From contig MU053561.1 in assembly GCA_013239625.1 (NCBI GenBank), forward strand, positions 2,558,283 to 2,622,282: a stretch of DNA of 64,000 bases, in the 5' to 3' direction. Below are positions 1-64,000 of this stretch, in pieces (the first letter of the stretch is position 1; each line of letters begins with the position of its first letter). Below the pieces are notes generated by a model that was not told the origin of the DNA, did no database searches, and saw only the letters and a program-made list of their open reading frames with translations. Position numbers and translations under genes: made by a program. Source of the DNA: Lama guanicoe. Its lineage: Eukaryota.

Positions 1-267
1 TCTCTCCTAGTTCTCAAGTTCTGGAAGCTTATGAATTATACTCCGCTTATACCAACATCAAGCAGATTATCAGTCTATGACAAGATGCTAAAGTTAGTCA
101 AGTAAATTTAAATTTTTCCCTAAATAGGAGATACTGACTATATTTAAGATCTCAAAAAACATTAAGTGAAACAGGAGGCAAACAATTAATTCTCGAAGGT
201 AACCAAATAGTCCTTTGAATTAAAAGTCCCAACAGGGTCTGCCTTGCTTAAAGAAAAGAACAGTTGT

Positions 268-425
268 GGGGGGGAGGGTACAGCTCAGTGGTAGAGCATG
301 TGCTTAGCATGCACGAGGTCCTAGGTTCAATCCCCAGTGCCTCCTTTAAATAAATAAATATATAAGCAAACAAACAAACAAACCTAGTTACCTCCCCCAT
401 CCACCCCCCCCCAAAAAAAAAAAAG
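268..425 (+). mobile_element. tRNA-Ala-like SINE (camelid type)
   Basis: GGGGAGGGTACAGCTCAGTGGTAGAGC...GGTTCAATCCCCAG, AT-rich linker, C-rich tract, polyA; TSD AAAGAAAAGAAC. Confidence 0.92.
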
Positions 426-553
426 AAAGAAAAGAACTGTCTTTCAGAGACAGTACGATGAAGACCAACCAGTTTATACCGGATGTCAGGCTAACTTCTG
501 GGGACACCGCAGGTTAAGCAGAGTCAGGTTTGAAAACAGACGAGCAACCCTAC

Positions 554-620
554 CTGCCATGGGAGGCTTCCACACCACCGCTTCCCCTCGGCCTTACTTC
601 TGACGCACCGGAAGAACAAT
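554..620 (-). CDS. TTF2: TTF2 coding exon 4 (67 nt); gene continues beyond the left edge
   Basis: Minus strand cattag|ATTGTTC...TGGCAG|gtaggg; in phase with exon 3, encodes (R)[22 protein letters not shown], matching my recollection of mammalian TTF2. Confidence 0.95.
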
Positions 621-1039
621 CTAATGAGGCAAAACACACAAAAAACCAAGGTTGTGAAAATCCATTAAAACCAGAGATGTATTTGTTTTCAGTCCAAGAA
701 AACATCTTACAACCGTCTGATACTGGTTTTGAAAGGTCGCCTGAAACCAATGACTCTCGGATGTAGTAATTCTTTACTGCACACACAGCACAGGATATTT
801 ATGAGGGCTGAGAAGTGAGAGAATACAGATGTCACGGTAACCAGAGGGCATGCATAGATTTACTCTTTTAACTCAACTGAAATGGAAACACTGATCAGCA
901 AAGGCTCCTCAAATCAGAAAAAAGGAGATAACCAGACATGATGTGTCCCTAATGGGGAGCCATAATATAATCTATGAAGTAAAAAAAATAAAAACAAACA
1001 AAAAAACCAAATAAGCCAAATCAAAACAAACAAGAACTA

Positions 1040-1605
1040 ACCCGACTCTGGTCAAACCTCTGGATCCAATTACCAATTCACCGGAAATAAAAACAACAGA
1101 GGAACACATAAAACTAGACCATGGGGATATAGTCTGTAAAGTCTTCAGAGTGGGAAATGCAATAAGACAACACCTTGACTCCTTTAACAAGGAAATCACA
1201 AGAGAGAAAAAAAGATTGGTGGCAGGGACCTACTTAAGAGACTTAAAAGACATATCAATCAACAGCAATTTGTGGGCCTTATTTGGATCGTGACTTAAGC
1301 AAAATAACAAAAGCTACAAGAAAATAAACTATTTATAACATTTATGAATCAACCAGAAGTCTGTACACAATTGGTTAAAAAAAGAGAGTCCATACCTTTT
1401 AGAGCAACAAACTGAAATATTTACTGGAGAATGACACTATCTGGGATCTGTTTCAAAATACGGCAGGAGTTGGGCGGTGGAGTGGGTAGGGTATATATGG
1501 AACAAGATTAGCCACGAGTTGGTGACTGTTGAAGCTCATGTGCTGCATTATTCTATCCTGTCTACTTTTGTATATATTTCCAATGTTCCATTAAAACAAA
1601 AAAAG
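1040..1605 (+). mobile_element. Old L1M 3' UTR fragment
   Basis: TTAAGAGACTTAAAAGACATATCAATC...GGAACAAGATTAGCCACGAGTTGGTGACTGTTGAAGCT...TCTACTTTTGTATATATTT. Confidence 0.6.
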
Positions 1606-2177
1606 ACTAATACAGACTTACATCCCAGTGCAAGACAGTTCCTGCTCACACAAACACTACCTACACTCCAGCTATGCAGAAATGGCTACACTGTGCCATT
1701 CCCAAACTAAGCCACGCACTCTCCATCCTACCAGACTTTGCATGTGTACCACCCTCCATCCAAAGGATGTCCTCCTATCCCTGTTTGCCCACCATCTACC
1801 CCCATCACCGCTCTCAAAGTCCAAAAGGGCCCTCAACAGCCAGTTCAAGACATACTTCCTTTGCACGGTTTTCCCACGTTCCTTGCCCTGTTCATCCATC
1901 GTACTGCTTCTGTATTTTTGTTGTATTTGGTTGTATTACACTAGTGTCTGCCTGTGTGCCCAGCTATATATTCACCAACTAGAAGGCAATCACTATATTT
2001 GATTTCTTCATTCTTAACTATTCCTCGCCCTTTGTACATAATAGTTAAGTACTGCTGGATTAAACAGAACCAGCTGATTTTTCCCTTACCCCAAATGACT
2101 CCTCAAAAAACATTTAATCAGTTAAATAAGAGCTTTTACAATGCATAATTTGAGTGTTTAAATGGGTAATACACTCA

Positions 2178-2346
2178 GGGGGAGGGTATAGCTCAGTGGT
2201 AGAGAGCATGCTTACTTAGCATGCTTGAGGTCCTGGGTTCAATCCCTAGCACCTCCATTAAAAAAAATAAATAAGTAAACCTAATTACCTCCCCACCTCC
2301 AAAAAAGAAAATAAACTGTACAAAAGTAAAATAAATGTTCAAAATA
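2178..2346 (+). mobile_element. tRNA-Ala-like SINE
   Basis: A/B box head, ACCTAATTACCTCCCC tail, degenerate TSD AAAT(G/A)GGTAA..ACTCA. Confidence 0.9.
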
Positions 2347-3085
2347 AATAGGTAACATACTCAATCAGAAAGTATGCAATGGCACTGAAAAGCACCTCCT
2401 TCCCTGTCTGCTTACTTCACATGCCCTGACATAACCATTTCTATGGGTTTTTTGTTCGCCTTTCCAGATGTTTTTAATGCATATTCAGATCAATATATTT
2501 TATTTCTTCTTTTTCTACTCATATGGATACCATAGCATACATATTACTAAATACTTGTTTGCTTTTTTTTTTCCTTAATGTCTTGGAGACATTTTTATAA
2601 AAACATACACATAAAGGATTTCTTCATGTGTGTGTATGTGTATATATTTTTTCTTTTTTTTTTTTTACAGCTGTATAGTTTTTTTACATAGCCAGTTTTC
2701 CACTATAAGGATGTTTCATTATTTATGTAACCAGATCCCTCTTGATGGACAGTCTGATTGCTTCCAATCCTTTCCTATTAAAAGCAATATCACAGTGAAT
2801 AACCTCTTGTATGTCATTTCGCATGTATTTTAATATATCTGTAGGGCAACTTTCTATATCTCGTACTGTGTGTATTATGGCCTTCTCCGCTTTTCTTCAT
2901 CAATTAGCTTCTGGATTTTATTTATTAGTTCTCCTTTTGTTGCTTTCTAACTCGTTAAATTCCATTCTCCCTGCATTAATTCCTTTCTTGTGCTTTTTTT
3001 CCATTTAATTTCTTGCTCTTTTTTGAACTTCTTAAATTAGTCCTGTGATCTACAACATGAATCATAACAGTCTGAGTCCTAACTC

Positions 3086-3492
3086 AAAAAGAATCCTGAG
3101 CACAACATTGTAAAATGATTATAAATCAATAAAAAAAGTTAAAAAAAAAAAAAAAGAATCCTGAGCACAACATTGTAAAATGATTATAAATCAATAAAAA
3201 CAGTTAAAAAAAAAAAAAAAGAATCCTGAGCACAACATTGTAAAATGATTATAAATCAATAAAAACAGTTAAAAAAAAAAAAAAAGAATCCTGAGCACAA
3301 CATTGTAAAATGATTATAAATCAATAAAAACAGTTAAAAAAAAAAAAAAAGAATCCTGAGCACAACATTGTAAAATGATTATAAATCAATAAAAACAGTT
3401 AAAAAAAAAAAAAAAGAATCCTGAGCACAACATTGTAAAATGATTATAAATCAATAAAAAAAGTTAAAAAAAAAAAAAAAGAATCCTGAGCA
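3086..3492 (+). repeat. Tandem array, 6 x 65 bp, unit = TSD + L1 3' terminus + A15
   Basis: GAATCCTGAGCA recurs at 3091, 3156, 3221, 3286, 3351, 3416 and 3481; unit core CACAACATTGTAAAATGATTATAAATCAATAAAA matches the L1 end at ~16258-16296. Confidence 0.95.
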
Positions 3493-5864
3493 GGTCTTGA
3501 CTGCTCCGATGCCATTACTTCACTTGGACATAGAAGCAACGATAACAAGTCCCAAGTGGACAAGTAAGTATTCCATAAAACTCACATTAAAAAGAAAACA
3601 GGACCAGTCACTCATACAAACTCACAATTTTCCCATTCATGCTCACAATCTTTAAAAACATTTATTAGTCTCCTTAATTCTTACTGCAATAGGCCACTAT
3701 ATTGAACACAGAGTTCGGCAAATTTCTGAAATGCCTTGAATGCACAAAAATTCAAAGTACTGGCTACTTTTAGGGAGTCCTGTTACTTATGGAAATAAGA
3801 CAAGAACAAATTGCTGCTGTTGTTTAAGTGTATCAAGTATCTGAAATCTTCACCGAAAGAACGTTTTATAAATAGAATCTATTTTAAAATCCAAGCCTCA
3901 GAGACTTTCGGGAGAAGGGTAAGATTTGGAAAAAGGGGGAAGAAAACAATACATTCTGAGCATTTACTGTATGCAAGGTACGGTGCTCAAAATGCTTCCA
4001 CTCACGTCTTTATTAAAATCAATCTGGATGGGCTTCTCTGTTTTTAGGATAAAAAATTTGTTATGTTTACTAAATTGTAAAATCAACAGAGAAAGCAGTG
4101 GAAATATATTCTCATAGAGAAACCAAACATTGATTCTTATAAAAAAGAACATAATTTCTGTAGTATGTTCATGAATTATTTTCCAGGACATAGGCTATGA
4201 ACAATAATGATGAAGAAATCAGTAGCGGTCATTCAAGGCCAAGTTCAAGTCTCAATTCCTCCCTTTTCTCAGTAACTTTCATCAGCCTTAATCTCTTACT
4301 CTAGGTCTTACAGTCACAGAAGCACCTAGCATTTGACCACACCCAATTTTGCATTCTAACATGTGCAAATCCAACAGCTTGTCGATCTTTGTGTGTCTCT
4401 TACCCCAACTGTGTCACAGGGCCCTTAGGAGTTAAAGGTTCACTTCTTTATAGGCAGCAATGGAAAAACATAAAGCTAGATTTCTACTTCATTCTTTGAC
4501 ACAAAAACTCAAGATGGAGCAAAATGAAAATGTTAAAAAAAACTGTAAATGTTCTAGGAAAAACACAGAGGTGAATATTTTTGCAATCCTAAAGCGAAGG
4601 AGAATGACAAATTCCTGAGGCTGAGAGATAAAGGATTTAGTAATTTGACTACATAAAAGTATTAAACTTCCATATAGTAAAAATATTATAGGCAAAATAG
4701 TAACACAAAAGGCAAAGTGGGAAAAGTACTTGCTATGCATATTATAAAGGGCTAATATCCTCTCCCTCCAAGGATGACTTTTTTATAGCTCAGTGCGTGA
4801 CACTCTACAGCACCCAGTGAGAGCACTGGCTTTATTGAGTGGGCTTCTTCATGGGCTGGTGAGGCCTGAGGTCCTTCTGCATGGGTCTGGCTCACACCCA
4901 GATACACCTCTATGTCATTATCTTAGACAATCATGGTTGGGTTAGGTAATCTGCATGCCAATTTGACTCAGTAACCAACCACATAAGGAGCTTCCCAGAC
5001 ATGCAAAGATCCAAGTGTTATCAAACATAAAGTATTCTGAGCATCCCACCCCAACCAGTTATTTAAAGAACTAAAGCTTGTTTTACTCGACAGACAAAAG
5101 AATATTTCCATCTATTCTGACCGCATATCCTTGAGAATAAAAGTTGAGAGACAGAGGGAGAGAGATTGAAAGAGAACATGAACTCAGGAGCCAGATGATA
5201 ATGTCCAACATTTGTGTATCAACACGCACCACATCATTTACATCAGGGCAAGAGTTCTTCCCTCTGGTTCTACTGAGAGGCCATCATGGTTTTCTTCACT
5301 GCCCATAAACAGAGGGTCTTGGCCAAGGGGTCCGTCAAATGCTGGTGAGTGGTACATCTGGTGTTTAAGTTAGAGAACTGCACACAAAAGCAGCTTCACT
5401 CCAAAGTAAGAAAAATGGGCACCTTAGTCTTACTTCAGTGTGTACCTCCCCTCCGTTACGCTGCTACCCGTCTCCTAGCTAGGTTACACGTTAAACATAG
5501 TGATAGTAATTCAAAGATGTAAAGTACTTTAAGTTCTTGAGAAGAAAACCTAGTTGAAGGGAAGGAAAGGCTGTACTCCCTGATGTCATTCTCCAGAGGA
5601 GGGGTTCTGGCGAGAGGCCCTACTGTCTGCTCAGAAGGTCATCATCCATAGAAACATGACCTACTTCTGCTTAAATTTCCAGCCTGTACCGCCTATCAAG
5701 GTACTTGTTGGGTTTTTTCTTTTGTTTTGTTTTGTTTTGTTTTTAATTTGTTGTGTGTTACAGAACTACATTTTACTTGTCCTAAAGCAACCTTTTAAAG
5801 CTTTAGTAAGTACCTCTTAATAAGTGTTCTAGATTTGGGCTAAAAGAAATACATTTAGCATTCT

Positions 5865-6000
5865 TTTTCTATTTTTTTGTTTTGTTGTGTTTTTTTTTAT
5901 CAGGTTTATTTATTTATTTATTTAATGAAGGTACTGGGGACTGAACCCAGGACCTCATGCATGCTAAGCATGTGCTCTACCACTGAGCTATATCATCCCC
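5865..6000 (-). mobile_element. tRNA-Ala-like SINE
   Basis: GGTACTGGGGACTGAACCCAGGACCTCATGCATGCTAAGCATGTGCTCTACCACTGAGCTA. Confidence 0.9.
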
Positions 6001-7025
6001 TGCTTTTACTATTTTAGAATAATGATCACCTCTCAGGCTCATCTACCTAGTCTGAAGAAAATTAAAGACAAGTTCTCAAAATTCTACCTTCAGCCTAGAC
6101 CTTTTTTCAGAGCTGCACACTCATTTTTCTAGCTGGTTTCAGACATACATAAGACACAATATATCCACAGCTCTACCTGTAAGCCACACATCTCAGTCCT
6201 CTACTGATGTTACCTTCCCTTCCTTGTCTTGCCTAATGGTAAACTCATCACCCATAAACCCCACCTTAGCAACCATGTCCTGAGCACTGACCACATGCCA
6301 AATGCCAGGCTAAGGGTATCACACACATGACCTCACCGAACCCTCAAAACCCAGGGAAGTGGGGGCCACTGTGATCACTATCCCAGGGGAATAAATGGAG
6401 GAAGGACCATGCTTAAATGTCCTACCAGGAAATGTGCCTCATCAATTCTGTTTTGGCAAGCGTTCTCCAGTCTGCCTGCCCCCAACTCCACCGCCCTGGC
6501 CTCGATCCAAACCCATCTTTCACTTAGAGACGGTGGGTATGCCTGCAGTCAGACCGAGGCTGGAATCCCAGTGATGCCACGTCATAACCATGGGTCCTGG
6601 GATTGACCCCTTTTCTAACTTCTCTAAATGTTTCCTCACCTGTGTGTAAAACAGGGGTACTGAAACCTATCACAGCAGATTCTGTGAAGACAAGAGGCAA
6701 TGACTATGCCACATAGTAGGCATTCATTAGTAGCTATTATCTCAGTGGGCTCCTTGCCTCCACTGCCTTCACTTCCTAATCTAACTTCCCTAGTTCTTCT
6801 CCCCCGCCCCATTCTATTATTGCAAATCGAATCAAAAACTCTTCAGGGACTTCCTACAACACAGGCAATATTTCTATATGATACAGGGCCCCCAGTCATA
6901 TATAAATGGTTTTAGGTGTCAGGACATCCTAACTTCATGCACTAGAGGCTTACCGGCCACGCTGTACTAGCAGAAAACAACAGAAAAGTGAATTATTTAA
7001 AAATTCCATTTATAACAGGGTCACA

Positions 7026-7162
7026 GGGGAGAGTATAGCTCAAGTGGTAGAGCGCATGCTTAGCATGCATGAGGTCCTGGGTTCAATCCCCAGTACCTCC
7101 TCTAAAAGTAAATAAATAAATGAACCTAATTACCTCCTCCCTGCCCAAAAAAATTATTAAAA
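7026..7162 (+). mobile_element. tRNA-Ala-like SINE inserted in an old L1 ORF2 fragment (~6960-7445)
   Basis: Full head and tail; TSD AAAAATTCCATTTATAACA(G/A)GGTCA at 6999-7023 and 7163-7187. Confidence 0.92.
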
Positions 7163-7791
7163 AAAAATTCCATTTATAACAAGGTCAAAAAACAGAAATG
7201 CTGAGGACTAAATTTAACCAAAAGGGTTATAATGAAAACTATTCAACAATGCTGAAAGAAATTTTAAAAGTCAAAAATACACCATGCTCATGGACTGGAA
7301 GATCAACACTGATGTCAGTTCTCCCCAGATCGATCCATATAGATTCAATGTAATCCCAGAGAGGTTTTTCTGAGGAAATTTTAAAAGCTGATTCTGCATT
7401 TTATACGGAAATATAAAGGACCTTGAATAGCCAATCTTGAAAAAGACATTTTTAGACATCACCTCATTCTACTACCAGAATGTGAAAGTTGACAAGTTAG
7501 TGCAAGTGAATGACTACTGCTGGACTGAGGTTACCGGCTACTGGAGAGCTGGAGAGGGAGGGAGGCGGAGAGTTTATCTGGAAATTAACCAGAGGTCAGG
7601 CTTCTCAGATTAACCAGTTGCTTAGTGGTTAGGAAGTAACAGCCCAGAAGACATTCAATACATATAGAAACACCATCCATTTATGAATGACTTTTAAAGA
7701 ATAGTCAATCCAAGAAACCACCCAACTGTAACTCATCCAGGCAAAGAAAGAAAAAAAACAAATACACTGAGATGTTCTTTCAGACACTTAC

Positions 7792-7878
7792 CTGTATTCT
7801 TTCTTGCCCTGTGGTAGAGACAGACCCTGAAGTTCTACCACAACGTCCTCATGCAATAAACAATGTGAGACAGGAATG
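7792..7878 (-). CDS. TTF2: TTF2 coding exon 3 (87 nt)
   Basis: ttttctccag|CATTCC...TACAG|gtaagt; encodes (D)[28 protein letters not shown](R), seen at the end of ORF 7788..8054. Confidence 0.96.
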
Positions 7879-9786
7879 CTGGAGAAAAAAAAATTGAAAT
7901 TTTGTTTTAGGAGGCAAAGAATAGAGGTCGATGTCCTAAAATTAAAAATCAAAAGATGGATTTTAAACTTAAGGGTCCGTGTATGACTTCCACTGGGTTT
8001 GTAAACCCCACACACTTTTATATCCACGTGCATACCTCTGGGGAAAGAGCCCAATTTTCATCTTTTCTCTCTCCCCCATATAGAGTATGACAATAAATGT
8101 ATCTTTTTCCTGATGACTCAAAAGTTTAAAATTATGCTGTGCTATATGATGACTACACTGTGATACCTCCAGGCTGGGAATTCTCCCCAGGTTCTGCCAT
8201 CATCCTTTTTCCTTTAATAACCTGTTAGCTGTCACTCAAGTGTTGTTCACATACCTACTCTAGCAACACATTCTCCTAACTTGCTTCATGCTAGCTTGGT
8301 ATAAGCTTTTAACTTCTCCCTTCTAATTTCTTACTATGAAAAAATTTATGTATAACATTTGAGAGGTTTGAGTGAAGGTCAAAAGTATTCTCACATGACC
8401 TGTAGCATTTTCTTTCTTTCTTTTTGCTTATATTCTGGCTACCAGACATATTCCAAATAGGTCAAATTTATCAAATAACCATTTTCAAGTTAAACATAAT
8501 TGTACTAGTTTTGTAGAGCAGTACATTTTTATAAATGGTACTTTACTTAAGGGCATGTTTCTTTTCATTTAAAGCCCGATCTTATGCTTCCATTAATGTT
8601 TAATTCTGAACATGCTTTCATGTCTCATAAAAACCTGAGCTAGGTACTAAACCTAAGAAGCTCTGTAGAAAAGAAATCAGAGTACATAGTAAATCTGACA
8701 TAATGGTATGTTGTTGACAGCTTGAGTATTTTTGTTTGGTCTCATCTATCTTAAGATTAAACACTGATTTAAATAAAGTCATTTCGTATTTAATTAGTCT
8801 AGATCCTAGTAATTTCAAATGAAAAAACAACTTATTGGAAGACTAAGAAAATATTTTCTCTAAAAACTTATCTTGTAAATCTGAAAAAGGGTAAAAATCT
8901 CCCACTTAGTTTCAAATCATAAAAATACAAGTAATCTAAATCATGTGGGGGAAACATGAGAAGTTAATATACATGCTGAAAAAATACCGTATTTTCTAGT
9001 ACTGATATGCATTATGTGCCCTATATGTTATGAAGAAAAATAACTTTTCTCTACCAAGTTCAGTAGAAAGCAGGAAAAAATGCATAATGACGTGACAGTT
9101 TAAAACATCACTAGACACTGTGGACACCTGGTACTGTGAAAACATTAACAACACTTTACAAGAACAGTATTAACTTTCCTGACTTCAAAGGTGCTTAATA
9201 TTTCCGGGTCTCAGCTTTCAATTTGGTAAAAACTAGAGTGCTGAATCAGATTTCTGCTGTTGCTTCTGCTTTAATCCCTAAAGTAACTTGTTTATTTTCA
9301 TTATAAGTCTCATCACTTAAATGCAGAGAACCCAATTTTTTTAAAGGGGCTGATAAGATGACTACCAGAATGTTTTAATCTAAAATGTTTAAAAACCAGT
9401 TTGGCCTAAAACTAGTGCAAAACTGGGGCCAGTTATTTTCTGCTATGCCTGTATGTCCTCACTTAAATGGGGTAGTGGGTAACGTCAGAGCAGGAGAAGG
9501 AAGTGGTCAAAGCATGACAGGTGAAGAGAAACCCAGAACCGGAATGGGCTAGAAGTATCCAGAGGTAGCCGATCCTCCATTTTATTGATGAGGAAATTGG
9601 CGGCCCAGAGAGGGAAGGAAACCAGCCTTGGGTCACACAGCAAGCAGAAGCGGAGCGTCTCCCGAACATGCCAAGGGCCCTAGCTCCCAGCTCTCTCAGT
9701 CCTTGTGGCGCCAGACAGCGGGGAGCCGCGACTTCCCCGGGAGGCCGCGCGCGGTCGCAGGGAACCGTGCCCAGCTCGAGACCTAC

Positions 9787-9889
9787 TCGGTGGCCCGCAC
9801 GAAGCTGCACGTGTCCGCCCGGCACACGTAGAAGCTCTTTCCTTTATTCGGGCCATGGCGCACGCCAGTCTTCAGGAAGCATAAGGTCC
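9787..9889 (-). CDS. TTF2: TTF2 coding exon 2 (103 nt), GRF-type zinc finger
   Basis: tctcctcag|GGACC...ACCGA|gtaggt; encodes (G)[33 protein letters not shown](D); GPNKGxxFYxC is the GRF Zn-finger signature. Confidence 0.96.
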
Positions 9890-9969
9890 CTGAGGAGAGA
9901 AGGTCCACAACGATTACGCCACGCTAGATGGACAGACCCCCAAGGGACCCTGGGACCCTGACCTCCTAC

Positions 9970-9997
9970 CGTGCTCGGGACACCTAACCGCTTCCAT
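9970..9997 (-). CDS. TTF2: TTF2 coding exon 1 (start codon, 28 coding nt), transcription termination factor 2 (SNF2-family ATPase)
   Basis: gggATGGAAGCGGTTAGGTGTCCCGAGCACG|gtagga = MEAVRCPEH(G); strong Kozak context; phase matches exon 2; lies in a CpG island. Confidence 0.95.
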
Positions 9998-12900
9998 CCC
10001 GCTCCTTCTTTCCTCTCCCCCGAAGCCACCCCACCCTCAAAGCCGGCTTCCGCCTTTTACTCCGCCCTCCTCATTCAGGAACCAATCACCACCCACCTCC
10101 TGTAGCCTTAACCCCCCATAATCCACCGCCGAGGCCGTAGCCATCCCCGCCCTATCACCAGCCAATCAGAGGGGACGTTTGCTCACCTCCAACCAATCAC
10201 AGCCGCCTTCAGGCTTGGGGCGCGCCAAAATCAAATAAGAGGCGAGTGGGTGGGAGAAACCTGGCCTTTGGCTGGTGGGGTGTGGCTGAGGCTGGAGTAG
10301 GGTTTGGAGGCTGGCGGGGCTTCCGGGCCGAGGGGAGAGTTGCTTTGTAGGTCCTGGAAGAGCAAAGAGCAGGACCGTGAGCGGGGCGAGTCTAGCTTGC
10401 ATTCGTTTAAGATCTCGAGATGGCCCTAGAGGCTGCAGGTGTTACAAACTGCAGAGACGAGCTCTGCAAAAAAGGCTCCCTTCTCCGCCGAGAGCGCCTG
10501 GAGCTCCGCGGTCATCTGCGAGCCGGGGCCTGGCCCTGGTGGGCGCTTTGCTGCCGCGCTCGGCCACTGGGAGGGGAGGCCACCGCAGGAGGAGCTACTG
10601 GATTTGCAGTGCTGGGGCGGCGGGAGCGAGGGCGAGTTGGGATGCAGGTGAGGGCTGATGCGGTATCCTTTAAAGCTGTGCAGTGAACAAAGTTTGTTAC
10701 AGAGCAGGCATAAAGACTTCTCTGGGACCCCATGACACAAAGTGCTTACCCGTACACATCTCTCTTGACACCCTGGTGAAAGGGGCAGCATTTTTAGGAC
10801 CCCGAGACTCATAAAAATTTGAGTAACTCACCCAAGGTCACAGAATTAGTGAGTGGACCATCTGCAGACAGATGCCCAGGGGACCGAGCAGCTGCCTCCT
10901 GTTTGTTCTGAATGTTCGTTCTCTAGGCACTCAGTGTAGGAGACCTGAGTTAGAAGTGTCAATGTGGAAACAACAGGGGAGAAAAAGATTACCTTTAGTG
11001 AAAGTTTTATTTTGTACGTTTTTATTGTCAGAGTTTTTCTACTAGTATGCTTTTGTAATATTAAAAACCGAGGATGAAGTTAAAAGAAAGGGAACTGTTT
11101 GAAATCATAATCAGATCTATTAGTGAACAAAAAGAGCAATAGCAATCAAAGACTTATTGCAAGAGAGATGGCTTCATATTACAACTATTGAGGAACATAT
11201 GTCCAGACATATGGTGTGGCATGTGCAACTGTACTTACAGAGAGAGGAGGACAGAAAATCTGCAAGTTCTAGGAAATTTGGGCTCTATGATAAATGTAAA
11301 TGTCATATAGGAGCCAAAGGAGGGGTGAGAAACCTGAGGTGTCATTTATTTAAAAAGTATTTACTAAATAGCTTTTTGTATGCCCAGTGCGAAGCCTAGG
11401 TGGTTGAGAAATATAAAATTCATTCATACACAAATTTGAAAACAACTATTCTAACCGCAAAGAGCTTGCTCAATATTTGGAGGAGACTGAACTAGCATAT
11501 ACTGAACACTTAAATAACAATGTACAAAAAAAATGTAAAATAGTATTTAAATGTCAAGATGAGTGGAGTTAGCCATAAACTCTGTAGGACTAGACGTGTA
11601 AGATGTGTCTGGAAGCAAAGTGGAGTTGGTTTATACATAACTGTCCCCTCTGGAACACGTATAAATAAACTTAAAGATAGAAAAGGAGCAAAAAGGAAAC
11701 AAATAACAGGTATTTTCAGTACTATAATTTATAATAGATTGTAACTCTCACACTGAGAGATTTTTATGCACATATTTAATAAATGCTGTATGGGGAAAAG
11801 TAGAACATGAATACTGGACTTGCAGGACAAAGGGCATGAGAATTTACTTATTTCTTGAAAAATATCTTTTTGAAACAAAAAGACAAAATCAGAGCCTCTT
11901 AAATATCCCATTAAGGAAGAATGTCTTCCTCTGCAAGCATTCAAGCCTGTATCTCAGGTGCCACCCCATGAAAGCATGCGCAGCCAAGACACAGAGAGGG
12001 GTAAACACTTCCTCCATCAATTCAGGATGTCCTAGAACAAAATATTTAAGCTCTGGAGGGTTTATTCTATCTAATCACATTCATAAGGCTGAAAAAACAA
12101 ACAAATACTTTGTGTAAGGTGGCCATAATATTGGCATAAACTATAGTGAGTGATACAGTGTATACTTTTCAAAATATACACATGTATTAACTTACTTTTA
12201 ATTCATATCCTTAATTAGCCTGCAGACCCCTGGAAAGCCCTTTGGAGAACGTGCTATTTTGAGTAAAGTTGAGACTGTTTTTCTTTAAAACGTGATTTAT
12301 TCAAAACGAATGCCTAGACTCAGTCTTAGAGCTCAACGATGGTTTAAATCCACAAGTTAATGAGCCAATAAATTCTTTCTGCATGAGGCTGGTCAAATGT
12401 AAAGTATGTGATGGAATTGTTCTAAAACTGGATTTTGGTAATGGCTGCACAACTGTATATACGTTTACTAAGACTCAGGGAACTGTGCACTTTGAATAGG
12501 AGAATTCTGTAGTGTAAATTATCCTTCAATAAAGCTATTAAAAACAAAGATACAATGTATACGCAATGCCAAAACATTTACATGGAAAGCAAAATCTGGA
12601 TGTTTTGACATCCTAAGGAAATTAATGGTGAAGGAGCGAAACAGCAGAAACTCTTTAATTTTAGTTGGTTTTAATCCTCAAGCCGACTGGTTCTCTGAAT
12701 AAAATCCAGAGTGGTTCAAACACTCATTTTAATTCTTGGGGAAATGAAACAGTTGTATTTCATCTGGTCAGCATTTGTGCCGGCTGGCATATCTTAAACC
12801 TGCCAGAATAAGATATTGGTGATGAGAGTGTCAGAAGAGTCGCCCCTGAACATCCCTATCGCTGTCTGTATTGTTTTAAAACAATCAGCAAGTCCAAGTT

Positions 12901-13571
12901 TCAAGTTATTTGTAAGATTTCCAGTTCTATGCAACCTTAACATTTACTCATTATTTTGAAAATTAAATTGTTCAAATATGTTTTTCCAATTAGCTGAGGA
13001 TCTAAGTATATTTTGTTTTCCGAAATTATGTCCCTCTGGGTTTTTGTTCATTGCTTTGGGATGGGGTGGGGAGGGGTTACTAATTTTAAATAATAGATAA
13101 AGGATTTTTCCCCCCATAAGGCACATGGTCACTAAAGGGAACCATCACAGTAGCCTAACGCTGAGGTGTATCCTGAAATGAATATTTTACATGCATTCTT
13201 ACATGTAATTCTCACAGCTGCCCTGGCAGTGGGTATTCTCTTATCCCCATTTTAAACAACAGGATACCAAAGTTCAGAGTAGTTAAGGAGTTTGCCCCAA
13301 GGCCGTGCTCTTAGCCATTTCTTTACAGAGCCTCTCCTTGGACTTTGAAACCAACAAATTAATCTTTTCCTGGCCCAAAGTCACAAAGCTGACACAGATC
13401 AGGAACTAGAAGCTGTTTTGGAGGAACTCCCAATCCAGTTCTTGCCACCACAGTATTTTTATGAAGCATAAATTATTCAGTGATTCATTCAGATGTTTAA
13501 CCTACACATAGCCAAGCATTCAGATATTTGTGTCATACAGACGTGGCTCAACAAATCCAACATAAGGAAAA

Positions 13572-13784
13572 ATTTGCAAATCCTAACTACTATATATAAA
13601 ATAGATTAAAAAAACAAATTTCTGTATAGCACGGCGAACTACATTCAATATCTTGTAGTAAGCTATAATGAAATAGAATATGAAAAGGAATATATGCGTG
13701 TATATATGTATGATTGAAACATTATGCTGTGTACCGAAAATTGACATATTGTAACTGACTATACTTCAATTAAAAAAAAAAAAA
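13572..13784 (+). mobile_element. L1 3' end fragment (artiodactyl-type 3' UTR)
   Basis: CTGTATAGCACGGCGAACTACATTCAATATCTTGTA...ACTGACTATACTTCAATTAAAA. Confidence 0.85.
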
Positions 13785-13814
13785 CCTACGAGCCAAGTCC
13801 TGCCATTCTATACG

Positions 13815-13833
13815 TGACCACTAGGTGGCAGCA
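13815..13833 (+). promoter_or_regulatory. Candidate CTCF binding site
   Basis: TGACCACTAGGTGGCAGCA matches the CTCF core CCASYAGRKGGCRS. Confidence 0.7.
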
Positions 13834-14149
13834 TGTTAACATTAAAAACCTAACACAAGGCCCACCTCTTCTGCGTTTTCATTCTTTCTATTTAACCATA
13901 TGAAATGGTAATTCAATTTCATTTTATTTTGTGCCTTTCAAATATATGATCATTTTAAACTTGCTCTTTGACAAAGTCACAGTCAGGATGAGAATATAAT
14001 AAGGACAAATCTAGTTATAATTGGAAAAGTGAAGAGACTTTACAAATTCTTTTGTTGTACCAATATTTTGTATTACGTTCCAAATTTTACTGGTCTTAAA
14101 ATATCCCCAAAATGCTTCAAAACAGGCCCTCTTACTCCATTTTTCTTTT

Positions 14150-14790
14150 CTAATAAGTGTACAATTTGGTACTTTTTTGGTAAATTTAGAAAGCTGTGCA
14201 AACATCATTGCAATCTAGTTTTAGAACATTTCCGTCACACCCAAAACTTCCCTCAAACCTGTGTGTGGTCCATCACCACTAACACCCTCAACACCAAGGC
14301 AGCCACTGATCTGCTTTCTGCATTTATAAATTTGCCTTTTGGGGGCACTTCGTATGAATGGAGTACACAATATGTAGTCCATTGCCTCTGTCTTCTTCCA
14401 TTGAGGCTTATTCATGTTGTATCGTGTATCAGTGTTTCATTCTTTTTATTGCTGAATAGTATTCCATTGTATTTATCACCAGCTGATATACATTTAGATT
14501 CTTTTCTCTTTGGGATTATTAGGAATAATGTTGTTATGAAGATTAACAAGACTTTATGTTGACATTTGTTTTCATTCTTCCTGGGTGGATACCTAGGAGA
14601 GGAATGGCTGGTCAGGTGGTAAGTCTATGTATAACTTTTTAAGGAATTAACAAGCTATTTTCCAAAGTGGCTGTATCATTTTATATTCCCATGAGCAGTG
14701 TATAAATGTAGGTTCTCCACGTCCTTACCAACACTTGTTATTGTCCATCTTTTTTTCATTGAAGTCATTCTAGCAGCTGTGAAGTGGTTT
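14150..14790 (-). mobile_element. Old L1 (L1M-type) 3' region; resumes at ~16449-16520 after the nested SINE/L1
   Basis: Typical antisense L1 motifs (ATACCTAGGAGAGGAATGGCTGG, TTTTCCAAAGTGGCTGTATCATTTT, then TGCATTTCCCAATGACT...TTTTCATGTGCTCATTAGCCAT). Confidence 0.75.
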
Positions 14791-16448
14791 CATTTATTTT
14801 ATTTATTACTTATTTTAATTATTTATTTTACTTCTCTTTTTTTCTTTTTTAAAAAAAATTTGGGCATGGGGGAGGTAATTAGGTTTACTTATTTTTCCAA
14901 ACTTTTGGTCAACTCATCTTCGACAAAGGAGGCAAGAATATACAATGGAATAAAGACAGTCTCTTCAGTAAATGGTGTTGGGAAAACTGGACAGCAGCAT
15001 GTAAAACAATGAAGCTAGAACACACCCTTACACCATATACAAAAATCAACTCAAAATGGATTAAAGACTTAAACATAAGACAAGATACAATAAACCTCCT
15101 AGAGGAAAACATAGGCAAAACATTATCTGACATACATTTCAAAAATTTTCTCCTAGAAGAAATAAAAGCAAGAATAAACAAATGGGACCTAATGAAACTT
15201 ACAAGCTTCTGCAGAGCAAAGGAAACCAGAAATAAAACAAGAAGAAAACCTACGGAATGGGAGAAAATTTTTGCAAGTGAAACCGACAAAGGCTTGATCT
15301 CCAAAATATATAAGCAGCTCATACGACTCAATAAGAAAAAAATAAACAACCCAATCCAAAAATGGGCAGAAGACCTAAACAAGCAATTCTCCAAGGAAGA
15401 CATACAAATGATCAAAAAGCACATGAAAAAATGTTCAATATCACTAATTATCAGAGAAATGCAAATCAAAACTACAATGAGGTATCACCTCACACCAGTC
15501 AGAATGGCCGTCATTCAAAAATCCAAAAATGACAAATGCTGGAGAGGCTGTGGAGAAAGGGGAACCCTCCTACACTGCTGGTGGGAATGCAGTTTGGTGC
15601 AGCCACTATGGAAAACAGTGTGGAGATTCCTCAAAAGACTAGGAATAGACTTACCATATGACCCAGGAATCCCACTCCTGGGCTTGTACCCAGAAGGAAA
15701 TCTACTTCAGGATGACACCTGCACCCCAATGTTCATAGCAGCACTATTTACAATAGCCAAAACATGGAAACAACCTAAATGTCCATCAACAGGTGACTGG
15801 ATAAAGAAGATGTGGTATATTTATACAATGGAATACTACTCAGCCATAAAAACCGACAACATAATGCCATTTGCAGCAACATGGATGCTCCTGGAGAATG
15901 TCATTCTAAGTGAAGTAAGCCAGAAAGAGAAAGAAAAATACCATATGAGATCGCTCATATGTGGAATCTAAAAAACAAAAACAAACAAACAAACAAAAGC
16001 AAAGCATAAATACAGGACAGAAATGGACTCATGGACAGAGAATACAGACTTGTGGTTACTGGGGTGGGGGGCGGGGTAGAGGGTGGGAAGGGATAGACTG
16101 GGATTTCAAAATTGTAGAACAGATAAACAAGATTACACTGTATAGCACAGGGAAATATACACAAAATGTTATGATAAATCACAGAGAAAAAAATGTGACA
16201 ATGAGTGTGTATATGTCCATGTATGACTGAAAAATTGTACTGAACACTGGAATTTGACACAACACTGTAAAATGATTATGAATCAATAAAAATGTTAAAA
16301 AAAATAAAAAAATAAAAAAATAAAAAAAATTTGGGCATGGGGGAGGTAATTAGGTTTACTTATTTTTTAATGGAGGTTCTGGGGATTGAATCCAGGACTT
16401 CAAGCATGCTAAGCATGCGCTCTACCACTTGAGCTATACCTGTCCCCT
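14791..16448 (-). mobile_element. tRNA-derived SINE split by the young L1 (tail 14791-14896; head 16322-16448)
   Basis: T-rich tail + GGGGAGGTAATTAGG left of the L1; GGGGATTGAATCCAGG...CTCTACCACTTGAGCTATACC (reverse-complement B and A boxes) right of it. Confidence 0.9.
14897..16321 (+). mobile_element. Young 5'-truncated LINE-1 (ORF2 C-terminus, 3' UTR, A-rich tail) with 46-bp TSD
   Basis: Open frame 14898..15971 ([17 protein letters not shown]...[18 protein letters not shown]...ICGI*), G-rich 3' UTR tract, AATAAA and (A6-8T)n tail; duplicated flanks 14851-14896 and 16322-16367. Confidence 0.97.
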
Positions 16449-17617
16449 CATCTTGGCTTAAATGTGCATTTCCCAATGACTGTTGATAATGAGCTCCTTT
16501 TCATGTGCTCATTAGCCATCATCTTCCTCTTTTTTAATTGTCTTGAAAGGTTTTTCTTCGTTTAAAGGTTTGTATGAAACTTAAACTAAAACCCAAGCAA
16601 AAATGACACTGTTATTAACTCAAGGAGATCAAAGAAATAGTAATGTATAACGTTAATGTTTGTAGACTGTTCAGTAACAAAATTGCACACAGGCTGCAGT
16701 TACAGTCATATGAAAAATATTTTTAACCACAACAAACTATTAACTTTTAAGACTACATTCCATTCAGATACCTTTGAGAGGCTGAGTTGGGAGATGAGGG
16801 TAGTTTTCATTTTCCACAAGTTAACATGTATTGCTCTTATGACTTAATAAAAAAAATCCAATAAGATATTAAAAGTAGATGCATAGGAAAATGTAACAGA
16901 AGAAAGGAACCAAAATAATAATAATGGTTATTTAAGATGGTAGGATTATTGGTAGCCTTTTTCTCTTTTCCCTGTTTTTCTACACAGCATGCAACGTTAT
17001 TACACTGTCAGGTAAAGCAGTTGTAGGACCCACATCTCCACACCTCACTAAGCATCTCTTAAACTTGCTTCGTTCTCAGTTTAGCTATTTAATCCTGACC
17101 TTCCTGTAATTAATCCATTCTTTTATATTCTTAATGCCTTTCATTCCCTTTTTTGGTAGCTAATTTCAATTTTATAGCAAGATCTCTCTTCCCTTAACTC
17201 TATTCTAGTTATTTTGCTTAATTCTGACCTTATGCTCAACTCCAATTCCAAATATTACTAGAAAGCAAGGACACTTCTCACTTGTTTTCTAAAACCCTTG
17301 CCTCTTTAGAAGTGAGGTAACCTAGAGTCTCAAGGCCTCTCATGGCTGTATACTTGTTTGCTGGCAGTCACCCTGAGTTGCGTTTCTTCTGGAAGGCAGC
17401 AAATGACATAGGGTAGATGCCAGGTTCTCAAGCTGAGAACGAATACACTGCCCAGTGCTCCAAAGACTTTTGCCATGATGTTTGGAGTCTCCCTAGATGC
17501 TGGGATCTTGAGGACTGAAGAAACTCTGGCAGAGTTCTGGCCAGTTCTTCATACACATCCCTTTGGAGTTAACCTAGGGGCTGGAACAGAATAGCTTCTG
17601 TTTGTTTGTTTGTAAAT

Positions 17618-18047
17618 TAAAAAAAATTGAGGTATAGTTGATTTACAATGTTGCATTAGTTTCTGGTGTACAGCATAGTGATTCATTTATATATATATAT
17701 ATGTATATATACACATACATATTCTTTTTCATATTATTTTTCATTACAAGTCACTAAAAGTCATTGAATAAAGTTTCCTGTGCTATACAGTAGGAACTTG
17801 TTGTTTATCTATTCTGTACCTAGTAGCTTGTATCTGCTAATCCCAAACTCCCAATTTATCTCTCCCTCCCCCTTTCCCACTGGTAACCATTAGTTTGTTG
17901 TCTATGTCTGTGAGTCTCTTTGTTTTGTAAATAAGTTCATTTGTGTCATTTTTTTAGATTCCACATTTAAATGACATCATATGACAGCTGTCTTTCTCTG
18001 TCTGACTTACTTCACTTAGTATGATCATCTCTAGGTCCATCCATGTT
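17618..18047 (-). mobile_element. L1 3' end fragment
   Basis: TTGAGGTATAGTTGATTTACAATG...CTGACTTACTTCACTTAGTATGATCATCTCTAGGTCCATCCATGTTG. Confidence 0.88.
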
Positions 18048-20873
18048 GGAACAGCCTCTGTTTTCTGCTATTTTTTTCAGTACAAAAACAATCTTAAAGG
18101 ACTCATCAACCTTTGAATAGCATGAATCAGATTCTGTTACTCCTTGCTTAAAATCCTTCATTGGCTTTCTGTCAAACTTGGAAAAAGGTTTCAGGCTTCA
18201 TCTTTGTTCACACAGGGCCCCATGTGATCTGGCCCTGGCCGCTTCTCCCTCTCACCTCTGCTCCTGGCTCCCTGCGCTCCAGCCACCCTGATCGGTTCCC
18301 CTCCTCAGTGCGCCCAGCTCGGTCTTACCTCAAGGGGGCCTCTGTTCATGTTGTGCTTTCCACTGAGGATGCTTTTTCTAGTTCTTTAAAAGCCTCGTTT
18401 CTCAACCTTTAGGTCTCACTTAAATATCCCATCGTTGAGGCTTTCCCTGACCACTTACCTAACAGAGGTCCTTCCTTAGCGTTCTCTGCCTCAGCTCCCT
18501 GCTTGCTTTCTGTACAACATTTTGTTTGTAGTGTACTGTCGGTTCACCTGTTGCTTGTCTGTCTCCTCCATTTATTATATATGTAGATGCCAAGAGAGCA
18601 GCTTCTGATTTGCACTATATACACGGGGCACAGAAATTCACTACATACCTTTTAAGTGAAATAAATTAAACCATAGAGTAGAAGGGACCTGAAAGTCACC
18701 CAGTGTGTCCTCCCCATCCCCTCCCCATCATCTGTGATGGATTCAGCATAGAAACTTCAGGTCACAGCAAGTTCTCTACTTGGGTATCTCAAAATGTCAA
18801 TTAATTCTAATGTGTATTGAGTAGAAATCCTTCTGTCTGAAACTTCCACTTACCATCTGGAGTTACACATAATACACAGTTTTTTCAATGTCACTTTCAA
18901 ATATTTGAATATGATGATCTCATCCTCCCCACACTCCACCTGGGTTCTCATTCCTCAGAGAAACTGCTCCAACCACTTCAATTACTTCTCTCCTCTCCAG
19001 ATCCCCTCACCAGCATTTTTCAATGAATCTCTGCTTAATTTCAGGCATCTCAAATAGAACTCAATAGGAAGAATGATGTGGGATAATTATCTCCTTTATT
19101 TTGGATATGACCACTTTATAAATGCAGTATAAAGCTACAGAAATCTTTTTCTCTCTCTTCTCTAACAAATATGTCATGCTAGTAATTTATATCAAGAGTT
19201 CAATCAACCAAAACCACTGCTTTCATTATCACACATGAACTCAAGCCTCCCTTACCTGGTGCTTCTAATTGCTTGAACTTAACTATGAATTCTAGCTTTC
19301 ATCCTGTTAGTTTTGATCCATCATTCTAACCTGTCTAGATCTCTTTGAATCTTGTTTCTGTCAGCTGACTTATTAATGTCATCTCCTGACTCTGTGTCAA
19401 GTGAGCACTTGACAAGCCTGCTCGCTTTGACTTCATCCAAGTTGCCAGTAAAAATGCTGAATGGGGCAGACCCATTAGCACACCCTGGAGAGGTCTCTTC
19501 CAGGTAAACATGGTGCCTTGGTCATCATGCTTTGGATATGGTCATTCAGTCAGGCATGGAATCTCATTAATGCCACGTTGCTCCTTCTTATTCAGATGCC
19601 TCGCTGTGGCTCACACCCGCTCTCTATAACTGCTCTGTGATTTCCCAGACAGCAAAGCATAGCAGAAAAGGAAGTGAGGTTGATCTGGTTGATTTTTCCT
19701 CTTGGTGAGCAACACAGGAAGGAGCCTAGAAGCCACAGGGGGATGTGGTTCTTCAGGGCAAAGGCTCTGGGTTAGTGATTCATTCAGTCACACCACCTCC
19801 TGTTCTGTCAATTTGCCTCTCAGCATCTGTCACTTCTCACTTATCTAGTCTGCCACCCTCTTCCTCTCCCTCTTGGTCCTCTTTCAAGGTTTACACACAT
19901 TTGAATGAAGGCTGGGTAGTTCAAAGTGAGGAATTTGCCTCGGTCCAACAATGAGAAGAAGGGTTAATAACTCTTTTGATGAAGATCTGAGGCAGCCTTC
20001 CTGGGAAGCCTAGGACATCCCCTTCAAAAGATCTAGGTGGTCCTCTCTCTTTAGTTCTTCTTTAGTACTTTCTCACCCTCCCTTGCCTGGACTGACTTCC
20101 ACCTTACTCTAAGTGGAAGCCGACAGACCTGTCTCCACCCACAGTAGACAGAACTTACTCTCTCTGCTCTTCCAGAGAGACAGTGAGCCTTACCTCACGC
20201 TGGGGGGCCTACTGCCTCTCCGGGCATCGGAGGGGTTTCTTCCTGCAAGCTCACAGTCTTCTCTCTTCTCACAGAAGCTTCTGGCACCTGGGCCAGGGCA
20301 TCAAGAGACCCACCTGAGCCAGAGAGAAGAGCTTGGGTGGGGCAGGGGCTGTAAGGTTCTTCTTTCTGTAGTTTGTGGCTTTTATTTCTGCGTTCTCATT
20401 CTTATGCTTATTACCCATGTCTTCTCTCCCAGTCCTCTTTTTCTCCTGCTTTCCCAACTGCCCCTTCCTCCAACCCTCCACCCTTCTCCTTTGGTCCAGG
20501 GGAGACAAAAGCAGCATTAATGATTGGCTGTGGAGGATGATCTTCCGGGTTCTTCGTCTTCGCACTCACAGCTCTGCATTAAGCAGATTCTTTTCATCCT
20601 TAAGCTTTTTCCGTGATGACACAATTCCTGCCCCTTTAGTAATCACCGGTTTCTGATGGAAGAGCTGAAGCATGGCTAAGTAGTAGGTGGGGAAATTCTG
20701 CAGGCTTGAATGGTTTTCTTTTAAGTTGTGTACCCTACCCATGAGTGTGTAAGTACAATAAAAAATACCCAACATATACACTCAATTTATTCCATCTGAA
20801 CCATGTAAACAGGCATAAAGAGCACAGATACAGGGCAAACCACAGTGCAGTTCATTCATTACATGGTCAATTC

Positions 20874-21268
20874 TGCTACGGGCCAAATTATCCCCTGCCC
20901 CAAGTTCATATGATGAAGCCCTGACTTCCCAATGTGATGGTATTTGGAGATGGGGCTGTTGGGAGATAATTCAGTTTAGATGAGGTCATGAAGGTGGGGC
21001 CCTCATGATGGCATTAGTGTCCTCTTAAGAAGAGACACCAGAGAGCCTCTCTCTGACCTCCCTCCCTGCCCCGTCTCTGTCTCTCTCCATCACACAAGGA
21101 CACAGAGAGAAGCTGGCAGTCTACAGGCCGGGAAGAAGGTCCATGCCAATCATCTGGCACCTTGATCTGGGACTTCCCAGTCTCCAGAGCTGTGAGAAAA
21201 TAAATTTCCATTGTTTAAGCCACCCAGTTGATGGTGTTTTGTTATGGCAGCCTGAGCAGACTAATACA
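20874..21268 (+). mobile_element. Solo LTR, ERVL-MaLR (MLT1A-like), 395 bp
   Basis: TG...CA ends; TGTGATGGTATTTGGAGATGGGGC, GGACTTCCCAGTCTCCAGAGCTGTGAGAAAATAAATTTC, GTTATGGCAGCCTGAGCAGACTAATACA; 5-bp flanks AATTC/AATTT. Confidence 0.9.
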
Positions 21269-23338
21269 AATTTCCAAGCTAATTGTTTGCTACCTGCCAT
21301 AACATTTGTTTTCCAAATGTGCCATTTGCACTCAAATCTACATGTAAATTGAACGAGCTAATTAATACAGGTATAAAGTATCTCAGGATAAGAGTCTCTG
21401 GTGACTTCATTTCCCACTGATTCCACTCTATTTGCATATCTTCACTCGGAACTCCAGGACTAAACTACACTGACTTCTCATTTAACCTGTAAAGCACTCA
21501 GACAATTTTCTCTAAACGCTTCTCTGTCCACGTTACTATGATATCCTGACTCTTTCCTGAACTTTTACACTTCTCTTTCCTGAAATGAGTCTCCTGGACT
21601 GTGGACCCAAGCAAGGATCCCACTTTGTGGCAAAACCCAGGCTTGCCTTTCATTTCCATACCCTGTCTCTCCACTACTGTGTTAAAAACTAGGAGGCTAA
21701 ATGCAGGTAACTGGTAGCCTTTTCAGGAGCAGAAAGGATTAATATGGCCTGCTTGTCAATCATGGTAATGATGTCTAACATTTATGAGTTCTAACTTCCT
21801 TACATGCACGTCTCATTTAATCCCTACCACAAACCCTCTGAAGCAATGGATAGTCCCTCCATTTGATGGACGAGGGAAGTGGGCAGAGAGATTAACTGCC
21901 AAAGGTGACCCAGCCAGTGAGCGATGTCATCAGGAGCTGAACCTAAAGCAGTCCAAATCCAGATCTCACATTCCTGACTTAAATTAGTGGAAGCGCTCAT
22001 TGGACATACCATCTAAAAAGACCAAAAGGCCACCCTGGAAGACTCTAAGAAGGAGTAGTTAGCAGCCACAATTTTATCTCACTGCAGCTTACTCCTTATG
22101 AGGACTGATATGTTGACTATTTTTGTGTGTGTGGAGAAGGGTTATGAAATATCACAATTGCATTTGGCCTGTTGCCAGGTGAGAAGTCTCCTATTTTACT
22201 GGATTTGAATAATTCATACCTAATACTATACTGAATACCTTCCTTCCATCAAGAACAAGATCTCAAGCAAGGAATTTAGAGGTGTGTGTGTTGGAGCCAA
22301 CACTAGCCATATCCAGGAACCCACGTTCAACATGGAAGCTACGGCCAGCCCACAGCCCCTTCAGTCTCCTGTAACGCTGCTCGAGTTTTTGCTTCAATAG
22401 CGACGCCTTTCGCACAAGCATCCCCATTTGTCAGTTGTAGGGCTAGAAGGTTTTGTGGCCCCCACATAGGAAATTAAGGCTATTCTGATACTTGCATTGT
22501 TTTATTGGGCCGGTTGTATCTTGGGTATTGAGAACAGAAGACTCTTGAAATGATTTCCTGCTGCTAGTTGTGTGGTACAAATAGCTGCTGTCAGACAGAC
22601 CGCTAAACAATACAAAGATTCCCCCAAAGACAGATGAGAACTCACAGCATCTGCCTTTAGTCATGGGATATCATACAGAAACATGCTCTTGCGTGTCTGT
22701 TTGAACAGCATCACAAAGCAGCACAGGGAACTACTCAATCATCATGCTCTGAGGTGGATGGAAATCGGTGGGAACCCAGGCGAGGAGTGCAAAGGGGTCC
22801 CCTGTTCCTCCTGCCCAAATTCGTCTCCCCTTTGTAGAGCCAATCGGCACTCAGAGAGCATGGGAGAAAAGAAGCACCCATCACTGTGCAGTCCCAATGA
22901 ACCTCTCATTACTTCGCGTGTACAGGTCTTTGCTCATAATGAGAGTGCAGGCTCTCGGCAGCCGGAGGAAGCATGCTGTGACAGACGCTGCTTCTGGAGT
23001 CAACGCACCAGCTCTGCCCCTTAGTGCTCAGTGACCTTAGGCACCGTACCTAACTGCTTTTTCCTGGTTTGTGCTTTAATCTCAGTTTCTTTACAGATTT
23101 GTCATAAAGATTCAGTCCTCATGATTCATTAACTCCTTTCTCCTTTTCTCTTGGAGGAAATGGATGATGTCAGTTATTTCTGCATGCCTTGCTCCTAGTG
23201 TGTGTCTTGGCACATGTTAAATATCAGAAAATGCTCGTAGAATACAGGAATCTTATTTCTCTTGTATATTAAAATCCCTCTCTCTGTGTTGGCCATCCAG
23301 TTGGTTCTCAAATACTTTTTGAAAGAAAGATGCTTTTT

Positions 23339-23507
23339 ATTTAATTTTTTAAAGTTTATTTTACTTTATTCTTAATCTTTTCGGTGAGGGGAGGTAATTA
23401 GTTTTATTTAGTATTTATTTACTCTTAGAGGAGGTACTGGGGATTGAACCCATGACCTAATGCCTGCTAAGCATGTGCTCTACCACTGAGTTAAACCCCC
23501 TTTCCCC
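23339..23507 (-). mobile_element. tRNA-Ala-like SINE
   Basis: Reverse-complement head/tail; TSD AAAGATGCTTTTT at 23326-23338 and 23510-23522. Confidence 0.9.
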
Positions 23508-23639
23508 GAAAAGATGCTTTTTAAAAAAATTCAGGTTTAAGCTTACATGCAGTAAGCTATTTATTAAGTTATGCATATTATATTTATATTTTATATTTAT
23601 TAAATTATACAGAATTAATTTCAGTTATTTATGAACAGT

Positions 23640-24285
23640 ACAGTAATCAATCTTAGGAAGACAGCTCAGTGAACTTTTACAGAGGCATATGCCTATGAAG
23701 CCATCACCTAGATAAAGATAAAAAAACAGTTCAGTTGTTTCAGAAGCTTCCTTCATGCCACTTCCCAGTCAATACTCCTTCTGCCAGAGGAAACTTCCGT
23801 CACCATAGATAGGTTTTGCTTGTTCTTGGACTTCAAATAAATAGACTCATATAGGACATGCCCTTTTGTGTCTGGATTCTTTCACTCAACAATGCTGTAA
23901 GATTCATCCACATCATCACGTATGTCAGTAATTTGTTCATTTTTTTATTGTGCAGTATTCCATGGTGTATATAAACTATACCTTATCCATTCACCTATTG
24001 ATGGACAATGGTTTTGTTTCCAGTGTTTAGCAATGATGAATAAAGCTATGCATATCCTTGCGTATGTCTTGGTGGACATCGGCATTCGTTTCTCTTGGGT
24101 ACATGTAAGGAACAGAATTGCTAAGTCATAGAGTCAGTGTATATGTAACTTTATTAGAAACTACCTGTTTTACAAAATAGTTGAAGAGATTTACACTCCC
24201 ATCAGCAATGTATTGAATTCCAGTTGCTCCAAATTCTTACAAGCATTTGATATGATCAGTCTTTTCAATTTTAGCCATCCTGATG
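23640..24285 (-). mobile_element. Old L1M fragment
   Basis: ATCCATTCACCTATTGATGGACA...TTCCAGTGTTTAGCAATGATGAATAAAGCT...TTTACACTCCCATCAGCAATG. Confidence 0.75.
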
Positions 24286-25494
24286 TAATGGATTTGGGTT
24301 TTCATTTAATGGTTATTCACAGCATACGAGCTTATTAATAATTCCTTATCCCATGCGGTCCTCCATCTCAGCAAATGGTTTAATGTGATGAATATGCTTC
24401 TAGTCAAAATAGCTCCATTTGGCAGTCAGAACTGGTGCAGAAGGAACCTTGGATTCAGAGATGACATGATAGAAACTCCAAATTTCTGACAAGTAAATTA
24501 AACATAAAAGCAAGGTTCAAAAATACAAAGTAAACAGAAAGCCAGTTACGATAATGAACGACATAACCCTCTCTTATCTCTACACTTCTCAGTAGAAAAT
24601 TCTGTCAACACGTATTTATTAAATTGAAGAAGAATCTCATAACATGTGTCATTGTATTTTACAAATACGTATTAGCTACCTCTATGAGCTTGACATGATT
24701 CTGGAAACTTGCTGATAATTTTGTTCAGGTCTCCAAACTCTCACAAAATTGGTTTTATCTCCATTTTACAAAGTACACACCCTGACCCCATCCCTCATCC
24801 ACGCTGCTGCTTTTCCAATTCTCCTAAAGGACAACTGTTCTTTCCCTACTAAGCAACAGTCAATGGCTCACCCTGTCCATCCAATAAAATCCAAGTTCTT
24901 GTGCAAGTTCACGATCTCTTTTCCTTCCCCTGTGTTTCTGTGTTAATCTCCCATTGCTCCCCTCTGTAAATCTAATGCTTAAATCAAATCAAATCTATTC
25001 TACATACAGTGCTTTACATGAGGCTACCTCTGCCCCTTGACGACTGTTTACTCCAACTTTTCCTGTCTAAATATTTCCGGACATTTTAAAATTTAAATGA
25101 CATCTCCTTTGTGACATCATCTCATTTCTCATTGCCCATGGCACTTTGCTGCATTAGGAGGTAAAGATTAACAGCCAGGGTAACAGAAGTCTGAGCTGAA
25201 CCTATAGGTAATGCCGACTTCTCTGGACCTGTCCGATGAGTGGGGAGCCTCCCTCGAGCCTGATTTGCATGACCCACCTGCAGGAGAAAGAGGGCTGCTG
25301 ATGAAGACATTACAGAGTTTCCTGGGAGCCGAGAATGTGAAATGGAGAGCACAGTGGGAAGTCTGTCTCTCAGACTAGTTCCAGACTGGCTGGTGTCTTG
25401 ACCCTAAGGAGAAAGGAGATAGTGAGTAAAAGCTGAAGGAGTTGTTGTCACAGGAGATCTTTAGAGACATGGGGGCACAAGCCATCTTGGATTT

Positions 25495-25625
25495 TTGTTG
25501 TTTTTGTTTTCTGGGGGGAGGTAATTAAGTCCATTTATTTATTTTTAATGGCAGTACTGGGTATTGAACCCAGGACCTCATACATGCTAATCATGCACTC
25601 TACCACTGAGTTAAACCCTCGCCCA
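25495..25625 (-). mobile_element. tRNA-Ala-like SINE
   Basis: Reverse-complement head/tail; TSD CCATCTTGGATTT at 25482-25494 and 25626-25638. Confidence 0.92.
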
Positions 25626-26687
25626 CCATCTTGGATTTGACGGAAATCCAAATAGAGTAACACAAGGACAGAATGAGAGTTAGGTACTTTTCCTCGCTTG
25701 CCACTGTCCAGCTTGGGCATCTCAGGTGCTCCAGCATCCTGCCTGCAGTGGGAGCTGTAGATCTGAACAGAGCAGCAGGAGACCATGTGGGAGTGGACTT
25801 GTTCGTGAACTCGGATGAATTCTCAGGATCCTAGAGAAGCTCCAGGAATGTTTGAAGAACACTTTATAGATGGTAAGACTCTGTATAAGCTTGGGGCAAA
25901 AGTCAGTAGAATTTGGATTATTACTGTTGATTTCATTTCATTTATGTGCACAGACAGGTAAGGCCTGGAAAACCTTGGGTTATGCTGACATTCATTTATG
26001 ATTTGAAATGGCTTAAAATTTATCTTCATGTAAGTATCTGATTTGATCCTCATAATAACCATATGAGGTGGATAACATTATCACCAGATTTTTTCCAATA
26101 GTGATGGATTTGAGCACAGTATTTATTGGGGAAAGAGTCCAGGACTTGTCAGCAGACCTAATTTTGAGCTCTTACCCTTCTGCCTATGGCTAGGTGATCC
26201 TGGTGAGACTTAACCTCTCCGAGCTTCAATTTCTCACCTGCAGGACAGGAATCACAGCCCTTTTGCGTGGGGATGCTGTGAACCTGAGATGATGAACAAG
26301 TCCTGTGTGACTGTGAGAAATTACTATGGTGCAGGACTTCCTGCCAATTGTATTCATCTTCTGCCATAAATCAGTCGTTCCTCGACATGTCTCAGCAGAC
26401 TGAAAACAGTGAATGGAGCGTATTCATGCCTTCTTCTGTGTTATCTTGTCCTGCAACTCAGCAGGATAGTGCGGAATACCTCAGGGGTGGTGAGTTCCTC
26501 ATCTTTGGTGGGAGTGTGAAGGAGAGGATTCACACTTCAGAACCGCTTGGACTAGACCCCAATCCAGAGAGCCTAAGATTCTTTATTGAAGTAATCAGGT
26601 ACATAACAGATACAGATGTAACAGGTTAAATCAAGTTCCCCAGGAACACAATATGTGGCTAAGACACATAGAACATGACCCACTAAA

Positions 26688-26863
26688 AGGCTGTGTAGGT
26701 CACACAGTCTATTGTGGCGACTACTCAACCCGGCCATGCTATGGTATGGGCGGCCATGGACAACACGTAGGCAGATGAGAATGCCTGTATTCCAACAACT
26801 TGTATTTTAAAAAACAGACGTTGGGCCTCATTTGGCTTCTGGGCTACAGAGTAGCCAACTCCT
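26688..26863. mobile_element. MER58-like hAT-Charlie MITE remnant
   Basis: CGACTACTCAAC...GCGGCCATGGACAACACGTA...ATTTGGC...GCCAACTCCTG. Confidence 0.6.
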
Positions 26864-27004
26864 GAGACAGGTTTGTCCAGTTGCCAAGGAGGATTTGGTA
26901 ACACAAGCAGCCAAAAGCAAAACCAGGCAGTGACACAGAATAGAAAAGTCAAAATCATTGACTGAAAGAAATGTTCTCTGTTTAGTTTTAAAAACAAAAA
27001 TGAA

Positions 27005-27282
27005 AGGAGGTGGGAAGGGATAAATTGGGAGTTTGGGATTTGCAGATACTAACTACTATATATAAAACAGATAACCAACAAGGTCCTACTGTATAGCCCA
27101 GGAAACTATATTTAATACCTTGTAATGGCCTATAATGAAAAAGATATGAAAAGAAATATATATATGTGTATATATGTATATGTGTATATATATATATATA
27201 AAAATTAAAAAATGAATCACTATGCTGTACATTAGAATTTAACACAACATTGTAAATCGACTATGATTCAATAAAAAAAAAA
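27005..27282 (+). mobile_element. L1 3' end fragment
   Basis: GGGATAAATTGGGAGTTTGGGATTTGCAGATAC...ACACAACATTGTAAATCGACTATGATTCAATAAAA. Confidence 0.88.
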
Positions 27283-27344
27283 CCTGAACATGAACAAGTG
27301 CATAATTGGAGAGAGAAGGGGTTTCGTGTAAAATGTCTGCTGAA

Positions 27345-27669
27345 TCGGATGGAAACAAATTTTATTCTAAAGAAGTTCAGAAAGGTAAAAAGAAGACTCT
27401 AGGGTTTTAGTTGCTTGAAAAATCACTATGGGCCAAATAGCGTGATGTGATTTCTTAGAAAATCCAACGTGCTCTAGTTCCCATTAATGAAAGCAGAGCA
27501 TCCAGAACAAACAGGGTGATGGTCCCCGGGGAGCGGGGCTGCGGAGTCACCCCCTGGAGCCCTCCCATCCCACTGCCGGGCACACGGGAGGGGCTTCCTG
27601 GGGGATAACCGTTTCCATGCACTGCTCTGGGTGGAGCAGTGGGATATCTGAGTGTCTTCTGTGCAGTCT
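27345..27669 (-). other. CD101: Putative non-coding last exon / 3' UTR of CD101 with polyA signal
   Basis: AATAAA on the minus strand at 27361-27366 in unique sequence; candidate acceptor aaaacag| at 27670; human CD101 has a non-coding last exon as I recall; boundaries uncertain. Confidence 0.4.
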
Positions 27670-28671
27670 CTGTTTTGAATTCAAATGTGGAAGACTGGTG
27701 TTTGAGCTAAGAGCTGAAAGGCAGGGTCCAGAGGCAGATGGGGAACAGCGGCTGGGGAGGAAGGACCCCAGGTTGGGACAGCACCAGAATCTACTCGGAT
27801 TCTTTGTTGGGGCTCAAATCTACTCTCGTTCTCATCAACATCCAATTAAAATCCAGGTTTCTGGAAAAGATGGGGGTGAGTATCACACTTTCTAAGAAAT
27901 CTTAGCATTAGCTTTGTTTTCTGAAAAATATGTTCCCTCACCTGAGAGAGAAGAAACAAACGTGCTGGCCTGTTTAAGAAAACATTTGGAATATTTCAAA
28001 TGAGGCTACAAAGGGAGACAAACTGAAGGAAGTGGTGGGTCTGCAGTGGGAGTTCTCACAGCCACCAATAATTCCCTTGCAAAGGAACTAATTATGCTTG
28101 GAGAGGACGTGTGTGCCTGATAAAATAATTAAAAATAAATTGCTCTCCTTGGAAATGCAAATTACCGCGTGTGAAAACAACCCCGTTGGTCACATAGATA
28201 ATAAACAGATGTGTTTTCTCAAGTCTGTGAGGTGGCACTGACTGGTTTCCAGTTCTGGGTACCACAGGGCCCAAGCCACCTTAGAAACAAAGGTGGGGGA
28301 ACCTCAGGCCTGGTGGGGACAGTTGTTATCTCCTTGGGGACAGCTGTTGAGAGCCATTAGCCATGACACTCCCCACACCCTACCCGGCTGGCTTTTCCTG
28401 GCTGAGAACAGAGGATGCTGAGGAAATGGACCTGACCCACTCTTGCCCCTAAACTCCTCGCCCCTGCCAGAGTGGGAGGGGACGGTGGTGCTGTTAGACC
28501 CTCTGCCTTCTGATAACTACCCCAATGCCCTTTCCTGCTACCCAGTGCCGTCAGGTCAAGGAAAATAAGACCTTGGCTACGGAGAGCCGGGAGCTAGATG
28601 GACTTTGCATGTGGGGAGGAAAAGGGGATACGAGGTCTTGGGGAGATGACTGGAGCACTGTCGCAAAAATT

Positions 28672-28807
28672 TTTTTTTTAATTTTATTGTTTTTGGTGGG
28701 GAGGTAATTAGATTTTTATTTATTTGTTTGTTTTAATGGAGGTACTAGGGATGGAACCCAGGACCTTGTGCATGCTGAGCACATGCTCTACCACTACACC
28801 CTCCCCC
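28672..28807 (-). mobile_element. tRNA-Ala-like SINE (left member of inverted pair)
   Basis: GGGGAGGTAATTAG...GGAACCCAGGACCTTGTGCATGCTGAGCACATGCTCTACCAC; flanked by GCAAAAA(A)TTTT. Confidence 0.88.
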
Positions 28808-28831
28808 TCTGCAAAAAATTTTAAAAACACA

Positions 28832-28912
28832 GGGGAGGGTGTAGCTCAGTGGCAGAATGCATGCCTAGCATGCACAAGGTCCTAGGTTCAGTCCCCAGTA
28901 CTGCCATTAAAA
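28832..28912 (+). mobile_element. Short tRNA-Ala-like SINE, head only (right member of inverted pair)
   Basis: GGGGAGGGTGTAGCTCAGTGGCAGAATGC...GGTTCAGTCCCCAGTACTGCCATTAAAA. Confidence 0.88.
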
Positions 28913-29669
28913 AATTTCTTTTGAAGTTTCTCCTTAGCAATGATGTAATAAGTCTTATGGAAAAAAGAAAAAAGAAAGAAACTAAGGCTACAAAATGCTT
29001 TATCATTTCGTTCAAGAACTAATGTTGATTAAACACCTACTGTGCAGAACTGGCCCTTGAGTGGCATTTTTGATGGGCTGGAGATGAAAGGGAGGACAGA
29101 ATGGGATTTCTGCCTTGCAGGAAGTCACAGTCTGGTTGGGAGGTAGATCTGATGTAAATGAAGGGCACATTCTCAACTCCTTTTGCCTTGCTGACATCAG
29201 GTCCTTCCCTTGGCCTCTTATCCAGAGGCAGAAGATTACTTAGAGCCAGTGTGGCTGCACCCTGAGTGTTCTCCAGGGTATCAGAGACGCAAGCAAGGCG
29301 AGCAGAGGGCAGCCTCGCCTGGGGTTTTGCCCGGGGATCTCATTTAATCCCTAGCACTGGGTGAGGGAGGGGCTCCTCTCCTCACAGACGGAAGCCTGAG
29401 CCTCGGGAGATACGGTAAGTGTGAATCAGGTACCGGGTAACGGTGCCACCTGGCTCCTGGGGGGGTGCGAGGGGTAGAAGAGGTGACACAGGAAGAAACA
29501 CTTTAACGGTGCCCGGCACTACATACGCGCTCAACGAATGTTCCCTCTGAGTCCTCGGGAACTTGCCCCAGGCCAGACACAGGACAGAACCAGGGGGCCA
29601 CTCATATCCTGGTCAGGCCAGTTCCAAAGCCCGCACTCTTTCCAAAGGGCTGCAGGTGCCTCTGGGGAT

Positions 29670-29905
29670 TCAACTGTCTTCATCATCCTCTTCCGTCCTG
29701 TTTGTGGTCCTGCCTCCAGCCCCTTTCAAGCCCACCCAGAGGGCCTTTTCTTTCTGTGCGTTTAGACTCAGCGTGGATAACTTCCTGGACTTCCAGCATA
29801 AGCAGAGGAGGGAAATGAGTAGAAGAAAGAGCATCACGAAGGGGCAGATGACGAGGAAATAGAGCAGAGGTGCTGACGAGCAGATCCTGGAAGGCAATGT
29901 TGGCT
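29670..29905 (-). CDS. CD101: CD101 exon 9: stalk, transmembrane helix, cytoplasmic tail, stop (236 coding nt)
   Basis: ttgctgcag|AGCCAAC...; (E)PTLPSRICSSAPLLYFLVICPFVMLFLLLISLLCLCWKSRKL...EEDDEDS*; the 9 exons sum to 3060 nt = 1019 aa + stop. Confidence 0.95.
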
Positions 29906-30318
29906 CTGCAGCAAACAGGGGGGAAAGAAAGAATAATTAGTCTCCAATGTATTTGTACGAATTAATTGTTAACACTCCTGGGATTTATTGTTACAGGCAA
30001 ATATATGTGAAAGTCACGGGGGCCACATAGCAGTTGGCCCCTTAAATCACACGCGAGGAACGAGGAAAGGGTGCGGGGAGAGGAGAGCTGCAGGACGGCG
30101 CTCCTCCAGCCCCACTCCCCCTCGCCCAGCGATTTCCAACCACCAGAGGTTGCGATGACCTACTTAAAACTAACAGCCAGAAAGAAAAACAAAACAAGAA
30201 AGAAAATCTCTCCTTTAATCTTCTTTCCGCAGAAAAGATATCTATAATTCAACCCTCGTTCCCAACTCTGCTGCCGGTCCTGAATTTTTAACCGAGTTAC
30301 TCCCACCACTGCTTCTTA

Positions 30319-30351
30319 CACACACACACTCACACACACACACACACACAC
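30319..30351. repeat. (CA)n microsatellite, one interruption
   Basis: acacacacacactcacacacacacacacacaca. Confidence 0.9.
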
Positions 30352-31876
30352 TCAGTCACTCTGCACTGTCCTTATAAAACCACAGCACCCACAAGTGAGA
30401 AGCACCACCCCTTCCTCAATCTCCAAATCAGCCTCGCAGTCCTCAGGCACCCCCGCATTCGGTCCCCTCCCATTACTCTTACTGTCGCCTCCACCGGGCA
30501 TGCTCTCTGCACCGTAATCTCCTGGGTCCTGCTGGCCTAGCTCCCCATCACACTTGTCTTCCCACCTGGCCTTAGGCACAGTTTTCCTCTTCTTTTTTTT
30601 CAACTTCTCACACCTGCCTTTGTTTAGACCTCTTGCGTTCCCTTTAATCATCTTTATCATCATGGTCATTGGAGTACGTCTGATAGCGTCGCTTGTTTTT
30701 CTAGCCCCTGTAGTGCCTCGCGCACCTCCTTGGTAACGTTTGCTGATCTGAATTAAACTGGATTGACAGCAACCACATGGGCAAACGCTCCGATATAAAG
30801 GCCGGCTGAAGCACACGGCCACCCAGCCATCGGGCAGCTGCAGTCCTCAGGGAAGCCCTGTTGGCATACGGACACTCAGAGCACGGACAAACAGCCCTGA
30901 AGCGGTCAGGGCCTGGCCAGGCAGCCAGGGAAGACTGCACACACCGCAGGCTCCAGGAAAGAGAGCCTCAAGCTACTAGTCAAAGGAGGGGTATTTACAG
31001 TTTTTGATGCAGGACACACGCTTAAAGAGACACCAACTGCTAAATGTAGTCTTCCGACTACATTTATTTACAACAGGATATTTGAAATCAGGGCTGTTCT
31101 GAAAAATCTGATGCTAACAATAGCTGGGCTGTTATTGGAAAATCATAATGACATAAGCAATTTCTTCCTCTGAGGTTAAGCCATAGGATTCATAGGATTA
31201 CAGACCCTTAGAGATAAAGACAACAGGTTTAAAGGTCATTTTGACCAACCTCATATTGTAAGAATTTCACTTTTGGCATCGGTGATGCATTTCACACCTT
31301 GAAGAACATCTCTTTGTTGGAAGTCAAGAAAGAATCTAAACGTGTCCAAATTCTGCAAAGAAAACTCCTGGAGGACAGAACCTACATCTCATGCATCTTT
31401 TCTCCCGCGTAGCACTTTGGCATCAATGGGGACTAACGAATGAGTCAACTGCATGAGTGGCTTCCACACCCAGGGACCCAGGCGCTGCTGCCGTCATGTT
31501 ACACAGAGTAGACCATCACTGAACATTAGGCTGGCAGCTCTGAGCAGGGAAGGAGCTGCAGGGCTTTGCTGCTTGGATCTTCTCTGGTCTCGTTTATATT
31601 CTCCATCCTAAATTTGGTTTTTGTCTTTGAAAGTGTGGGCAAACGATAAAGCAAGAGTTTGAACTCTTTATCAGCCCCTCTCCACATCCTACCTGGCCCT
31701 TCCCTCCAAGGCCCTGCTTGACTACAATAATTCTCCCAGGTCTCATCTGAATACATTTGAAGGCATATGGCTAAGCAGGAGGAATAGACTGCAAGGCTGA
31801 AAGAGAGCGGAGCTATAGAGACCAGTGGGTGAGAGTTCCGGCCTTGATACTTCACACCACTTGTGTGCAGAGTAGT

Positions 31877-32015
31877 TGTTGTTGGTATTTTTTGGGGAAG
31901 GAGGTAATTAGATTCACTTATTTAATTAGTTTTTTAAATGGAAGTACTGGGGATTGAACCCAGGACCTCGTGCATGCTAAGCACACACTCTACCGCTTGA
32001 ACTATACCCTCCCGC
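31877..32015 (-). mobile_element. tRNA-Ala-like SINE
   Basis: Perfect 15-bp TSD TGTGTGCAGAGTAGT at 31862-31876 and 32016-32030. Confidence 0.92.
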
Positions 32016-34947
32016 TGTGTGCAGAGTAGTGACTGGGCCCCTACTACATCTCAAAGAGAACTGGGTCCAAGTTCTGGCTCTTCACTGATTTGGGACAAGT
32101 TACTCATCCTCTCTAATCATTAGTTTCCTTGTCAATCAAATGAGGATAATCATTTGTAGAGTCATGATGAGATAATGCCGAATAAAGCATTAAACAGCGC
32201 CTAGCCCATCTGTTGAGTCAGCAAGGAATAAATATTAGCTAGAGTGCTATTGAGAAAGTTAGGGAACTCATAGGCAACTTCTTCCCAAGTGACCAGGCAG
32301 AAACAGAGCTGAGCCTGCCGATTTCCTCACGCAGGGACCACAGGCTTGGCCATGTTCTTCCACAGGCCAAGTCTTTCCCTTAAATCTCTGATCTCTCTGT
32401 CCCCAGGGCTGAGTGACATTCAGCTGAGAGTCAAATGATTATTTAGGAGACTGTGGCTTCCTTTTTTAATCATGGGAGGCAGAGAATTGGGAGGTAAGAG
32501 GTATGTGTCGCCGTTGCTAGAATGATGGTGGGATGATGGGGAGATGGGACTGGCACATAGGAGGTAGAAAGAAATCTGGCACTTGAATTTTCTGCCACTG
32601 ACACTCTCACCTTCTGCATGAAGGGACTGCCAGAGGGCTTGACTGTCTAAATGGGGAGGAGTCTGTTCCGCTGAGAGCAATCTGCCATCAAAGGTCGACA
32701 AAGGGTGCTCTTTGCGGTGCTGAATTGGACACCAGCTAGGAACTGTCAGCTCCACTGCTTCTAAATGACCTCTCCCGGGAGGGCAGTGTTTGCTCTGCCT
32801 CTCGCCCAGATCTGGATTAGTATTAGCGACATGCAAAACCATTAAGGTTTGGCATTTTGAATCAATCCGAGTAAGTGCCCAGGGCTCAGAGTACAAGGCC
32901 TGTAAGACAGAGCCAAAAATGTAATGGGAACACTTCATCACGAAGTTTAGTTTATAACCTGCTTCTACCCACGGCTAAACCTATCACTAAGAGAATTCCC
33001 TTCTAACACTGACTTTAGAAGAAAGGTAGAAGATATCGGAGCCCCTACCAACTCCTCCCCTAATGCAATCCAGACTTTGGCAACTGGCCGTGCCAGGTGT
33101 GGCCACGTGGGAGAGGCAGCTCCAGCCAAGAAGTCAAAGCAGGGTTAGGGAACCTGATACAAGAGCCTCTCAGAGGAAGTGAACCTCTGACAGCGCTCGT
33201 TTCACCTCCATTGAAGACTCACTTGCTCATTCATTCATCAAGCTTTTTTTGAGCTGAGCACTGTGTGCCAGGCCTTATTGGAGGCACCGGGTAGCAGACA
33301 AATGACAAGTTCTCTCCAGAAACACCAGTGTGATAGGGGCCCATAGCTCTTCTGAGGATCCACTTCTAAATACAGCCTTACCCAAAGAAAATCTGGGAAA
33401 TAGTAATAAATCCTGTACTGCTACGAATAATCCAGCCCCCCTGAAGCTTTAGAACCTTGCCTATTAATTAATCACAGCGAGTTCTCTAGAATCAGGTAGC
33501 TGTAGCCCCTGCTTTGGCTTGGTCACAGCCAAGGATGTAAGATGGAGAGGAAAACATGAGGTGCATTCCACCAGGGAAGTACCTCTCAACTTCTCTGCCT
33601 TCACGTTAGCCACATGCTTCACAGTTCTCTTATACAGTCCTAAATTAACCCAACCCAGAACTGCCAAGTAGAGGTGGTGGGAAACCATTTGAGAAGTGAG
33701 AATTCGTAGCCTATTATATTTGACATGGACCTTATTAATACATAGAGCTGGTCCTTATCAGGAGTGCAATTATACTGTGATTAAGTAAGTATTTGAGCAC
33801 CTTCTTTGTGCCAGACATTATGCTGTTGCTGAGAACCAGACAGTCTTAGCCTTCTCACAACGTATAGTCTGGCACTGATGATGGGTGATAAACAGGTGTG
33901 ATGACTAAGAGACTAAGGTAAGTTGCTGAGAAAGTGGCAGTTACGCTGGTCGGTGAAGGATTAGTAAGTATTGAGCAGGGACAGATGACATGAAGGAGCA
34001 TTCCAATCAGGGTGTAAGTTCATGCAAGATGTTAGACTGCTAGTCATGTCCATTCTCTTCTAATCTTCATCTTCTTCTTCTCCACTGGCTTGTCTCCCTC
34101 CAGAATGTAAATGTGCTCGAGTCCCTACCATCTCCAAACCAAAACAGAACAAAGCAAAGCTTCACTGCACCTCCTGCCATTTGACATTGTCTTCTCTCTT
34201 TCCCTTGGCATCAAAGCTCTTGATAGCATAATCTGGATTTGATGTGTCCACTTTCTCACCGCAGTCTGACTTTTCTCACAACTTTTCTGTAATTGCCCTA
34301 TCTTGTTAAACCAATGGATATTTTCCCATCTTCATCTTAATTGGCCTCTTTGCACCCGTTGAGTCTGTTGGCTCTGCCTTCCCTCCTGATATCTGTCCTG
34401 CCTTTGGTTTCCGTGATACCACTGAACCCTGGTTCTCCTACCTCTAGGCGATGCTTTCCATTCTCCTTCATAGCCCCTCTTCTGCAGCCCCCAGATAAAC
34501 AGTGGTGTATCTCAGGGGTCCATCCTTGGGCATCTTTATAGGCTGTAAGATGATGACTTCTATAACTCTGGCAGAGATCTCATTTAGAATTTCAAAGCCT
34601 ACTGGATAGATCTCCCTGGATAATTTACCAGTACTCCAAACTCAAGTCCAGCCCAACTTATTCAAAATTGAACTAATGTTCCCCTTCAGATCTTTCTTCT
34701 GTATCACCTCACTTAGTGAGTGTCCCCACTGTCCACTCACCCTTGAGTCTCTTCTTCTGCTCATTCACCTTCCATATACACCTCATCCTCTAAATCCTGA
34801 GGACTGCGTCTCCTCATACGAGCACCTGTCCCCTCAGCACTCCTGGGTACTGCCTTCATTCAGGACTTCATCATGCCTCACCTGGGTCCCCACGATCAAT
34901 TTCAAATAGTTCTTCCTGCTTCGTGCCTTCCTCCCTTTCAATTCATT

Positions 34948-35072
34948 AAAAAAAATTTGGGGGGTGGTAATTAGGTTTAATTAATTAATTAATTAACAGA
35001 GGTACTGGGGATTGAACCCAGGACCTCATACATGCTAAGCAGCAGCTCTACCACTGAGCTACACCCTCCCCA
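34948..35072 (-). mobile_element. tRNA-Ala-like SINE within L2-like sequence
   Basis: Reverse-complement head; TSD TTCAATTCATT on both sides. Confidence 0.9.
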
Positions 35073-35664
35073 ACTTCAATTCATTTTTAACACCACTCCC
35101 AGGGGGAGCTTTCCAAAATGCAAATCTGATGGGTCACCCTCCACTGCTTGAACTTGTGCAATGACACTCTAACTTCCGGGATAAAGTTCACCTTCCCTAG
35201 CTTCCTACACAAGACCCACTGAGATCCACACCCTTTCCGTTCCACTAGCCTCATCTCTCGCCATCCTAACACAGTTTCTCTGATCATCTTGCATATCCTT
35301 TCCTTTTCCTAAAACATGTGTCTTCCTTTTCATAGGCCCCATACTCTCGGAACTCTCACAGATCTCCTCCCCACCTAGCCCTTTATCTCAGCCCTGCCTC
35401 TCTCTGCTCCTTCCTTAAGTCTCCTGAGACCATTTCTTTAATGACATCTATCATGTTGGACTTTATCTCCCCCACCGGCCTCTGAGCTCTGTGGGAACAG
35501 ACTCTGTAATACATTTTTGTGTGCCCCAGGACCTCATATAGTTATTCATTGAACAAATTTAAATATTTTGTCATATATATGTATGTGTATATGTACCTGT
35601 ATATGTGCATGTGGGTGCATATGTGTGTGTGTGTGGCATGTTTGAGACATAAGGGGAAAAGGAA

Positions 35665-35855
35665 TTGACATTTGTTGAGCACTTAGAATATGCCAGGGTC
35701 TGCGCCAGATACTTTATATGCATTCGTATTATGATTCTCATTTAATGAGAAAGCTGAGGCTCACAGAGTTTAGGTAACCAGGATATGATTTCACAGCGAC
35801 TAGGTAGGTGACAGAGCTGCAATTTGAGCCTAGGCTTGTCTCCTTCCAAACCCTG
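35665..35855. mobile_element. MIR element (other MIR-like pieces near 6560, 13200, 21790, 26170, 32060, 46260, 50730, 60990, 62780, 63620)
   Basis: MIR core ATGAGAAAGCTGAGGCTCACAGAGTTTAGGTAAC...GAGCTGCAATTTGAGCCTAGG. Confidence 0.65.
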
Positions 35856-37367
35856 GGATTTTTCATTGCCCCACACTGCTTACCCAACTACCAGAAAGGA
35901 CCAGCCAGGTAGAGGAAGCGAGATGCTCTAAGAGAAGGATTTCCTTGGGAACACCTGCCGGTGCTCACAGTGGAAACCCTCAGGTCGCCGTGGCACAGGC
36001 TTTCAAGCTTCTTCAGTTGTGAAGAATACAAAGACTACTTAGTTTGTCACGTTTTCTTTCCAAAGCTCATCTTCTTAAAACCTCACACCTGTTTTATAAG
36101 AATTCCACAAAGACTAACAGTAAATATACACTATGAAGGGCCCCCATCTGTCTCAGAAGAGAGGTGCTTTTTAGTCACGGAATATAGACTTTTTACAGTT
36201 ATTGTCTGTTTATTCTGCAAAAACTGCTGATTCTACAGGGCCTGGGAATTCCAGTGGGAAAACACGGATGGAATGTGTTCAGGGTGTGGGACTTCCTAGA
36301 ATTGTTGGAATGGAAGAAAAGCTCATAGGAAGATAAATTCTGCCTGGATACTTGGAAGAAAAATGCTGCTGAAGAATGGGTGGGAGGAGAATGATGGCCC
36401 CTCAGGGAATAAGTTAGGTAACTGACTTCCCCCCCAGAAGCCCTGCTGGGGCTGGGATGCAGCTATGCCTACTCTGAAAAGGTACCTCTCCTTCCCTAGC
36501 ACACTCTCCCTCCCATGGAGTGTCCCAGGAGCTAGCTGGTGTTGTAGAGATGTTATCTTTACTGATCCTTTTAACCCTTCCCTATATGGGGCAGCAAGAC
36601 CACACCGCTGCCTCTCCAGTGACCCTTTCCCACTGTAAGTTTCACATAGAGCTCACCTCTCACCTTCTCCATAAACCCCATTGGAAAGAAATGGCTCAGA
36701 CAATCAGCTGGCTACAGCATCTCATTGTGGCTCATTGATCACTGGGGGAGATTTACTGGTCTGGTTGGAGACAGTTTTGCTTAATGAATGCCTATTATAG
36801 GCTTGGCATGCACTGGCTGGAAGGAAGCCCTCTCCTCCACAAACTCTTGTTTCGCATGCCTCCGGAAGCTGGGCGCTCAGCACAAGGACGACCTTCCCAC
36901 ACGGAGAAGGGTCACCCTTTGGCTGATGGTCTTCAAGTCACTGCCTCCCGTGCTGGAGCCTGCAGACAAGTTCCACAGGGCCCATTTCCTTCCTTGGTGC
37001 CTTTCAAGGTGCAATTAGGAGAGGCAGACCAAACATCTGTCATTCTCAGGGTCAAGGTAGTTTGTTGAACCCATAGGTAAGAAGCTTGGCACTCATTCAT
37101 TGAGAAAGGCTTTTTTCTTTGTTTGGTTGGTTTATGACTCAGGGAGCATTTAGATGTGGCTGATTTTGGCTCAACCAGATCAAACATAAAGGCCCCATGT
37201 CCCTCTTCCTCATTTCCACTCCCACTGTAGATGTGCTTTCTGAGACTGAAGAATCAGCTAAGAGGTAAGTATGTCTGCTTCAAACATTATTTGGTTACTT
37301 AAGATACAATGTTGATGGCTTTTTCTGTTTAAGAGGGGAAGTGGGAGAAGAGGTCAGATGCCCCTGA

Positions 37368-37584
37368 CATTCAGGATTAGCAGATACAAACTGCTACACA
37401 TAAAACAGATAAACAACAAGGTCCTACTGTAAGGCCAGGGAACTATATTCATATCTTGTAATAGACCATAATGAAAAAGAATATGAAAAGGAATATAAGT
37501 ATACGTATAACTGAATCACTGTGCTGTACACCAGAAGTTAATACAAAATTGCAAACCAACTATACTTCAGTAAAAAGGAAAAAA
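37368..37584 (+). mobile_element. L1 3' end fragment
   Basis: GGATTAGCAGATACAAACTGC...AACCAACTATACTTCAGTAAAA. Confidence 0.85.
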
Positions 37585-37786
37585 GGAGAAAACTATGCCA
37601 AAACCTCATGTCGATCTTATCTGTCAGATGAGTCACTACCGAGAGAAAGGGCAAAGTCATTTTCTTCAGGGAGTCTGTACATTGCTTTCAGCCTGAAAAG
37701 AAGCAAAACACAGTTGGAGGGAGAGCACAGGAGGAGAGACAAAGAGTCTCCCAGCCAGGAGCCACGGCTGGGGGATCCCTAGTTAC

Positions 37787-38182
37787 CTGAAGGCAGCACC
37801 GTGAGCACCACATGCTGTGACTCATCTGACGCTTGGGCGACCCACTTGCTTGGGTTGCCGTGTAGCTGCCACTCTGCCACCTTGCACCAGTACATGCCCG
37901 CATCCTCCATCTCCACCCGCTGAAACTTCAGGACAAAGTCTGTAGGGGATGAACGGTATGAGAGCAGGCGCCTCCTGAGCCCCTCTTCACCGTACTCCAG
38001 CGAGCCGTCCTGCTGCAGGTGAGCCAGCATCTCACTTGCAGGATTTCCTCTGTTCCGGTACCACGTCGCAGAGAACAGGGAGGCTGGGCTGCCGGCACTC
38101 TCCAGGCTGCAGTGGATGGTCGCCTCTCTGTGCTCAGTGGCATTTTCTGTCCAGTACACTTTGGAGACACGTACCTTGCTTC
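37787..38182 (-). CDS. CD101: CD101 exon 8, Ig-V domain 7 (396 nt)
   Basis: tttcctag|GAAGC...TTCAG|gtaact; SKVRVSKVYWTEN...IHC...DAGMYWC...VLPS. Confidence 0.96.
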
Positions 38183-40735
38183 CTAGGAAATAAAATGGCC
38201 GTAAGTTAGGGAGGAACCCAGACTTCAGATTGGACACCTCCTCTGAACAGTCCAGCTGTCGCTGAAGACGACATCAGGTTCTCCACTGTGAATGCTTTTC
38301 CTTGACCCCTGTCCTCCTTCCATATTGGCCAGAACATTGTCTACTGTGAACCAAGCCAGCCACTTCCCTTCTTCAGCCTCCCTCTTGCCTACTGGACCTG
38401 CCACGAAAAACCACCCAGCTTTGGTGGGCACTCTGCCCTGCTGCCCTTAATTCTCCCAGGTCAGCTCTCTCTTCTGCTTCCCAGAGGGGCCCTTCAACAC
38501 TTCCAGCCTCCCCTCAAGTTGAATATGCCACCACTGCCCCTTTTTCTTAGCAAATGAGCCTCCTCCCATACACTCAGGTGTGTCACCTCAGGTATAGACA
38601 CAAGGAACGAGGAGGCTATCCGAGAGACCGAACATCTTTATCCATGTGTTAGAGACTATGTTGTTGGATTTGACTAAGTTTTAAAAAGATTTTGACATTT
38701 ACTTTTTAAAAATGTTCCCTAGATCACCAGCAGGTGAGAACTTGGAAAGAAGGCTAGATTAGTTCCAACAAAACAAAGAAACTACAGTATGCACTAAATT
38801 TTCAACTCTACCACAAACAGATTTATTAATCTGTCTTGAAAAGAACAGCTTTGTCCAGTCTGGGGTTCTTTTTTAGTTACCAACTTTACTCTCTCCTTCT
38901 CTTCATGGAGGAGCATGTGAAATAGTTTCTGTGGTCCTGTCTCTCCTTCCTCACCTCAAATTACTCCCTACTCTATTGCAATCAGCCTTCCAACCCCACC
39001 ACTACACTCTGGCCAAAGTACCCAGTAAAGGCTCAACTTCCCAGCTCAAGAGATCCTCTAGTCTTTTTTGTCCTCTCTGCGGTTTCTGCCACTGAAATCC
39101 GTTTTCTTCTGAACTTTTCTCTACTGATTTCAGAGAAAATATCCCTCCTGCCATTTCTGACCAATCCTTCTCAGTACTGTTCCCTGGGGCTTCTTCCTTA
39201 ACTCACTTCCCACACCAGGGTGCACAGCTGGCTACCCCCAGCCAAACACACCCAGCCCACAAATATGTCTTATTCGACATCTTCAGGATTTTAAAAGAAT
39301 TTGAAATCATTATGGACATTCTCAGAGATGTCACCAAAAAAGGTTTTAGGCATCCCTTGATGTACTAAAAGGTTGGACAGCACAGGGCCAGCGTTTCTGA
39401 ATGGGAAGCGTTGGCTAGAGTCAAGAAGTGGTGTGCACTTTGTAAAGAGGTGGGCACACCCTGTCACAGTTTGGCTTGGTCCACCAGGAGAAAGGGATGT
39501 TGGCCACACAGATGGAGAATGAAGGGTGCGTGAGTCTTGTGGGATGGCTAAGATGTGAACGCCATGATGATGACGTGGGACATAAGGATGATTTGGGACA
39601 TGCTGGGTGGGAGCCAAGTGGGAATGTGGGTCAGGCAGTTGGGTAGGAGGGCCTGGAGTTCAGGAGAAGGGGGCTAAGACTTAGAGCTGTTTCACTGGAG
39701 GTGGTAGTTGGAACAAAGGCAGTGTTTAAGTGGTTCTGAAGACAGCAGAGAGTAAGGAGAAAAATGGGCTTAGGTGTCCCTGAGGACACCTGCATTTAGC
39801 AGGGCGAGGAGGAGGGGTCTGGAGAGCATGGAGGACGGGTGCCGGAGCGGCAGGATGAGACCCTGGCGCCGGGTTACTACTTCGCCCCTGCTGCTCCCAA
39901 CAGACTGCGAGCTCCTGAAGGCGGCGCCTTAGTGGATCCCTAATTGCCTAACCCATGGCAACGTTCATTATAATCTTATTTTTTGATGTTACATTGAAAA
40001 TAGAATTTTCAGCCCCAGACTGGATTAACTTATTTGCATCGTGTTGTTGGATCTCGGCCAGTTCCCGAACCTTAGCTGTGACATTCATTTAATTTTAATC
40101 AACGCTGGAGGTGACCGAACTAACACTGACAGATCTAATCAACCCTGCCCACGTTTAGACCACAGCGCTCATGGACCAGTGCAGAGGGATGGAACTCCTA
40201 CTGCATTTTTAAAGGCCTCCTGAGGTGGAGGAGATGCCCTCACTAGGCCATTCCAACAGTTAACTGCTCTTATTTGCCTTATGTTTAGGCAGCCAAATGT
40301 TGAAAAGCAATTTCTCCACACATCCCTATAGAGTTGTACGGTTTCTGTTCACAGTGGGAGAAATATGCTTCATGTTACTCTTTCTCTGCCAAATTACAGT
40401 AGAGCCCCACTGGAATGACACAGCTTGCTGTTACAGAGATCGGGAGATACGGTACCCTGGGTAGCTGCAGAGACCAGGCTGCCGGGCTGAGACGCAAACC
40501 ACTTGCAGAGACTTGCTCCCGTCCAGCCACCTCCAAATCTCAGACCGACTCACCGTAAATGACCCCCGTCTCCGCTGGTGGGCCACCCGGTCCTGTGGTC
40601 ATCGTGCAGGTGGCCACTATTCCTACAACTCTAGGTCACAGTTTCACCTTCATATAATCACTTCGTAGAACAGCTGCCCAAGAGAAGGCAGCAGTTCTGC
40701 AGAAAGATGTGTGAGGACACCCCTGCAAGGTTTAC

Positions 40736-41146
40736 CTGTGGGCCTGAGTTTCAATTCCGTGAGACCTGACTGCTTTTCTCCAAGCTGGTGCCAAGTGCTA
40801 TTTGTGGACTGGAGCCATTCCTTCACAGCGCAGTAATATTTGCCCTGATCGCTGTCTTCCACGTTCAGAAGGTGCAGCTGAAACAAGCCTTGGGAAACTC
40901 TCTCGGCATGGAATTTTTGTTTTCTCCGTGGGCTCTGAAATTCGTCCCCATATTTGACAACATTGGTTCGGTCCATTTCCAGGATCTTCAGCCAGGATGC
41001 ATCAGTGGAAATGGGATGGAAATACCAAATAATGGCTAACTGGAGGTTGCCAGTGGACTGGGACAAGATGCTACATTCTATGTCAGTGTTAGAGTTGATG
41101 GAGATCTCTTGGACTTGACTGCTTGAATTCACTTCCAGCTTGCTCT
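40736..41146 (-). CDS. CD101: CD101 exon 7, Ig-V domain 6 (411 nt)
   Basis: ttcatttag|AGAGC...CACAG|gtaaac; SKLEVNSSSQVQEISINSNTDIEC...DQGKYYC...LRPT. Confidence 0.96.
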
Positions 41147-41899
41147 CTAAATGAAAAGAATGGTAACGGTTACTTTTGTTACTTTGCTAGAAAAAGAGAA
41201 CTGGAAGGCAGAAGGGACATGAGAGGTCAACAAAGGCAATGCCTCCTACATCCATCAGATGTGTGAATTCCCTCTTGAGCAGCCCCACTAACTGCTCCTG
41301 CAGCCTCCGAACAACTCACTAACTGACCAAGCACCCATTCCATCTTTGGACAGCTCTGCCACTAGAGAATTCTTTCTGGAATCAAGTTGAATTTTACCTC
41401 CTCATAACTTCTGTCCATGGGTTCTGGTTCTGCCCTTGCCCCGGAGGAGTGGGATGGGGAGGGGAGGGTGGGGAGGAAGCATCATCCAGAAAAGTCGATC
41501 TCTTCCACTTGATAATGCTTCAGTATTTGGGAACAGACATCTGTAGCATTTCATAAATCGAATGGTGAGCAAGTGGCCATGTAACACTTTGCCTGTGGGG
41601 TCACTATCCAGTGTACGTCTGGATTCACAATTTGCCTTAGCCTAGTTGTATCGCCTGCGAACATGCATAAACAAGACGAAGTTGTATATGAGCTATTAAA
41701 ATTGTGCGTCTCTTTGCAGCCACTCAGCTATGGGAACACCGTATGGATAGGTAGTCAACCATCCTTTAACCCCGGAGATTTTCTGCTTTGTCAGAAAGAT
41801 GAAGAGTAAAACCTGGCTTCCGAATCTTACTCTTAACTTCTTGCTGACTTGACAAGTTCTACTCTGTAACGGCTTATTGATGTTGTCAGCAAGTCCCCT

Positions 41900-42900
41900 T
41901 ACTCTTCCTTCCATAAACGTTTATTAAGCACACGCTGTATTATGTGCCAGGCTATTCCAGGCTCTGTGGATGCCTCCCCTCAGTGGGTTTACCTCCTAGA
42001 GGGAGAGACTGGCACAGGCACAGCAACTGAGAGAGGACAGGACTGTGTCACCCAAGCGGGACAGAAGTTTGCAGAGGTGGCCATCCCAGCACATGGCAGG
42101 ACCGTCTAACCCAAACGTGGGAGTGGGGGTCTTTCTGAGGGAGAGATCTCTAAGCTAAGTCTCAAGATTTAATAGGAATTAATCTGATGGAGATATTAAG
42201 GGATTCCACACAAAAGAAGCAACTTGAACAAAGACTTTAAAGGTAAGAGAGAGCGTAGAGTGCTTGATGAACTGCAGGTAGTTCCATGTGGCTGGAGCTC
42301 AAGGTCAAGATGGACAGTGGAAGGACATAAATGTACCAAATTACAAAGGACCTTGCCTGCCGTGCTATGGGAGTCTGGACATAAGGTGGATGTGGAGGAG
42401 TGGTAGACGACTCGGGTTTCTTACTTGGGTCACTGGGAGATGGTGGGGACACACAGAGAACAATGTAAGAGGAGTAGCTTGGAGGGATAATAATGGTGCA
42501 TTTATGTTTTGACGTATTGAGTGTAGACATGCCTTGGAGGCAATTGCCTGGAGATCCAAAGAAAAGTCTTTCAGGATAATGGATTTGGGAATTGTTAATA
42601 TATAGGTTGAATCCATGGGATTAACCCACTCTGGGAATAAGCCCACTTTGGGGGACTGTACAGAATGAAAAGAGAGCTCGCTGAGGAAGAAACCCAAAGG
42701 GAAGAATCAGTGGAAGGGGAGGATTCTGCAAAAGAGAATGAGAAGGAGCAGTCAGAGTGCTAGGAAGGAAACCAAGAAAATCCTGTGTTATTAAGACCAA
42801 GAAAAAAAGAAGTTTCAAGAAGAAAGGATTGGACCAACAATTTCAAATACCACAGAAAGGACAAGTAAGTTTAGGCATGAGTTAATCAGCAGGAGATCAT
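41900..42900. mobile_element. L2-like degenerate LINE (similar tracts at ~18100-18660, 34050-35550, 55760-57550); boundaries approximate
   Basis: TTTATTAAGCAC...TATGTGCCAGG terminus followed by strand-biased purine-rich sequence typical of L2. Confidence 0.5.
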
Positions 42901-43596
42901 TGCTATTACCAGAAGTACCGCTCGGTAGCAGAGACAACACTGACAGCTACCACGTCTGAGCATCAGCTTGGGATGTCAGGCACTGTACCTGCCACGTCAC
43001 CACCTTTAAATTGCACATCTGCAATTTACACATGGGGTCACTAGGTTTGGATGGATTACACATCTTGTACAAAGTGATGCTGCTATCCAGTGCTCGTCAG
43101 ATCTAAATGACAACAAAGGCTCTTGCGCACTCTGCCGTAGGAGAATGGAAGTCACGGAGCAAGACACACGGCACAGAATTTGCGAAGGTCATGTCTTACT
43201 TTTATGCTCTGTGCTCTAGGACCAACTGACAAGGAAAACCGTGTTGACTATAAACATGAATGTTCTAATCTTAAACAGTAACAAAGAAAAATAAGTGGAT
43301 ACATGTATTCTAATGGAATTTCTATTACCCATACTACTAGGGGAGACATTCAAAACATTTAATGAGCGTAAGGCATGGCCAGTGACCAATCTGAAAGAAT
43401 GCCTCATCACTGACTAGCCTTAGGGGTCCTTTGCTGTGCCACGTGGTGCCCTTTTGTTGCTGAGTGGTGGGGACTAATGGGAAATGGGGAAGAGGCAACA
43501 GTTATTATTAATCAGTGTGGAAGTATTTCAATGTTTTAACAACCAGCATGGCCATTTTGTGCATACTAGCTTAACGTTAAACTGGATATCACTTAT

Positions 43597-43887
43597 TATT
43601 TTTTTGTTTTGCTTTTGTTTTTATTTCTCGTTGCTTTTTTTCAAATTGAATTATAGTTGATTTACAATGTTTGAGTCATACAGAAATGAGATTCAGCTTT
43701 ATATATATGAGCGTGTTTTGTGTCTATATATATATGTTCTTTTTCAGATTCTTTTCCATTATCGGTTATTAAAAGACATTGAATGTAGTTCTCTGTGCTA
43801 TACAGGAGGCCCTTGTTGTTTATCTGTTTTGTATACTGTAGTGTGTATCTGTTAATCCCAAACTCCTAATTTACTCCCCTTCCTTTC
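43597..43887 (-). mobile_element. L1 3' end fragment with 15-bp TSD
   Basis: TSD CTGGATATCACTTAT at 43582-43596 and 43888-43902; antisense L1 3' UTR and T-rich tail. Confidence 0.88.
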
Positions 43888-44033
43888 CTGGATATCACTT
43901 ATGTATGATGCTTACTTACACAGTACAAACATGAGGAGAAGGTATTTTATGCTTTAATTCTATACCTTACCCCAAACAGGAAAACTGTTTATTAAAAAAA
44001 AAAAAGCAAGGATTAATTTCAAGTGGTGTTCAC

Positions 44034-44438
44034 CTGGTAGAGTGACGGCTATCCTCAGGGGGTGTGAGATGGCAGAAGCCCGTGAGGGGCCGTTTCTGTG
44101 AAGACAATGTCCACCATAAACTTCTACTTTACACTGATAAACCCCTGCTTCTTCCTCGGTGGCATCATGGATTAGGAGTTGAGAAAGAAATGAAGACTGT
44201 GAAACCTTCGTCTTCTTTTGGAACTGGGGTAGGAAGTCCCCCCATTCGATTGTGCCATTATGGGCAATTCGAACAAGCAGATCAAAGTCTCGAGACCCAG
44301 CTGGCTGGAACTGCCACATCACAGTGAGTGGAACCTTGAGGTCTGGGTAGTCAGCCCTCACGACGCAGGACAGGTCGAAGGTGTTGGTTAATTTCACTTG
44401 AGGTTGACGGCTCAGCAGATTAACTTGCAGACTTGACT
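44034..44438 (-). CDS. CD101: CD101 exon 6, Ig-V domain 5 (405 nt)
   Basis: gcccacag|AGTCAAG...ACCAG|gtgaac; SSLQVNLLSRQPQVKLTNTFDLSC...EAGVYQC...AVTLP. Confidence 0.96.
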
Positions 44439-45139
44439 CTGTGGGCAGAAATGTGAAACAGAATTTCAGACACGGTCATCAAATCCAGGTACAGGGCTTC
44501 CAAGTTTCCCTAGTCACCACCTCGTCACACTGAACCATGTGTTCATACATTGGGAGTATCCAATATTGGGGGGTAGAAGTTGATTCACAGTACAGTCTGT
44601 CCTGAATTCTGACCTCGGTTTTCTAAAGCTGACCCTCTGCTAAGAGTGTTCTCAGCAGCGACAACAAACAGGCAGTGTTTCTCCGGTCTGCTGCTTAGAC
44701 AGCTGCTGCTGCGTGGGTGGAGCGCTCCCCAGCCCCGCCGGCTGGCCTCCTCCCCTTACCCCGACTCTCGGGGGCAGTAATTCTCTTTCGCACATGCTGG
44801 GAGAGACTCTGCAATCCCAGGGCTGCAGCTGTCAGAAGCCTGAATGTACGAGGCTCAGCTCCAACTGGCATAACTCTTCTATGTAAGCCTACTTCAATTC
44901 ATACGATTTTGTTTTTTAGCCTCGAATAACAACTTACAAGTTGCACTGGAAAGATGATCTTTATAAAGATGAGATCAGTGGACAGACACACGTGGTAGCC
45001 AGAAACTCTGCTCTGTCCTGGGGCACCTGTGCTATAACGAGGGACTCAGGATGACACACAGTCCAATTCCACTGCATTCCACTGCAAAAGGAAGAGGCCA
45101 AAGCTATGCAAGTTTAAGAGGGATTTCCCTGACACTTAC

Positions 45140-45523
45140 TCAGAGGTTTCACAGTGACTGATATCTTCTGAGTCCAGTTCAGATCTCTGCCCTGGTTCCG
45201 GGTCCTCTCAGACATCCTGCACTCATACGTGCCGCTGTCTGTGACGGTGGTGGAGGTGATCTTCAGCTGGAAGCTGGCCCAGTCCATTTTCTCCAGCCTT
45301 GTGTTGCTGGGGTTATCGAGCTCACCGTAGGAGGCACCCAGCTGCACGGTGCCATCCTGCCCCATGCCAGCCACAAACTCTGGCTGTGTCTGGTCTTGTG
45401 GGACGTGCCACCAGGTCACGGACAAGGGACTTTCAGCTCCATCTGCCTTGCAGAAAAGGGTTAACGTCTCTCCCTCCCACACCGCTTGCTGCTTGTTCTT
45501 GGTAGACAAAACCACGTTTCTTG
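45140..45523 (-). CDS. CD101: CD101 exon 5, Ig-V domain 4 (384 nt)
   Basis: ccacag|CAAGAAAC...CCTCTGA|gtaagt; RNVVLSTKNKQQAVWEGETLTLFC...DSGTYEC...TVKPL. Confidence 0.96.
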
Positions 45524-46665
45524 CTGTGGATTACAGATTTTAGAAGAAAAAAGTATTTCAAGTAAATGAAGTGAAATCTCATTAATTAGGACTTGGTTAG
45601 TTTGTGACAAATCAGAAAGATTTGCTAAACACTCAGACAGTGGAAACAAGACAGCAGAAAAAATACCAGGAGAAGCTTATTTACACTTAAACAATTTATA
45701 ATGTGCCCTTATTTTCAGTGATTTGTTAAATCAGCCTTCCTTTGGAACGTCTAGGTGGGAAAACATCTGCTGATATTTTGTTAAATTAATTAGGGTGGGT
45801 GTATGAGGTTGAAAGTAATCGAGATGTGTTTATTTAAATCTTTAGTTTTTTGGAATTCAGACTTTCACATTTCAAAATGATCTTCCTCTGCTTCCTTATC
45901 TTTCCCTAATTACTATGTGTTCTGAACAGGGAAGTAGTATTGTTAGATTTCTGTTCAAAATACTGCCATTAAATAATTACTTGAGGAGGTGGGAAATGCA
46001 CATATCTATGTTTTTTCCTTTTTTTCAAATGAGTTACTCATTCATATATATTGTTGGTTGAAGGGAGATCCTTCCTCTATCTGAACTATAGTATAAAACT
46101 ATAAATAAATGTATATCTGGCTCCCAGATGGGAAATTCAAGGTGTGTAGAAAAGCAGATATTCCTTCAACAGACAACGCCTTGTCCTGGGTGCTTTGTGG
46201 GGAATGCAAAGACTCTTCAGGAGCAAATGCACCCAAGGCAGCCCAGTCTCATGTTTAAAGCCAAGGTCCTTGGAGTCAGAATTATCCTGAGCAACACAGC
46301 CTCAATTTCCTTTCCTCTAAATATGGTGGCAATGACAGCGCCTCCCTTATGCACTGCTGCAAGGACTGAATGAATAGCACGTGCAAAGGGCTTAGCCTCG
46401 CTGGCAAAGGGAAGTACCCAGCAAAGGTGAGCTATTAGCATTGATATGTGAAGACAGGCATTTTGTGAAAGCATAGGAGTTCAAAGCCAAAAGAAGCAAA
46501 TAAAACAGAACTGGCATTAGAAACCTTAATAGGATCTAAATGAATTTGCAAATTGTTCTTCCCTGTTGAGGAAGGAGTTCAGTCTTCACCGCTTTATGTA
46601 TAAATGTATATGTTACAAAGGCAGAATGAAGGCTAATGCCCATGAATAGGCTAAAAAGAACGAAT

Positions 46666-46720
46666 ACACACACACACACACACACACACGTATACGTGCG
46701 AGTATATATATATATATATA
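46666..46720. repeat. Compound (CA)n / (TA)n microsatellite
   Basis: CA run, CGTATACGTGCGAG, then TA run. Confidence 0.9.
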
Positions 46721-48442
46721 AAAATACAACTTGCTTCTGAATTTGGGGTATTAGAAGATAATTATACTTAATTTTTTTCAAGTTAAAAATAGACTCAAAA
46801 CTGAAGTTCAGAAATTAGAGGGGAAATTATTACTCATAATCTCATTACTGTAACTATTATGATTAGTTTCAACCAACTTCAATTTAAAAAAAAAATCAAG
46901 TTTCTTTAGTTCATTGTGGTCATTACAGCCTCTTGGTAAGAAGTAATAAACTTACCAAGCATGCGTAAGTTACACAGTCATACTCGTAGTGAGTACCCCC
47001 TTCTGTTTAAAACAGTCATAGAATGATAAAACTCTACGCATCCTGGAAGTAAGAGCTTGACTTGCAAAATCAAATGCTCAACAGGATTCTTAATAAATCT
47101 GCTTAAAAAAAAAAACCAACCATTTCTGTTCGTACATATTAGGCCCAGTTTGGACTCCAGCCTGCACAGGGGGTTATTTTTAGCTTGGGAAGGCCACCTA
47201 CTGATAGGCTTGTGATCTGTGTGCCATGAAGCACACCTTCAGACCCCTTTGGCCCAAATTCCCGCGTCCTGCATTTGAGAAAGATTCGCTCCAGAGCTGC
47301 TCCAGCGGAGGCTGAAATGCATGAAGCTGAGATGTAGCTCTGTGTAAATATGTAAACACGCCTACGTAGTTTTGTCTGAATCCTAGAAAGTCAGACCAAA
47401 TGTTTAGTGTGAAAACTAACACCAACACACTTCCTGGCTCTCCACTCTCGGCCAAAGCGGTGCATCCTCACTCCTAGCAAATGGGGCGATGGGGAAGAGC
47501 ACGAAAGGGAACTGTACCTATTTTTGGAGATGCCTCTATACAACAAGGATATTTTCCTTTTTGGCCTGTTTTTGTTTCTGCTTTTGGGCAATTCATCTTT
47601 CTAGACACTGAATTTAACACCCAGCCTGGAGAATTCTAATATTAGTTGTGGATTTATCTGTTTTCTCTCCACATGAAAAGCAGTGATTATTCAAACTTAT
47701 TTAAAGTCACCCAGCCTTCCTAAACTAAACAAGAGTGGAGTGTCCTTCCAGATTCAAGCCTACAGACACTCAGACCCATCTGGACAGGCGTCTCACCACA
47801 TCTCAGCAACGTGCAGGCAAGAGAGTCTGTCCACTACCATCGACTTCTTTTCTTACTCTGAGTTATGCTTTGATGCAGAATTAAGACTTAGGATCCTTCC
47901 TTGTATCAGGTCAAAATAACAGAGAATTGATGAAAGCCATCTGCAAGCTGTCTGGGGAGTAGGAGGAATAACGTGGGTGTTTATTTCCCAGAAAGGAGCC
48001 CAGTGTAAGCTCTTTCCTCTTAACCCACTCAAAACACACACACATAGAAAAAGACACAGGGCTTCATTACTACAGGTGTTCTCTGCTTAAAGAAAACCCA
48101 AAGTACAAAAATTAGGAATAACAGCAAATAGAATCATAGAATCTTAGGCAGCAAGAGGAACTTAAGGACAGTCTAAGTGGATGCCATTAACTTACGGCTG
48201 AGGAAGCTGAGATTTGGAGAGGTAGAGAGTGTGGTGTGTTCGCAGACACGGCCAATTCGACGGCCCGGGAAAATGACTTAGGTCTTCAGCTGGTTTTGGT
48301 GCTTTCCTTTCTACTTCACCTTAAAGTGACCTGATTGACACCTGACTTCAGGGGACCGCCACTGTGTCCATGAAGGCATCCTGGGTCACAAAAGAGGGCA
48401 TCTAAAAGCAGCCCAATAGTGTCTGGTCCCAGCTTCACATAC

Positions 48443-48829
48443 CTGCTGGCTTCCTCAGGTGCACGAGGCTGTCCGGTGACTGCTTGCTCTGAAGCACCTG
48501 CCAGGGGCCCATCTGAGCTCTTGTCACCTCTGCCACTGCACATCTGTAGGCACCTTCGTCCTCTGGGCCCACAGAGAAGATCTTGAGAGAGAAAGCCTTG
48601 GGGCTTAACTTTGAAACCTGGAGCTGCCCCTGATTTGCTCTTTCTTGGTAGTCTTTCTTCAGGCCCAGAACTCCACCGGCATCAATGCGGGCTGTTTCAA
48701 TATTATTGAAGAACCAAGTGCCCTGAAGCCGCGGGTTCTGGCTGCCGCCCACGACCAGGCAAATCAGTTCCAAGGGTTTCCCTTCAGGAACCGTGCTCTC
48801 AGCCGTAATGTTGACTTGAAAATCTCTCA
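48443..48829 (-). CDS. CD101: CD101 exon 4, Ig-V domain 3 (387 nt)
   Basis: tttcctag|TGAGAG...AGCAG|gtatgt; RDFQVNIT...LICLV...DEGAYRCAV...RKPA. Confidence 0.96.
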
Positions 48830-49208
48830 CTAGGAAACAAAAGCAAGGCAGGTATTTATAGAGAGGCCACTGCATCTGTCCTTTCAGTACCAGAGAGAGA
48901 GGGTACCTCCTGTCAGGATAGCAAAGGGATTGAATTTCATGTGGCACATTAGTTCTGAGGAATAGGGAAGCCAAAGAAATGCCTAGAATCAAAAATGCCC
49001 TTGACTATTCTTTAATCACCCAGAAAGAAGAGATACACGGTTTTCTGACTGCAATCCTATTAAGGAAGATAGTAAAAAGTATACAGCAATGTATCTTTTT
49101 AAAACAAAAATTTTTATACTATGTTGGATTGATGTAACTTGTGATTTCTTGCGCTCCTTTTTGGCTGAAAATATCCAGTGGAATTTTCCAAAGTTAAAAG
49201 CTAATGTG

Positions 49209-50270
49209 ATATATGGCAAATCCACAGCTAACATCATACTTAACAGTGAAAAGCTGAAAGCTTTCCATCGAAGATCGGGAATGAGACAAGGATGCCCACT
49301 CTCACCACTTCTATTCAACATAGTATTGGAAGTCCTAGCCAGAGCAATCAGACAGAAAAAGAAATAAAAGGCAACCAAACTGGAAAAAAAGAGAAGTAAA
49401 TCTGTCACTGTTTACAGATGATAGAAAAAGATGCTGACCACTAATCATCAGAAAAATGAAGATTGAAACCACAATATCACCTCACACCTGTTAAAATGGC
49501 TAATATCAAGAAGCCAGAAGATGGCAAGACAGCAAGAGGATGTAGAGAAAAGGGAACCCTAGTAACTGTCAGTGGGAATGTAAGTTGGCGTGGCCATTAT
49601 AGAAAGCAACATAGAGGTTCTTCAAAACTAAAAATAGAACTACCATATAATCTAGCAATCCTACTTCTGGGAATAAACCCCAAGGAAATGACATCAGTAT
49701 CTCAAAGAGGTATCTGCACTCCTATGTTCATTATTCATAACAGCCAAGATATGGAAACAACCTAAGTGTCTGTCAATGGATGAATGAGTGAAGGAAACGT
49801 GGTACATATACACGATGGAATATTATTCAGCCACGAGGAAAAAGAAAATGTTGCCATTTTGACAGCATGGGTTAACCTGGAGGACATTAAGTGAAATAAG
49901 CCAGACACAGAAAGACAAATACTGTGGAATCTAAAGAAGTTGAACATATAGAAGCAGAGAAGAGAGTGGTGGTGGCCAGGGGCAGGCGGGGTGGGGAAAA
50001 TGGGGAGGTGTTGACTCAGGGGCACAAAGTGTCAGTCATGCAGGATGAGTAAGTTCTAGAGATGTACAGCATGGTGACTACAGTTAATGATACTGTGTGG
50101 TGTTGGAATTTGCTAAGAAAAGTAGATCTTAAGTGTTCTCACCACACACACAACTATGTGAGGTGATGGGTATGTGAATTAGCCTGATTATAGTCATTTC
50201 ACAGTGACTACAGATATCAAAACGTGCTGTACACCTTAAATATATATAATTTTTATTTGTCTAAATAAAT
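49209..50270 (+). mobile_element. Older L1 (L1MA-like): RT fragment joined directly to ORF2 C-terminus and 3' UTR
   Basis: [19 protein letters not shown]...[24 protein letters not shown], then LFTDD, then YHLTPVKMANIKK...IELPYNLAILLLGINPKE; frameshifted and degenerate. Confidence 0.9.
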
Positions 50271-51162
50271 ACATTTTTAAAATAAAGACTGTTTTATATT
50301 TAAAAATTATTTTCCAAGAGAGGGAGAAAAGCACATGTGATGTGTCTCCACAGGACTACTTGAGTATAAGGTGGACACTGAAGGCCATCAGGACAACTTT
50401 TAATGGAATAGAATAACCCTCCTCCTAAAAAAGAAAGAAAGGAAGGAAGCAAGCAAGCAAGCTTCAGTGATCTGCCATTGCATCATTGCTTTCAGCATGG
50501 ATATATATGGTTTTAGACCTCCTCCTACTGGACCAAAGTCCATGTAGAGAGACCAGGAATCACAATGGAAAATTCCAGTTTGCTTTGGTAAAACTGCCAA
50601 TGCGTCACGAAGAGTGCACCATTCCGAGGAAAAGGGGTCAGGTGGACGGAGATCCCAGCACTGATCCAAGACAAGGCTTCATGTTGGAAACCAGCGTCTG
50701 TGGTGAGTGGGCTCTGGAGAGACACACTTGCCTTCAAACGCCAGGTCTGCTCCTCACCAGCTGGGTGCGCTCAGGCAGTGCACTGAGCGGAGGCTCAGCC
50801 TCCTGTTTTAAAAATGGGGACTTGACTACTTGCCTCAGAGGGTGGTTGTTAGGACTAAATTAGATAATGGAGATAAAGCGCTTACGCAGAGGCTGGCAAG
50901 AATAGCAACAACTACTTCTGTGCATGGCTCGTGGAATCTGCCTAACATTCAACAGATTTTATCCCATATACAGCCTCCTGTGGACACAGCCCACACTGAA
51001 TGTCCTTATTTCTGCTTCCCAGGTGACAAAACCAAAACTTACTCAAACTTTCTAAATGATTTGTTTAGATCCAACAAAAGATATAAAAAAGCAAAAAACA
51101 AAAAGATAACTCCCTAGTATCCATAACCAGCATATTAAGAAATTTCCTGAGAAGATCAATAC

Positions 51163-51579
51163 CTGCCGGCTGGATCCTCAGAGTTGTTTGATCTGTCTGC
51201 TTTTTTGTGATGAAAGTCCAGGTTTCGTCTGGATCCTGAATCCATTCAGTTGCCTCACAGAACAGCTGGCCTTGATCGGCGGGCCGGAGCCTCCCTATTG
51301 ACAGCCTGAAGGTGGCGACCCCAAGCTTGTCGAGCCGCACGTCCCCGGCTGCAAACCTCTCTGTGTATGAGAGTCCAGGGATCAAAATAAAATCTTTGGA
51401 GAGGGAAATAATCTTGCTGGCTTGGCTTCTTTCTCCATCCTGCATCAGGTACCAGGTGACGGAGAGGTGGGTATGCTGAGCTGTGGCTTTGGATGCCTCG
51501 CAGGTAAGTTCTAATGGCTCACCTTCCTCCTTACTGAGAGTCTGGGGAGTCATGGCAACAGAGAGGGTATCTGGAATAA
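51163..51579 (-). CDS. CD101: CD101 exon 3, Ig-V domain 2 with EWI motif (417 nt)
   Basis: cttccag|TTATTCC...GGCAG|gtattg; IPDTLSV...LTCEAS...LFCEATEWIQDPD; the Glu-Trp-Ile motif defines the EWI family. Confidence 0.97.
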
Positions 51580-52935
51580 CTGGAAGCAAAGAAATGATGG
51601 TAACTGACGGGTCCAGCACCTGTCTGACTGGCCTCCTTAGGTGAAGATGGCGCCCTGCCCCGCCACCTGTAACGCACATACTTGGAGTTGCTTTTCCACT
51701 AGCCATCGGCTTTCCCTATTGTCAACAGGAATATTGGCAACTATGTACATACAGTCTATGGAACTCAGCAAAGCTAACAGTTCACTGATGTACTGACCCT
51801 GATTTCACATTTTTAGCATAGGTTTGAACCAGTTTAGCTACTCAGACACAGAGGTTTTAAATGGGAAAAGCACTAGGAGCTAGAAGACCTATATTCTGAT
51901 CCTGTATTTGTCCCTATTTGACTACATGAACTGGAGCAAGTCATTGCACTTCCCTGGCCCTTTCCCTGCTCCTTCATAAAGTTCTAAAAAACCTGTTATA
52001 ATCTATTATTCAGAGCCAAAATGCAACCCTTACAAAAGTTTTGATAACCATCCTACTACCCTACCATTCTCTTCTTCCTCAAAGGAAATCACACAGCCTC
52101 CACTCATGTGAAAGCAACACTCATATTCCACAAGGAATATTTATTGAGTATCTACTCGGCGCTAACCGCTGTGCTGCAGGGTGAGGTGAACGTTCTCTTC
52201 TCATGGCACTTGAGGTGGGTAGGAGAGGGTCATATATAACCACATGAACCAGGTGAGTGCTAATCACAGTGGTGGGGATAGAGCATCAAGAAGGAACAAT
52301 GACGGGAATACTTTCTGAGACAGTCAAGAATGGGTTTCACATAAGAGGTAATATCTAAACTGGGTTGGGAAGTATATGTAGGAGTTTGCTAGGCTGAAAA
52401 GGGGAGGATAAGACATTCTAGGCAAAGGGACAAAAGAATAATTGCAAGGACTATGGCCCTCTCCCCAAAGGTAAATATGCTGGAGAATGGTAGTTTGAGA
52501 ATAATTATTTCCAAGACTTACTTCCTATGATACTCTATGAATTTTATATATATATTAATTACACTAAATGCATTATATTGATACCAGCTCTTCTAGCTAA
52601 GTTAATAGTCTGCGTCCAAGAAGAGACATAACATGTGAAGTCCCCAAGATCTGTCTAATGGCGTTGCATTATCAACCTATGGAGAGCTGTGGGCAAGGTC
52701 TTGGAAGACCACATACTCTAACTCTTCATGACAAAGTTGATTGGAAACATGAATTGAGAGTTTTAGAGAATATGAGATACCTATTTGTGACAAACTCCAA
52801 AATATCAGAGGGGTATGTGGCTCTTTTGCCAAAACAAACAGCACAGTACAAAGCCACGTCACACTGCAAGGCCTTGTGATGAGGGAGACACTGGCTTCGC
52901 AGGGGCTGGCTAGCAGAGGAGGGCACCCAGCTTAC

Positions 52936-53316
52936 CAATGAGATTAGTCTTCGCACTGTAACTGCCATAGTATCTTTCATCAGTGTTGGGCGTGTGACAC
53001 TCATACTCGCCGGAATCCTTCATCTGGAGCTTTGAGATGTGCAGAAAGATCGAGTTACCCCGGACCCTCTCCACGTAGATTTCCCTGCTCCGCACCCTCT
53101 GTGCATACACAGCGTAAGAAAAGGTGGCATCCAGGGTGCTAATGATCTGGATTTCTTGGGCCGGGGCTGTCGGCAGGTAAACAGACCACTGGAAATGCTG
53201 CTCAGAAGGTCCCTGGTAGCCAGTTACGTTGCAGCCGATGCTGACAGGGTAACCTTCAGCTCTGAACAGCGGTCCTTTCTGAACTGTTACTTCTCTCTGG
53301 CCAATGGTGAGCTTAG
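52936..53316 (-). CDS. CD101: CD101 exon 2, Ig-V domain 1 (381 nt)
   Basis: ttgcaag|CTAAGC...CATTG|gtaagc; KLTIGQREVTVQKGPLFRAEGYPVSIGC...DSGEYECHTPNTDERYYGSYSAKTNLI. Confidence 0.96.
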
Positions 53317-54797
53317 CTTGCAAGTAGGAGGAAGAAAGGGAATAAAAAGATTAGTGCTCCAGCTCCCAACGCACCACATTATGTAGTTGCCTTTATTACA
53401 GTTCTAGTAAATGAGATCGCAGGTTATTAGCTATCATCAACTCAAATGTTCAACACCTTCTTCAGGCTGAGGAGCAGTGGAATGGCTTGATGAGTTCATT
53501 GTTTTTTTATAACTTTAACTTCCACAGGAATCTCTAGTCTCTTAAAAAAAAAGTTTAGCTTCATCAATGTAACAGGACCACCTCCACAAAACATATCTGC
53601 TTATCTAAGTGCACCTAAAGTAAATATGATGTATGATAATTCACCACTTCCATTATTTTATGGGAAAATTCGGCATGTACTTCCTCAATTTCTGGATACC
53701 TGTCACTGAGCTCTTCTCACAGAATTGATCGCTAGGGCGGCAAAGTCTATGGCACTGTCCCTGGTGCCATGTTTTTCCTGCTGGTTGGCTGGAACTGTTT
53801 GCAGTTCCTGGCCAGGTCTGATGCAAGACTAGCTAAAATTAGCATCTGAAGACGCAGCAGAACTTCCTTTCTATACTGTGAAGGAGTTTTGGTTTTGTCA
53901 TTTTTTTAGAGTCATTACAGCTTTATTGAAAAGCCTATAAGAGATGGCTGTCAAGTCCAGCAGGATCTGGGATCAGACTGATTTCAGTTGTTCTCTTACC
54001 AAAGGTTTTCAGTTGGGACCACTATGGAATGTGTCCAAATCTCAACCATTTGGTTCAAAGGAGAAAACATTATTCAAAGGTAACATTTCCTTTGACATAC
54101 ACATTTTCAAAAGCAAGACATTTTAAGAAATTAAAATGTGTTTAGCTGACTATACTTCAATAAAAAATAAATTAAATGTATGTGCTTATGTTAATATTAA
54201 AGGCTAGTTTATTTTGTGTTACAGAAAGAACAAAGAACAAATGCAGAGATGCCACAAGGGTGAGCTAGCTCTTTCACTCGGGGCTGAGGGCCCAGTGGAA
54301 AGACATCAGAAGTCCCGATGGGAGCAATTGCTGGAATTAATGGAATTAACAGAAGAGAGTTCATAAGAAGATATGGAAGAAGCAGAGCATCTGTTGAATT
54401 GTCTGAATCCACAAGGACAAAGAATAAAGACCAGAGTGGAAAAAAAAAAGTGAGAGAAAGGGAATAACATTACAGAGACCATAAGGCTGAGTATAGGAAT
54501 CTGGGAATGAGAACAATTCTGATAGGAGCAGATCTACAAAAAAACAGGGAGAAAGGGTAAGTGGTCACCTGATGGAGTCAACTAAAAATACTCACGCAAA
54601 ACTGGAAAACAAACATCCAATCAGCCAACCACACACATTTCCAGTAATAATTTAAAATATACTAGCTTATTCATAAATCCCAGTTAACACTATATATTTA
54701 TATCATATTTCTTGTAATAAGCATCTAGGAATAGCAGTTAGACCATCCGAGAAAATCTGAAAATATCACTTACCAAAAAAATTATACTACAGAGGGA

Positions 54798-54918
54798 ATT
54801 TATTTTTGGGGGGAGAGAGGTAATCAAGTTTATTTATTTTTTAAATGGAGGTACTGGGGATTGAACCCAGGACCTCATGCATGCTAAGCGCACTCTACCA
54901 CTGAGCTACACCCTCCCC
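54798..54918 (-). mobile_element. tRNA-Ala-like SINE
   Basis: Reverse-complement head; TSD ACTACAGAGG at 54786-54795 and 54919-54928. Confidence 0.9.
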
Positions 54919-54959
54919 ACTACAGAGGCAGTTTAAAACATTGTCAGCAAAGCCAGCCA

Positions 54960-55562
54960 GTCTTAGACACACGTCTGAGAGAAATGTGAGCAGTGTGCAC
55001 CAGGCTACATGTGCAAGAGCATCCACAGCAGCACTGTTTACTATCACCCCCAAACTGGAGGCCAGCCCTATGCCCATCAACAGAAGACTGGACAGACTGT
55101 GGTACGTTCATAAAACGGAATCTCATCCAGAAAGGAAAGTGGATGGATTGCAGTTGGTTGCAGTAACACGGATGACTGTGTTTAAAGATTCAGAATACTG
55201 TAGAATCTTCTTGACTAGATACAGAAAGACTCCATACAAAACTGTTTAAAAGGCAGTACTACACCATCACCGTATCGTTTAGTGATGCAAATGTAAGGGG
55301 TAGAACCATTGAAAAAAAAAAGCTAGGAAGTGGTTATCATGAAAGTCAAGATTGTGCGTGCATGTGTGCGTGCGTGTGTGTGTAGAGGGTTGTGATCTGG
55401 ATGGGGCACACAGCAGGGTGGGTGGGTGCTTCAAGCATCCTAGCAATGTTCTGTTTCTTGACCCGGGTAGTGATTACATGATTTTTACTTTTTACTCATT
55501 TGTTAAACTGCACATTTATGTTTTATTAACTTTTCTTATGTGTTATATTTCACAATAAAAAT
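54960..55562 (+). mobile_element. Old L1ME-like 3' fragment
   Basis: ACATGTGCAAGAGCATCCACAGCAGCACTGTTT...AATGTTCTGTTTCTTGACCCGGGTAGTGATTACATG...TTTCACAATAAAA. Confidence 0.7.
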
Positions 55563-58329
55563 GCCTTTTAAAAATATGGTTTCTGAGGTACCACTAACAG
55601 GTTTGTATCACGACATGTTTCCACAGTGTTATTTTTGGTGGCTAGGCAACACTTCCTCAACATTTTTAATGACTTTTCAGAGAGATGGCTACCACATTTG
55701 AAACATTTTATTGTGAAAACCAGCACCGTGTTTTCTACTGCTTTATTTGCTAATTCAATAAATATTTATTCAACCGCTTGTAGTGTTTCTGATATTTCGG
55801 GAACTAAGATTTGAAGATGAGTTTGGGGTAGTTTCTGACTTCTTTATTTTACAATTTAGTCAAGTGGGTAGTCACCTCTCCTGGAAAGAGATATGGTAAA
55901 AGTGCTTTGAGGAATTCAAAGAAAAGAGAGATTGCATTTTGGGAGAGGAAAATAGGTAGGGTATATGAAAGAGATAGTGTTAAAAATGGACCTTTGAGAA
56001 TTGGAAGGATTATGACAATTTAAGAGGGGAGGCAGGACCTTTTAGGTGAAGGAGTCTTCATGACAAGACTGTACAAGTAGTAATCAAAAGAACTGTTTAG
56101 GAAATAGGGAGTAATTAGTTGGATTAGAGGAAATGTAACATAATGATTACATAAAGATTAATAGAAGGCGGTAAGATTGGGTAGGAATTTTGAGTCCAAA
56201 GCGTGAAGGACTTGAGTATCACGTTTAAAAGTTTGGGATTGATTGATTAAGCAATGGGGAGTCCACTGCAAGTGTTTGAAAGGTCTTAGGAAAATTAACC
56301 TGACAGTGTGTCGGATGATGGAGTTAGAAACAGACATCAGGTAATTACAGGTGCCCAAGAGAGAAATGATGAAGGCAATAGAAATGGAAAGAAAGGGGCT
56401 ATAATTTAAGAGCCACTGTGGAGATAAAAATCTATAGAGTCTTTTCAGTGTCTTGGATGCTCGGAGGTAGAAGGGGCGATAGAGGGATGGAAGGCAGGAA
56501 GAAGTCAAAGATGACACTAGGTTTTGTAAGGGTGACTGAGAGTAATGATGCTGTTAATAGAAACAAGGATATCAGGAGGAGATAATTCTGTGTGCTCAAG
56601 GATGAAGGGGAAGATAATGCATTTAATTTTGGAAATACTAAATTCGAGTGGCACGGAATAGACAGGAAGGATACCCATCAAACATTAGGAAATAATATTG
56701 AAATATATACAACTGCACTTCAAAATCTACTCAAACTTTTGAAAATATTTGCCATCTAATCCTCTAAAGAACTCTGTGATATTTCCATATTTAGCAATGT
56801 CAAAGTTGTAAATGGTGGAGCCAGACTTGAATTTGACATACAAATGTCAAATTCCTGGCTGTCTCCATTGTTTCTCACTGGTTCCTATAAATGCTTGTTT
56901 GTAACTAGGGAGCGTTCTGGGCTGGAGATGGGGATTAGGTCAGTTACAATCTGGGAGAGAGGGCTAGAGAGAGACTGCTAGAGAACCTCTCTATTTAGGG
57001 GGTAGGATGAGGGACAACACCTACAGAAGGAAGAATTAGGGAGGTGGGAGGGCAGCCAGGACAGCAGCTTGAAACCAAAGGAGACAAAATATTCCGAGAA
57101 GAAAGAGCCTGTCGGTATTGCTGGATGCCGCGGAGAGGGTAAGAACTCTAAAGGCAGGGGAAAGTCCTTTTAGCTTGATGATGAGGATGTAAATGGAGAT
57201 CTTTGTAAAAGAGATTTCAACAGAGCAGAAGCAGAGGATTTCAAGGGTAAGAAGTGATTGGAAGAAACATTAAGCACTTCAAGAAGTTTCATGGAGAAGG
57301 CAAAAAGAAAAATAGGATGGCAGTTAGAGTCATTGGGTAGGGGAGAGCAGTGAGGGCGAGGTGGACGCAGGCACCTCTGCATATTTATGGGCAGAGGAGC
57401 TGGAGAGGGTAGAGGTGGATAAAGCAAGAGAGGACGATGAATGGAGTAAGGTCTTAGAAGAGGCATGAGGTCAAGAACATGATTGGGAGGATACTGCTCT
57501 CTCAGAAATGCAAAAGAAACAGTGGGGAGGTTTAACAGGTATTTTGGAGGTGGAAAGGAATGACTGACAGAGGCCAATTCAAATGGCTATGCATTGGGAT
57601 CATGCCCTGAAGCATCTTATTATAAATCTATTTTCTGCGGGATGCTGCACATGTCTCTCCTCCTAAAAATACCTTGGAGCACTGGCCCGTTGCTTTCTGT
57701 TTTAATGGACAGAGGTTCAGGCACCTCTGCACAGCAGGTCAGATGCTTGTTGACTGATGGGTGCACAGCTTGGCACTGACAGAATGCAGTGGAGTCACAG
57801 TTTTGAAACACTAAGGATTCCCTGCTGGTATTGGCTTTTTTCAAAAACATCACTGGGATTGCCAAATTTTCTGTTTCAGTATTATTTGAATGGAAGCTAT
57901 TAGACTGAACTATATAAAATGGTCTACACTTGACCATTTTTGATACACAAAAAACCCGCAACTTTAAATGATTCCACCTTATACAAAACTGACCTGGAGA
58001 ACATTAAACACAACAAGAAACTTCTCTTTCTTTACATCAACAAAAATTCCATATGCTTGGAGGCTGAGAGCACTTTTGTCCATAATTTAGTAAAATTTTT
58101 TTTTCATGAACACAGTCTCAGTGAGACAAACAATAATAGCCCCTTCCCAGGACCCTCCTATGTTAATGGTTTTTATTTGCAGGGCAGCTAATCAGGGTGA
58201 AAGGTGACAGACCAAGTACACAAAGCTAAGTCCAAGAGCTCATTTATCCATGACATTAACCACATCTAGCCCCATATTCTCACATGATTAATCAGTCTTC
58301 ATATTCATTTTATTTTATTTAAAAAATTT

Positions 58330-58487
58330 AAAAAATTTTTCACTTTATTATTTTATTTTTTGGGGGGGAAGGGCAGTAGGCCTATTTATTTATTATTAGG
58401 TTTTTTTTTTTAAATGGACTGGGGATTGAACCCAGGACCTCATACATGCTAAGCATGGGTTCTACCATTTGAGCTAAACTCCCCCCC
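58330..58487 (-). mobile_element. tRNA-Ala-like SINE
   Basis: CTGGGGATTGAACCCAGGACCTCATACATGCTAAGCATG...TGAGCTAAACTCCCCCC. Confidence 0.88.
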
Positions 58488-59344
58488 ACCTATTTATTTT
58501 AAAAATTAATTAGGGCAAAGTATACATTTTCCAAACAATGTAGTTGGTCAGTTGATCATCATTTAATTAATTTCCTTAATTCCCTACTCTGTATTCGTAA
58601 TGACAAATAGCAGGCTCCCACAGTTTTTTTTTTCTTCAAATTACTTCCTGATTTATGTATTTTTCACATAAAAACATATAAAATTAGTGCTGAGGATGAG
58701 TCTAAATTCCGAAGAAGTAAATACGTAACCCAGTTTAGGTAATTCTTTAAATGGGCTATGAAAGGCATCCAGCTTCCCCTTTTTGAACCTTGGTTATTAC
58801 ATTCCTTCTCTCAGGCCTTTCAGCTTACTCATCAGGAGGAAAAAAAAAAAGAGAGAGAATTTGCAATCATCTGACTTGTTGCACAATGTAAGCCCAGCTT
58901 CCCCTGTACGCAGGCCAGACACACAATTCACATACACAAAGCAGACACTTGAGCATCACACACAGACAACTGAACAGGACAAACAGGAACATACCAGCCA
59001 ACGGTCCCCAAAGGTCCCCACCAGACCACCTAACCATCAGCGCCTGCCAAGTCAGTCTGGCAGGCATCGATTACCCAGCCACTGGTCCCAGGAACTTTCC
59101 CTACAGGTCAGCGCTCGCCCCATCAGGCCACTATCTGAACTTTACCTCATACTAGCCAGTGTCCTTTGAGACATGAGCCCGGTTCAACTCAAGCCAAAGT
59201 TTCTTAAGCCTCCTTTGAGCTGAATGCTGCACCCTTTTCACCCATTAGCCACAGCCCAGGTCACACTAATTCTAAGCTCTTTTAGTTCCCTTATCATCCT
59301 AGTCATTCAAGTCCCTTCACTAACTCAATCCAGTCTCTCTAAAG

Positions 59345-59775
59345 CAGTTCTTAACCTGGGTCCACATGGGAGATTAAACGGTCCATAAGCTTGGGTGAAA
59401 AAAGCCCTTACAGCTTTATTTTCACAAATCTTAATGGAAATTTAGTATTTTCTTCAGTCATAAATGTAGACAACAACCCATAGCTATTTTCCCATCACAT
59501 CTATTGCAGGTATCTTAAAATATTGTTCATGGTCATCACCACTTTGCAGTTTGGTGTTTAAGAGACCACCTCTAGATCTTGTTACGTGGTGCATAAATAA
59601 AGGAGTAGTAAGTGACTACATCAATTTATTTTAAAATATTTTGATAACTGGATTTCAATATGATTGATTTTCCCAATAATCTTAAGCATTTTAATGTAGG
59701 CACTTAAAAGTTCTTCTGAGATGGGGTCTATGGGCTTCACCAGATGCTAAAAGAACCTGTAGCATTAAAAAGCAC
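59345..59775. mobile_element. hAT-Charlie-like DNA transposon remnant
   Basis: CAGTTCTTAACCTGGGTCCA start and GGGGTCTATGGGCTTCACCAGA near the end. Confidence 0.5.
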
Positions 59776-60481
59776 CTACTGCCTGTTGTCTGCTTGGAAA
59801 CGATTGCGTTCCCTGCCCAGCTCACCTGTTCTCCCTTCCACCCCCCAATCTGCCCTCTGTCCAGCCTGTTCAAACAGGTACAAATGCCCCTGGGCCGACT
59901 GAGGTCCTTTCAGATGCCCCTCAGCAGAGCTGAGTGAATCTTCCTGACTCTTCTTGGTAGCCAATTCCCACTTCAGTTCACAGCTAAAGTCCAGAACCTT
60001 CTTTTATGTTAACTTACATTAACTTACATTAACCTAAAACTACTAAGCACTCTCATGACCTTTCCTTCCATCCAGCCACAAACCCAAGGCACACTTATCG
60101 AGACAAGCTCAAACATCAGGCAAACCTTAAGGTCACCTCTCAGTCTGGGGAGTCAAACCTCTTGCTCTCTCCACGGACAGGTTAGCTCAAGAAGATAAGG
60201 TAAAGCCAGGGCCAGCAAACCAGCAGACCAGGCAAGACACACAAATGTGAAAACCAGCGGGGTCAGGTTACCATGGGACTCAACCAAACATAGCACCTCC
60301 TGGGACTCAAGGATGTCTAGGTGAGCCAAGAACATCATCAACAGTCAAAAATGACTGCCAGCACCAGAGATGTGTGGCATCATTTTTCCTATAGGGGGCC
60401 AAATTGTCCCATTTTATCACCCATCGGTCTCCGTTTGACTGGCCCCACGATGATAGTAATGTACAGAATTATGATACTTAC

Positions 60482-60524
60482 TCAGAATGAGAAAAAAAGA
60501 TGCCACATGCAGGATGAGTGCCAT
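60482..60524 (-). CDS. CD101: CD101 coding exon 1 (signal peptide, 43 coding nt)
   Basis: ccaaATGGCACTCATC...ATTCTGA|gtaagt = MALILHVASFFLIL(T); hydrophobic leader, phase 1 fits exon 2. Confidence 0.92.
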
Positions 60525-60770
60525 TTGGACCAGTATAGACCTTTCCCGGCGGTGTCACTGACGGTGCTCAGACGCTGAGTGACAAATGGCTGTGTTCTCA
60601 GTACAAAGAGGAAGCAATAGTGTGGTTTTCAGCCCACTGAGAAACAGAGATGGCTTGCAAAAAGCAACGCTGGTTGCTTTAGGTGGTTCTTTGCTAATCA
60701 TTCAAATTTGGGTGGGAAAAGTGAGTTATCTTCAGGGGTAGGTAAACTAAAGAGGAAGCTCAGAGAAGAT
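60525..60770 (-). promoter_or_regulatory. CD101 proximal promoter with ETS/PU.1 and RUNX motifs
   Basis: AAAGAGGAAGC at 60605-60615 next to TGTGGTT at 60621-60627; second AAAGAGGAAGC at 60749-60759; immediately upstream of the ATG. Confidence 0.55.
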
Positions 60771-63700
60771 GGGCTTCCTCCTGGCTAAATATATACCATT
60801 AGGTAATAATGGAGGAATTTAAGTAAACAGAATAAATTAAAAACAAGCAGCAGTGGTATCTTCTTATCTCTTACTTTGCCTCCCACCTTGGGAGAGGAAA
60901 GAACTAAGAAACAAGAGAAGCGCCCCTGAAAACACGAACTTGGGGAGACATGAGGTGATGAGGTCACGCTTAGAGTCAGGCTGCCTGGCACACAGATTCT
61001 ATTCTTAATAGCTGATCTTAGAAAAGTTCATTCATCTTTTCTAACCCTCAACTCCAAAATGGAAATACTAATAGTATATAACCTGCAAGATTGCTATGAG
61101 AATTGGAAAAGAAACAAAAAAAGATTGCTCTGAGAACTGAATGAACGAATTCGCTTAAAGCACTTAGAACGTTATCTAGTACATAGGCAGTGCTCCATGA
61201 GTATCAGAGACAGCTAAGTGAATCTTCATCTGCCCAGTGTGGGCCTGGGCACCAAGGATGGAGGGGAGTGACCACTGTAACAGCTGACACTCAACCCAGG
61301 CCAACTTAATCCTTCCTCCAAGACAAGACCGTACAAGGGATGAGCTCACTGAAGACGTTAGTTCCCGAGGATAAGCCTCTATTTACACAGGTCAGTAACA
61401 ACCCGGTCTGCTTCAGGCCACAGTTACGGCAGATCCCTGCTCCATCCATCCACCCATCCGACATGCCGTGGTAGGTGCTACATGTACATAGATATTAACA
61501 ACTCAGTCTTTGCTCTCAGGAAACCTCCACTTAATCAGATAATCACAACATAATTTTGCAAGCACAACCATCAGTGCAGCCCCTAAAGGGTGTGGGGGAG
61601 TTAGTGGGCGGGAGGGAAGCCCAGGATCACCAGGCCAAAGGAGACAACCAGGGAGAAAGGGGGCCAAGGTACGGTGGGGAGAAATAGCCCAGCATGGATA
61701 ATGGCACAGCAGCTGAGCCCGTGCGTTGCAGTAAAGCTTGAGGCTGGTGTGAAGGGAGAAGGGTCTCAGCAGGTCGGCTAGGGGAGACCTTAGCTGGCCA
61801 TGCACGCTGGGCCTAAGAGCTTGGCTTTAACCTTGTAGAAAAGGGAAGCTATTCAGAGAGTTTGGTTTTTTTCAAGTAGGAGAATGGCCTGGTCTTATTT
61901 TCCCTTTAAACTGAAGTACCAAGATGAGGAAGGGAGGTAAGGCTAGAAGCAGGAAGGCCAGTTACAAGCTTTTTGCAGTTTTCTGTGGGAGCAATGATGA
62001 CTGTTAACATCCTACAGATCAAAGCAAGTCACAGGGCCAAGTCCAAATGCAAGAGATGGCTTAATAGACTCCATCTCTTTAGTGAAGGGAACTGCACAGT
62101 GACAGGGCAAAAGGAGAGGGAAAGAACTGGGGCCAGCAGTGCAATCAGTCTGCTACATGCACTGAAAAGAGAATTTAGAAATAAGTGTTGCCAACAGAGG
62201 CAATCATTGCCAATAATACAGCGTACCCTATATTCTTGAAATACATACAGCTAAGTAAATGCTATGCAATTTCTCATTCTTGGCTGTTGCCAAAATTTTT
62301 TTTCCCTCCTTCCATTTTAGTGGCTCCATTTCTGCCAAAATTTAACATTGACAGGGTGATGTTGCTTCTTTTCTGGAGGGAAAAAAAAGAAGCTTTCTGT
62401 TATCAAAGGGGGGAAAAAGAGAGAAAAAAATAGAGCTAGCGAGAGAGACAGTTATTCTATTACCTTGGGAATCACTGCAGCACATTGCAATTGTATCAGT
62501 TGAAAGGAATGTAAAAATGGAATTCCTGGTTCAGATCGACGGAGTGCTGGACAAAGCAACACGAGCATGTACTAAAGAAAAAAAAATCTGTTTCAGTTCC
62601 TAGAAGATTAATGAAAAGTGATGTATTTTTTTTTCAGGTTTGACATGCTTAAATATGAATTCCACAAAATCATAGAAACTGTAAGTATCTTGATCTCCTG
62701 TCCTAAGCATTCAGGCCCAAGAAACATTTAAATGGGGACTTTTTACATGGAAGGTGCTGTGCAAGGCATTTTCACATATTCAGTGTTACAGAAGAACTCA
62801 CATCATTATGTGACAGGCATTACTAATCCCATTTTACAGATGAGAAAACTGAGGCTTAGAGGAATCAACTAATCTAGACAAGATTGTATTGCCAGGAAAT
62901 GGATGCATTCTACGGCTGCCTTCTTACTTTTGGCTCTGGGCTCTACTGAACTTTCTAACTTTGCCATCCATGATCTTCAGAAAGCAGAATGTGTAGGACA
63001 ATGAGTGACTGGAGGATGGAAAAGAAAACCCTGAAAGGGTCAGCAGGATGCTGATCATGATTTTGCCCCTTTCCCTACTTGACCTGCTAGAGTGATCTGA
63101 AATGTGAAAATATCTATGCACTCTCCCCATTAAAGGTTTTCAGTGGCTCCCCAAATATTTCTAGACAATCAAGTCCAAACTCCTTGCCCTGACCTTTACA
63201 AGCTGGCCCCTCAGATCTCTCCCACAACCTCACCCTGCAGACAGAATCACTGTATTTCTCTGAACGTGTCCTTACCATCCTTTCTCTAACTCTCCATATG
63301 CTATTATTCCCCTCTGCTTAGAGCCTTTCCTACCTGGCAGATGTTTACTCACTAAAAAAATTTTAAATCTAGGTTTGCATCTCCTATGTGAAACCTTTCT
63401 TGACACCTTAGAGAGTTCACCCTCTCCTGTATGCTATGTCAGAGAAATAATAATAATTTTACTTGTTACTTGTAATGAAATGAATTCTTTACATGCCTCC
63501 CTCTCCTACAAGACCATAAACTTCCTAAGGGCAGAGGCCAGTTCTTACTCATCTTTCTACTTCTTCAACAGGTACTGAATGCCTAAAATCTCCAGGCATG
63601 GCAGCTGGTACAGTGATTTAGACCATGTACAGACTCTGGAGTCAGAAAGATCTGGGTTCACATCTGAAGCAAATTAGTTTGTCTCAATCTCCTCAAATAT

Positions 63701-64000
63701 GAGAATGGGGACAGTAAAAGGAGAAATCCCATTATCTGACACAATTAGAGCTGTTAGTTTATCGATTAACAGAAAATGTCAGGTAAAGTTGGGAATCATT
63801 AAAAAGACTCCTCTGTATCTCAAAATTTGTGTTTTCAGCTCAATTATATACCTGAATATTCATTCACCAATCTCTAGACACAGGCCCAGGTCTTTCCTTT
63901 GAGTACTGGTCTGTTGTCTGGAGTCTCCTATGACTTTTTTTTGCATAAAGCAAACCTATGTCTTTTCTACAACTTTCAGCTTTGATTTCTTTAAAAAGGG

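Follow-up and report, generated by a model that had tools for sequence, protein, structure and literature searches.

A six-unit, 65-bp tandem array of an L1 3' end and its putative target-site duplication in an intron of the assembled Lama guanicoe genome

Within the 64-kb stretch of Lama guanicoe DNA analyzed here, referred to as the window, a tandem array was identified whose 65-bp unit consists of a 17-bp bracket, 38 nt of an L1 3' end and ten adenines (A10), repeated six times head to tail and closed by a seventh bracket. The array is best read as an unusually compact case of a known route by which transposable elements (TEs) seed tandem repeats, the six copies being documented in this assembly only. 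Most probably, it goes back to one ultra-short L1 insertion, which would have been duplicated between the two copies of its target-site duplication (TSD) and then extended by slippage or unequal exchange.

Structure of the array in the assembled sequence

The 12-mer GAATCCTGAGCA was found seven times, starting at positions 3091, 3156, 3221, 3286, 3351, 3416 and 3481, with all six spacings being exactly 65 bp. Analysis of the window by means of TRF yielded 11 rows, among which the array (3086–3492; period 65, 6.3 copies, 99% matches) reached a score of 800, far above the runner-up with 77. Regarding unit length (10–100 bp) and head-to-tail order, these values are those of a minisatellite (VNTR). 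The features referred to in the following are:

3086–3102, + strand: first bracket, putative TSD of 17 bp, its A5 being shared with the poly-A (hence 12–17 bp); bottom strand TTTTT/GA at the left edge
3103–3140, + strand: L1 3' end of unit 1, 38 nt, with AATAAA at 3128 and A at the variable site (3136)
3141–3150, + strand: poly-A remainder of unit 1, A10, giving A15 when joined to the A5 of the next bracket
3151–3215, + strand: unit 2 (bracket, L1 tail and A10), C at the variable site (3201)
3216–3280, + strand: unit 3, C at the variable site (3266)
3281–3345, + strand: unit 4, C at the variable site (3331)
3346–3410, + strand: unit 5, C at the variable site (3396)
3411–3475, + strand: unit 6, identical to unit 1, A at the variable site (3461)
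3476–3492, + strand: closing bracket, seventh copy of the 17-mer, with unique flank beyond
14897–16320, + strand: reference L1 outside the array, 5'-truncated and young, with an open ORF2 C-terminus; its 3' end (16258–16296) matches the unit
621–7791, − strand: intron 3 of the host gene, delimited by the exon ends

A complete 17-mer bracket stands at the start as well as at the end of the array, the bracket thus being part of the unit, and the first and the last bracket are identical over exactly 17 bp (5 to the left and 12 to the right of the G). The array is therefore framed by one short direct repeat belonging to the unit itself, as described for the Haber–Louis type of minisatellite. All six A-runs are exactly 15 nt long, five of these adenines being the leading A5 of the following bracket. 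Only one of the 65 positions differs between units, following the order A-C-C-C-C-A, whereas all six agree in truncation point as well as in the lengths of poly-A and TSD. The earlier note on this DNA had reported the seven 12-mer copies at an exact 65-bp period, the six A15 tracts and this variant order. All of these are present, and the anatomy was correctly dissected, a confirmation which concerns the assembled sequence and not independent reads.

The GC content of the unit, counted from the sequence, is approximately 18–20%, and the entire 64 kb contain no N. No other array of the (TSD + L1 tail)n kind appeared among the 11 TRF rows for the window. Folding of the array strand revealed nothing unusual (z 0.16; 111 of 200 shuffles were equally stable), which leaves slippage driven by a hairpin without support.

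The L1 core and its bracket

A search against the window aligned unit 1 (3101–3155) with positions 16258–16311 at 90.9% identity over 55 positions (E 9e-13). The 35-nt core without its poly-A agreed with the L1 ending at 16296 in 33 of 35 ungapped positions, compared to 23.2 on average and at most 27 for 300 shuffles, the standard of comparison being the window's own L1 and not a species consensus. More diverged L1 tails, located at approximately 27243, 17650, 37545 and 43670, aligned more weakly to the core. The 362-aa open frame of the reference L1 (14883–15971, no stop) corresponded to residues 912–1274 of human L1 ORF2p in a search of PDB sequences (E 3e-156); a Pfam search of the same frame gave no match. 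In each of four public sequencing runs, the core stood at about 180–225 times single-copy depth, with a summed depth over 3105–3121 of about 184–225 times that of unrelated long contigs. Given such depth, the core is, as judged from its sequence, a high-copy, young L1 3' end, and every unit carries a poly-A tail (A15) at its 3' end. The proposal of the earlier note that the insert represents an L1 tail is borne out by the shuffle comparison, by the ORF2p match of the neighboring element and by the core depth.

Several observations concern the reference L1 and related loci. Its open ORF2 C-terminus, retained in a truncated element, is consistent with recent L1 activity in the lineage. The element (1.42 kb) lies within a SINE-like repeat, between the two copies of an exact 47-bp direct repeat (14850–14896 and 16321–16367), which starts at a TTTT/AAAA site and is well above the usual 10–20 bp of a TSD, and its tail has become an (A7T)n microsatellite of about four units (16296–16328). 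At a different locus, represented by contigs of about 1.47 kb in all four runs, the same L1 tail stands at the contig end after an A-rich stretch resembling the bracket, from which it deviates by one or two other letters and a 3-base insertion. Possibly, this locus represents a further ultra-short L1 insertion with a truncation point close to that in the array.

With exactly 17 bp, the bracket lies within the range of about 7–20 bp for direct repeats flanking L1 insertions made by target-primed reverse transcription (TPRT). At the left edge of the bracket, the sequence of the bottom strand is TTTTT/GA, an endonuclease-type nick site, albeit a short motif that is common in AT-rich DNA, and the left flank, which is devoid of L1 likeness, supplies the A5 after this site. 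TSDs of mobile elements are mostly 10–20 bp long according to PMC12350158, the ORF2p stagger is given as about 12–18 bp in PMC10830420, and TTTT/G is one of three endonuclease cut sites scored in Table 1 of PMC12016303. The bracket behaves like a putative L1 TSD of 17 bp or less, in agreement with what the earlier note had proposed, its anatomy (length and TTTTT/G on the nicked strand) being the basis of this assignment. The deepest 31-letter records match the unit from 3100 onward, one base further to the left than the window's own L1 does, from which it appears that the match at the junction may comprise three letters (GCA) rather than two (CA). Comparison of the modelled empty site with the rest of the window revealed no older repeat matched across the junction.

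Copy number, origin and rival explanations

To evaluate the locus in independent data, 171 sampled words from 2400–4400 were surveyed in runs from five organisms and eight studies. In total, 20 of the 24 listed runs contained between 0.88 and 0.98 of these words, the complete set being found in none of the 20. Before any SNP is considered, the expected share is 0.956 for an empty allele and 0.986 for a one-unit allele; since one SNP removes up to 1.8% of the words, the shares observed cannot separate the alleles. Four of the 20 runs, two of them flagged as possible sources, were compared with 2680–3185 using filtered contig records, with the repeat part (3127–3185) left out. The locus's own flank (2782–3070) had no depth in any of the four, although missing cover in filtered records proves nothing, and neither an empty nor a one-unit allele was encountered in them. 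Likewise, no exact record leading from 3086 into the L1 tail was found among the longest 32 of the 55 records of these runs, whereas a multi-unit allele should leave one if contig graphs behave as we infer.

Relative to unrelated long contigs, the depth of 31-letter records starting at 3098 was 0.89-, 2.69-, 2.17- and 2.38-fold in the four runs, compared to at least 6 expected for a homozygous and at least 3 for a heterozygous six-unit allele. These junction-word depths are a soft limit, as the last two letters were cut, the records filtered and the baseline formed by two or three contigs in each run. By this measure, six units on both chromosomes appear to be absent from all four sampled runs. 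Furthermore, all 31-mers of the six-unit allele already occur in a three-unit A-C-A allele, so that short-read data cannot fix the number of units. The copy number of six may thus be restricted to a single animal or exaggerated by the assembly, and the caveat of an assembly artefact raised by the earlier note gained some weight from the four-run comparison. A single metagenome match to the 21-base right-junction pattern was rejected as a chance hit (55% GC, with only those 21 bases in common).

The preferred origin, one insertion followed by duplication and growth, would have proceeded in three steps. Reading from the anatomy, L1 ORF2p would have nicked the bottom strand at TTTTT/GA and primed on the poly-A, and about 38 nt of the L1 3' end would have been copied before synthesis finished on a match of 2–3 nt (CA, perhaps GCA) with the target end, leaving TSD-tail-A10-TSD. 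The 17-bp copies, then 65 bp apart, could have mispaired during replication or exchange, giving TSD-X-TSD-X-TSD. From this stage on, at least 82 bp of perfect homology would have allowed growth by slippage or unequal exchange; the variant pattern suggests one A-to-C change in an inner unit, which was presumably amplified again thereafter. In a block model allowing duplication, deletion and point mutation, A-C-C-C-C-A requires at least five single steps, and the shortest path found from an A start with one mutation includes duplications both before and after the mutation. Multi-unit jumps would shorten the path, yet in the model expansion on both sides of the mutation remains. Such expansion indicates DNA-level turnover over time and argues against one-shot re-priming by reverse transcriptase (RT), while the single truncation point and the single A15 length common to the six units are expected of copies of one unit. 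TSD-mediated exchange or slippage as the seed, one of the two routes offered by the earlier note, is in line with the route described in PMC3389668; the note's alternative of RT re-priming fared less well, the identical A15 in six units and the C restricted to the four inner ones fitting DNA-level copying better.

Among the rival explanations, an effect of assembly or polishing is unlikely, though the most probable of them: an insertion with fewer units (A-C-A or a single one) would have been written six times through a walk around a repeat loop or a faulty consensus. The identical inner units, the outer two matching each other and the invariant A15 would be accounted for in this way, as would the shared 31-mers of A-C-A, the low junction-word depth and the tandem junction found in 0 of the four runs, for which the junction region 3127–3185 had been left out. 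However, those runs could stem from non-carriers. One unit between 17-bp repeats should give no graph loop at words longer than 17, so that a loop would itself presuppose a tandem allele, and the absence of any N in 64 kb fits a long-read assembly, in which 407 bp would be easily spanned. Clearly less probable is that the bracket is no TSD at all, and that a diverged L1 tail of about 50 nt together with A15 was duplicated by slippage, leaving an incomplete last unit of 12 nt. Incomplete terminal units are a described signature, counted for 159 of 7,276 repeats in PMC3389668, and the bracket loosely resembles the L1 sequence just upstream of the junction, with nine matching letters across its last 12. 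This likeness is weak, being equalled by 946 of 20,000 random 17-mers from the window and by 360 of the 1,568 ending in CA. Extended target–L1 homology as the cause of the early truncation was not significant. In addition, agreement between the unit and L1 words of high depth begins only at 3100, words extending to 3098–3099 being at least 10-fold less frequent than the most abundant ones in three of the four runs, and a left flank free of L1 likeness that provides A5 after the TTTTT/G site speaks against a continuous tail.

In a third scenario, ORF2p would have copied 38 nt, jumped to the overhang, copied the 17-nt target ending in T5, re-primed on the poly-A and repeated the cycle, all within a single integration. 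Template-jump concatemers have been obtained with ORF2p in vitro (PMC10830420), and the geometry would regenerate a T-rich primer in each cycle. Nevertheless, the same re-priming place on the poly-A and the same stop base would be needed six times, and the C in four adjacent inner units would demand a second template or inheritance from the previous unit, which copying at the DNA level gives directly; we consider this course very improbable. If it were true, L1 would be a direct one-step synthesizer of target-plus-tail minisatellites in a mammalian germline, a class which would have escaped surveys with GC and poly-A filters. The least probable of the explanations is that two independent L1 tails entered the same target, as in dimers of R1 or P elements, with the dimer expanding afterwards. 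The two alleles (A and C) within the array would suit such a start, and one TSD does lie between adjacent elements; however, truncation and A15 are the same in six of six units, and mammalian L1 is not site-specific. The route itself is documented in Drosophila and yields exactly one TSD between tandem elements, according to PMC5932611, but the same source describes distinct 5' truncations for independent non-LTR insertions, whereas here the units share truncation, poly-A and TSD length and differ in 1 of 65 positions.

Known systems and host gene context

TE-derived minisatellites are reportedly initiated between short flanking direct repeats, a view attributed to Haber and Louis (1998) and to Jurka and Gentles (2006). 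In the human genome, Ahmed and Liang (2012; PMC3389668) counted 7,276 TE-derived tandem repeats, 601 of them derived from L1, not counting the L1PA set, which was treated separately. Flanking direct repeats of 5–20 bp were given for 300 of the 7,276, which were assigned to the Haber–Louis model, and a start mechanism was assignable for only 6% of the repeats. The model is also presented in the review PMC6947457, TSD similarity is named as a substrate for tandem duplication in PMC9659126, and tandems spaced by TSDs that begin by double insertion were described by McGurk and Barbash (2018; PMC5932611). For Alu elements, recombination between TSDs is extremely rare according to PMC5402677, citing van de Lagemaat (2005), and by analogy this rarity would count against an origin of the array by TSD duplication. 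PMC2831318 covers short retrocopies and, in the part available, adds nothing on tandems.

The array shares with the Haber–Louis minisatellites a retroelement-derived unit of 10–100 bp, a direct-repeat bracket of 5–20 bp, near-identical units and local expansion. In those minisatellites, the repeat involved is mostly a chance one within the element (most often of 7 bp), whereas here the insertion's own putative TSD takes this role and the unit comprises the entire insertion. Arrays of R1, P and hobo in Drosophila likewise show head-to-tail copies with one target copy in between and expansion by unequal exchange; they go back to the double insertion of elements that are long and often site-specific, and extend over kb to Mb, compared to the 48-nt remnant of a non-specific mammalian L1 found here. 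Unlike in such arrays, the one truncation and the one poly-A length of the copies suggest that a single insertion was duplicated. Precise removal of retroelements (van de Lagemaat 2005) makes use of the same homology of 10–20 bp, and a duplication would be the reciprocal product of such an exchange, with the difference that removal is a loss concerning Alus of about 300 bp, whereas the array represents a gain with TSD copies 65 bp apart. Compared to 5'-truncated L1 insertions made by TPRT (PMC12016303 and PMC10830420), the poly-A, an ordinary TSD length, the TTTT/G nick and the short junction match are the same, but 38 nt fall far short of the medians listed there for somatic (394 bp) and germline (1,240 bp) insertions, and the insertion has become a tandem array.

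Whole-insertion arrays of the form (TSD + L1 tail)n in mammals were not described in any title or abstract within the part of the literature covered; the supplement of PMC3389668, which lists all 7,276 repeats, may contain cases. The survey itself applied a 40% GC filter by which the present unit (~18–20%) would have been excluded, and a search for AT-rich (TSD + tail)n arrays suggests itself. The origin of a minisatellite can seldom be observed. In the present case, the seed can be read base by base, the starting homology being made by the insertion itself and the copies being set only 65 bp apart by the very short insert. If reads confirm the array, and if alleles with one, two or three units exist, the locus would be well suited to measuring TSD-driven gain, the counterpart of precise excision. 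Being one presumably neutral intronic locus, it is otherwise of little consequence, and a function is not indicated.

Four exons of the host gene were recognized on the minus strand (9997–9970, 9889–9787, 7878–7792 and 620–554), all with GT/AG ends and one frame kept, which places the array in intron 3 in antisense orientation, the acceptor, at about 2.5 kb, being the nearest splice site and the donor lying 4.3 kb away. Exon 2 encodes a GRF zinc finger (PF06839, E 1.7e-06), and an Ig V-set match was detected further along the window at 52913–53350. We take the host gene to be TTF2, on account of its N-terminus and of the synteny with the Ig V-set gene, which is presumably CD101-like. Within the array, the AATAAA motif was counted six times on the + strand (3128 to 3453), whereas the gene strand is devoid of it. 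The earlier note had already stated the intron 3 position, the antisense placement and the six stacked motifs, with which the exon ends and the motif count agree. Lying on the non-gene strand, the stacked motifs would face away from the gene and indicate no function, and the array is most likely neutral, young and length-variable.

Read on the gene strand, every unit contains a tract of U15, and its bracket includes a single AG preceded by a weak run of pyrimidines; a cryptic acceptor might result. Furthermore, an inverted self-match (74% over 192 positions) was observed at 28731–28912, where two adjacent SINE-like copies lie in opposite orientation and might be able to form an RNA hairpin.
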